DNA of 63,110 nt, counting the filler, from Reticulomyxa filosa (taxonomy: Eukaryota; Protista; Foraminifera), in assembly GCA_000512085.1 (NCBI GenBank). It is 19 parts of 19 records of this genome, joined end to end, with 100 filler letters (N's around TTAATTAATTAA, not from the genome) between each part and the next. Parts side by side here need not be neighbours in the genome. Positions count along the whole stretch, not along the records: positions 7,923 to 16,432 come from ASPP01010046.1; 18 more parts are not named here. One strand, given 5' to 3'. Below are positions 1-63,110 of the stretch, one piece after another. Position numbers and translations under genes: made by a program. Below the pieces are notes generated by a model, which was not told the origin of the DNA, made no database searches, and was given only the letters and a program-made list of their open reading frames with translations. Within the stretch, counting starts at the first letter, position 1, and each line of letters opens with the position of its first letter.

Positions 1-36
<36 letters not shown>

Positions 37-714
37 GTTGGTTTATTTGTTTGTTTAAAACAAATCAATTTTTTATTTTCGTTTTAGTTTATCCCGAATA
101 TGCGCCGAACACGGTCCAGTCCAATTTTTTTTACCAAGTTAATCCACAATTTGTTTGTCGTCCGAAAAACAAAAATATTTCAAAAGCAAAGAACAAATCA
201 CACCAACAAACAAAAGACAGAATTGGCAAGAATATTTGTCCTTATCTCTGGATGCTCACCAATACTTAAATATCAAGATTTCACCTTTTTCAAAAAGGAT
301 GTGATTTTTCAATCGAGAAGTGACGCCAAACGCCTAAACACAAAAAATTGAAGCTATTATGGAATTATGTTGAGGTCTTGAAATTTCTTTTGTCCCTTTC
401 TCTCTCCTCCCTGTGCAACATTTTACTGCACCTTTCTTTTCTTTTCAGAAGAAATGTGGCTTGTCACTCGTCTTATTTTTAGCTACTTTTTAAAAATTAT
501 CTTTACAAAATACAAATTTAAACTGGAAACATGATATCGGTAGCACGCCCCCCAACGCGGCTAGTCCAAAAGAAAATAAGACTAATTAGTAGCTTTTAAC
601 CATAATTATAGATCTTACAAACAACACACGAAGCATATTCAAAAGTTTGTATGTTGCAGCAAAGGGAGAGTAAAAAAGTGTTTTTTTTGCGAAAAAGTTG
701 GAAAAAAGGGTAAA

Positions 715-2063
715 ATGGATATAGAAATAAAACCAGAACAACAAATAAAATATGTGATATTAGGAGCACATTGCAGTGGCAAAAGCGCGCTGTTCCAGCA
801 GTTGCGATTGTTATCAGATCCAGCTTGTGAATTTCGAAAAGAGGAGCTAAGGACAACAGCACGAGCGACAATAGTGAAAGGGTTGAGAGAGTTGACGGAA
901 GAGATGGAGCAAATGCAATGCACGAGCGAAAAACTCGAAAGAGCAAAGGAGGTATTACAACAAAAGGAAGGACCAGCGGGGCATTTAATAACAAGAGAAG
1001 AGAGTGAGAAATTGGAAGAATTTTGGAAGGACAAAGATGTGCAGCAGATAGTGAAAGAGAAGCGAAAGAAAGGAGTAATAAATATTTGTGGTGTGAACAA
1101 CTTTGAGTACTTAATGAATTCAATCCAACGATATTGTTCAGAGCAGTCTAGTGACAGCATCATGACTACGGAGGATGCATTGAATATTTATAACAAAAAT
1201 GCAAGCTTTGAGCAAACCACCGCCAGAGTGCAGGACGCAAAAGATAAATCGTCTTTTCAGACCGAAGTGTACTGTCATGTCGGCGGCGCAAGAACTGTCC
1301 GCAAAAAATGGATCCATTATTTCGATGACGTATCTGTTCTGCTTTTTGTGGCCGACAGTGTTTCCATCAATCAAGACTTGCTCGAAGACCCTAGCACTCT
1401 CAAATTTTTCGATGAATTTGATTTATTCAATCAACTTGCTCCTTCAAGGTTTTTTTTTTTTTTTTTAAAAAAAAATAGTTAATATATATGTATACATATA
1501 TATGTACGTATACATAAATTACACGTATACAATGAAAAAGATGGTTCACGAAAACGGTGAAAGTGGTGCTATTGAATAAATGTGACGAATTGGCTCGCCT
1601 TTGCAGAGATGGTACAATGGACTGGGAAAAGATAAAGTTGAAGATGAAGGAACATTTGGAGAAGATGGAGAGCAAATATCGCAGGGAATTGGAAAGCAAA
1701 TATCTCAATGATCAAAAGACGTCCATGACTTTTGATGAAATGATCGAGTTTTATACTTTATGCTATCAGTGCTTGTATGACTTTGGCTGCTCCACTGTCG
1801 ATCCGCAAGCACAACAATTACTGATCTTTTTGACCACTTTGAATGTGTCTCCGCAACAATTCCAAAATGATCTCGTCATCACGCAAGCCACGACAAGACG
1901 TGTCATCAATCTATGGCTCCAAACTTCCATTGAGCAGACTGTTCATATGAATCTCAAAGATATCGTTTCTATCGTCATTCTCTATTGTCGAATCCCTCTC
2001 TCTTCCGTCTCTGATATCATCACAGAGGTTCGAAAAAAAGTTAATGCTCTTCGCAGTCGCTAA
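715..2063 (+). CDS. Divergent heterotrimeric G-protein alpha subunit-like protein (intron 1449-1540)
   Basis: P-loop ILGAHCSGKS and switch II-like HVGGARTVRKKWIHYFDDVSVLLFV. Splicing GT1449..AG1540 gives SRWFTKTVKVVLLNKCD (G4 NKxD) and joins the two ORFs. Confidence 0.85.
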
Positions 2064-2671
2064 GCTTTGTATTGATTGAAGCGCTCCTACTCTTAATTCT
2101 CTGCATATACAAAAATGATTGTACACATTTCTTTCTTTTTCCGATATAATCTCGTTTTTTTTTTTTTAAAATTCCTAATTTTAGGGAAAAACGAAACAAC
2201 TTTATTCATCATCAAAAAATTTCCATTAACATGTATTCTCAAACTTTCTTCGTGATGCATTTTTTTAATAAATAGACATTTCGCTTGTTTGACAAACAAA
2301 GCCCTTTGCTATGTTTTTAAAAATGTTTATAAGGGAATTAACCTTGATATGTACGTGACCACTAAAATCAGAAGGAACTTTGAGATATTTTTTTTTCTTT
2401 GCAGAGAAGGTCAAACCGCGCTTGCACAAAAATGCATCTCTGCAATAACAACAAAACAAATAGCAAAGAAGTACGCAGAAAAAAGATAAATAAAAACAAG
2501 ACGTGAAAACACCAAAGAGTATTTGAACATGTTTTTTTTTAGTTCTATGAAACAACAAGCCGGAAGAGCCCCTTTAGTTTTTTAAAAGAAGGGGAGTTTA
2601 TGAGTTCCTTTTTTAATTTTTGTTCGTTCTTTCTGGTTTTTTCAAGTGTCGTTTAGTTTGTTAAAAATAAA

Positions 2672-2790
2672 ATGAGAGAAGTTTTCACAATTGATGTCGG
2701 CCAAGCCTGCATACAATTAGGAAATGCTATCTATAAACAATACTGTGCTTAGCACTGAACTGATGATAATAACAAAAGAAAATAGAACTC
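2672..2790 (+). pseudogene. Alpha-tubulin (type 2) 5' fragment with in-frame stops
   Basis: ATG at 2672 reads MREVFTIDVGQACIQLGNAIYKQYCA*H*TDDNNKRK*N, colinear with the N-terminus of the alpha2-tubulin at 16882. Confidence 0.85.
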
Positions 2791-3479
2791 AGGAATTATT
2801 GAGTCGCGATTGCGCTGACCTGGTGGTACTCTCCGAGTTCTACAAAAGTATGTTTTTGGTTTATCTTTTGAAATATCAACTGTATCGAGTAAAACTTTAT
2901 TCTACGTATGTACGACTTTGCAAAATGAGATCGATTAGTCATATCTCTTAGTGTGTTTCAAAGTATGTATTTTTCATACAAGAACGAAACAAGCATATTC
3001 TTTTAGTGTGAAAAGAGTAGATTATTTTAGAACCATTCAGGTCTTTCTACGACACTACTACACCAATAGGAACAGTAATAAGTAAAAAAAATTAGTGTTT
3101 TTTCAGTCAATCTCAAGTGTAATATATACTGTTATTTATTGTTTTTTTTAAAATGTAGTACATGGGAACAAATGATTCAAAATTTTGTTTTCATCTCTAG
3201 AAAAGAAAAATAAGACAAAAAATTTTGTTGAGAATTTTGTAAAATTACAACTACATTGCCGAAATTCATTTTTTCAATCTTCGTTCATTATTTTTCAAAA
3301 AACAGAGAATAATGTTAGTTTCAACAAAACTTGCATTTATTTGATTTTGGTGAGTTGATTCTTGTTTTTATTTTTACCTATGTTGTTTATGTTTCTTTTT
3401 TTCATGTTTGTGGATTGTTAAAGATCTCCAATATAAAAATCCTGCATTAAATTAATTATATATTTTGAATGAAATACAA

Positions 3480-3640
3480 GATTAAAACTCATAGAGATAT
3501 CTTGTCCTGCTTTGTTCAATAATTGCCTAATCTTACTTCATTTTTTTTAATAAATAATTTTTATAATTTTTTATATCATCAACTATTATCCATGCATCAT
3601 TTTTTATTGTGATCTTTCACATCAGCCCCTTTAACGATTC
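3480..3640 (-). pseudogene. Degraded cytochrome b5-like heme-binding domain fragment
   Basis: Minus-strand pieces DVKDHNKK / NDAWIIVDD / QLLNKAGQDISMSF lie in shifting frames; the HPGG motif is missing. Confidence 0.4.
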
Positions 3641-4743
3641 TATCTATATAGTAGGAGCTTCTCATACAGTGTGTTACTTATTAGTCCTTTCAGGCTTTAA
3701 TTCTACTTTTTTAATATCATAACATATTTGAAATTTTCGACAATGAAATGATGTTTTTTGTTATTGATCTGATAAATTTGATTCTTATGGAATACAAATC
3801 TCTAGATCAATCATGTATACCTAATGATTAGGCCAGATCATTATTCAAGAAAACGCATATGTAGCAACAAAATTACTCTTTTTTTCCCTTGAATAAGTGA
3901 TGAATGGAAAAGAACAATTACAAAGTGCTTTCTTAATATTTTTTATTGATTTGACATTAAAACATTTTTTTGAAATTTACAACTACAACACGATATTTTT
4001 CATTTGAAATTGATATTTGTATTTTTTTAATATCAAACTATTTCAAGAAATGATTTCAAGAGCAATATTATTTTGTCATACAAAACCTAAAAAAAAGAAG
4101 TGTAATGTATGTAGTGTAAATGATTAATCATCTTCTGTTGCCGATCCAATATGATAAATGTAAAAAAAAATAAATATATAAATAGAATACACTTGATCGA
4201 TCAACATTTATGTAATTTTTATTTATCAAGATATACTTTAAATTTGTATTTATATATCCGGTTTGTGTCACATTCATGACACTTCTTATAATTATTTTTT
4301 AATACATATAATTGATCAGTATTTGCTAATGAAATTTAGGTTAGAAATTGTTTCTCAAATTAATCATTGAAAAAAATTACTTTAGTTATTAGTTATTTAT
4401 TGTTTTAAAAAAATTGTTGAGTGAAACATTGACAAAAGATCGATCTATTTTCATGTTCATTCTATATAAAAAAAATAGAAAAATGCATACATTGTCTCAA
4501 TACGTAATTACTACTTTGTTGTGAACAATGTTTCATTTTTTTTATGATGAATAAGATCCTTTTAAGTATTGTAAAAAAAACATGGTTTTGGCAGTAAGTC
4601 TGGGCCTAGTTTGAAAGATGTTATTGCAGTGCATAAGTTACCAATTCAATCGTTTTTAGAGGCGGGATACATTCAAATTCAAAAACGTAACAACTTATTT
4701 CCAAAAATCAAAACACTTTTCCTCTAATAAAAATTTTTTCTCG

Positions 4744-5043
<300 letters not shown>

Positions 5044-5045
5044 TA

Positions 5046-5145
5046 NNNNNNNNNNNNNNNNNNNNNNNNNNNNNNNNNNNNNNNNNNNNTTAATTAATTA
5101 ANNNNNNNNNNNNNNNNNNNNNNNNNNNNNNNNNNNNNNNNNNNN
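5046..5145. other. Artificial contig linker (18 copies in the window)
   Basis: N44-TTAATTAATTAA-N44, which has stops in all six frames. Copies start at 5046, 7823, 16433, 19403, 22826, 24745, 28495, 35894, 38904, 40604, 42889, 48620, 52227, 54209, 56031, 58048, 59834 and 61298. Confidence 0.99.
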
Positions 5146-7822
5146 TGTGTAAATATTTTTTTGGTGTCTCGGTTAACCTTGTCGCGTGCATGCAACACCA
5201 ATTCGGATGCTTGTGTTATCCTTTCTCTCGATATCCATGATGATGACGAGGATGATTTGCTTTCATTTGCATCCAAGAGAACAGATAAATGAAGAGCCAA
5301 TTTGGGCTGTGAATAAAACTCTGGTTTGGATCCAAATTTATCCAAGTTGTATTCAATGTAATCCAATTTGTTTGGCTTTTTTGCTCGAAATTTCCGATCA
5401 TCACTGACAGTTAAATTTCCATACATGGATGTTAATTTGATATGTAATTGTGATTTTTTCAAGGATACTTGCAATGGCAGGCAATGGAGAACAAATTGGT
5501 CATTCAAAAAAGCGATATAAATTTGTTTTTGAAGGATTAATTTGAGTCGAACGTCATATATACCATTTGGTGTGAATTCCTTTGGTAACACCAAGCTACG
5601 CACAAGTTCTTTGGAGTCATCGAGTGCATAAAAATCGCATTGCACAAGGCCGGTCGGTGTACGTTTCACTGGAGGGATAATTGCAGGACTAGCAGTAGTA
5701 ATGGTAGTAATCGACTCAGGTTCAAGAGGCTGCGTTTCTCCTTTTGTGTCTGGATGCGCATTTCCAGGTTCATTGTTTTCACCACGTGTTTGTATATTTC
5801 CTTCGGTGACTATATCGTTGTCATGATCAACCTGCATCTGTGATTGTGCTGTTACAACTTGTTCTTGTTGTTCTTTTTCTTCTTCTTGTTCTTGAGGTTT
5901 TATTCCAACAATGTATCCACCTTCCAGTGTCATCATCACTTTGGAGTATTGTTCTTTGCAAATAATTTCGCGTTCATTATTGAACAGACCAGTATCCAAA
6001 GCAATACAACGGATTGTATTTTTGTTATCCAAAATGTATAAATTACTATCTTTGTTGTCGAAGCACATACTCAGAACATAAAAGTTATCAGGTAACACTT
6101 GATCACACAAACGGACAGTTTTGTTTTTTAATTGTTGCAAAGAGTCTGTAATTCGTTCATTCCATTTGTATACGTGAATGAGTTGTCTTGCACGTTCATA
6201 CAATACCATTAAATGTTTTTGCTCACTCAGAGCGGCCAATGTTATTTTGCCTTGCAATTCTTCATTTGCTTTCTTTTTATTTAATATTTGTCGTGAGGAC
6301 AAGAAAATTCTGGTGACGCAATTTTGATTGTATTGTTCATTCCACACATCTTGTTTATCATTTTTTTTTTCCTCCTCGTTCGTGGCATCTACTGGCAGGG
6401 CATCGGACACATTTTTGTCAATGGAAACCACCAACACCATTTCATTGTTGGTCAACCCATATGCGAACACCAACTCTTCATTACCACGAATGTCAAATTC
6501 ATTGTTTTTTTGCATTACTTGTTTCAATTCCAAATGATCTGGTCTTGATTCTTGTGTGGTAAAATCACCAATGAAAACGTCAAATGTCGAATTGGCTTTA
6601 ATCTTGTTTCGATATTTCCTTTCAATTCGTTGTTATGATACTTTTCTATAACACAGGACAATGGATTACCATTATCCATTCTTTCATCCAATTTTTTCAA
6701 AAATATTTTGTTCAATTCCAACTCCCGCTGTAATCGATCATTGCGATACTTTTTCTTCAATTCGTTTTCTTGAAGGGAGACAGATTTGATTGGATCAATG
6801 CTAAGGAATATCCGCTTGTATTTTTCATAAATTTGGCCAAATCCTGCTATCAATTCTATGTGCAATGGCGAATAGTCATAGTGATCAAGTCTGCTCTCGA
6901 TTTCTTGGTTCTCTTCTTCCGTCAGCTGTGTTTCATCGCTTAGCCATGGCATACTTTTTTGGAAAAAAACCCACACACTTTCAGTGTGCGAATCCCTGGA
7001 TGTTGATTTGTTTCCATCAGACTGTTGCCTATTTTTGTTCCTTGTATTTCTACTTGATCTTGGATAGTTATTTGCAACCGATATTACTGTTTCGTTTTGT
7101 TTTACATCCTCTTCTCCTGTTTGATTGTCTTTATTCGTATCTCTTTTTTCTTTTTCAAATTGGTTTTTTACTGATTCTGAAACTTGACTAAAATTTTTTT
7201 CATACCTTCTGTACAAATTCTTAACAACTTCCCCTAGGTTTCTAAAGTCATTGTTCGAAAATGGATGATAAAGTGAAGTGTCTGGAATCCATTGAGCTAA
7301 GGCTTTGACACCATTGTCAAAATCATCTTTTGAAAAGGAGACACAATGACTAGTAGAAAAAAAGCTATTGATTTTTTCAACTGACAATTCTCTTGCTATT
7401 CCTCTCATCTCTGCAAGGTTTCTACCCTTGCATTTATAAGCAAAAAAATTGCCGAAATCAGTCTCCAACTCTAACTGTTGAGAATTGTACTGTTCTTGTG
7501 CAGATGAATGTGCCATGTTAATTTGCTTTTCATGCTCTTCGTTGATTAAGCATAATTGTCGATTAAATTCCTAATTCATGCAAAAAGGAAATATACATAC
7601 ACATATACATAAATAAATGTATGATATCACGCAATTAAATAAAAAAGAAAAATGTGGAACCTCAATCAACTCAGGACAAATGGTCTCTGCGAAAAAATAA
7701 GCTTTTTCCCATGTATCAAATGCCTCATCCCAAAGTTTTAATCGATGTGTTTGCGTGATTTTTTTAATGTAATTCATTAATTCTTCTTTGTTTGAATATT
7801 TAAATTGAGATGGATTTGATTC
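5146..7822 (-). CDS. Internal part of a very large hypothetical protein (intron 7571-7660; apparent frameshift within 6524-6630)
   Basis: Coding sequence covers the whole contig; a phase-0 GT-AG intron joins ORF 7571..7777 to ORF 6524..7516; the two long ORFs overlap in different frames. Confidence 0.7.
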
Positions 7823-8047
7823 NNNNNNNNNNNNNNNNNNNNNNNNNNNNNNNNNNNNNNNNNNNNTTAATTAATTAANNNNNNNNNNNNNNNNNNNNNN
7901 NNNNNNNNNNNNNNNNNNNNNNTTTTCAATTTACTGTATATGATATTAAATTAATAACTATTTATGCTATGTGATATAATCATATTTAGTAAGATATCAA
8001 TTAGTATATTATGCTTAGTATATTGATGTCTCACTATGTTGGATCTA

Positions 8048-8403
8048 CAATCGACGGCTAAAAAAAAGATCCCCTAAAATGAACAACTATGAAGATCCAT
8101 GTATTTCTAAATGAAAAATCAACATTTATTCAAAATTCTTTATTTAAATAATATCTGCGCGTCTAGAGAATCCAAAAATGTATTTGGCTTTTAATAAAAG
8201 TTTAGAAAACCATACAAAAAACATTAACGATTTTTATATGGTTTCATACACTTTTATTAAAAAACAAATATATTTTTGGATTCTCTAGATGTGTAGATAT
8301 TACTTAAATAAAGAATTTTGAATAAATGTTGATTTTCATTAGAAACACATGAATCTTCATAGTTGTTCATTTTAGGATAATCTTTTTTTTTAGCTATCGA
8401 TTG
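8048..8403. mobile_element. 356-bp palindromic MITE/foldback element flanked by TA
   Basis: TA|CAATCGACGGCTAAAAAAAAGATC...ATCTTTTTTTTTAGCTATCGATTG|TA. The arms are reverse-complementary up to a centre at 8225/8226. Confidence 0.8.
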
Positions 8404-8633
8404 TATTTAAAGAAGTGTAATTTGCTCTGGATTATATAGAATAAAGTTCGCCTTTATTATATTCGATTAAGCAAATTTTATGTGATTAAAGAAGAAGTTG
8501 GTCATGTTTGCACCTTATAAAGAATATTAAAATTTATATTATGCTTCAGTAAGTGAGGTTGATAAGTGTTTGTGGATTTTAATTTTTTGTTATTTTTACT
8601 ATTTTTTGAATTATGAAAAAAGTTCGCACACAA

Positions 8634-10571
8634 TTATTTTCTCATGCACACAACACAGCCTAAAGAAAACTCCTCTTTTCCATTGGGTGGATGTTCAACT
8701 CCCAAAGGACAAGAGGCACGACCAGGACACTTTGGAAGAGTGTCAATTGGAAGTTTGTTGAGATAAGTACCAGTTTCTTGTTTTTTGTGGCAAGTGTCGC
8801 AAAAGTGTGTAGATCCCCAGCAGAACCAAGTAGCAACACTGCAACAGAACTTGCATTGTAAGTGACATATTTTTTGCCGTGCATTTTGCAGGTGTTGGTG
8901 TCCGAGCCAGCGGCGCACGACCCACAAACCAAGTGTTCTTGTTTGTAGGCTTCCTCTTGTTCCATACCAGCCTCTTCACAGGCTTTCATGCCACCAAAGT
9001 AGGGTTGATTGCACTTGCTGCACATATAAAAAGCCAAGCGATCCATGGCAAATTTTTCAATGTTATTAAAATAAGCATCTTTGGGATCGTTGAGCCGCGG
9101 CGAGTTGTCCAGACCCTCAATTTTGAGTCTGTCGACGGCGTCTTTGGTGATTTGTTCTTTGAGTTGAAAGTGTTTGGTAGCAATATCGCGCATGGCCTCA
9201 TGTCGAATTTCGCGTTTGCACAGAGGACAGTTCAAGAAGCCAAACGTGATTCTGGCAGAGGGCCAACGTCGATCGACTTTGTTCCAGACGCACATGAAAT
9301 GGAAATGATGTCCACAGTCTAAGCGAATGGTGGGACCAGCTTTGAGAGGATCGACCCAGCAAATATTGCAAAACTCTTCGCTGTTGGTTGTGCTGTCAGC
9401 GTTTCCATTTGCACTTACACACGACTTGTCCAAACAAGGCAAGCAACGTCGTTCGCAACGAATGCCAATACAATTATGTCCACACTTGTCATGCACTCGG
9501 TCACATGACCACTTGCGCTTTTCCAGACAAGAGGCGTCGCTGCACACACTCGACAGACCAGGCCCGCTGCCACTTTCAGGTTTGGCCGTGTTGTCTGCCG
9601 TCAATGGTTTGTCGCAAAAGCGACACTTTTGCGCTTCTCGATAGTGCTTCCAGGTCTCGCACGTATACCCAATGTGATAAGGACTTGTCTTGCAACTCCC
9701 GCAAAATATAGTCGAACACTCCGAACATCGAAATCTCCATCGCGCTTTGTGCTTCTGCTCTTCCATGCCAATTGGCTTGCCGTCCAATCGATTCTCTTTG
9801 CTCGTGTGCTCCACCTCGCCTGTCTCCGTCACAAAGTAGTTTTTACATTGTGGACATTGCGTCATTGACGGGTCGCTACTTATCAAAAACTCTTTTTGCA
9901 TCTCTTCAATTTGCTTTTGATACAACTCACCCAAACCACTTTGGCGAATTAACCATTCTGGTAATTGCTCTTTGCAATCCTTCTTACTATGCTCATTTTG
10001 ATACTGTCCCACAAAACATCGGATCGCTTCTTTCTTCCAACGTTGACTCACAATCCCATTCAACAAATGCTTCTTCACACATCCCCCACAACACTTATGT
10101 CCACACGCTGTCTCGTATCCTTGCTCCTTCTTGCATACTTCACACATATATTCTGCCATCCAATCATTTGCTTCCTTCTTATCTGACTCGGTCTCATCCC
10201 AAGTCCCTCCATTTCCCATTGCCTTGTTCTTTGCTGCTCCTGTTGTTGCTGATCTTGTGCTGGTACATATCCCACACACCAAAGATTGCGGGGGGTTCAG
10301 AAACGTACAGTATTCGCACGCCCATAACTTTGACGACTCCTCACTTGCTCCCTTTGATGACGAACAAGGTCTGCCCCAAGATCACAACCAATACCTATCT
10401 CTCATTTGTTTTTCCCTACATAACTCTCTTCTCATTTCTTCGTGCGTACCTGCTTGCAAGTCCTGGCTTATTCGGCTGTTCTCCTTGTCCACATATCGCA
10501 CATTTTTCACTTGTCATAAAGTTTGGGCAATTGCAATAATTACATGACCATTCATGTGAAAATTCATTCAT
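8634..10571 (-). CDS. E3 ubiquitin ligase: ZnF-NZF-RING1-IBR fused to a MYCBP2/PHR-type RING-Cys-relay C-terminus (inferred intron 10371-10449; 1-nt frameshift at ~8856)
   Basis: WSCNYCNCPN..CAIC; WACEYCTFLN..CGIC; CEVC..CGHKCCGGC; CPQC..CSECSTIFCGSCKTSPYH; CNIC..LDCGHHFH..RITFGFLNCPLCK; YFGGMKACE; CKFCCSVATWFCWGSTHFC..HPPNGKEEFSLGCVVC. Confidence 0.9.
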
Positions 10572-10973
10572 TATTATTGATATATATTCAGATCTGTATC
10601 TAATACGGAGTGACAAATCAAAATGGAGGAAAAAGTTTTACTGAATAATTCTGGATGAGCCCTGAAATTTTTCCAAAGATTCCAGTATTTCAACAAGTTT
10701 TATTTTTTGTTAAATCATGCTAAAACAAGCACTAATTGCTCCTGAGTTACAAAATTGATGATAGAATTCCTTTAAAAAGTTTATGCAGCAAACATTATCT
10801 GTGACTAAAAAAAATGAATTTCTTCCAGTGAAGAGAAAGTGATTGACAACAACATTTTTGCACGAAAGGGATACAAGACAAAAGAAATACTGTGCACGCA
10901 ACAAAAAGAAAAGTGCCTTCAGATAGTAACGTGAAGAAGACACACTTCTGTGTGAGCTTTTTAAAAAATTGCG

Positions 10974-11898
10974 TCAAGTGGGCGTACGTGGTAACGATGA
11001 TATATCAATGGAACGTATGGAAAACTCAGCACTTTCATCCCAATTACTGACACAAGGGACAATTTGCTGAGGTAACTGAGTGAAAACAAGACCTAAGCTT
11101 TCCTCGTTGATCCAAATTTGACAGTTCTCCTGAACAAGATCAACACAAAAAGTGACAACAGACCCCCATGATGTGGGCTTACTAATGCGAAATTCTTGTT
11201 TTTGTTTGCCCGAGCTCCACGTCCAAAATGATGTCATAGCATCGGAAATGCCTAAACAATAGTCATTAGGCTGAAAGCCCAACCAACTGTTCCACCACCG
11301 CGACTTAGGTGAACCATCCATTATTTCCTTTTTTTTAATATGCTTTATTCCTTCTATTGCTCGTTTTCAAAAGTAACGCAAAAAAAAAAAAAGGGGTTAT
11401 TTCTTTTTAACATATTAAAAAAAGGGGAGATGAAGTTTAGGAACATACCATACTTACGTTAGCAGATTCAGCAAAAATCGGGTAATTGTCTTCAATTGGA
11501 TATGACACAAACCCAACATTGCTGGCATTTGAGATTTTGTGCAACACCAGTTCAAAGCATACATATTTTTGTTTGATCGATCTCTTTGTCATTGTGATGC
11601 AGTGATCTGCGATACAGCGGCCACTTCTGCCAACAATTCGAACAAGCGATGGATCGTTCAATAACGGAAAGTTCACCTTGTTGGTGAAGTTCTGCTGGAG
11701 CCATTTCCAGTTTTGTGGGTAAAAAGATGCTATCAATCCTGCCAACTCCTTTGGAAGCCACTTGCTTTTTTTGGAGGACTTAGCTAAGGCTACCCTAAAC
11801 AAGTTGTTCACCACCCACTCTACATGTTGTAAGTCATCCAAAAAACGGATCAAGTCAATTTCATATATTGTCGATTTGTTTGATGCCGCCTTAAGCAT
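10974..11898 (-). CDS. SPRY/B30.2-like domain protein with N-terminal F-box-like helical motif (intron 11328-11457)
   Basis: WGSVVTFCVDL..CQIWINEESLGLVFTQLPQQIVPCVS is a typical SPRY C-terminus; a phase-0 GT-AG intron joins the two ORFs. Confidence 0.65.
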
Positions 11899-12397
11899 CT
11901 TCTAGTTTCTTTTTACTGATTGAACCTTTGTTTAAGCCTTTTTTTAAATTAAATTCAACAGCTTTAGCCTTTTTTAATTGAAGAAATTTGAATAACAGAT
12001 CAAATTTAGATAAATTAATTTCTTCGGCTTTTGGTTGCTGAGCTTGTTTTCTTTCTTACCGTTCACAACTTCTTTTTTTAAACTACGAAAAAATTGCTTC
12101 CTTATTTTTATATCATTTTGCTTCAAAGAAATTTCACTTTTATTGTTAAGAATTTGTGGTATTTCATTTGGATTTACCATGTTGACATGAATTTAAGTTT
12201 GTTTAAGAAAACGAAAATTCAACTTACAAACGTTGCGTTAAAAAAAAATTCCCAAGGCAAATTACAATGCCATTATCTTGTTCACACAAAATATACGAAC
12301 ATAATGCAACGCAACAAAATATTTTAGCAGGTCTGCAAAATAAAAATAAAATAAAAAAGAAAATGTACAATTTGCAGACAAACAGCAATAAGCATTT

Positions 12398-14166
12398 TTA
12401 AGCTTTCCATTTCTTGGCTTCTTGGTTTCTTCCTCCAATAGTTCTTCCGGCAAAAGCTTCCCAGAACTCTGATGGCTCTTTTCCTTCCAAAACACGTGCA
12501 ATTGGAACGTTAGCAGGACGTCCTTGTGCAGCCAAGTACTCAGTTGCAAATTCCATTGCCTACACAAAAAACAATTTGGTTAACATTTATTTAACAAATA
12601 ACACGAGAAACAAAACTCTCAATTTTTCGGATTTGTTTGCACCGCTTCCAATCCAAACAAAGATCATACCACCAGCATCAACAATGAAAGCATCATCACT
12701 AACCAAAGCAGATTTGTCTAATTTTCCTTTACAAACTTCTTTGATTTGCATTTTGCCACTTGCATCGCTAACATGATGCATGCTCAAAGTTACTTTTGGT
12801 GGTTCTTTGAGTTCTTCTTCTTCTTTGATTGACTTTGGTCGTCCGCCCAATAAAGTCCAGAATTCTTCAATTAATTTATTTCCTTTATCCTTAAGTCCAT
12901 CAATGACATATTCATTGTTTACTTTTCCTAATCGTGATGCTTTAAGTCCTTGGACAATGGCGGCTGCTTTTCGTTTTTCCCAAGCACTGCTTTTTGTTCC
13001 ATTGAATTGGAAGATTGTTAATCCGTTATCCAAAACAAAACAATCACTGTCATTTAATGAATCAACTGACAATGGCACTTCGTATACTTGTACTTTTTGC
13101 TTGTAGCCCTGTTTTTGTTTTTATCATTTTACGTCCTTTGTTTTAAAAATATTTTTTAAAAACTTGGTATTTCAATAAATTTTTTTGTTTGTTTTAATTA
13201 TTAACTGTAATGTGGAGTAATCGAGGTTTGTATTCGGTTGGTTTGACACTAAAAAAAAAAAATCAAACATTGAAAAATATTTTAATAGAAAGATCTTTTT
13301 CCTAAAAAATGGCTAATTGTAACAATACAAAACTGGTTAAATCCGGATTCAACACCTCCTGACATTACGGTCATTTTTGGAAATATATCCAAAAATCTCT
13401 TTGATTCGTTACCTTTATCATATAATTAATTTGTTGCATACAAACAAACACAATTGCAATCTAAATCGCATTAATTTTGTAAATTTTTTGAAGATCAACT
13501 ATATGTATACGTCTTTTTTTTTTTAAGTTTACCTTGAACTTCTCTGTATTGAACTGGTTCATCTCCTAACAAATCATCCAATTCAACTGTTTTGTATGCT
13601 GCAGTACCAGCTTCATCTTGTGATGTTTCACCTCCCAACCAGAAAAACACCTAAACATTCACACAATCCACAGGGATTAAATTTTTATCTTTTTAAAAAC
13701 GTATACTAAAAAATTTCCCTTTCTACAAAAAACAAAATTACTTAACATCATATTCCCTTTTGCCTTCATCGTTTACCTGTATTTACAATTCAACATTAAA
13801 CCAAAAAAAACAACAAGTTTGATCATTTCTCCTTTGTCACCCAGTCTCCCTTTTTACTAACATGGACAAAATTATTCAATTTTATTTTTAAAAAATGCGT
13901 ATTTGCGTTTGGCTTTTTTAAAAAAGACATACTTTGGTGTGTAAAACGATGTAGCTGTCTCCACCGAAGAATTCACCATATTTCTCTTTTGGCCAATGTT
14001 TCACCTTAAATTTTTCAATTCTCCAGACTTGGATGCCAGCTTCTTTTCCTGCTCCTTCCCATGCTGGTTCTTTTTCTGCAGCATTTTTTTTCATCTCACG
14101 ATGTTCTTTACTGCCATAATTGGCCATGTTGCTATCTTCCAATTTCGCTTGTCCAACTTCTGCCAT
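12398..14166 (-). CDS. Gelsolin/severin/fragmin-family actin-severing protein (three repeats, multiple introns)
   Basis: [77 protein letters not shown]. Confidence 0.93.
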
Positions 14167-14570
14167 GCTTTCTTATTTTATCACTTGTCTTAAAAGCAAA
14201 AAAAAGTACAAACACGATCCTTTTTAAAAACCTTTTTTACTCCAACTTTTTTATTCAATATACGTATTTCACACATATATTTTTACATTTTCTTCTTTTC
14301 TTCGTCCGTAACTGTGGTTTTTGCAAAGTTATTTTCCGTCTGTTCTGGTTGTCGTTGCACTGAAAAGTATTTTTTAAAGATATTCATAATCTGATACAAT
14401 TTTATACACATATTATTCATAACTTTAATTACATAAAGAATAAATAAAAAATCAAAACAGAATAAGATATTGTAAAGAACCTATATTACCGGATATGAAT
14501 TATGAAAAAATTAGATCAAATTAAATAAGTAAAAATAATATAATTTAAATATTTTTAAACATTGCACATT

Positions 14571-16432
14571 TTATTCAACATGATTCATTTGATTTGAAAC
14601 AGTGTTCTTTTTGGTATCATCACTTGTGATTTGTTCAAGAGTTTCTGTTATACTCACTAATTCGTTTCTCTTTTTACTTCTGTCGGTCAAATGTTGTCTT
14701 CTTTTGTAAAAAAACATTAAATCAATTAAATGTTTGAATATTGTATTAAGCAAATATAACGATATGAAACAAAACTTAGAAAAGAGTTCTATTCTTAATC
14801 TTTCGACATGTTTTTTTTCAGATTCGATATATTCTGATTCCTTGGCGTGTAGTTTGTGCTGTAATCGTGACACTTCTTTCAGACTTTCCTTTAATTGAAT
14901 ACGCAAGTCTTTTTCACGGTGAGTCATGGAGTCTATTTGTTGTTTGTACTGATCAAGTTCTTTACAAGTTGATGCCAGTTCCATTCGCAGTTGTCCTATC
15001 TTTTTATTTAAGTAAGTAGCATTGAGAATATATTTATGCTGAAAATAGCAAAGTAAAATAAGTTAACCACACCGTGGATGCGTCTGCCTGCTTTTTATGT
15101 TTCACCAACTCTTCTCTCAGTTCTTCACATCGTCGTTGTTCGTGTTCGTACTTAGTCTTTCCATCCACATCACACAAAACTGTAAAAAAAAACCGAGTGT
15201 GTTCATATCGATAACAAACAAACAAACAAACAAATTAGACTTGTAGTAATTCATTTTCCTTTTTCAAGAATGCGATGGTACGATTTAAGGTTTCGAGTTC
15301 GTAAGTGTGATCCGCACGAAGACGTTTTAGCGAATGAGCGACTTCACCTTGCTTTGTTTTGAACTGAGACTCCAACTCCGATTTCATATGTTCTAACCTT
15401 GTTTGTTCTAATTTTATCTTTCTTTCTTCGCCTTCAATGTCATACAATGACAGTTTCAGTTTCTTTTCCAATTTTAACAATTCTTCTTTTTTTTTGGCAA
15501 TTGTTTGGAGGCGATGATTTTCCTTGTCATATGTTGTGTATGCCCTCGATACTTAAAAAAAACAAAACAAAATGTTGTCTCAAAAAAAAAAAGAGAGTTT
15601 GAACATACTTGCTCTTTCCATCTTTCTTCCAATTCACTCAGTTTTTTAGCTTCTATTAGCTTCCATCTTTTTTTTTATTTGTAGACTTTTAGTTTGAAAA
15701 ATGATGAATAAAATTATATATGTATATAATAAACTTTTCATGCCATTTGTTTTGCTGTTCGATTTTCCACAATTTCAATTCTCTAACAATTTGCTCTTCC
15801 ATCAATTTGGCCGTGGCGTAGATAGTATTACAGACAGCAATGGTACCTTCTTTTTTCTCTTCATTTGGAAAATGAGATGGAACATGCTGCAGCAGCGATT
15901 CCCTGACAGGAAGAGAGGCTGTGCTCACATTTGCATTGTGTCCATTATCCAAATGTGCAATCCTTCCAAAGTCTTCTAATGAACAGCAGATGCGAATATG
16001 TCCAATTGTGGACAATGCCAGCTTCCCATTGCATTCGACTTTGGAGTGTTTCCAATTCCCTTGTTTGATTTGATCGATTGGATAATATTCGTCCACAAAA
16101 TGCAATTGTTTATCACCATTGCAAGACAATGGAATATACAGTAATTCATTCAAATTCACCCAACACCAGCCAATTTCTCTTTAGTGTTTTTAGGCATTTC
16201 ACGTTTTCGTTATCAAAAAAAAAAAAAAAAAAAAGGCAATATTTATTTGACTAACCTGTCCTTGACAAGAGCATCTTTGTGAATAACTTCGATAAGCAAT
16301 GCTTCTTTTGTCAATTGTTGAAATAACTCCAATGGATTGCAAACAAATTCAAATGCACAAAATCCATTATCAATAACCTTTTCTTCGCATCGTTGTATCT
16401 GTATTTGTTTATTTCATTTGGAACAGTCATAT
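14571..16432 (-). CDS. C2-domain plus coiled-coil protein, CEP120-like (5' partial, multi-exon)
   Basis: C2-like strands (EVIHKD..IGWCWVNLNELL..IGHIRICCSLEDFG) are followed by EEQIVRELKLWKIEQQ..LEERWKEQ and a long coiled coil, as in the CEP120 C-terminal half. Confidence 0.5.
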
Positions 16433-16532
16433 NNNNNNNNNNNNNNNNNNNNNNNNNNNNNNNNNNNNNNNNNNNNTTAATTAATTAANNNNNNNNNNNN
16501 NNNNNNNNNNNNNNNNNNNNNNNNNNNNNNNN

Positions 16533-16882
16533 TTTGCTGCGTCCTCTTTCCCATGGACTAAAAACTCAGGTTGGAATATGGCCGCAAAGGTGCCGTTTTT
16601 AACATCATCGATTACATTTGGTTCCAAATCAACCTAATTATCTTCTTTGTATACGTATGCAAAAAAAGAAATCCAAATAGAACACTTAACTGCAAGGTTG
16701 CGAGGAACAAAATGACCACTACATGTTTCTTCAAAAAACACTTTGAAAGAGTCATCCTTTCCTGCATTTTCTTTTCTTTTGCCAGCATTATCAATTCCGT
16801 GCTCTGCACAGTATTGCTCCCAAATGGAGTTGCCTAATTGTATACCGGCTTGACTGACTTCAATTGTGAGAACTTCTCTCAT
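16533..16882 (-). CDS. Divergent (type 2) alpha-tubulin, 3' partial (intron 16634-16690)
   Basis: [36 protein letters not shown]|[33 protein letters not shown]. Confidence 0.88.
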
Positions 16883-19545
16883 TTCTTTTTAAAGTTACAA
16901 ACAATAAGAAAAAACGACAAAAGAACTTGCAAAAAAAAACAACAAAAGTTCTAGATTCAACCTCAAAACAACCATTGGACCTTCCCCGTTTTTATTTTAC
17001 ATCAAAACTTATTTCAACAACAGGTTAATTCATACACATGTATTGTATGGTTTTGAAATTTCAAAGAATTCAACTAATTCATTTTTTAGATTTTCCACAA
17101 GGAAACATAAGACTAGTGCTTACTGAACGATTAAAAGAGTTATTTGCATATTTGTAATGCATTTAATCTGATTTGAAAACATAGTTATATTAAAATTACC
17201 TTTATCAAGCCAATATTATTCCATTTATAAAAGTCAAAAAATAACTTATACGAAAGTCCATTGTTTGCAAGTGAACGTATTGTTGTGGAGGAGCTAATCT
17301 GATTTGTTTTTGTAGATTATATATAGTTAGGAAGTTATGTCAGCACAATTAGCATTAGTTTTGAGTGACCTGCATGTGGGGCGTCTACTGTAGACAGCTA
17401 CACTAAACGTAATACGAAAAGATTTTACTCGAATTGAGAGTGGCTTTCAGTAAAACAAAGTAAATTGAATAACAAAAATGAATAACTCAATAAGGAAGAA
17501 GAAAGACAAAAAAAAAAGAAGTGAAGAAAGTTTAACCCAACGGGAGCTCCTCAGTTCCATAAGGGTTCAGCCATGTGTAACATGGACTTGCCCTACATGC
17601 ATGTGCCAACAAGATTTATCAGAGCAATTTTGTAAGACGACAAAAAAAAAAATAAAACAAAGAAATATTGTAGCTGAAAAAGGGGAAATAATAAAATATT
17701 AAGATACCTGGCAAAATCTATCATGTGTTGGCCACTGGAAATGTTGAAAATAAACAAATACGAGAGTATTTGACAAGAACATCTCCAAATTATCATCAAG
17801 TGATAGTTGATTTTGATAAGGATCCAAATTGATAAGTACAAATTGGTATCATTCATTGCAGGTATTTTTTTTTAAATCAAAAATGTTAATATATTTGTTG
17901 TATTGCATAAACAATAAATAATAATCCAATAATAATAAAGAAAGGTTGTTCCTTGTGATGATACTGAATCGTTATCTTATCATTCAACGCCAATTAGGTG
18001 TAGATATATTGATCATCTTTTCTTAAACTTTACAATGACATTGACAATGTGGTGAATGGAACAATTTTGAATAAAATTTTATATTTAGTTTAACAATATC
18101 CTACATTATTAAGTCTGTCTGTTGTGAGACATATTTTTTCCTTTAATGTGACAAAAAAAAGCAAATGGCTTTAAATCTAACATCACTATGTGTTTGTCAT
18201 TTGCATTGCAACGTTTTAATTGGCTGCTTACCAAAGGTAATTAAATTTCATTCATTAGTTTATTTATTTATTTTTACTACGTAAAAAAAAAGAATTCAAA
18301 GTAGTGAAAATGAGACAACACGTAAAAAAAAATGTATGTATACACATTGTTACGATTTTTGGTGCTTTATTGATTATTTTTTTAAATAACTACACTATTA
18401 ATGGGGTATTTAATGTTCAATTTCTTTATTTTTCAAAAGATAGCACTTTATATTGAAAGACTGTTCTTGCAACTATATGTTGTTTTTTTTTTACAAGCAA
18501 ATGAAGATATCAACGTCGTTTGATCTTTTACTTTTCACTAACTGTAACAAGTTATACGAACAAATTTCATATAACAAAATCAATTCACGAAATTTTTTAA
18601 CAAATAAAAACTGCATGATATTCATGCAATTCATCAATAAATATAAATATTTTATGTTCCTGAATAAAAAAAAAATGGTCTCATGTGCGGGTGCTAAGCG
18701 CACTTACCTCCCAAATGGTGGGCATGTCAGCTGATGCTAGAGTCACACTGCCATAACGAAGGTAAAACTGCATAGTCCGGAAATCTGAACTATTATATAT
18801 TTTTAACTTTGTGAGAAGGTAACCACATAACAAACTTTTTTTGTTGTGTATTTGAAAATATTATTTATAATTTTTTCAAGCATTTTTTAATTGACTGAAG
18901 TTTTCCAGTAAAAAAAAGCTCAAAAGATCTTTTTATTAATAAGTTTTTTTGCACTTTCTTTTTGACAGTTTCTTCATTTTTTAACAAAATTTTGATCACA
19001 TTGCAGTCTAAGGATGCTGATAACTACAAGTTCTTTCCGAACGTCAAATACAAGACGAAAATCAACAACAAATAAAACCTTTTTCTCAAACTCTTTACTC
19101 ACAGTCTTTACAGAGACAAGATAGTTACAGTATAGAAGAACAAAAGTAGTTGCTACAATATAATACAGTTAGACATGTAGTCATAGGCGAGTTGCAGTCA
19201 ACATGGTGTCTCTTTTGTTAGCAGAGTGTAAAGAGTTTTATAGTTGTTTGTTTTTTTGTGGGGGTCCACAACACAACATACTACTATTTTTTTTAAGGAA
19301 GTTGATTTTCCTCACAAATGTAATGAAAACGTGGAGGAAAAGATTTTTCTTTTCCAACTTTTACAAAAAGGTTGATTCTAAATCTTTTACTCCAATAAAA
19401 AANNNNNNNNNNNNNNNNNNNNNNNNNNNNNNNNNNNNNNNNNNNNTTAATTAATTAANNNNNNNNNNNNNNNNNNNNNNNNNNNNNNNNNNNNNNNNNN
19501 NNAAAATAAAATAAAATAAAATAAAATAAAATAAAATAAAATTAG

Positions 19546-21088
19546 ATTGAAGAAGAGTTGGATGCTGATGTGTTGGCAGAGCAACAGCGGATTCGTAGCC
19601 AATTGACGAAAGACAACACCTTGCGGCCTGAAGCCACTCTGCAAGACACCGTTCACATCTGCGGACTACGAAAGGTTTACAAAACAGACAACCCACAAGT
19701 CCCTTTCAAAATTGCTGTCCGAGATTTGTGGTTCGCTATTCCACAAGGACAAGTCTTTGGATTTCTTGGGTTCGTTTAACTAACAATACATTATACTATT
19801 TTATATTATATATGCATATATTATGTATGTATATATATATATATATATGTGTATGTGTGTGTGTATTTGTTTTGTTTAGTGTGAATGGCGCCGGCAAAAC
19901 GACAACACTGAAAATGCTCACTGGGGACACACATCCAAGCTCTGGAACCGCCTTCATCTATGGACTGCCGATCGAAAATCAAATTGAGGCAAGGCGGAGA
20001 ATTGGCTACTGTCCACAGTTTGATGCCATCTTTGATCTTCTCACTGCTTATGAACACTTGAAATTTTATGGCACAATCAAAGGACTGAAGGGAAAAGAAT
20101 TGGAAGACCAAATCCGAGTCTTGATCCAGGCCTTGTCACTCAACAAATACAAAAATCGAAAGGCCGGCACATACAGTGGAGGAAACAAACGCAAATTGTC
20201 TACCGCTATTGCCATGATTGGAAATCCTCCTGTCGTTTTCTTGGGTACGTTTGAGATTTTGTTGTTTTTACTTATCATATCTTCATTTTTTGGGTTGTTA
20301 CCTTGGAAAATAGATGAACCGAGCACAGGTTATTACTTTCAAACGATGAAATGTTTTTTTGTCTGTGTAAAAAAAAAAAAAAATGGGTGAGGGGAAATGC
20401 ACCCAAAGAAATGAAAAATGTATATATGTACATATACATATATGGGGATGCTAGGAATGGATCCAGTGTCTCGTCGACACATGTGGTCATTCATTAATAC
20501 AACGATGGAGGGGAGGTGCGTGATATTGACAACCCATTCGATGGAGGAATGTGAAGCACTTTGCCATCGCTTGGGTATTATGATTAATGGCCAACTTCGC
20601 TGTCTAGGTGCGCTTGTTTTATGTTCATTCAAAACAAATCATAACATTTTGACAATAATAAAATGAAGGCACACCACAACATTTGAAATCGAGATTCGGA
20701 AAAGGCTACCAATTGGATGTAACATTTGAATCTCGTGCATCCGTAAAGGAAAGGGAACAACTCAAAATAAACGCGGAAGAGGAACTCAAACGACATTTTT
20801 CAGTCCGATTGATCGAATCCAGCCAACATAAAGCTACGTTTGAACTTGTATTTGAGTTTGAAAAAGATGGAGCCATGACTTTGGCACAGATGTTCCGTAT
20901 GATGGAAAATCTCAAACAAAAATTGTCCATTGTCAGCTACGCTTTGAACCAAACTACTTTGGAACAAATTTTTGTGCGAATGGCTCAGTTGAGCTGTCTT
21001 GTTTTTTATTTATATCTTAAGTAACTCTTTCTTCATATTTTTTGTGTTTTGTTTTGATAGCCAACATCGTGCGGTATCCGAATTTTAA
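19546..21088 (+). CDS. ABC transporter subfamily A, C-terminal NBD (5' partial, multi-exon)
   Basis: FGFLG|[58 protein letters not shown]. Confidence 0.93.
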
Positions 21089-21968
21089 AGTATAAGTAAT
21101 ACTTTTTTTCGTATTCATAGACGCTGTTAGTGCTAGACACGGAGTTAATTGTTTTTATTGGCTCTTTCAGTTCCCTGGACATTGCTTTATTTTTTGTTTT
21201 TTATTCCAAAAAGTTTTGTATTTTTATCTGTAGGTTTTGATTATTTTCGTTTTCCTTTTCTTATTTGTATTTCGCTAGATGAGTTTTTTGCTTCATTTTG
21301 TTTGTTTCTTATTTCTAATATGGTGTAATTTGTCAGTAAGAAAGGCTTATTCTAGATTAGATTATTTCTTATTCATAAGTTACACTGTTTTTTGTTTAAT
21401 TTGAGAACTTTATCTGTATCCGAGTGCTTTCAGTCAATAACTTAGACAAAATTTGAGGTTGGAAAGTACAACAGCGAACTCGATTTAATTACATCATAAA
21501 TTGAACTTGGATCTTTGCGAGTAGCGATTTTGGCTGCATGTAGAATCTTATCTTTTGTCACTATTTTGCATTACTGTTGACTGCTGAGATTTTAACCTTT
21601 TTTTAAATCTCTGTAGCTCGTCTTTCGATTTTTTCTTTTTTAAATTGTTCTACCTTAAAGGATTCTACTCGCCAAGAAAATAAGATATTAAACCCAATTT
21701 CAAACATTTTTTTATCAAAAAATGTACTCCGTCAAATCACAGACAAAGGTCTTTGGTTTATTTTTTGAATTGTTGTGTAAGCTTGCGAGGGGCTTGAATA
21801 ACAAGTGAAAATGTAACAGACAACATGATGGATCTGTTGCATTATATTAGAGAGGCCACGATTACGTTCCTCTCCAACATGAAAGCAACACAAATATAAA
21901 AGAGCAAGATTGCAAGAGCAACGAAAAATGTTAGTTACAAATGATTTTATTGAAAAAAAAACCGAAAT

Positions 21969-22825
21969 TTAAACCAATGATTTGCGACCTTTTAAAGCTC
22001 TTCTAGCAGCAGCTACAATAGAGGCCGTGCTAGGTAGCACCATTTCTTCCAAATTTGGGCAATAAGGCATTGGTACATCAATTCCGCAAACCCTTTCAAC
22101 AGGAGCATCCAAATAGTCAAAGCCCTCACCTATTTTTTAAATAAAATACATTTTTTTGAAAAAAGAAGATGCTGCTCCACAATTTCTTAAACAACAACAA
22201 AACTTTCCATGACACTGGCACAGACTTCAGCAGCGATACCACACTGTGGCCATCCTTCTTCAACATAAATCAAGCGATGTGTTTTTTTGATGGAATTGAT
22301 AATGGCGCTTCGGTCCATGGGTCTCAGGCAACGATTATTAATGACTTCGATACTAACACCGTCTTCTTTTTCCAAAATGTTTGCCGCTTCCAATGCAAAA
22401 GCGCACATTCGTGAATGTGTGACAATGGTCAAATCATTACCACTCTTCAGCAGTCTCGCCTTGCCAATTTGTGCCAATTGTATCGTGCTCTCATCAAACC
22501 ATGACTCTGGTACTTTCACTTTGCTTCCGTACATCATTTCATTTTCTAATACCACACAAGGATCGGGATCTCGAATTGATGCTTTTAATACTTCTCGGGC
22601 ATCAATTGTGTCATAAATCGCAAATACTTTCAGTCCTGGAATAAAGTCGTTTCGCCAATTTCAAAGTAAACACAGCAAAAAAAGGGGAGTTTTATTATTA
22701 ACTTTTTTTTTTTGTTGAAAAAAAAAAAGGGGACTTTTAAAAAAAAAAAAATTAAAAAACCTAGGGACGGAGGAATACCAAGGTGAAAAATCTTGTGAAT
22801 GTTGAGCGGCAACAGCTTTGGCAGC
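21969..22825 (-). CDS. PDHB: Pyruvate dehydrogenase E1 beta subunit (5' partial)
   Basis: IRDPDPCVVLENEMMYG, EVINNRCLRPMD, VEEGWPQCGIAAEV, FDYLDAPVERVCGIDVPMPY. Confidence 0.93.
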
Positions 22826-22948
22826 NNNNNNNNNNNNNNNNNNNNNNNNNNNNNNNNNNNNNNNNNNNNTTAATTAATTAANNNNNNNNNNNNNNNNNNN
22901 NNNNNNNNNNNNNNNNNNNNNNNNNTTTTTTTTTTTTTTTTTTGAAAG

Positions 22949-24430
22949 GCGGTGAGAACAGCATTGAATAATGGATATCGGCTGATCGACACATCGGAAA
23001 ACTATAATAACGAAGCTGTGATTGGCGAGGCTTTGCGCGACAGTGGCATCCCTCGCCAAGACCTTCTCATCGCAACAAAACTCAGCTTTAATGAACATTA
23101 CGGGACTAATGCCACGCGTCGAGCTTTTTTAAAACAATTGCAACTCCTTCATCTCGATTATATTGACATGTCTTTTTGTTTTTGTTGTTGTTGTTGCTTT
23201 CTTCTCTGTATAAATAATTGATACAACAACAACATACACTTATATACATATATATGTATATATATATTTTTTTTTTTTATTATAATTGTGTGTACGTATA
23301 CGTACTTTGCATGGTGCAAATATTTACAGATACATGACTCATGGCGCAATTGAAGATAAAAAAGTTCTGACATTGAAACAACACAAGTCAACAAAACAAA
23401 ATAAAACAAAAAAAAAAAAAAAGGGAGATTAATATAATGAACAAAAATAAAAAATAAAAAAAAAAAAGAGACTCAAAGAAGCTTGGCAAGAAATGGAACA
23501 ATTATATTTCGAGGGAAAAGTCAAAGTGCTGGCTGTCAGCAATTACGATGTTCCAGAGGTTCAAGAATTGCTATCTTATGCTCGTGTCAAACCTGCTTTT
23601 ATCCAGAACAAATATGACATTTTCACACAAGGTTTTGTTTTAAATTGTGCATAATATATTATATATGTATGCACACATAATATACTCCGATTTTTTGGGG
23701 TTAGAATTTTGACCTTTTTTGATAACAACAAAAAAAAGGGGGCCAAGCTCCTTGGGTCCCTAGCATTTTGCAATTTGCGCAAGAAAATAGTTGAGTGGGA
23801 CATTTATTCGCTTTGTTGTTCGCCAAGTCTAATTGATCACGTTGCATTGCTTGCATTTGCGTTTACATTTTGTTTGAGGGGGGCGGAACAAAAAAAAAAG
23901 ACATTCGGGTTCAAGGTTATTGTGGTTTAAATTCGTGGCCTCATCAATTGGCTGCTGTGAATAATGCCCATGTCAAATGGGTCGCTGCGAAATATCGCAA
24001 GACTCCTGCACAAACAATCCTGAGATGGGCCTTCCAACAAGGTGTCACTATGGTTAGTTGTCGCTCTCTTTCCTATTCTGTTCTTGTCTTGTTCTACTTG
24101 ACACATCTATTTGCATAACCTCCTCCTCCTCAAGCTTACCAGAAGTGAGTCGACTGAACATCAATTGGAAAGTTTGGATATATTTGACTTTACAATTAAC
24201 GACTTAGACATGCAATTGTTAAATGCTCAAATTACTTTGTTCTCTCCTTATTTCGTACCGTGGATGCACGACATGTTTCGTTGTTTGTTTGTTTTTCTCC
24301 TGTTTTTTCCATTCTCTTCTCTTAAATTCTTTTCCTTGATGTCTTTTGTTTTATTGATTGTATAGATTTTTTCTGGAAAAAAGAAGCCACTGAATTTCCT
24401 CTCTTCTATTTCTCTGAAGAAGATGACTAA
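22949..24430 (+). CDS. Aldo-keto reductase (5' partial, multi-exon)
   Basis: GYRLIDTSENYNNE, ATKL, LDYID, GKVKVLAVSNY, KTPAQTILRWAFQQG, ESLDIFDFTI. Confidence 0.9.
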
Positions 24431-25246
24431 TTTTTTTTTTTTGTCTCATGTAGTAGGGCTTGTGTTGGAGATTATGCTTTCTCGTTTTTCAATTGTTCAA
24501 AAAGTTTTTCTTGAAAACAAAAAAATACCAAAAATTTAGGATAAAATTGAAAAACTTATTTTTAAAAGTGAAACAGAAAATTAGTTATCCAAAAATACGA
24601 GTGTTACATCATTTTCTCTTTGCTTTGTTGTGGTTCCACTTTCTACTTAGTTTTCATCACTAATCTTTGAAGTTTTAGTTGGCATGCAAGCTCTTATCGG
24701 CTTGTATACTGTTTGACACTACCAAAAGGTAGAATAAATACAAGNNNNNNNNNNNNNNNNNNNNNNNNNNNNNNNNNNNNNNNNNNNNTTAATTAATTAA
24801 NNNNNNNNNNNNNNNNNNNNNNNNNNNNNNNNNNNNNNNNNNNNAAAGAAGTTACACAATTGAACTCAACACGAGATCTAATGAGTTCATAGGTCGTTTC
24901 GCACTGTCTCGTTTGGACATATTTATTTTGCAAACAAATCTTGTATATTGATTATGAAGTTTTTTTAAAAAATTTAAGTCCAACCATAAAAAAGGAAACG
25001 TTTGTGGAAGTTGTGTGTCGAATTTGTAGAGAGCTGGATTCCCTCAACAATCTGAAGAAAAAGTTATAATTTCAAATATAAGTTTTTTTGGAAAAATTTG
25101 TCGTTTGCAACAATTGTATTGTTTGTGTTACCATTGACATCCTTTTTGTTAAAAAAGAGACCGACAGCAAAGAAAAGAGATGAAACAAGACAAAAAAAAA
25201 AAGAAGAATTAGTAATAATTATGTGACAGACAAGAGTGAATGTGTA

Positions 25247-27732
25247 TCAATAGACGTGTCCTTTTGGGAACTTGTGGAATGGAGACCGCTTTCTTCTAGT
25301 TTTTTGATTGGTTGGAGAATTGGCAAAAATATTGTCGTCAATAGAATGGCCACTTTTGAAGTATACCTCCAACCACCCATGTGACTCTGGACTGTTGGTC
25401 ATGATTTTAGCCAAATAAAAAGCGGATTCATTGGTCAAAGCATTATAAGACAAGTGCAGTTGTCTTAAGGTGGCGTTTTCATTGAGCCCAGCAAACAAAA
25501 TGCAGGCCATGTCATCAGTGATTTGGTTGTTTCGCAATGAAACAGTGTGTAAGCACGAGTTATTGGATTGAGTGCACAAAACGTGTGCCAAGGCAACAAT
25601 GCCATCAAGAGATTGGTGGGAAGAGACAAAGAGTGTGTCTGCACTCACATGTATCAAATCAGCGTCATTTCCAAGGCCGGCGTTGATTGAGTCAGACGTA
25701 ACCTTGTTGTCTTGATCGAGATCCATGCCATCATCTTTGCGAATCGATAATGACGAAGAGGAAGCCAATGGTTTGGACAAGCGAGCGTTGTGTTTCCGCC
25801 TTTTGGAGAGCAGCGTGGCAATTCATAGGGCGTCAAGTTGTCAAATCGAGCAGACGAAGTGACCGGAGGCAATTGAAGCAGGGACAGATTGGAGACATTT
25901 GAGCCACTTTTTTGGACTGTTGTAGGAGGAGAAGCATAGAAGGGTTGATAAAAAGAACTGGATTGAATTCGATTGGAAGTGATAGTAATAGTAGAAGTAG
26001 CAGGAGTATCAACAGCAATAGTAGCAATAGTAGCAGTAGTAGCAGTAGTAGTCGTAGTCATAGTGGTAGTAGTAGCACTAGTAGTAGAAGTAGAAGTAGA
26101 AGTAGAAGTAGAAGTAGAAGTAGTGGTGATGTCAACATTATTGGCTGTGACAACTACAGTTGGATGGGCAATGTTGCAATCGTCCAAACTTAACTTTTCC
26201 AAACGATGATTGTAATGCAAGCCTTGTGCAATGTATTTTAGTCCTTGATTGCCAATGTCTTGATTGCCACGTAGCCACAGAGACTGCAACACGTCGTTGA
26301 ATTGCAACACGTAGCCAAGGTACTGACAGCCGGTGACGCCGATGCGATTTCCGACCAACATCAGGCTTTGACGCTGCGGTTTTGAACCAACCCGGAACAC
26401 AGCAGGCGCATTTCAAAGTTGCCAATGTTGCAATACGACAAGTCAATCAGCGCAATGCAGTCGTTGCTCACCAGCACTTGGCCGATGCTTTTCAAGTCTT
26501 TGCTTTTCAGCCACTCTTTTTTATGTCGCAATTGAATCTTTCTCATCACTTCTTTTTTTTCTTTTTTTTTCGTGTTTTTGTTGCTTTCATTCGTGTCTCT
26601 CTTTTCATCTTCTTTTTTTTCATCTGCATTACCATTGTCATTGTCATTGTCATTGTCATTGTCATTGTCATTATTATTATTATCATTTTCATTTTCATTA
26701 TCATTTTCATTATCATTTTCATCGTCATTATTCTCTTTTACTTCACTTGTCGAAGCATGTGACTGTGACTGCGACTGTGACTGCGATATCGACACTGCAA
26801 TGCTTGTGTTACTGTCGTCATCGTCATCTCCATTATCATTGTCGACGTCGGCATGGCCATTGTCACCAGCCTCGTGAGTATCCTCCGTCTTCTTTTCTTC
26901 CTCTCGTCCTTGTCTATCCCCGCCTTCGTCGTTCTCTGTCTTCGTTCCTTTGCTGTCGTTTTTTTGTTCTTCCAATGGCAACACATCGTTATGGATTTTG
27001 TCTTTGTGATAGTGTTCAAACTGGTATATTCGTTGTTTGTTTGTTTGTTTGTTTGTTTGTTTGTTTTTTTGATGCATCACTACTTTTTTTTTTTTTTTTT
27101 TTTTTGAACTGCCCCCCCCCCTTCCCACATACACATACCCAATTGTCAATAACGTCGTTTTGTAAATATTGAGCTGCCACTTTTTTTTTTTCTTTTTCTT
27201 TTTCCTTTTGCGTTTGATTTGTTTGTGTGTTTTGCTGATTTGTCTTTTTCGACTTTGGCTTGGACGACTGCCGGCTTTTATTGCCATTGTCGTTCTCATT
27301 GTCATTGCTATTGGACTTGGAATTGCTGTCGCCTTTGTGTTTACTCTTGTTATTATTACTGTTGCTGCTGCCACTGCCGACATGCTTTCCTTTACCTGCT
27401 TGCGCTCTGGATGTCGGCGGTGGTGTCTTGTTCACCAACCAGTAGAATTTATTGTGAATGTATACACCCAATCCCAGAGTCGCCAATATCATCGAATGCT
27501 CCGTTCGATCCCATTTCGCATTGTAAAATGGGGATTTCAGTATACGATCAAATTTACCTGGAAACAAAAACAATAATTCACTGCTCGGTATTGTGTCGTA
27601 CCATTGCATTAGGTAGTACCATTGTCGACAAGTATACCGTGTTAAATGATACTTATCATACGGTGATACAAACTGTAATACACATACTTGAGTGTCCAAA
27701 GGAAGTGATAATAACCGAAAGGTATCGGTCAT
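25247..27732 (-). CDS. F-box + RNI-like LRR protein with low-complexity inserts (intron 27021-27138; 1-nt frameshifts at ~26368 and ~25794)
   Basis: N-terminal LLSLPLDTQVCVLQFV..TCRQW F-box; LRRs such as IDLSYCNIG, LWLRGNQDIG, LSLDDCNI, VSLRNNQIT and LHLSYNALT. Confidence 0.8.
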
Positions 27733-30700
27733 TTTCTTTTTGCTATTGTTTTTAAAAAAACTAGGAAAAAAACACTAACACAAAAAAATGTCTTTCGGCA
27801 CGGCCACTTACACGCGTGTTGTAGTATCACTACCAGAAAAATATCAAACGTTAAAGTACACTTGAATAGCAAAGCCTCTCTTCATGTTAAGAGGACAAAT
27901 AGCATTAAATACAATCGATGTTGTGTTTCTTGCACAGCAAAAGATTTTCTTGGACATTTGAAGTACTCTCTGCAATAAAAAGGCACTGAGTGTTAACTAT
28001 AAGATAAAAAGGGCTGTTAGCCAGTCTTTTCCTTGAAAAGACCAAGGACAAGTCTGAGCACGTAATCAAACAATGCAACTTCTACGTTAGATACACTGCT
28101 GCAAAGGGGGGGAGAGGAAATAAAGAAGGAGGAAAAAAAAACTCAAGAAATAAAATTTGAAAGTGGTAACGATAAGAATTAAACACAACTAGAATAAAAT
28201 TTCTCTAGCGTTTGTTGATTGTAACGTTTAAAAAATGGTAACCACTTTTTCAAAGAATTTTTCCATCCCCACTTCCCCTTTTTTTCTCGCTTTCTACTAT
28301 TTTTTATTTATTTATACGATACCCTCCTCCTGCACCTGTCACCATGGTGCAAGTCCCACAATGACTGTGGCACAGATTCCAAAGACTCCAGCAATGAGCA
28401 TCATTATCCAAGACCTGACAACAACAAAACAATGGACAACTCGAAAACGCAAAAAAAAAAAAAAAAAAAATTTTTTTTTTTTTTTTTTGCTCAANNNNNN
28501 NNNNNNNNNNNNNNNNNNNNNNNNNNNNNNNNNNNNNNTTAATTAATTAANNNNNNNNNNNNNNNNNNNNNNNNNNNNNNNNNNNNNNNNNNNNTTTTTT
28601 TTTTTTTTTTTTTTTTTTTAATTATTTTTTTTTTTTTTGGTGGGTTTATTGTGACGGGGAACTTTTTCTTTTGTTGTGAGCATTAGATGCTATTCCCTCA
28701 TGTCTTGTAGGTACAGTGAGAATTGACAGGAGTGCAATGTGTTGTGAGTTTGTGTTATTTTATTTTATATTTTAATTTTTTCTTGCCTTTTCTGCCTTTC
28801 TTTTCCTCCTCTTTCCTTTTTCTTCTTTTTTTCCCTTCCCTTTTGTTTATCCCTCGTGTCAGGTTTCTGCGTCTGAGTGATTTGTGTACGAGCCTCTCTC
28901 TTGCTAGCGCACACAAGCTAATGTAAAAAAAAAGGCAGAAGGAACAGCAAATAAGGATAACACCTGTTCGTGTTGTCAATTTTGTGTTCCAATAAATGTA
29001 ACATTGGTTTTTTGGTGATTTGATCCGCCTCATTGAAGGGAAATCGTTTGCGAATGGTATTACTGCAAGAACTTTTTTTTTACCATGGTTCTGAAACAAA
29101 CAAAAAAATGACAGAAGTGAGACGTGAATGAAATAGCAGTTTGGTGAAAAAACTCAGAGAAATCAATAGCGTTACTTGTTTTTTTTTTGTACATGCAACA
29201 AGTTAATACCAACATCGAAAAAACACCATTTTTCGCTGTGCCAAGGCTATACTGAGCTCAGTCTTGATGTTAACAATATTATGACGTCCACCAAGTAGGA
29301 AATAAAAGGAGGATTATTTGTTACTTTTTTTCTTTCTTGTTTGTTTCAATATGGAACTGAAAAATCTTTTTCCCATTGCACAATGGTTTTTTGGTGGGGG
29401 GATATTGGGAAAACACTTTTTTTAATTTTTAATTGGGCATTTTTGATCAAATGTTGTTTTTTTTCACATTTTTCTAAAATCGCTTATTCAAATGAATCAT
29501 ATTAGTATTGGTGAAAATCCCATTGTGTTTATTCTTATTGTTAGCAAAGATGTAAGAGTAAGTCAATGATAAAATCAAAAATAAAAAACAGATTTATGTG
29601 AAAGATATTTGAGCAGTGAATAATAGTGTGAATATAATATAGAGAAAAGTAGAAGTCTAATTATTTTAGTTCAAAAGCTTAATTTAAGATCAACTAACAC
29701 TTGTCGAACGCTTATTTATTTTTTGGTAATCATTTGCAGCGTGACCTCGTAACGCACACGTTCCAATCTTGTTTATTTGATGTAGAAATCTTAACATAAG
29801 TATTATAATTTGTGCTTTTGATTTTTAATTTATATTATTTTCTGTTCAATACAATGCCGATGTCATAACGCAGTCATCCTTTCGTTAGTCATATAGGGGA
29901 AGCCAATAACGTAGATAGACTAACTCTAAATGTCATGAGGAGTCACCAGTAGGTTAAACTCATTCAAAACTCTTTTCACTTCTTTGTTGCTTTCTTTCAT
30001 TTTTTTATTGTTAATTATTCTTTATTTAAATCATTTTTGTTTTATTGTAGACTGTTATCAAAAAAAGTATATGTCGTATTACACTTACAGTTTATGTGCA
30101 TGACTGTTTTGATATCATAAAAATAAATGACACATTAAGTATAATGCTAACTCAATACAATCTGGAAAAAACGTATTATACATTACATTTTGTGAACGCG
30201 AACTAATAACACAACAGTATAAAATATAACTAGCAAAAGATATTTCAACTGATAACAAGCAAAACTTCATCTGAGTCGTGAAAAGTTAGTCTATCTATTC
30301 CTAACAAGAGCAGACAGATAAAGATTTATAGTTTGTTGCCAAAAGAAAAACATTGCAAATGCGAAAATAAAAAAAATTGAACTACGCTACCCCTTTAACA
30401 CAACGTTTTAGTTGAGTTGACAATATAAATCAATTATCATAAGTTCATAGGATGAATAAATAAAGAGATATTTTCATAAAAAGCAAAAATAAATTATGAT
30501 GTGTTGAAAGGTTTCTTGAAAAAGGTCTAATTCCTTTTTTTTTTATGTAGCGTCATTCGTTTTATTCCTTGTTTTTAGCGTATGAAAAGAATTTTTTCAT
30601 TGCCAGACTGCCAAACAAGTAGCATGCATAAAAGAATTTGAAAATTGTTAAATGCGACTAATAAGATGATGAAAAATTGATTAATTATATTAATCATTGA

Positions 30701-32256
30701 AATGTCATATAATAATAAAACTATTGCTTTTGTTCTTCATTAAAAAAAATATAAACTTGTTTATTAGTGTAACAAAGGAGTTTCTGGATTACAAAAGAAC
30801 AAACTGAGAAAAATGGACAACAAATAATATAATGTCATTTTATTTCATAATTGATAAATGTAAGTACAGTATCAAAAGTATAAATTCTACTAGTAATCAT
30901 TAAAAAAATATACTATCAATGATACAATAATTTTAAAATGATCAAATTTTGTTGTTGGAAAAATAATTTAATGAAATAAGAAATATTATGAAATACAATG
31001 AACTGTTTATATCATGTGTGTATAATCATAATCATTTTTCCAGAACTTGTTGAAATTAAATGTGTACTTTGATACTCATTCACATACCTACAAAATCAAA
31101 TAAAAAACTAAACAAAGGAAGAAAAGAATGTATTTATTATATTTGTTTTCTTCTCAGTTTTTAAAAGGTAAGTTTATTATCTTTTCTTAGTTTTGAAAAC
31201 GTTCGTTTATGAATATTTCATCAGATATTGATATTTTCAATTATGTGAAATGAATTAAAGAAAAAGATTATACAAAGTTTTATTGCAAATACAAATATTA
31301 AAACAAATGATATGTTTGATCATCATATTTGGATATCAATTTACAAAATGGAAAATCAATGCTCTCTATAGTAACGAATAACTAAGAAAAAATATTTGGA
31401 ATCAAGAATTTGTTCTATTATATTCTCTTTTTGTCCCTTTTGGATATCATGATTTAATGGCAAATATTAATATCTCATCCAATTCCAAAGTTGTTAGTGT
31501 GTAAATTACAATTCCATCATATTGTCACTGAAATTTATCATTGTATCAGACAAAAAGATATATATTGACACAGAAAAGTTTCTTTTTCATTGTATGATTA
31601 TATCTTCCAACAACATTATAAATTCTTATATTTTCATTGAATTGACATCAAAGATAATACAGTTTTTGTTGCGAAAGTAAGAACATGTAACAAATAGTTT
31701 TTCTTTTACTTGTTAAACAAAGAATCTATTTTTGTCTAAGTATATTTAAGATATTCATATTATTTTCATTTATATACATTTCTGGTAGTTTAAAAAAAAT
31801 AATAACAAAAGTTTTTAACCTTTTTCAACTTGTTTTCTACAAACCACTTCTTTAGCAGTCACGAAATTAAAAAATTATTTTCACAGTCTTTGAAAACAAG
31901 AAACTTGACAGTTGATGACAGATAAAAAAATAAAAAAATGGAATCACCCCCTTTTTGAGCACATTTTTCGTTGTCTGATTTGGTCGTCATATTTTTCGAT
32001 AAAATTGTAATTTTTAAATTTTTTACTTGATGTTAAATGTCACTTTGTTGAATAATCTTATTGTTTTCTTTTTTTTTCAGAATATTTTTGACAGGGCACA
32101 ACATTTGTTGGTTCAGTTTTTGTGCACGAGTTATTTTAAATTGATTACTGAATATACGTAAATAACATAAGGAGAGAACAGTATTAATTACTAAAAAAAC
32201 TGAATCCATTTTGTCTTTTTGGCAAACATCATCACTTTTCTTTGTTTTGAAAAAGA

Positions 32257-33348
32257 ATGGAATGGCAAGGTTACGCCTCAATTGCGCTAGTAGCTGTGCA
32301 AGTAGGAGTCCAGCCATTGTTAACTATCCAGTACCTCAGTGTGTACGCCAACAAAACAGTGGTTGTGATAATTCAAGAACTCGTAAAAATAGTCGGCGGT
32401 ATTATAACATTGACGTTAGCAAATCAGTGGAATGAAATAGCCAAGATTTGGAATTTTCGAGAAAGCCTTGAGTTGGCATTTTTTCCATCGCTAATCTATT
32501 CAATCCAAAACGTGTTGGCATTTGTTGCATACGATCACTTGGATCCATTAACATTTAATTTGATAAACCAAACAAAAATAATATCGGCAGCCGTATTTTT
32601 GTATCTCCTCTTAAAACGCAAGCAGACTCAAAGACAACTGTTGTCGTTGGTCATAGTATTTTTTGTTGCAGTTATGTTGTCCATCGACACAGAAGCGCAT
32701 AAAGGTCAAAGCAAAACGTCACAACAAACCAATTCTAGCACCGGTTCAACATTCAAAAAAAATGAAGAGTTTGGATTATCTGCAGTGCTAGCAGCATCAC
32801 TCTTTTCTGGTTTGGCTGGCACGTTGGTGCAAAAAGCATTGCAACAGTCTGCATCCACTAATAATTCAGGACGTAACAGTCTTTTTTATACCATTGAAAT
32901 GGGATTCTATGGCATTGTCTTAATGGTTCTGCGCTTGTGTTTTGAAATGTACTTGCATATTTTGGATGGAAAAAAGATCATCGAAAAAGGTGTTTTCCAT
33001 GACCTAAATTGGACTTGTCTTGTTCCAATCACTTCCAACGCTGTTGGTGGGATTGGTGTTGGGATGCTGACTAAATATGCTGGTTAATTTTTATATTGGT
33101 TCCATAACCCCCTTTTTTTTTTTTTTTTTTTGTAAAAAAAAAAATTACTTTGGTTTGTTTGGATAGGTGTAATAAACAAGAGCTATGCAATGATCCTTGG
33201 TATTATGATCACAGGAATCTTGCGGTGTTTGTTTTGGGAGGAACCGATGACAGTTGCCATGATTGCTGGGGTCCCAATGGTAATGTTGTCAATTTATTTA
33301 AATATTCAAGGCTCAGCTGAAACAAAGAGCAAAGAAAAAACATCTTAA
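32257..33348 (+). CDS. SLC35A-type nucleotide-sugar (UDP-Gal/CMP-Sia family) transporter (one 3' intron)
   Basis: ELVK, PSLIYSIQNVL, FNLINQTKIISAAVF, SGLAG, GGIGVGMLTKYAG|GVINKSY; multiple TM helices. Confidence 0.88.
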
Positions 33349-33548
33349 CTTGTCAGATATATAATATTTAAAAAGCAATCGATTAAGTTTATTTTATATT
33401 TTATTTTTGAAAATATGTCGAAATAAGTGGATAATTCATTTTAGATTAAAGCATTTAAACCAAAAAAAAATCATGTAGAACCTTTTTAAGATAAGCAACA
33501 AAAGAGTGCCTCCTTTTCTTGGTCTCTTCAAGTTAAAACACTTTGAAA

Positions 33549-34915
33549 TCACTCGTGTTTGGATTTTTTGTTTGTTTTCGGTTTATCCTTTTTCTCTGAT
33601 TTCATTTCGTCCAGTTTGAAATATTTTTTTATTATTTCCTATTCAAAACGGAAACGATTTCACATATTTTTTCGAATCTCTTCGAAAAGGAATATCTCAA
33701 AGAACAACATACCTGAGTTAATGAAATTTTTGTGACTTTGCCACTCTCTTCAATCGGAGGTAAACGCGCCACTTCTTTTCCGTTTTGGATGAGCAACAGT
33801 GTTGGTAATTGTTTGGTCGTAGGCTTTAAGCTAATGTTGAATCTATTTGCAATGGCCGCAAATTTGCCAACATCAATTCGACCAAACTTCAGTTTGTCCG
33901 TCGCGTATCTATGGAATTAGTTTGAGCAACAAAAATCAACTTGAAATCCTCCTTTCTATCCCTCTCAAAAGAGAGGGAGTGAAACAACAAATGGCTTAAC
34001 TCCAACGACAGCTGTCCCCAAACGGGGGAAAAATGCAAACTATCATATGCCCAAACAGCATAGCACAAAACCTAAATGCATGTCAAAAAGCGTAATTCAA
34101 CTGTTTCACTTATCAAAAGAAAAAGCACATAGACATGCGAAAAGGAAATACGCACCAGCCAATATTTGTCACTGGAATCATTGATAATCTTTGTGATGAA
34201 CTGTTCGTGATCCAATGTTATGATTGGGGTTGCTTCACTGTATTGAGGTTGATGAATAAATAAAGCCATTGCTGTGTGTCAGTTATGTGATATCCATCAT
34301 ATGCCACGGGATTGAACTACATAAAAAAGGGTTGTTTTTTTTTTTCCTAAAAAAAAAAAAAAATTCCGTGAAAAAAAAATGCAACTTCAAAAATTGGTTT
34401 TGCCCTTTTTTCATGACAAATGGAGAGAACTGAGAGCGCCAAAACAAAAAAGTGGGGGCAAATACAACACACAGTAGCACCTAAAAAAACAAAAGTGTAA
34501 AAAATAGCGAGCCATCCACTAATAATAAAAGACACAACGACAATAGCGAATTTAATGTACGTAAAAAACGTTGCCAAAACAGTGTCCCAAGTCGCCATTC
34601 GACGAGATCGAATGAGCAGAATTACTACTGCAGAACCCAACACTTGCCATTCCTCAACATTTTCAATATTACCACAGACAAACACAAAAGCTTTAGTCAC
34701 AAAGTCACCACAAATCGGTGCTCTCTCAATGCATTTCGTTCAATTATGCAAGGCTCAACTCTGGAGAGTCCAAACGACAACGGGTCGCTCACTTGAAGAT
34801 CCGTCAAGTCAAAATATTCTCTTGTCCATGCATATGACGCTATTACCAAAATGTTGAGAAAATAATAGTGATGACAAAATCGGCTGTTTATAAATTCCTT
34901 AAAAAAATCGATCAT
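33549..34915 (-). CDS. TMX2: Thioredoxin-related transmembrane protein 2-like (multi-exon)
   Basis: HYYFLNIL, TFFTYIKFA, QPQYS, KYWLV, LKFGRIDVGKF, KQLPTLLLIQNGKEVARLP. Confidence 0.75.
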
Positions 34916-35188
34916 ATCTTTTGAAAATAGTTTTGTACCCCGCTTCAAACCAAAGGCCAAGCTGCACAGCTTTTAAGTTCAAGACATGATACAAAATATT
35001 TTTTCAAAATATCGGTTAGTGTAGAAGAAGACCTAGAAAATTGATTTTTTAGACATGCTTGTCCGTTTCAATAGCCTTCTTCAAAAAAAGGTATCCACAA
35101 CACGATATTTCGTTTGGACGTGGGCCTGAACCAGTGCTTGGAATTGTAATAAAAAAACCTCGAATTTTGAGATCAACATTCTTTTGGA

Positions 35189-35893
35189 ATGAGTGATATT
35201 GACGATAGTTCATCGTTGAATTCTTCTTGCATTAAGCACATTTTAGGACATTTTTTGCTGGGAGAAGGAGAAAATGAAGAAAGATGTTATGATGTAGAAA
35301 TGACAACAGGTTCTGTCGAATGGATGGCACGTTCCGAAATAGTTCGTGGTAGCGCGGAAAATCGACGCAAAATGAAGGAGTATGAAGAATTACATTGGGA
35401 CACATTAGATGACGCGAACACCGAGCGAAGGTTTGTGATCGAAAAGATACTAGATCGCAGATGGGATGACAAAACAAAATCGTTTGAGTACAACATACAA
35501 TGGACCGGTTACAAAGAACCGACATGGGAGCCTGAGATCAGTTTAAGATGTTGTGAAGAATTAAAGGAAAAATTTGAACCGACTGAATCTGTGGATGATA
35601 TTTCATCGAACGACGACATGGATATTGATGAAACGGATGTCGAAGAAACAAAGATAAGCAACGAAAGTAACGGAGTTAACGAAAGTAACGAAGTTAATGA
35701 AAGTAATGAAGTTAACGAACGTAACGAAAGTAACGAAAGTAACGAAAGTAACGAAGAGCCTTGTACAGTCCCAAATAGCTTGGAAACTGCAGATAGCAGT
35801 CCAGCTGCACGAGTTGTAATCGAGATATCCGACAGTGATGACGAATCTCAACATTCGTCGACGCCAACCACATTTGATCGAAAAAAAAAAAAA
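35189..35893 (+). CDS. Chromodomain protein with (E-S-N)n repeat (3' partial)
   Basis: FVIEKILDRR..EYNIQWTGYKEPTWEPEISL is a canonical chromodomain; 9-bp GAAAGTAAC-type repeats at ~35660-35755. Confidence 0.8.
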
Positions 35894-35993
35894 NNNNNNN
35901 NNNNNNNNNNNNNNNNNNNNNNNNNNNNNNNNNNNNNTTAATTAATTAANNNNNNNNNNNNNNNNNNNNNNNNNNNNNNNNNNNNNNNNNNNN

Positions 35994-36565
35994 TTATTAT
36001 TATTATTATTATTACTGTTGCTATTGTTAGACTGTAGCGTGGTGGCAGAGACCCCAGATCCTATCGATGTGATCATTGGATACGAAGGGGCTCGTTCGAG
36101 TCGTGGAATGTGCGAGGTGTGCAGAGATAATGGAAAAGAAGAGACATTGCCGCCATTGACAGGCGCGTTTTTGGACGGAGAAACGACCAGAAATGCGCTG
36201 CTTGTGCTTGTCCCACTTGTCGCTATTTTCGTTGGCACGCTCGAAATTGGGTAGTATGCCGAAGGGGACGATGCTTGCTTCTTCATTTCGGAGGCTTTTG
36301 GCTCGCTGCTATTCGTTGCTATCTTCGCCAGTTGTGCTGCAAAGTGCACTGGCTGCGGGGAACTCGGTTTCATTCCGTTCGATGCTACTGCTCTTGTTTG
36401 TGATTGAAACTGGACTTGTGATTGCGATTGGAGTTGGGGTTGAGACTGAGGCTGAGGCTGAGATTGCCTTTGGTCATGCACGTTAGAAAATGTTGATCGA
36501 TGATCCTGGCTCACAGAGAGCCCTGCCGAGAGAGTGGAAGAAATTGTGTTTGAATATGCCGACAT
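35994..36565 (-). CDS. Ser/Gln/Pro-rich hypothetical protein (partial)
   Basis: Open frame of ~190 codons with higher GC than its flanks; no recognisable domain. Confidence 0.45.
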
Positions 36566-37825
36566 ACTTTTTAAATAAAAATTTGAATAAAGATCAAGTG
36601 CGAATTATTGTTATTTTCAATGCTCACTACATCAATACTTTCGATCTCATTGCAGTTTTTTTGTTCATACCCTTTTCTCTCTGTTCCCTCCATCTTTTTC
36701 CTCTTGGCCGAAACCACTTTATCTGGACAGATTATCCAATTACGCTATCTTACCAGAATTATTATTTTTTTCTTAGAATTCGGAGCTAATACGTATTCAT
36801 ACTTTTTATGTGTTATAAATATATTTTTTGCAAAAAGTAAGAAGATTTTATTCATGTAACATGAATTTAAAAATGTAAAATTTGTTATTTGTAGGATTTT
36901 TTGTAAAAAAAAGCTTGAAAAGAAATTAAATTAAATTAAATTTTGATATTTACTGCTTGAAGCATATTGTTTTAGGTGATGCTTAAACTATAAACTAAAT
37001 CTCTTTATGCAAAAGACTGAAGTAGTATATTAACGTTATAGTTATTGCCACATCGAATAAATGTCTTTATTAATCAGCACAACAAAAAAAAAACATAAAC
37101 AATAAATAAATGTTAATTTTTAATTGCACTTTTATTTACCGCAAAAACGCAACATCTATGTTTTTTGATATTTCAAAAAATGTCAAAATTTTCATTTATA
37201 CTAATTTACATTTATGTTATTTTCTTCTTAAAAAAAAAAATTCAGTGCAAATGTAACATCATTTTCATCAACCGCCTCAAGTTTCGTCACGTAAAAACAA
37301 ACAAAAAGAAAAAATCGTTACATACCATTTGAAGAAGGTCCGTCATTTTTAGCAAAAAAGGTAGGTCGTTTTGGTGAAAGAAAGAGTAAAAAATGTTTTT
37401 CACTTTTTATAAACTTTTTGAATATAGTCCTTTTTTTTTTAGTTGTTATGCGTTCAGTACAACTCCAATTATTATTTTTTTTTAAAAAAGTTGAACCTTA
37501 ACTATTAGTCATTTCTTCTACTTCTTTAATATTGAATAACTAATGGAGTTTTATTTGTTCCAACAATCTCAAATTTGCACCATTCTTTAAACAAAATACT
37601 ATCCCGTTCCTTAAAAACAAATAAAATTTGTTGTTAAAATTTGGATATTTTATTTTAAATTTATCTTTCAATTTGATATATTCCTTTTTTTTTTCTCAGT
37701 ATCTACTCATTACATCATGATATAGTTCGAAAGGAGGAGTAAGTATTGATTTTCCAAAGGGTGCTTGAAGTGACGATAATTTATATATATAGACACTTCA
37801 TTCACAAAATTGTGAATAAAGAGTT

Positions 37826-38870
37826 ATGTCCACAAGCGGAACCCTAACGAGGAAGCTATCTCGTGATAATATTGAGCATATTGACGTAAGCAAAGTGAAT
37901 AGTGTTAATTCTCGTGGGCGAAGCCTTCAAAAAAGTAGTAGCGCCTCAAATCTTTCTCGAAAGCCACCAACCCCAGTCAATCCATCAGGACTTAGCAAAA
38001 CAAATGGGAGTAAGTCAGTGATGAAGCCTTCGCCGTCTCCGAAGAGACAGTTTGACATAGTAGTGGAGAGCGGGTCCAAAATGATGCCGTTTGTTGGAGA
38101 CATAGTTAAAAATGAGGCCACTAATCAATGTGAGGAAGTACATTATGAACAACCAATTGGCACAACAAAAAAAAAAAAATATAAAAAAAAAAAATAAAAA
38201 ATAAAAAGGTTCGATTGAAAAGCAAAATTGAGGGTCGAGTGACACACATTGGACCAAAGCAAATGTACAAAGGTGATTGGATTCGGTTGGATGTGACGAA
38301 GTTCGTGCAAGCAGAGGAAGCGAAGCAAGTGAATCCCCCAGAAAGCATGTGGTCACCCGTATCAACAATAGAAAAAGTGATTCAATGTAATCTAACAAAA
38401 ATAAATGTACAAAAAAAATGTATACGTTTTTAATATGGAAGCATTACATATATACATAATATGTGTATGTATATACATGTACATACACATATATGTATAT
38501 AAGAAACAAAGCAAATAAAAACAAACAAACATTAGCTCTTGGAAAGTATAGATTCACAGTCGGAGAGCGAGTTTGTGATTCAAGAAAAAAAAATCTGCGA
38601 GGAATTATTCGATATTTTGGTCCAGTCCATTTTGACACAGTTTTTATTGTTGTTGTTGTTTCTTCCTCCTTCTCCTTAAAAAAAAAAAAAAAAAAAGGTG
38701 TATGTTTATCGAATATCAGTTATTTTTATTTTGTAAAAGGGCGTGTGGTACGGATTGGAACTGGATGAAAAGAACGGAACAAACAATGGGACAGTGAATG
38801 ATCGATTTTATTTTGAATGTCCTTCCGATTATGGTATATTCATTTTGACAAAAAGAACCGGTTAAAAAAA
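37826..38870 (+). CDS. CAP-Gly domain protein (multi-exon, 3' partial)
   Basis: VGERVC..RGIIRYFGPVHFD|..WYGLELDEKNGTNNGTVNDRFYFECPSDYGIF. Confidence 0.8.
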
Positions 38871-39207
38871 AAGAAAAAGGGAACGCAGTAATATGCATTC
38901 CACNNNNNNNNNNNNNNNNNNNNNNNNNNNNNNNNNNNNNNNNNNNNTTAATTAATTAANNNNNNNNNNNNNNNNNNNNNNNNNNNNNNNNNNNNNNNNN
39001 NNNGTCTCTTCATCGACGAGGTCGACGCGCGGGAGTGGCTTGCTTGCGAGGGCCCGGCTCCCGGCCTTCCCAAGGAGCCTTTTCCGCTCCCATACACGGC
39101 CGCGGTGAACGATAGCCGCCTTGGGTGCTGAGGCGGCCGGGTGACCGCTGGCAGGGCCCGACAGCACTCCAGCGATCATCCTCACCCTTCTATCGGGAGG
39201 GAAACAA

Positions 39208-39465
39208 ATGTCTGATGCAGAAGCGCGTCGTCTCCTCCATTCACGCCACTTCTGCGCCGACCGCCTCGTCGAAGTGAAGGACGAGCTGGGCCGCATTCAA
39301 GCCGAAGACCTCGAGCTGAAGTCCAAACTGGACGGTGTCGAGGAAACGGAGGCCGGCCAGATGCGGCGGCGCAGAAGGCACCTGAGTCGTCGGCTCAATG
39401 AACTGAAAGCCGAACGTGCTGCGCTGGCAGCCGAGCTGCAGGAATCGACCGACAAACTGAGATGA
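39208..39465 (+). CDS. Bacterial coiled-coil hypothetical protein
   Basis: GGGAGGG upstream of the ATG; 85 aa with heptad pattern. Confidence 0.6.
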   Translation: MSDAEARRLLHSRHFCADRLVEVKDELGRIQAEDLELKSKLDGVEETEAGQMRRRRRHLSRRLNELKAERAALAAELQESTDKLR

Positions 39466-39617
39466 TTTACCAAGGCTAGCTCTTCGGCTTCACGCCGGCA
39501 TCGGAGACAGTCGGATTGGGCAGTCCCGCTAAAGCGATTGCATTCCTTGGTCACACGACGGCGATTCGGGCTCTCCCTCACATCGAGCTTGCGGGCAACC
39601 TGGCTCTGACCGAGGCG

Positions 39618-39848
39618 CTATCTTTGGCGATAGAGACCGGCGCCGAGCAGAATGACGCCGACCACCAGGACGCCGCCGATCAGGAGCGGTGGAACGACAT
39701 GCGTGGTCGCTCGCGTGGTTTCGAGCTTCAGCTCGCCGACCCTCGCCAGCTCCGTGGTCTCTTCGGTCGTGAACATCGGGAAGGCGAAGCCGATCAGGCC
39801 GAGGACGACCAGGACGGTCCCAATGACGACCCGAGTGGAACGGTTCAC
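39618..39848 (-). CDS. Small two-TM membrane protein, DUF3185-like
   Basis: GTG start 13 nt after the previous stop; TM - FTTEETTELARVGELKL - VPPLLIGGVLVVG TM. Confidence 0.6.
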   Translation of the reverse strand: MNRSTRVVIGTVLVVLGLIGFAFPMFTTEETTELARVGELKLETTRATTHVVPPLLIGGVLVVGVILLGAGLYRQR

Positions 39849-39861
39849 GAGACTGCCCGTG

Positions 39862-40041
39862 TCAGAGCCGGCCCATGCCGGCCCCGCCGAGCGCGCCGGC
39901 AAGCCAGAGAACGAGCAGGATCACGACGATGAGGCCTAGCACGCCGCCGAGCCCGCGGCCGCCATAGCGATTGTAGCCATAGTAGCCGCCGCCGCCGCCC
40001 AGCAGCACGATCAGCAGGATGATGATCAGTATCGTCGACAT
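39862..40041 (-). CDS. DUF3309-like small membrane protein
   Basis: MSTILIIILLIVLLGGGGGYYGYNRYGGRGLGGVLGLIVVILLVLWL; GAGG RBS. Confidence 0.75.
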   Translation of the reverse strand: MSTILIIILLIVLLGGGGGYYGYNRYGGRGLGGVLGLIVVILLVLWLAGALGGAGMGRL

Positions 40042-40130
40042 GGTAGCGATCCTCGTTGCACCAGTCCGAGACGCCACCTTGATGCAGATCAAGGACAATG
40101 GCCGGGAGCGGGTTTATGAAAGTTCGCTGC

Positions 40131-40156
40131 GGTAACGCGCGACCCCTCCAATCGTT
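40131..40156 (+). promoter_or_regulatory. Putative EcfG/SigT (general stress) promoter
   Basis: GGTAAC-N16-CGTT about 20 nt upstream of the cytochrome c ATG; the alphaproteobacterial consensus is GGAAC-N16/17-CGTT. Confidence 0.5.
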
Positions 40157-40176
40157 GCACACCTGCGGAGGAAGCC

Positions 40177-40482
40177 ATGAGAAGAGCCCTGGTGTTCGCG
40201 TCGCTGCTGATATCGCTCCCGGCGGCCGCCCAGACTGTCCAGACCGGTAGCGCGCTCGCCGTGCGGTGGTGCACGGCCTGTCACGTCGTCGAAGCCAGTC
40301 AGCGCCTGGCCTCCGACAGTGCGCCGAGCTTCCGCGCCATTGCCGCGCGTACGGACACGACGGCGGCGACTCTCGACCGTTACCTCTCCCGCGGGCACAC
40401 GCTGATGCCTGATTTCTCGCTGAGCAGCCAGGAGCGGGATGCGCTGGTCACCTATATCCTGAGCCTTCGCCAGAAACCGTGA
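40177..40482 (+). CDS. Periplasmic class I c-type cytochrome
   Basis: Signal peptide (..PAAA-Q), CTACH heme motif, HTLMPDF distal Met, GGAGGA RBS. Confidence 0.9.
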   Translation: MRRALVFASLLISLPAAAQTVQTGSALAVRWCTACHVVEASQRLASDSAPSFRAIAARTDTTAATLDRYLSRGHTLMPDFSLSSQERDALVTYILSLRQKP

Positions 40483-40818
40483 CTCCGGACGACGCGGCGA
40501 ACCCTCAGGCACCAGCGTCCATCACATCCAGCAGTCCCGGACGCACGCCCAGCTGTTCGACGAACTGGTCGAGCTTGCGGCGGGCGAGAGGATTGCTCTG
40601 CTGNNNNNNNNNNNNNNNNNNNNNNNNNNNNNNNNNNNNNNNNNNNNTTAATTAATTAANNNNNNNNNNNNNNNNNNNNNNNNNNNNNNNNNNNNNNNNN
40701 NNNTAGCAATATCTATTTTACTACTTTTAATATTAGTCATTGAATATAAATTGACTATTTTAATATTTTGTGCAAGTAATAAATAGTAAATCATTATTTG
40801 ATCCACCAATTAACCCTT

Positions 40819-41013
40819 TTAAATCTTTTTATAATAATTAATAATATTGTTGTTTTCAATCCAAATATTGAATCCTTGATTCATTTTATTTTCACTGTCA
40901 TCATATACACTTTTATATTTCATTGAGAATGTTTGCTTCATTTTACTGTATTGTCCACCAAAAGATAATAAATGAATTTCATTTGATTTTATTTGTAAAT
41001 GAACCAATGTCAT
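40819..41013 (-). pseudogene. Fragment of a kelch-like repeat family
   Basis: IHLLSFGGQYSKMKQTFSMKYKSVY is one GG-containing blade; flanking frames are broken. Confidence 0.4.
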
Positions 41014-41942
41014 CCTAATTTAATACTATTAGGATAAGAGCAAATATATTTGTACTGTTTTTGATAGTATGTTACGAATAAAATCTTTAATATCGTGACA
41101 ACCACAATAAGCATTCAATATTGAAAGAGATAAATTGTGAGTCCCAATATCGTTTCAGTAATCACTTTCGATCTGAAATGAAGTAGACATGTTAGATTTT
41201 TTTTAAATTTTCATTTGTCCTTTTTTATAAAATTACAAAAATAAGATTAGCTAATGGCTTATACTTTACACTTGGCTCCTTTTTGTAATTTATAAAATTT
41301 GAAATTTTAATACAACCATTAGTATTTTAACTTATTAAAAAAGCGATTCCAAAGATAAAGAAAATTGTTACAAACTTGGACAATTTTTGTACATGAATCG
41401 AATTATAAATTTATATGCAATCAATAATTAACTACGATAAAAAGATTATTAAAAGATTTTGATTTGATTGTGATTATTTGTAGACAGCGCATAGACTGAA
41501 ATAAACTTATTACAAGTGATAAAAATATTTGTCAATTAACAAAATAAAATATTCTTCAATTGTAATCAAATTGAACCATTCACCTAAAATGTTTATAATC
41601 ATATAATATTTTGTGTAGCAATAGCAATGATATTTATCCAACTACAAAGATAGATAATGTGTATGATTATATCATGTAGTTAAAGTAAAAGTATTCATTC
41701 AAGGATATGTTACATAGTATTAAAACAAATGCCAGTTGCAAAAGTAGCGAATGATATTATTTGGGAAGTGAATAACTAACTACAAAAGCACAAACAGTTG
41801 GATCAATCAAAAGCATTTTTCTTCCTACATTTTCCAATTTGGTTCAAATTTCAATTTTTATTAATCCTTTAAACTGAACCAATTTATTTGTAAACCTTCA
41901 AAATAAAAAAAAGGGTTTTGCCTTGAAGTTTATATCATCATC

Positions 41943-42888
41943 ATGCTTGAACAATTTCAACAAATATTTCCCAATATAACTGAAGAGGTTGTTTTAAAGG
42001 CATGGAAGCTATGTAATGAAAATGTTGACAAGACAAAGAGTGTCTTAACTTGGCTAACAGAAAACACGTAACAATATTCTACATATTTTCTATTCCCTAT
42101 TTGAAATAGTCATTATGTTTTTTTTGAAATTGTTGCTTTATATATTTTAATACAGTATAATGTTACAAGAACAACATCATTTGCTACGTTTATTTGAATA
42201 TTTTGGAGATAAACTTAAAAAAACAACAATATCACAAACATGGAAAAATTACAATCAAATTTACGTGGATACATATGAAAAATTAGAAGATATTTGTGCA
42301 ACTTCCAACTTGAATGAGTTAAATGCATAAAATGAACACATCGTGTAAAGTAAAACAAAAAAATGATTTGACAGGTTTCAAGAAGAAAATGAATTAAAAA
42401 TAAATCGAGAAATGTGTTTGCATATTTTGTGGAATATTTTGAAATATCCTAAACATATCAAATATCGTCAAATTCACAAACAAGCTTTATACAACTATTT
42501 ATTTCAGAAATGCCATACATCAGGTGCAGATATTGAGATAGTATTAATAAATATGGAAGAAGAATTGCAGTATATTGGATTCAAAAAAGGATATGATGAT
42601 AATTGGTATTACCAATATGATTGCATTCAATTATTACATCTGTGGGATTGTTATCGCTATTGGATCAACCAACAAATTATGCATGTGTTTATTTTGTTGT
42701 TAATAAAATGAATGATATAAATATATAAATGATATAACCAATCATTTTAAATAGATATAAAACAAGACGTTGGATTAGGCAAAGAGTGTGTATGTTATGG
42801 AATGGAAAATGGAAAGATTATGAATGTGTATTTGATTATGAACATCGAACAATAATATTATTTGATGAAAATAAATTAAAAATAAAAT
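41943..42888 (+). CDS. CUE/UBA-like repeats + PUB-domain protein (three introns, 3' partial)
   Basis: MLEQFQQIFPNITEEVVLKAWKLCNENVDKT, a second similar helical repeat, then ILWNILKYPKHIKYRQI..LQYIGF (PUB); exons join in frame. Confidence 0.65.
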
Positions 42889-43035
42889 NNNNNNNNNNNN
42901 NNNNNNNNNNNNNNNNNNNNNNNNNNNNNNNNTTAATTAATTAANNNNNNNNNNNNNNNNNNNNNNNNNNNNNNNNNNNNNNNNNNNNCCCCCCTTTTTT
43001 TTAAAGATAAAAAAAAAAAAACAAAACAAATTGGC

Positions 43036-44160
43036 TCGTTTGCGAAGGTATAAAAGCGCACTTTGTGGCGCAACGACTGAGCGATAACCGCAGTGAAAGA
43101 GGCGTGGGATTGGAAGGCGAAATGAGCAAAGAAGAAAAGCAAGACAATGTAATCGCGGTGATCCAGGTGCCTTTGAAAATCAAGCAATCGAAACTCGCCG
43201 CCATGTTCGAAGGGAAATCATACACGAAAAAAACTTCGATAAAAAAAAAAGCAAAGAAAAAAGAGGCAGATGTCGAGGCAGCAATTATCAAAGTTAAAAT
43301 TTTTTTTTTTAAAAAAAAAAATTAAATTTGTTTGTTTTTATTTGTTGAGAAAGTCAAAATGTTAATAATTTTTATGTACTTTATTTATATATATATATAT
43401 ATACTTATATATATATTTTATTAATCTATTTTATTGTTATGTTATGTTATGTTATGTTGTGTGTAAACAAACGAAGGGGATTGTAGGTAGTGTCAGCTGC
43501 TCCAAAGTGCAAGAGTCCTTGCAACACAGAATTGGTATTGCTAACTGTGGGCAATGAAGCGTGCTACAAGGGCAGCGAAGTCGAGTGTGACAAATGTGCA
43601 AAGACTCTTTCTTTGACGTCGCAAGTATGGCATTGTCCCAAAGGCGACTGTCGCAATCACAAAGATGGATACGACTTGTGTGACCGTGCGGCAACGAACA
43701 ATTGAAATGGGACGAGTTGGATGGCTTGGACTCCATTGAAAGGGATACTCGATTTCCTGTTCGTGTCACTTTGCAATACTATCAGGCCACCAGCAATGGA
43801 CTGGTCGATTCCGAAATCATGTCTGCTATTGCACATACGCTGAAGTCGTCACAAAATCAGGCCGATTTCATTGGATCTTTGGTCATTCAAACTAATCCTG
43901 ACCGACCTACCGAGTGGGTTGAACAAAAAAATAATGACGATGATGATAATGATACGTCCTTTGTCAATGTCAAGCAATTGCTGCAACAAGTGTTTGGTGA
44001 AGATTGGAAAACACATTTTGCTACTTTTCAAGAGGAAAAATTTGATGATACTGCTTTACAGGCTATTGACAAAGCTGATGATTTAACAGACGTACTTCAT
44101 AAAGGAGAAGATCGTGTCAAGTTCTTTAACGAACTTGTGCAATCACGTACCAAAGATTGA
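43036..44160 (+). CDS. Hypothetical protein with inserted ZZ-like zinc finger (5' partial; intron; 1-nt frameshift at ~43685)
   Basis: VAQRLSDNR..VIQVPLK..DVEAAIIK|VG-[CDKC..WHC..H..GYDLCxxC]-DELDGLDSIERDTRFPVRVTLQYYQATSNG. Confidence 0.65.
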
Positions 44161-44380
44161 TCACTCATGTCATGTTGTTGTTTTTTTTTTTAACTAAAGA
44201 AAATTGGTAATGTCTGCTTTGTGGCTTTAATTCGCCTTTTCAAAAAAAAATATTTCATAAAATTTTTGAAAAATACAATCTTTTTTATTTGGTAAAAAAA
44301 AAGGGGTTAAGACATGAGATTTTTTTTTTTTATTCGAAGCAGCATGTAAAAGTAATCAATATCTACATATCCATCTATCT

Positions 44381-45733
44381 ATGTCTGCCAGTAATTCGTC
44401 AAGATCCCGCCTTTCATTGACCTGGAAAGCACTTTGTTTCATGTTCTTACTGGCAATGTTGGCTTGCGTTTTGCTTGTGAACGAAACGCAACAATTTCCA
44501 GAAAAGGAAGAAGACAATACGCGTAAAGTATGGAAAGAAGAGCCTTGGAACGGAAGTATGGACAATGAGAAAGAAGAATGTGGTATCGAAATAACGAATC
44601 CGGTATTTGTGAATTGGATCGATCGTATGGGAGGAGAGAATGAAACACAAATATTGAGACATATAATTCCTCCATTTTTGGTATCATTTGGTGGTAGTGG
44701 GAACACAATAACGAGATTGTTGTTGGAGTTTGTATTTGGGTATTACACTGGAAGTGTATACAATGATCTGATATTAAAAAATGCAGGTAAATTTCTTGGA
44801 GAAGGCGAATGTGACTATCGCACTCTTGTGGTGAAATTGCATCCTGAAAATTTTGCCGAAGATATATATTGGATGAATATAATCCAAGGCAAGCTAATTT
44901 GTTTGAGTCATGCCATTGAAAAAAAATATCGATTGCATCGGTTTGATTGTCTGGAGACACCAATGTCTGCATTGGTATCAGAAGGGAGGCTGAGACGTTA
45001 TAACAATGATAATTGGATCCATTTTCAACAGGAATTGCCTCCTTTTTATATGTTTGTGAAACAATATGTTCCAGCCATGGCGAGAATGCATGCTATTGTG
45101 ATCTTACGAAATCCTTGGGATGCCATGTTTTCATTGTATCAACAAAAGTTTGTTGTTCATCAATGGAGTCCAAATAAATCTGCACACTTTCACAACTCCA
45201 TAGGTGCTTTTCATACAGATCGAATACAGTTGAAATGGTTTGATTTCAATATTTCTAATATTCAAACTAATTTTCAACATGCCATTGCATCAATGCTATC
45301 TCTACAATTACGAGTGTTTGATTTTGTAACCAAAATGTCCCAATCTCATAAAAAACAAAAACAAGATTATATTTTGATAAAATTTGAACACTTATTGAAT
45401 TTCAAAAATTATTCCATTCAATTCAACGAAATCAATAAAATTGCATTTTTTTTATACAGTGATCAATTTTTACAAAATCGCCAAAATTTACATTTTCTTT
45501 TCAATCAAATTACTCAAAAACTAACATGTTTTCGTCGTTTTGGTGATAGAAATAAAAGAGTTCAAGTCGCACATCGTCCTTCTGTGTCTCCAAATTCAAC
45601 ACAATTTCTTTCCAAAGAATTTGCTTATTCTTTAATTCCTTCCAATGTTATTTGTAAATGGTGGAAACGGCTTCAACCATATGCACAACCACATGGATAT
45701 ACCGTTTGGAATCCTTCTCGTAACAAATGCTAA
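44381..45733 (+). CDS. Type II membrane sulfotransferase-fold protein (WSCD-like domain)
   Basis: N-terminal TM; 5'-PSB-like [25 protein letters not shown]; VVKLH; 3'-PB-like [13 protein letters not shown]. Confidence 0.75.
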
Positions 45734-45976
45734 TGTTTTTTGTTGTTGTCATGTTTTGTTTAAAGTTAAACAGTGGGCTTTTGATAATTCATAAAAATTG
45801 TTGATCATTCTCCAAATTCTTTTCCAGAGGATTGAAATTACAAAATTGTACATGATGTTTATCGAAATGTATCCTGTGTATTTGAATTTATTTGGAAAAT
45901 ACCTTTCTTTCAAAAAAAAAAAAAATGAATAAAGAGAGTTTTTTGTTGCTGAAATTTTTCAAACATCCTTCAAGTC

Positions 45977-46537
45977 ATGTCAAACTGGAAAAATTTGATT
46001 TGGCTAAATCGCAAAAACATGTTTTATATTTCCGTCTTTCCATTAGGAGTGGCCCTGCTCTTCAACTCTTATTACTCTTACCAGGTTTACACCTGGAACA
46101 AAAATCCAAGACGAGCGAAATTATATGAAAATCTCAATCGCCCAGTCGATTTGAATCAACTTCTACAAAACAATTTGCACAAAAATAAAGAGGACATAAA
46201 TGAAAATGTTGAAGATGCCCCTTCTTCAATAGTAACGGATTTGAAACGTTTACAACAGCAATTGCAGGTAGTTTTAGAACAAGATTTTTCCCAAGAACCC
46301 ATTTTCGAATACACCAATATTCCAATAAAAAAATTTGACAATTTTTTGATTCGAACTAATGGAGATATAGTCGCCATTTTTCAAACAATGAGCAATGACG
46401 ACACTATTCAAATAACACTGGGACACATGACTAATGATCGAGTTTTTGCACGGAAAAATTACTCAAGAAGAAAAAGAGAATTAGAACATGTCTTGTTGCA
46501 ACACAGTTCCAAGTTGGCAGAGTTTGTTAATAAATGA
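45977..46537 (+). CDS. Single-TM hypothetical protein
   Basis: Intact 186-aa ORF with one hydrophobic segment. Confidence 0.55.
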   Translation: MSNWKNLIWLNRKNMFYISVFPLGVALLFNSYYSYQVYTWNKNPRRAKLYENLNRPVDLNQLLQNNLHKNKEDINENVEDAPSSIVTDLKRLQQQLQVVLEQDFSQEPIFEYTNIPIKKFDNFLIRTNGDIVAIFQTMSNDDTIQITLGHMTNDRVFARKNYSRRKRELEHVLLQHSSKLAEFVNK

Positions 46538-47201
46538 AGAATACAATCCTTTTAAAAATATTACTATACATTTTCTTGACTGGAGCCATTACAAAAGTGA
46601 CAATAGTAGATTGCAATTTTTATTTTTTGGTTTATTTTATTCGTGGAATTGCACAAAGCTAATTTTTACGATAGAATTAAAGTTATTTTTGTAACAAATA
46701 TTTATTGTTATGCACCAATTGTGTCGTATAATATCCAGACAATCATCTGCCATTGTTGCACTTCATATTTTTCATTATTCAATTTTTTTGTTGATTGACA
46801 ATCGAATTTTTATTACAATTCTTTTTTTCTTTTAAAAGAAATTATATACTGAACCTATTTTATAGCAATTATATGTTTCAAACTTTGTGATATTTGCTTA
46901 TTTCATATATTACATCTGCACTATAATTTTTCTTGTACAGGACTTATTTTCAGATAAAAAAAAGATTCAGTAAAAATAATTGGGATTTGCTATTATTTGG
47001 ATCTATTCAAAGAAATTTCATAAGCTTAAAAAAAATAAACTGTCAAATTTGTTCAAGATAAATTCTGAATAAAATAAGTGCAACAAGTTGGAAAAAATAA
47101 TGATGAACATCTCACATTCATTTCGTTTGTTTTATTTTCTTATATTTCAACTCAAAGACTGGAGGGAGGAAAAAAGAAGATAGAAAACCAAAAAATGAAG
47201 A

Positions 47202-48619
47202 TCAACGGGAATTTATGAATGCCCTCACAATAATTGGTTCACAATCTGCGCCAAATATTTTGTTTTCAATTTCAGCCGCATCAATTTCATCACGAAACTA
47301 TTTTCAACAATATTTTTTATTATTGCAATTTGTTTAGTTATCGCCCTACTTTTCCCTCTCCCCTCATTATCACCATTATCATACCTGACGACTCAATTGG
47401 GTCAGTCTTCCTGAAATAGCATCAAATAAATATTTTTCTTTTTACGCTGTTCATTCAGAGCGGTGTTGTTATCAGCATTATTATCGACATTATTAATAGG
47501 TTCATTTGTGTCTCCTTCGCCTCCTTGATGAAATAACGTTTCTCCAATGAATGCATCATCTTCAATTTCATGAACATCGAGTTTGGAAATATTGGCATCT
47601 TGAGTAGAGTTTTTATTTGATCGAGAGTTGGAAGACTTGTCATTGGAGTCGACAGCATCTGAAGATGATTGAATTTTCTGATGTAATACTGTCAAGACAC
47701 GCTTAAATTCGGAGAACAATAAAAAGAATATTTCTCGAATGCTGGCCAATGTTTGATTATGTCTTCGTATCAACCCTTCCAATTGTTGTTGTTTCATGCT
47801 TTGTTGCGCTGCTATGGCATCTGCGTCAGCAAAGTCTGCTGTCATTTCTTTTTCCAAGTCTTTCAAATCTTTTTGATATCGAGATACTGTTCGAAGCATT
47901 CCAACAGCTGTTTTCACAGTTCGGTCGATAGAATTCAAAAGGATTTTCCAATACACTGGCCTAGAGCAGTATAATTCAAATCAAATATATAAATACAAAT
48001 TATATACATGTACATATATATGTATGTATATGTAGATATATATATGTATATGTATATAACTGATGTAATTTGACAAGAATTTTCTTCCAAAAAGATAAAT
48101 TTAATAATGGCTTGTGTTGATATGTAATTTTGTGCATGCAATTTGTCACATAGAATTTCACAACGAAAACAAGATTTGTACCAGTACTCCAGTAAGATGG
48201 ACATAAGTTTCATTTGGGATAATTCAAAGCATACCATATACGACTTCAATAAACCGCTTCCATACATTTTCAAGAATGTGACGACATGCGAGCAACTGGA
48301 CTTGCCAACGTGCAACAAACATGCAAACAGTAATTGCATTTGCCGAATTTTTATACGTTCTGTCGTGGACACTTGGAATAGTTGATTGGTTGAATTGGAA
48401 GAAGAACTATCATTCCCTCCTTGGATTTCGCTATTTAGCATTTGATCCACTTGCTTCATACTTATCACTTCATGCAGCAGTAATTTCCGATCTTTTGTTT
48501 TTGTTACGTCCGCTGTGCTACTCGTGGCTGTTGCTGATGTCACAGCTTGGCCTCCATTGGATGAGTCTTCCTCAGTTACAGATTTATCTCCGCTGCTATT
48601 CGCAGAAATTGTCGTCGTC
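47202..48619 (-). CDS. NCBP1: Nuclear cap-binding protein subunit 1 (CBP80) C-terminal part
   Basis: CLLHVGKSSCSHV, EYW..EILCDKL..ISTQAIIKFIF and YWKILLNSIDRT match the MIF4G-like type 2 region. Confidence 0.7.
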
Positions 48620-48719
48620 NNNNNNNNNNNNNNNNNNNNNNNNNNNNNNNNNNNNNNNNNNNNTTAATTAATTAANNNNNNNNNNNNNNNNNNNNNNNNN
48701 NNNNNNNNNNNNNNNNNNN

Positions 48720-49325
48720 CATATATACATATATATATATATATATGTATATATGAAATTGAACTTGAGAAATTCGAAATTGAAACATTGCAAATCTGGC
48801 AAGATAATCAGTAGGATTGACAATGGTGTATTGCTCACCTTCATCCACTAATGCGATTGCCAAACGGTATTTTCCAGGGGACACCCTTGGAATGATTATA
48901 TCTAACAGGATTCCATTTTTTGCAAATTGTAATGTTTTCAATTTCAGATCCAAGCGGATAAACAATACATCTCCTTCGCTTAGACTGCAGTCTCGACCTT
49001 TCCCTGCTGTGATTTCACCGCCACTGCGAAACAGACCATTCACACCGTATCCAAACCCCGTTGTCTCGTCACAAAATTTCCCGCTTATTTGTGCGAGCGC
49101 TGATCCGGTCGCCACACCAATCACCGCTTGACGGTCGCCGGCTTTGTCCACTCGCACTGACCATTCAAATTTCCCCACTTCGATTTCGGCTTCCCCAAAT
49201 AGTGTCACATAGTTGTCTGCTGGCTCGGGGAGGTACACTGTTCGTCTTTCGTTTGTCAGTTTCACTTGCCCCACTAACCCATTTGTATCAAAGCGATCTG
49301 TTGGATTACTAAAGGTTGTGAACAT
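48720..49325 (-). CDS. SPRY/B30.2 domain protein (3' partial)
   Basis: GKFEWSVRVD..VIGVA..GFGY..EGDVLFIRLDLKLKTLQFAKNG..YRLAIAL. Confidence 0.8.
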
Positions 49326-49762
49326 CTTTCTTTTTTTTTTTCTCTTTTTGAATATCGACCAAGTTATTAACAAAATCAGTTACGCATCCACTGCGTCCTT
49401 TGCCTACAACTTTTTCCTGCTACAGTTTTCCAAATCTTGGCTTTACTGTTTTGTTAAAACTTACACAGACAAAAACATTTAGAGCTTCACACGTGCTTTG
49501 GCAATAGTAACAACGTCTTTTACATTCTCTTGCTTAAATATCATAAGAAAGTGTGTTCTATTTGTGGCATTGATTAGCATTAATTTTTTTAATCAAAGTC
49601 TTAAACGTATTTTCAATACTTATGTTTTGACGTTCTTTTGGCGCAAGTTTTTTTTCGACACAAAAAGGAGTTAAAAAAGCTTAATTTTCCAAAGTGTTTT
49701 TGTGTTGTCATTTGTGTCTGCCACCAAATTTTAATCTAAGAAACTCTTACTTTTGAAAAAAC

Positions 49763-51390
49763 ATGCGTGAAATTATTTCAATCCACGTCGGTCAAGCAGG
49801 AATTCAAGTTGGCAACGCTTGCTGGGAGTTGTACTGCTTAGAACATGGAATCCAACCAGACGGGACTGTGCCATCTGAGAAATCCATTGGTGGCGGGGAT
49901 GATGCCTTCAACACCTTTTTTTCGGAAACAGGATCAGGAAAACACGTTCCAAGGTGTGTTATTTATGTTTTTTTGTAAGTGGTAGAATTGATTGAAAAAA
50001 AAAATTAAAAATAAAAATAGATGTGTCTTTTTGGATTTGGAACCGAGCGTTATTGATGAAGTAAGAAGTGGAACATACAAACAATTATTTCAGTTGAGTA
50101 ATCAAAAAGATGAAAGAACACGGAGCTATTTTATGTGTTTTTCCGACCCCAAAAAAAGATATTAATTTTTAAAAAAAAAACGAAAGTCCGCAACAATTGA
50201 TATCTGGAAAAGAAGACGCAGCAAATAATTACGCTCGTGGACATTACACAATTGGAAAAGAAATTGTGGATTTGTGTTTAGATCGAATCAGAAAATTGGC
50301 TGATAATTGCACTGGATTACAAGGATTTTTGTTTTTTAACTCTGTTGGTGGAGGCACCGGATCAGGTGTGTTGTTTTTTTTTTTGCACCCTTATTTAATT
50401 ATTATAAAAGATTTTGTATTGTTTCTGAAAAAAAAACACAATGATAAATTTTTGATATGTTTGCAAAAACAAAAAGGACTTGGTTCGTTGTTATTAGAAA
50501 GATTATCAGTGGATTATGGCAAAAAATCAAAATTAGGATTTACAGTGTATCCTTCTCCTCAAGTAAGTACTGCTGTAGTTGAACCTTACAATAGTGTATT
50601 ATCGACACATTCGTTATTGGAACATACGGATGTTGCTGTTATGTTGGACAATGAAGCAATTTATGATATTAGTCGACGTTTATTAGATATTGAAAGACCC
50701 ACTTATACAAATCTGAATAGATTAATTGCTCAAGTGATATCTTCGTTGACAGCATCTTTGCGATTTGACGGTGCATTAAATGTGGATGTAACAGAATTTC
50801 AAACAAATTTAGTTCCTTATCCACGTATTCATTTTATGTTGTCATCTTATTCTCCTGTTATTAGTGCCGAAAAAGCTTATCATGAACAATTAAATGTTGC
50901 TGAAATAACAAGCAGTGCTTTTGAACCAAGTTCAATGATGGCAAAATGTGATCCAAGACATGGTAAATATATGGCTTGTTGCTTAATGTATCGTGGAGAT
51001 GTTGTCCCAAAGGATGTAAATGCAGCAGTTGGTTCAATTAAAACAAAAAGAACAATACAATTTGTTGATTGGTGTCCAACTGGATTTAAAGTAGGAATTA
51101 ATTATCAACCACCAACAGTTGTTCCTGGAGGTGATTTAGCAAAAGTTCAACGAGCTGTTTGTATGATTGCTAATAGTACTGCTATAGCAGAAGTATTTAG
51201 TCGAATTGATCATAAATTCGATATAATGTATGCAAAACGAGCTTTTGTTCATTGGTATGTTGGTGAAGGAATGGAAGAAGGAGAATTTAGTGAAGCCAGA
51301 GAAGATTTGGCCGCTTTAGAAAAAGATTATGAGGAAGTAGGTGCAGAATCATTGCAAAATGGAGTTGAAGAAGATGAAATGGAAGTATAA
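49763..51390 (+). CDS. Alpha-tubulin, canonical type 1 (three introns)
   Basis: [65 protein letters not shown]. Confidence 0.98.
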
Positions 51391-51690
51391 ACATTTCATA
51401 TTAACAAAAGCACCACACACACAACAGCACCATACATAACCTCCATTTTAAAAAAATTAAATTGTTTTGGGAAATATTCCCAATATTATGAATTTGTTTT
51501 TTTTTTTTACCCACATCTTATTTAAATTCAAATTTTTTTTAACGTTTTAATCTAAACATCTCTCATCAATATTTCAAATTACTTTCGATTTGCAAAATAA
51601 AATGTATCATTCATTTTTTTATTTCTCCCAAATCTAATACAAAAGGGTTTTTTTTTTTTTTGGTTGATCATTTTCGGACAAATTGAATTG

Positions 51691-52226
51691 ATGGCAGCCA
51701 AACACGCAGCCTTTTTTTTTAGTGGACTTAGTGCTGGCTTGGCGGCAACCTCTTTGGTATTTTTCTACAAACAAAACCCACTTGAGCAACCAAAACTCGT
51801 GTTTACAACCAAACCTCCAGTAATAAGTATTGAATCGTTAAATCCTTACGATGCAAAGTTGCTAGAACTGATAAATCAACGACTAATTGAAACATTAAGC
51901 AATACTACGGACAAAGCAAAATTGAAAGCATTGGAAACATGTAAATATGGACTTCCAAGCCATGAGAATTTGAGTTTTCGAAGCAGTTATGTATCATCAA
52001 TTAATTATGAAAGAAGAATTCCAAACTGGGTGATGGAATGTATTGAAAAGGAAGATGTTACTCAAAATCCACAAGTTACCCGAAGTAATTCCATTTGGAA
52101 TTCTAATGGGGCTACACCCAGATATGTTCGTGTTATGCCTTGGGATTATACTAATAGGTATGCGTTAAGTAATATAATGGATACATAGAATATTTATTTG
52201 TTATTTATATTAAAAAAAAAAAAAAA
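51691..52226 (+). CDS. Endonuclease G/Nuc1-like nuclease (3' partial)
   Basis: KYGLPSHENLSFRSSYVSSINYERRIPNWVMECI; N-terminal GLSAGLAA hydrophobic leader. Confidence 0.8.
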
Positions 52227-52399
52227 NNNNNNNNNNNNNNNNNNNNNNNNNNNNNNNNNNNNNNNNNNNNTTAATTAATTAANNNNNNNNNNNNNNNNNN
52301 NNNNNNNNNNNNNNNNNNNNNNNNNNTAAGTAAGAAGAGGAGAGAGAGAGGGAGGGAATAAGAGTGTAATGTTTTTTTGTTTGTTTTTTTTTCTCCCTC

Positions 52400-53959
52400 T
52401 TTCGTAACTAAATTGGCAACATTCACCAATCGCATGCCTCTTTGTTGCTCTTGTTTTCGTGTGGTTTCATGTGTTAAGATCGCTGTACACACAGCATTGT
52501 CCAACCATCCGGAATTCTTCAATGCTGTGTTTCCAAATTCCTTTTATTTATTTGTTTTGCTGATGTTTTTCGTGCAGTTTATTCAATTGAGTTTTTTTTT
52601 TTGGTTTTTGCTTGTTGCATCATGACCAATCATACCAAGTCTTGCGCAAATACATCGACTTGATGATTGAGCAACATTATGATCTGGGCAATGAGTTTGG
52701 AGTCGCATGCAGGAAACAATGGCGTTTTGTTTTCACGGTTGAAATGGGATCGATTACTGACATTAGCCCCATGTTCCAAAAATAGTTTGACGTACTCTGT
52801 TTTTTTTAAAAATGCAGCTAAATACGTCGGTGTTTCTGAGGCCTATTGGGTTGACATTGCAGCATATTCTGTACATTTTGTTCATTACATGCATGCATGT
52901 ATATATATATAATCTAGCACATAAACATGCACAGAATTATTTGATACCCGATTTTTCATATTTACATCCGCCCCTCCAGCTAACAATCTCTCGCACCACT
53001 CTTTTCCATCGTACCCATCCATATACACTGCATACGTCAATGCAGTTTCCCCAGTCTATTTTCGATGTTGTTGTTGTTTTTTTTAATTTTTATTAAAATG
53101 ATCGTGTATTGGTGTAAATTTGGGGGGGGGGGGGGAAAAAAAAATAAATAAAGAAAAGAACTAAACTTTTGAATCACATACAAACAAGGCATACTCTTGT
53201 GGCAATTGAAATCGTATCCATTGTTTCCAGGGAACAGAGACCTACAAAAAAAAATTAATTACTTTCAAATCAATCGGAGGGGGGGGGGTTTGTAAATTTC
53301 TAAATGTCAAAAAAAAAGAAGTACATAACAATAATTCGTATCTTTTGCTCCAGACAGTGATCTCCAAACAATTTTAAATTAGCATCAGTTAAACCAGCAA
53401 CAGTGTTTGGAGATCTGTGAAAAGCAAAAGAAGAATGAATGGTGTGTTCGTATGAAAAAAAAAAAAAAAAAGGGACAAAACATGATAATTCTTTCCAATG
53501 TTCGTTCGTGAGGATTCGCCCATTTTGTCGCTTGTATGAAATTACTGACGAGAAAAGGATCGCTGCGAAACTCAATTTCAGAGAGATCGACAGTGGTATC
53601 CCCGCCTTGAATTGACAGCAATTTGGTGCTGAAGCCGAATCTCCCTTCCATAGTGATAAACATGTAATGAGCAAACGATAACTTTTCATACATTTGCGAC
53701 CCTTGATAGGTCACTTTGAATTTCGTCGATTCCACGTACAATATCAACATTTCGCAGATTAGGTTCAGTGCAGAGGCAAAGATGGAGCGAATCAAATCTT
53801 GTTCGGTGATACCCAAATATGCCGAGTCATTGAAGTACAGTAAAATGAACCATTGAATGACCAATTGTGGAATCGATTCACAAAGCAGTTCGGTTAAACT
53901 CCTTCGTTTATGTATTTAAAAGTTATAAATGAAACATATAAATAAATAAATAAATATAC

Positions 53960-54000
<41 letters not shown>

Positions 54001-54190
54001 AATAAAACCTGAGACGCTCGTAGGATTCTTCTTCCTCTGTTCTCTCACGGACTTTGCCGGTGAAAAGGACTCTTGGCCAATCAAGCAAGGTTTGAAGCAT
54101 CAAGTAGATATCAAAGCAAGTCATGATGATCATGCCAAACCACGGGATTAAATAAAGCACAGCCAGTGCCCGCAGTACGCGAAACCAGCT
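52400..54190 (-). CDS. Multi-pass membrane protein fragment with XK-like ESIPQL motif (multi-exon, partial)
   Basis: ELLCESIPQLVIQWFIL..SIFASALNL and hydrophobic exons separated by (TA)n introns. Confidence 0.5.
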
Positions 54191-54308
54191 TTGTGTGTAT
54201 GTGTGTGTNNNNNNNNNNNNNNNNNNNNNNNNNNNNNNNNNNNNNNNNNNNNTTAATTAATTAANNNNNNNNNNNNNNNNNNNNNNNNNNNNNNNNNNNN
54301 NNNNNNNN

Positions 54309-55088
54309 TTTTGATTGGGTGAAAAAAAACACATACAACACCAGTAATGTGATAAGCATCGATGACAGGGGACATCTTGGTGTAGAGATAAACGACGGGA
54401 ACGAAATGTATCCAGAGCATGAAGGCGACGACGAACGCCAGGACCTGGAAGGAATGATCTTGCAGAATCCATGCAAACATGGCCAAATAGAGAACCCACA
54501 ACAAGTACACCAGCAAATAAGAACGCGAAGGGGATCCAAAGACTGTGTCTCGGTTTTTTATAAACCAATTGCCCGACTGCACATTGGGATCCAATTCCGC
54601 TTGCCATATCAGTGATTGGAATGCGCTTTTGTAATGAAAGTCAAACCACAACAAATAGCTCCTCCACAAACATAACATCCCTCCACCCATCCAACATCCT
54701 ATTCTTGTCATATGCAAATACCAATATGGACTTCGCCAATTATCCAATTCATCTTCGTTCATTTCATGCGTTATTGGAATTATTAGACATGATACGCTTA
54801 TCACTTTTTTTTTTTATTGTTATTGTCGTTGTTGGGGTGTAATCAATTCAAAAAAAGATTGCTTGCAAAACAAGTGAATGTGTACATACCACTTATATAA
54901 AATACAAGTGAAGTTAGCATCAGTGTTAGTACTGCATTGTGTCTGATTTTAAACGCGGGATGATGGCGGTGTTGATGATATACCCATATACAATACAAGC
55001 ATCCTGGCAATAAGACCAATACATTCAATGTCAAAAGGACCAATGCAAGAATTTGATCACTTCGCATGTGATTGAAGCTGAAGGACAT
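54309..55088 (-). CDS. Multi-TM (7TM-like) membrane protein (3' partial)
   Basis: At least five TM helices; RHHPAFKIRH after TM1; LWRSYLLWFDF after TM3. Confidence 0.55.
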
Positions 55089-55381
55089 TATAGTTTTCCG
55101 AAAGGGGTCCAAAAGTAGAAAGATTTCGACGACTGCAGCTTGTTTTTGAAAAAACTGTAAGAGTAAAAAAACATCTAAGTATTCAATTCTACGTTTTTCA
55201 AACCACGTGCTCTTTTGATGACAATATTTAGTTGCATTTTATTTTTTTTTTGCAAGGGGACGGAAAGGGGGGGGGAGGGAGCATGGGATGGGGACAAAAA
55301 AATAGAAGTATAAAACATTTTACTTGATTATTGATCATATCAACACATTGAACTCCAAAAATAATAGCATATATTACGTAA

Positions 55382-56029
<648 letters not shown>

Positions 56030-56139
56030 TNNNNNNNNNNNNNNNNNNNNNNNNNNNNNNNNNNNNNNNNNNNNTTAATTAATTAANNNNNNNNNNNNNN
56101 NNNNNNNNNNNNNNNNNNNNNNNNNNNNNNTGATATTAT

Positions 56140-56450
56140 CACATCTTTTTTTTTTCTTTCTTCTTGACAAGCTCGCTTTCATAATCGAACAGTTCAAGAT
56201 CTAGATCGTCGGCGATTGAAATAGTGAGAATTTTTTTCCAACTGTTTCAATACCATCCATATAATTGACATTTTCTAAAAATACCAAATTCATTCGCTAT
56301 AGTCACCCTTGTAATGAGATACACACTTTAACCTTGGATAACTGTTGTTATTGGAAATTCTCGCATACATCATTCAACAATTTTTGGATTGATAATCAGA
56401 TAAGTGAAGGTATTGTTTGTATTTCCTTTTTTAGACGTATTCGTTCTTGT
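56140..56450 (-). repeat. Degenerate repeat/pseudogene family, copy A
   Basis: Reverse complement matches 62850-63100, e.g. GAATTTCCAATAAC..TTATCCAAGG..AATTTGGTATTTTAGAAAAT. Confidence 0.75.
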
Positions 56451-57079
56451 GATCCCGGGACAGTCAGAAAATGCAATAATATCTATATATTCAACAATTA
56501 TCAATGATCAATGTCGCATGCGAGCTTACAATCCCCCCAATCAGCACGAGCATCATTCAAAATACAAATTTGAGCATATACGCAGACAACCAGTTTCGAT
56601 TGTTGTCTTGAGTTTACAAAATTAGCACCATTTCCATAACGACCGAGTTTACCTTGCTCGTTGGCGCCGGTATATCGCAGTTGAACACAACATTTGCGGA
56701 TAATTCTTGGTATGGCAAAGCGTCAGAGACTTGTGTCTGCATACGTTGATGGCAAACAAGTTTTTTCAAATACTTCGGGTTACTACTTTTAGACATTGCC
56801 ATATTCGTCCAACACTTTCGCGAGTGACGACTTTGCGCGTTTCCAAACGTAAAGAGCCATTTCATAATTAAAGTCAAGTAAGCCGGCTGCTGATTGTTTT
56901 TGTTTTTGTTTTTTCCTTTTAAACAAATTATCCTACTCATTCTATTCATCTTCTTGCTTGCCAGGTGTCTTGTGCTCGATCGCAATACTGATTATTTTCT
57001 AACAACATTCATATCATTTGCTTCGCAGTCCAGTCACTGCATCCGTTGCTACACCACAATGTCCACATTGTTTTCACTT

Positions 57080-57385
57080 TCTTTTTTTTTCTTCTTGGCG
57101 AGCTTGCTTTAATATTTGGCGGCATCAAGGTCTAGATTGCCTGTGATTGATTTGGAAGAATCTTGCCAATTGTCCCAACTCGATATGGCGATATTTTCCA
57201 ACTACAAGTCCATCTGCTCTAGTCGCTGTTGTGATGATGAGTACAATTTGGTCTGATCGAATTGACATAAGCATTTGCAATGATAGAGTGCACCATTTAT
57301 ATATTCTATTTTACTATTAGACGTATTCGTTGTCTCTCTTTTTTCTTGCTTTCTTGATCGCTACTCAATACGTCGTCCCTCCCCC
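57080..57385 (-). repeat. Degenerate repeat/pseudogene family, copy B
   Basis: Reverse complement GACGACGTATTGAGTAGCGATCAAGAAAGCAAGAAAAA matches 62743-62780; downstream blocks are colinear. Confidence 0.65.
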
Positions 57386-58147
57386 CTCGCCCCCCTTGGA
57401 GGCAATCAATTTGAGGCAAGTATCAAATACTTGTAATCGAATATGTCACCAATTTGGCATTGTTTCAACCACTTTATCTTTGCTTGCTAACACCACAACC
57501 TTCTTTCCAATTGCTCGATAGACATTGTTGTATTTTTGAAGACCTATGTTATATGCGTATGTTAATCGTACATGTTTCAACTATTTTCCAATGACATTGT
57601 AAGAAAACATTATAACTTGGAATGTATGCTGTGCATATAATCACGATAATCAGCTCACCATATTACACGATATGGACCTTCAATTTTTTTTCAAATTGTA
57701 TATCATTTAAAACGCAAACGATGGTCCATATTTGATGCACACCGTCACTATAGATTACTTGTTCAATAATGAACAAATAAATATATTGGAGAAATGACAT
57801 GTGCGTGCGTTGTAGTACGGCTTCCATGATTCAATGACATATTGGGTTTCTATCAGTAACAATTTGACCATGAGATTATCACTTTTGCTTTCATGTACTG
57901 CAACCATCGATATTGCTACTGCTGACGTTGTTGTCACTATTTTCATTATTGCCAAAAACTCGCTGCAGCACAAATGACAATGTAATAGCAAAAACTTGTT
58001 CCATTCGTATTCCAAAACTTTCATTGTTACAAATTGGAATATCTATTNNNNNNNNNNNNNNNNNNNNNNNNNNNNNNNNNNNNNNNNNNNNTTAATTAAT
58101 TAANNNNNNNNNNNNNNNNNNNNNNNNNNNNNNNNNNNNNNNNNNNN

Positions 58148-59190
58148 GTATACATATATACATATATGTACACATATGTATATATATGTACATTTGTTTA
58201 TTTGTTAAAAGTATACAAAAAACTGGAAAAGGCTTAATCTTTCGATCTTTGGCGATTTGGAAAAAGAAATTGGTTTCCATTTGTTGTATTAAATCTTGAT
58301 ACTGTTTGCGATGGAATTTGTCAAACGAGTCATTTTGCAACATGTTTGCAGCGGTTTTGAAATTGCTTCGTCGGCAAACTTCGATGCCCATTTCGAGTTT
58401 GTTCGTGATCAAATCCTTCAAAAACGGGTAGTCCACGGTGAGGCCTCCTACAAACACTTCGCCGATGAACGGCATGTAGATGTAGTCGCATGCACTCGCA
58501 ATGTAATAATGTCGCAGTCCTAAGCCGCCCAATGTCCCTAGGTTTTGCGCATACGCGATCACTTTCTTGTTCGCTCCGCGAAACCTTTTGATCTCCCGTC
58601 GCAACTCTTCGCACTCGCTAACTCCAAGTATTGGGTTTTCAATTCGAATTATTATTGCTTTTTTTTTTTTTTTAATTTTTAAAATAAATAAAAAAAAATT
58701 GTTTGTTTTGTATCCCCCTTTTTTAAAAAAAAAAAAATTGTTACTACGTATACCTTTGATGCGACGATCGGTTGAAGCCATTCGGATACATCTCAACAGT
58801 GATTGAAAGGATAAACGATCGGCCAAACTCGGTTCTATCAATATTTCGAATGTCTTTGGCTCTTTCTAATGTTCACAACATATCATTTTTTGCCATGTTG
58901 ATAGTCGTTACAAAAAAAAAAAAAAAAAACGAAACTAATGGGTAATGGCCATCCAGCACAAGCTCCAACACTGTGTTGGACCAAAGCTGTGCCTTGTACA
59001 CTCTCTTGCAAGTTCGGTACACCACGTTCGCCAATTCCAAACCTAACAGTGCCGCAAGCACCGGTCGGGCCTTGGCGAAATCCACAATGTCCGTTGTTAT
59101 CCGTTTGGCCCAATCGGAGGCAACATCTTCGTATGACTGAGTCTTTTGTTGATATGGAATCTGAGGTGGAGATTGAACCTTTGTCATCAA
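58148..59190 (-). CDS. sppA: Signal peptide peptidase SppA (protease IV, S49), long-form N-terminal domain, intron-containing (start uncertain, 3' partial)
   Basis: ASTDRRIKG|II, EELRREIKRFRGANKKVIAY, YYIASACDYIYM, FLKDL, FKTAAN, QIAKDRKI. Confidence 0.8.
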
Positions 59191-60598
59191 TATTGAGTTG
59201 ATGGATTTTCAAAATTTTTTTTTCACAACAGGAAACACTTTTAAAAGAAACTGTTTGTTTTCCCGGACTTGAAAAAAAGGAACGCGTTGTCTTAAAAAAA
59301 AGTGGGCAATTGGCTTCCAACACAAGGAGAGGAGAGAATAAAAATAAAAGTCCAACTGTCTAGTAATACTGTAACAGACAAAGGGGACAGCAGTCACTTC
59401 CGCAAGAAAAAAACACTCAAAAATTAAAGATTGTGTTCCTCAAAAGGCAAAAAAAATTTTGAAAATAAAAATATCCATTGCAAAAAAAACAAAAATTGGA
59501 TCAAAGTAATAATAGTATGTCCGATTTCGAAGGTGAAACGAAAGAGCTGTTTCTCCCAGCCATACTGAGAATAGACAAAGAAGAGAGCACACGAAAAAAG
59601 ATGCGAAACTACTGGACAATGCACTGTGCAGGTGTATATATAACAAAACAAGTGGTTTTCTTTTTTTTTTTTTTTCCTTGGCTTCCTTTTTTCGCAACAA
59701 ATGAATGGATTTGTTGGTGCAAAAAAAAATAAAATATATGTGTACATATTTGAAGACATGACATACCCCTACAATGGCGGCTTGTGTACACTCAAAATGC
59801 AGGGACTTTGACGTATTTGAACAGACAACCCAANNNNNNNNNNNNNNNNNNNNNNNNNNNNNNNNNNNNNNNNNNNNTTAATTAATTAANNNNNNNNNNN
59901 NNNNNNNNNNNNNNNNNNNNNNNNNNNNNNNNNTTTTTTTTTTTTTTTTTTTTTTTTTGCAAACACAGGAGCAAGTCATGGCCGAACTGAAACTCTAAGT
60001 GTCAATTTCAAATTTCATATTAGTTTTGTGAAAGGAAAGAAATTATTTTGCGATCGATTTGTTTTTGTTTGTTTTGTTTTGGTAGTTTGCGACAAGGGGA
60101 GGGACATATCAACAATTGTACAGCATTTGTTGGACTTAATAAATGGAAATAAAAGGGAAAAAAATAAACACTCAAAAAATAACTTTTTCCCTCATTGAGC
60201 CAAAGATTGTAAATTGTAAGTGTTATTTTAAACACGAACAAGCAAAGCATTCACTCACAGTTTGTTCTTTCAAATCTTCTATCCCGACCGTCAAAAAAAA
60301 AAAAGTGGAAAAAGACCTTTTTTAATTTTGGAAACGTGTTAACCATCACCACTTGTACCTCAGGCACTGATGAATATCCCTCCATTCTCTTGCAAAACAT
60401 TATTTTTCCTTTTTTGTGTGATTGGGCTTGGAAGTAGTCATAAAGGTAAGAGCAGACGAGTTTACGTAACATACATGAGTCGATTAAAGTAGTTTTTTTT
60501 TTGTGACTTGCAGAAAGAGGAGAGATACCAAACCGACAACATACAAAACAAAAAAAAAAAAAAAAAAAAGGAGTGATGGTAAAGATGGGCCAGGAAGT

Positions 60599-61237
60599 AT
60601 GGGGAATGAACAAGAATTCAATCCAGTAATCGTATGGATAATGGTAATCTCATCATTGATAGGGATAGTGACAGGGACAGTGTTATTGATCCATTCGTGC
60701 CGACACTTATACTTTGGAAAGAAAGACAAAGGAAGTAAAATAGCGAATAGTGTAAAGTTGGTGAACGTGGCAGTGTTTGTGAGTTACATAATAACATGCG
60801 TAATATACGGACTATTGAAAGTAGATTGGATCGTGTATTTCGATCCGAAGATGTGTCCATATTCATACATTGGACAATGGCTAAGCGTGTTTGCGAACAA
60901 GTGGTTACTGTTTGTAAACTTTGTAATCCGCATTGATAAGACGTTTCATGGGAGTTCATTAGGATACGATCGACTCTATCTCGTCTTGTTGGTCATCATC
61001 TACTCGTTTGTGCAACTTTTCGCTTCGGTGTGTATTGTGTACATTGGAGTGGTTTTGGTCCAAGTCGAACTCTACACAAGTCCACAGACCACCTTTTCAT
61101 TTTGCACCTCAAAGGACGCCAATCACACCAAATATCATCTCCTCGTTTTCTCCACACAACTGTTGTACGCGTTTTTGGACACTTTGCTGCAAATCTTTTT
61201 ATGCGTACTGTTTGTACGTAAATTGCAATTAGTTTAA
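60599..61237 (+). CDS. GPCR-like multi-TM protein (3' partial)
   Basis: Five TM helices with Cys at the top of TM3 (KMCPY) and in the TM4-TM5 loop (FSFCT); FVIRIDKTF after TM3. Confidence 0.55.
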   Translation: MGNEQEFNPVIVWIMVISSLIGIVTGTVLLIHSCRHLYFGKKDKGSKIANSVKLVNVAVFVSYIITCVIYGLLKVDWIVYFDPKMCPYSYIGQWLSVFANKWLLFVNFVIRIDKTFHGSSLGYDRLYLVLLVIIYSFVQLFASVCIVYIGVVLVQVELYTSPQTTFSFCTSKDANHTKYHLLVFSTQLLYAFLDTLLQIFLCVLFVRKLQLV

Positions 61238-61262
61238 CTTATTGTTTCTAATGTCCCCTCCC

Positions 61263-61297
<35 letters not shown>

Positions 61298-62044
61298 NNN
61301 NNNNNNNNNNNNNNNNNNNNNNNNNNNNNNNNNNNNNNNNNTTAATTAATTAANNNNNNNNNNNNNNNNNNNNNNNNNNNNNNNNNNNNNNNNNNNNAAA
61401 AAAAATAAAAAAAAGATGTCATTTTTGTTTAGATGCTGTGCATCAATCTGCAAAAGAAAAAAAATAAGTGAATATGGGGTAAGGCCCCCCGTCTCCTCAA
61501 GGAGTACAAAAGGTTTGTTTATATTTACATATATTTTTTTTAAATATAATTAACTTGTTTGTTTGATTAACAGCCTCAACCCGTCTGTCCAAAAAAAAAA
61601 ATAAGTGTATACGTCCCCACACTCACCACATCCAAAGAAAAACTTCGGGGTTGAAGCCACCCCGTGTCGAAAGAAAAATGAAAGGGTTTGTATCTTTTAT
61701 TTTTTTATTTTTTATTTTTTTTTATTAAATGTTTGTGCGTTTGTGAATAGGCATGCCCCCATCAAAAAAAAAATTTATTTGCCCCCTCCCCGTAACAAAA
61801 GAAAAAAATAGATTATTGGAATTTGAGCGTTTAGCTCGACTGCAAAAGTATGTTTTTTTTTTTTTTTAAAAATGAAAAATTTTCAATTTGTGATTGTTTA
61901 TAGGGTCCAAGAATCAAAAAAAAAGATTGTAAAGTTTTTATTTTTGTATATTATATATTTTTTGTTGTGTTTGAGATGAGAGGGATAGGAAAAATTTGTG
62001 GGGAAAAATATAATGGAAAAAAATGGGTGGGAAAAGAAAATGAA

Positions 62045-62295
62045 TGGAAAAGGAGGGGAAAAATTTTATTTAAAAAAATGAATAAAAAGGGGAAAAAAAT
62101 TTTATTTAAGAAAATGAATGAAAAGGGGGGGAAAAAAATTTTATTTAAGAAGATGGAGCAAAAAGGGGGGGAAACATTTTATTTAAGAAAACGTACCGAA
62201 AAGGGGGGAAATATTTTATTTAAGAAAATGGAAAAGGGGAAAACATTTTATTTAAGAAAATAGAAAAGAGAGAAACATTTTATTTAAGAAAATGA
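62045..62295. repeat. Minisatellite, ~32-39 bp unit, about 7 copies
   Basis: Recurrent ATTTTATTTAAGAAAATG..AAAAGGGG units. Confidence 0.8.
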
Positions 62296-62619
62296 TAAAT
62301 GAAAAATAAAAAAGAAATGAAAAATTTGAAAAATAAAATAAAAAAAAGACAATGTGAAAAAAAAATTGAAAAGAAAAAAGAAAAAGAAAAGATAGAAAAA
62401 AGATAAAAAAAAAGATAAAAAAAAGTTAACAAAATTGGAAAAAAAAACGGTAAATTGCTCAAAAACCTGGGCCGCTGGAAGAAGTAGTTCAAAACGAAGT
62501 GGCAGATTGCTTAAGTATATGTTTGTCTGTGTTTATATAAACTAGACTGATTGTATTGTAATACTGTTTGATTAGACTGTTGGTGTTAGCCAAATTTTTG
62601 TTGGCAAGTAAATATGCAT

Positions 62620-63100
62620 GTGTGTGACGTGTCGAATAGAACAAATAAAAGAAGAAAAAAGAGCGATAATCTAAAGACACGATTACGCAGAGCGAACAAA
62701 GCATCATACGCACCAGATAATCGAAAAAAGAAAGAAAATGATGACGACGTGTTGGGTGGCAATCAAGAAAGCAAGAAAAAAAAAACAGCGATCAAGTCAA
62801 TAATAAAAAAGCAAATTACAAATGACGCCCTTTCCTCATCGGATCGACAATCCAAAAATTTTGCTGAATGGATGCATGATGATGGACGCATAGAATTTCC
62901 AATAACGACAATTATCCAAGGCCAAAATGTGTCTCTTATCACAAAGGCGACGGAGTGAATAAATTTGGTATTTTAGAAAATATCCATTGTATCATTGCAT
63001 TGGAACAATCGAAAAAAAATTATTCCAGTTCAATCAACAACTGTCTGGATCTTGGTGGTGTCCGACTACGAAGACAAGCTATCGAAAAGAAAGAGAAAAA
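62620..63100 (+). pseudogene. Degenerate repeat/pseudogene family, copy C (best preserved)
   Basis: Open to ..IEFPITTIIQGQNVSLITKAT, then frameshifts into VNKFGILENIHC; homologous to copies A and B. Confidence 0.65.
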
Positions 63101-63110
63101 AAAAAAAAAA

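What the first reader, a model, noticed from the sequence alone, without database searches (positions are those of the whole stretch)
8634..10571. Hybrid RBR/RCR E3 ligase: NZF-RING1-IBR fused to a complete MYCBP2-type cysteine relay
Seen in the sequence: two RanBP2-type fingers, the second with the TF motif (WACEYCTFLN); an RBR-style RING1 (from ~10144) and IBR (~9856-9659); then, where an RBR would have RING2/Rcat, the MYCBP2-like Cys-rich region, a RING-H2 (from ~9370) and a tandem-cysteine domain. The Cys at 8978-8980 (MKACEE) and the Cys at 8820-8822 (WFCWGST) align with MYCBP2 relay cysteines C4520 (EARCDA) and C4572 (FFCFGTT). Established: MYCBP2 is the defining RING-Cys-relay ligase and esterifies Thr/Ser; animal PHR proteins are giant and have no IBR; TF-type NZFs bind ubiquitin. 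Inference: a compact (~620 aa) ligase with two potential E2-binding RINGs, ubiquitin-binding modules and a relay acceptor. It could perform ubiquitin-primed non-lysine ubiquitination, or represent an evolutionary link between the RBR and RCR mechanisms. I do not know of a characterised protein with this architecture.
Basis: partly seen in the sequence, partly recalled or inferred. Interest (0 to 1): 0.85.

Follow-up and report, generated by a model that had tools for sequence, protein, structure and literature searches.

The report
Compact RING1-IBR plus cysteine-relay ubiquitin ligase
This foraminiferan gene encodes a small (about 619 aa) ubiquitin ligase that joins ubiquitin-binding zinc fingers and the front half of an RBR ligase to the complete two-cysteine relay unit so far studied only in the giant animal protein MYCBP2; it belongs to a large protist family for which I found no published study.

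Summary
The gene is RFI_13860 of Reticulomyxa filosa, on the minus strand, 10571 to 8634.

- **Relay unit:** the C-terminal 250 residues match the solved MYCBP2 RING-Cys-relay unit (E 1.6e-40, and 1.5e-15 for the tail). Both relay cysteines and the catalytic histidine are present.
- **RBR-type front half:** the family profile hits ARIH2 and ARIH1 (E 3e-10 and 4e-9). Twelve of 24 relatives pass Pfam IBR. A confident AlphaFold model (pLDDT 92) matches almost only RBR ligases.
- **No Rcat:** the Cys-rich module after the IBR matches no solved fold. It is shared with the PHR giants, which carry a B-box upstream instead of RING1-IBR.
- **Frame break:** one base is missing at 8856/8857, almost certainly an error of a very fragmented draft. 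The GenBank model hides it with a false intron that deletes the downstream catalytic cysteine, and another that deletes NZF2.
- **Distribution:** 117 of 207 relay-bearing cluster representatives carry the full RING1-IBR. Members occur in Rhizaria, ciliates, cryptophytes, Amoebozoa, diplonemids and metamonads.

No paper describing this architecture was found. Catalysis, bond chemistry and the role of RING1-IBR are inferred, not tested.

The parts
10450..10571 (-). Coding exon 1: start ATG at 10571-10569, 40 codons plus 2 bases; holds NZF1
   Evidence: Translation. GenBank protein P0001 starts with the same residues and uses the same donor site.
10491..10550 (-). NZF1, a RanBP2-type zinc finger without the T-F ubiquitin-binding signature (N-C at that place)
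   Evidence: Exact W-x-C-x2-C-x3-N-x6-C-x2-C pattern. Pfam Zn_ribbon_RanBP E 0.022, below the curated cut-off.
10371..10449 (-). Intron, 79 nt, GT..AG, phase 2
   Evidence: Sequence. It holds in-frame stops. Splicing restores the frame into NZF2. Its length is close to the genome's mean intron of 87 bp (PMC13746701). No RNA reads were available.
8634..10370 (-). Coding exon 2, with a one-base frame break at 8856/8857; stop codon 8636-8634
   Evidence: Translations. The two frames abut on MYCBP2 chain residue 182.
10265..10324 (-). NZF2, a RanBP2-type zinc finger with T-F and Ile at the three ubiquitin-contact positions
   Evidence: PDB phmmer hits: TRABID NZF E 6.6e-4, ZRANB1 8.8e-4, NPL4 NZF 1.2e-3, HOIP and TAB2 NZFs weaker. 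Pfam E 0.02. The GenBank model splices it out.
9974..10144 (-). RBR-type RING1 (C3HC4). All eight zinc ligands are invariant or nearly so across 25 family members.
   Evidence: Family profile against PDB: ARIH2 E 3.3e-10, ARIH1 4.4e-9, HOIP 4.5e-5, RNF144A RING1. AlphaFold pLDDT 92.4. VIA-align to the RING of 1wim (titled UbcM4-interacting protein 4): rmsd 2.4 A over 87 residues, Z 7.9.
9659..9856 (-). IBR (C6HC) with a family-specific conserved insert of about 39 residues (G.DGK.LS.EA..H....RFRC)
   Evidence: Pfam IBR in 12 of 24 relatives, best E 5.2e-9. The window copy itself is below threshold. VIA-align to the HOIP IBR 2ct7: rmsd 1.7 A over 55 residues, Z 6.1. RNF216 IBR: rmsd 1.7 A.
9419..9625 (-). 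Post-IBR Cys-rich zinc module (CxxC..CxxxxC, then C..CxHxC.G..CxxC..C), shared with PHR giants; not an Rcat
   Evidence: Ten columns are invariant and an eleventh Cys nearly so. PHR giants, including python MYCBP2, align to the family profile from this module onward. AlphaFold pLDDT 85.7. No PDB fold match: Foldseek best E 0.65, VIA best Z 2.4. No Pfam family.
9218..9370 (-). RING-H2 of the relay unit
   Evidence: Pfam zf-RING_2 E 2.7e-5. Aligned residue for residue with the MYCBP2 RING in 5o6c/6t7f.
8637..9022 (-). Tandem-cysteine (TC) domain, including the mediator loop
   Evidence: PDB phmmer to MYCBP2 5o6c: E 1.7e-40 for residues 329-504 of the first piece and E 1.5e-15 for the tail piece.
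8978..8980 (-). Upstream relay cysteine codon, equivalent to MYCBP2 C4520
   Evidence: Alignment to 5o6c chain residue 143. Invariant among 20 complete family members and nearly invariant among 25.
8820..8822 (-). Downstream relay (esterification-site) cysteine codon, equivalent to MYCBP2 C4572
   Evidence: Alignment to 5o6c chain residue 195. Invariant in the family. Deleted from the GenBank protein.
8856..8857 (-). Frame break: one base missing relative to all relatives; a Lys codon is expected here
   Evidence: The 77 codons downstream keep every invariant family residue and have no stop. No reads cover the site.

Best explanation
The locus is a real, mis-annotated protein-coding gene (Reticulomyxa filosa RFI_13860) for a ubiquitin ligase of about 619 aa. 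Its domain order is NZF, NZF(TF), RBR-type RING1, IBR, a Cys-rich zinc module, RING-H2, linker helices, and a tandem-cysteine domain.

Shown here:
- the domain identities;
- both relay cysteines and the catalytic His;
- the absence of an Rcat;
- membership of a conserved, widespread protist family.

Inferred mechanism:
1. The RING-H2 binds a ubiquitin-charged E2.
2. Ubiquitin is passed as a thioester to the mediator-loop Cys (codon 8980-8978).
3. It is relayed to the downstream Cys (codon 8822-8820).
4. It is discharged onto a substrate nucleophile, probably a hydroxyl as in MYCBP2.
5. NZF2 brings the enzyme to ubiquitin or ubiquitin chains.
6. The RING1-IBR unit is either a second dock for E2~ubiquitin or ubiquitin, or a regulator of the relay.

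The one-base frame break at 8856/8857 is most likely an assembly error.
For: Relay unit:
- It matches solved MYCBP2 at E 1.6e-40 and 1.5e-15, and the two frames abut on the same MYCBP2 residue.
- C4520, C4572, H4583 and F4578 equivalents are conserved. All zinc ligands in the TC tail are invariant in 20 complete relatives.

RING1-IBR:
- Family profile hits ARIH2 at 3.3e-10 and ARIH1 at 4.4e-9.
- Pfam IBR is found in 12 of 24 relatives.
- The AlphaFold model has pLDDT 92.4.
- 49 of the 50 Foldseek rows shown are RBR ligases; the 49th is TRAF6.
- VIA-align gives Z 8.0-8.8 over RING1 plus IBR together, and IBR rmsd 1.7 A.

Conservation of the fusion:
- 117 of 207 relay-bearing cluster representatives carry the full RING1-IBR.
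- Members come from Foraminifera, Paulinella, Bonamia, Paramecium, Guillardia, Clastostelium, Namystynia and Anaeramoeba.
- Several are complete transcriptome ORFs.

Other:
- NZF2 matches ubiquitin-binding NZFs of TRABID and NPL4.
- The draft assembly has N50 3.6 kb and a mean intron of 87 bp (PMC13746701).
Against: - No activity data exist for any member.
- No RNA or DNA reads cover the frame break or the intron, so a true frameshift cannot be excluded.
- The window copy itself does not reach Pfam's IBR or RanBP thresholds.
- The position aligned with MYCBP2 E4534 is His in the foraminiferan clade, with Glu one residue earlier. F4586 is Gln family-wide and F4573 is Trp. Hydroxyl and threonine preference may therefore differ.
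- The role of RING1-IBR is untested.
Confidence: 0.75

Rival explanations
1. True hybrid mechanism. RING1, not (or not only) the RING-H2, docks the E2~ubiquitin in the open RBR manner and hands ubiquitin to the mediator-loop cysteine. The tandem-cysteine domain then acts as the Rcat of an RBR-like enzyme.
For: All eight RING1 and all eight IBR zinc ligands are conserved across supergroups. RING1 and IBR superpose together on E2~Ub-bound RBR structures such as RNF216 8eb0, HOIL-1 8eaz and ARIH2 9sdx. No Rcat is present to accept ubiquitin. The fusion is conserved in more than 100 cluster representatives.
Against: The RING-H2 is itself almost identical in its key positions to that of MYCBP2, which suffices for E2 to Cys transfer in the solved complex 6t7f. 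No geometry or activity was tested. About 160 residues of zinc modules lie between the IBR and the mediator loop.
Confidence: 0.25
2. RING1-IBR is a non-catalytic regulatory or recognition module, for example for allosteric ubiquitin binding, autoinhibition or substrate binding. The protein works purely as an RCR ligase.
For: In RBR ligases the RING1-IBR region also binds allosteric ubiquitin (established knowledge of HOIP, parkin and ARIH). The family-specific conserved insert in the IBR suggests a special binding surface. N-terminal modules vary between members (NZF, UBZ-like, C2), as expected of targeting parts.
Against: Nothing distinguishes this reading from the hybrid mechanism at sequence level.
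Confidence: 0.35
3. The Reticulomyxa copy is a pseudogene. The one-base deletion is real and removes the downstream catalytic cysteine from the product.
For: The assembly as deposited has the break. No reads could be laid on it.
Against: The 77 codons after the break are open. They keep every invariant family residue and are more conserved than the rest of the protein. There is no other lesion in 1.86 kb. The draft has N50 3.6 kb.
Confidence: 0.1
4. The GenBank model (555 aa) is right. A 196-nt intron removes NZF2, and a second intron removes the segment with the downstream Cys.
For: It is the deposited annotation.
Against: Both 'introns' encode, in an open frame, motifs conserved in relatives: the NZF, and the most conserved block of the family. 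The second exists only to bridge the frame break.
Confidence: 0.03

Closest known systems
[quoted passage not shown]
   Same: A C-terminal block of about 330 residues is homologous from end to end: the Cys-rich module, RING-H2, linker helices and TC domain. Both relay Cys, the catalytic His and all zinc ligands are kept.
   Different: About 619 aa against 3,000-4,700 aa. There is no RCC1-like, PHR, Myc-binding or F-box-binding region and no B-box; it has NZFs and an RBR-type RING1-IBR instead. F4586 is Gln, F4573 is Trp, and E4534 is His with Glu one residue before.
RBR ligases, Ariadne subfamily (ARIH1/HHARI, ARIH2/TRIAD1)
   Same: RING1 and IBR match in sequence profile and in fold, including the connecting helix.
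   Different: No RING2/Rcat and no catalytic Cys after the IBR. There is no Ariadne or UBA-like domain. The IBR carries a conserved insert of about 39 residues.
HOIL-1 (RBCK1): an RBR with an NZF that forms oxyester bonds
   Same: It combines a ubiquitin-binding NZF with RING1-IBR, and its catalytic centre is reported to make ester bonds (PMC6613137, PMC9527308). RING1-IBR superposes at Z 8.0.
   Different: HOIL-1 uses a single Rcat cysteine. This protein has a two-cysteine relay of MYCBP2 type.

Membership tests
RCR (RING-Cys-relay) ligase module | RING-H2 directly followed by linker helices and a tandem-cysteine zinc domain | tested here: met
   One continuous alignment to MYCBP2 5o6c chain residues 8-258, E 1.7e-40 plus 1.5e-15.
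RCR (RING-Cys-relay) ligase module | Upstream (mediator-loop) catalytic Cys, C4520 | tested here: met
   The Cys at 8980-8978 aligns to chain residue 143. It is invariant among 20 complete relatives and nearly invariant among 25.
RCR (RING-Cys-relay) ligase module | Downstream catalytic Cys, C4572 | tested here: met
   The Cys at 8822-8820 aligns to chain residue 195. It lies after the one-base frame break, so it depends on that break being an error.
RCR (RING-Cys-relay) ligase module | Cys-His-Glu triad and hydrophobic pocket at the esterification site. The triad and pocket are described in PMC9527308. The residue numbers are from my own knowledge of Pao et al. 2018 and agree with the chain sequence. 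| tested here: inconclusive
   His is conserved. The position aligned with the Glu is His here, with Glu one residue earlier; it is Glu or Asp in most other family members. F4578 is kept, F4573 is Trp and F4586 is Gln.
RCR (RING-Cys-relay) ligase module | E2-dependent thioester relay and hydroxyl-directed discharge | not testable with these tools
   This needs biochemistry.
PHR protein family (MYCBP2 orthologues) | Giant protein with RCC1-like and PHR domains and a B-box upstream of the relay unit | tested here: not met
   The protein is about 619 aa. Pfam finds only RING and RanBP-type fingers. The B-box occurs in the giants only. It is therefore not an orthologue of MYCBP2, even though some databases name relatives so.
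RBR ligases | RING1 of C3HC4 type followed by an IBR | tested here: met
RBR ligases | RING2/Rcat with a catalytic Cys after the IBR | tested here: not met
   The module after the IBR has no Cys at the equivalent spot (the consensus there is G-L). It has no fold match to any Rcat: best Foldseek E 0.65, best VIA Z 2.4.
Ubiquitin-binding NZF (Npl4-type) | RanBP2-type four-Cys finger with T-F at positions 13-14 and a hydrophobic residue at position 25 | tested here: met
   NZF2 has T, F and I at those places and hits TRABID, NPL4, HOIP and TAB2 NZFs. NZF1 lacks T-F. Binding itself was not tested.

The most novel reading that the evidence does not exclude
The family is a mechanistic bridge between the two RING-dependent transthiolating ligase classes. 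An RBR-type RING1-IBR loads ubiquitin onto the mediator-loop cysteine of a tandem-cysteine domain, which takes the place of the Rcat. On this reading the RING1-IBR-RCR layout is as old as the last eukaryotic common ancestor, and the PHR giants of animals derive from one later swap of RING1-IBR for a B-box and long N-terminal regions.
Probability: 0.2. Interest if true: 0.85.

Novelty: new variant of a known kind. Interest (0 to 1): 0.62.

Why it matters
The cysteine relay is treated in the literature I could search as the property of a single giant protein. Reviews describe MYCBP2 as conserved from C. elegans to mammals, and it is the only RCR ligase the human E3 compendium names (PMC9120709, PMC13061254).

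Three things follow from this locus and its relatives:
- The relay unit is ancient and widespread in protists.
- In most of those proteins it is welded to an RBR-type RING1-IBR.
- Compact versions of 490-800 aa exist. These would be far easier to express, crystallise and mutate than a 4,600-aa protein.

They offer a direct test of how two RING domains and a relay cooperate, and of whether ester-forming ubiquitination is common outside animals. The work also corrects a database protein that lacks its catalytic cysteine.

Tried and rejected
1. **Post-IBR module as a decayed Rcat.** I considered this because its CxxC...CxxxxC spacing recalls zinc site 1 of RING2. It is rejected as unsupported: no Cys at the catalytic place, no Rcat among the fold matches, and only a negative-score alignment to ARIH1 RING2.
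2. **Vestigial IBR in PHR giants.** Weak profile hits about 100 aa upstream of the Cys-rich module turned out on inspection to be the B-box, with the pattern C-x2-H...C-x2-C...C-x2-C...H...H.
3. **Reads.** One public run holds only a 343-nt contig (9409-9751, about 97% identical). It covers neither the frame break nor the intron, and no RNA run was found.
4. **NF-X1-type finger for the Cys-rich module.** This is only a language-model lead (scores 0.87-0.88, below the 0.9 mark). There is no Pfam hit.
5. **Literature.** The primary MYCBP2 papers (Pao 2018, Mabbitt 2020) are not held. Residue roles were taken from a review (PMC9527308), from the PDB chain alignment and from my own knowledge.
7. 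**Joined protein.** The joined (spliced and frame-corrected) protein was never built or searched. All searches used the exon and frame pieces by reference, or natural homologues.
8. **Complex prediction.** Not used: I make no claim of binding between separate proteins.

Full report
**What is there**

The piece (7923-16432) is the whole 8.5-kb contig that carries Reticulomyxa filosa RFI_13860. The best database hit is that protein, at 95% identity, on a longest contig of 8510 bases.

The gene lies on the minus strand:
- Exon 1 is 10571-10450.
- The intron is 79 nt, GT..AG, at 10449-10371.
- Exon 2 is 10370-8634.
- There is a one-base frame break at the AA dinucleotide 8857-8856.

This covers the two RanBP2-type fingers, the first Cys of RING1 (10144), the IBR (9856-9659), the first Cys of the RING-H2 (9370), and the two relay cysteines (8980-8978 and 8822-8820).

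**The frame break and the gene model**

Frame A ends ..HGKKYVTY and frame B continues QCKFCC... Foraminiferan relatives read HGKKYITYKCKFCC, so one base, within a Lys codon, is missing.

- Against solved MYCBP2, the first piece ends at chain residue 182 of 5o6c and the tail piece starts at that same residue. The coding sequence is therefore continuous.
- The 77 codons after the break are open and keep every invariant family residue.
- The assembly is a very fragmented draft, with N50 3.6 kb (PMC13746701).
- I take the break for an assembly error (about 0.9). The only public run that holds any of this locus covers just 9409-9751, so this is not proven.

The GenBank protein (555 aa) bridges the break with an artificial intron. 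That intron deletes the block holding the downstream catalytic Cys. The model also uses a 196-nt intron that deletes NZF2.

I did not build or search the joined protein. All searches used the pieces by reference, or natural homologues.

**The C-terminal half is a MYCBP2-type relay unit**

- Residues 329-504 of the main piece match 5o6c and 6t7f at E 1.6e-40. The tail matches at E 1.5e-15.
- Using the chain offset (index plus 4377), C4520, C4572, H4583 and F4578 are conserved.
- F4573 is Trp and F4586 is Gln.
- The position aligned with E4534 is His, with Glu one residue before it. Most other family members have Glu or Asp there.
- A review describes a Cys-His-Glu triad and a hydrophobic pocket for the threonine methyl group (PMC9527308). 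The relay machinery is therefore intact, but the acceptor pocket is not identical.

**The N-terminal half is an RBR-type RING1-IBR**

- Pfam does not call an IBR in the window copy itself. It does in 12 of 24 relatives, with best E 5.2e-9.
- A profile of the family's N-terminal region hits ARIH2 (3.3e-10), ARIH1 (4.4e-9), HOIP (4.5e-5) and the RNF144A RING1.
- An AlphaFold model of window 9395-10162 has mean pLDDT 92.4.
- 49 of the 50 Foldseek rows shown are RBR ligases; the 49th is TRAF6.
- VIA-align superposes RING1 and IBR together on RNF216, ARIH2 and HOIL-1 (Z 8.0-8.8). The IBR alone superposes on the HOIP IBR at 1.7 A.
- All sixteen zinc ligands are invariant or nearly so across 25 members.
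- The IBR carries a family-specific conserved insert.

**What follows the IBR is not an Rcat**

The module at 9419-9625 has ten invariant columns (nine Cys or His, one Gly) and an eleventh Cys that is nearly invariant.
- It has no Cys at the catalytic Rcat position and no Pfam match.
- Folded alone it gives pLDDT 85.7.
- It has no significant match in the PDB: best Foldseek E 0.65, best VIA Z 2.4.
- ESM Atlas matches are unnamed eukaryotic clusters only.

In a search of 1.84 billion representatives, PHR giants align to the family profile from this module to the C-terminus. These include python MYCBP2 (4673 aa), a nematode protein, and proteins from Acytostelium, Cantina and Platysulcus. Most of the giants read carry a B-box about 100 residues upstream, and none has a RING1-IBR.

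**The family**

- The profile search found 833 proteins at E<=1e-30.
- Of 207 relay-bearing proteins in hand, 117 have a full RING1-IBR and 26 a partial one, mostly N-terminally truncated fragments. Twenty-three are B-box giants.
- Named members come from Foraminifera (Elphidium, Nonionella, Bolivina), Paulinella, Bonamia, Paramecium, Guillardia, Clastostelium, Namystynia and Anaeramoeba. That is at least six major eukaryotic lineages.
- Several are complete ORFs from transcriptomes, so in relatives the two halves are one transcript.
- N-terminal additions vary: NZFs, a Rad18-like CCHC finger, or a C2 domain.
- A quick tree of the relay unit puts the giants on one side of a branch (SH-aLRT 80) and the RING1-IBR proteins on the other. 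This fits a single architectural switch. The tree is unrooted, so the direction is unknown.

**How it most likely works (inferred)**

1. The RING-H2 docks a charged E2.
2. Ubiquitin passes to the mediator-loop Cys.
3. It is relayed to the downstream Cys.
4. It is discharged, probably to a hydroxyl.

NZF2, which has the T-F...Ile signature and matches TRABID and NPL4 NZFs, would bring the enzyme to ubiquitin or ubiquitin chains. The RING1-IBR is either a second E2~Ub or ubiquitin dock that feeds the same loop (0.25), or a regulatory or recognition unit (0.35). These cannot be separated from sequence.

**Comparison with known systems, and novelty**

- It works like an RCR ligase and meets the module's sequence-level criteria.
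- It is not a PHR orthologue.
- It is not an RBR, because the Rcat criterion was tested and not met.
- The nearest functional analogy is HOIL-1, which combines an NZF, an RBR and ester formation.

Five full-text searches found no paper that describes a RING1-IBR-RCR protein. Reviews treat the relay as a feature of MYCBP2.

I rate it a new variant of a known kind. The finding is real, and a ubiquitin specialist would find it surprising. The sequences are already in public databases, and nothing functional has been shown.

Noticed in passing
window 10974-11898, minus strand: The next gene upstream on the same strand looks like a SPRY-domain protein in two exons (Pfam SPRY E 0.0028, below cut-off, on 10977-11321). 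Animal MYCBP2 works with the SPRY adaptors FBXO45 and SPRYD3 (PMC12664034). In a eukaryote, adjacency is probably coincidence.
   Followed up: partly
window 12587-14166, minus strand: A gelsolin/severin-type actin-binding gene split by short AT-rich introns. Pfam Gelsolin gives E 2.8e-19 on 12590-13078 and E 2.8e-7 on 13498-13650.
   Followed up: partly
window 14571-15480, minus strand: ORFs rich in Glu, Lys and Leu that look like exons of a coiled-coil protein. There is no significant Pfam family; a Prominin hit at E 0.002 is probably a composition effect.
   Followed up: no
window 10254-10449 and about 8777-8850: The GenBank model of RFI_13860 uses two false introns. One removes NZF2. The other removes the downstream catalytic Cys block in order to bridge the frame break. 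The database protein is therefore a catalytically 'dead' artefact.
   Followed up: yes
window about 9730-9850 (inside the IBR): A family-specific conserved insert in the IBR (G.DGK.LS.EA..H....RFRC, about 39 residues between the two zinc knuckles), modelled with a helix. Its function is unknown.
   Followed up: partly
proteins P0103 (Cantina), P0100 (Platysulcus), P0153 (Acytostelium): PHR-like long proteins (1,516-3,951 aa) with the relay unit exist in stramenopiles and dictyostelids, so the PHR class is not confined to animals. P0103 and P0153 match the strict B-box pattern; P0100 has a longer variant of it.
   Followed up: partly
proteins P0157 (1736 aa) and P0179 (1550 aa): Long metagenomic proteins in which the RING1-IBR-relay block sits internally or is followed by more sequence. 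P0157 has the block at about 344-815. These are further architectures of the family.
   Followed up: no
N-termini of P0002, P0017, P0027, P0034, P0040, P0045, P0066: Many family members start with a Rad18-like CCHC finger (C-P-x-C ... H-[VIL]-x-x-C-L), a candidate ubiquitin-binding UBZ. The Reticulomyxa gene has no exon for it within 400 bases upstream of the ATG.
   Followed up: partly
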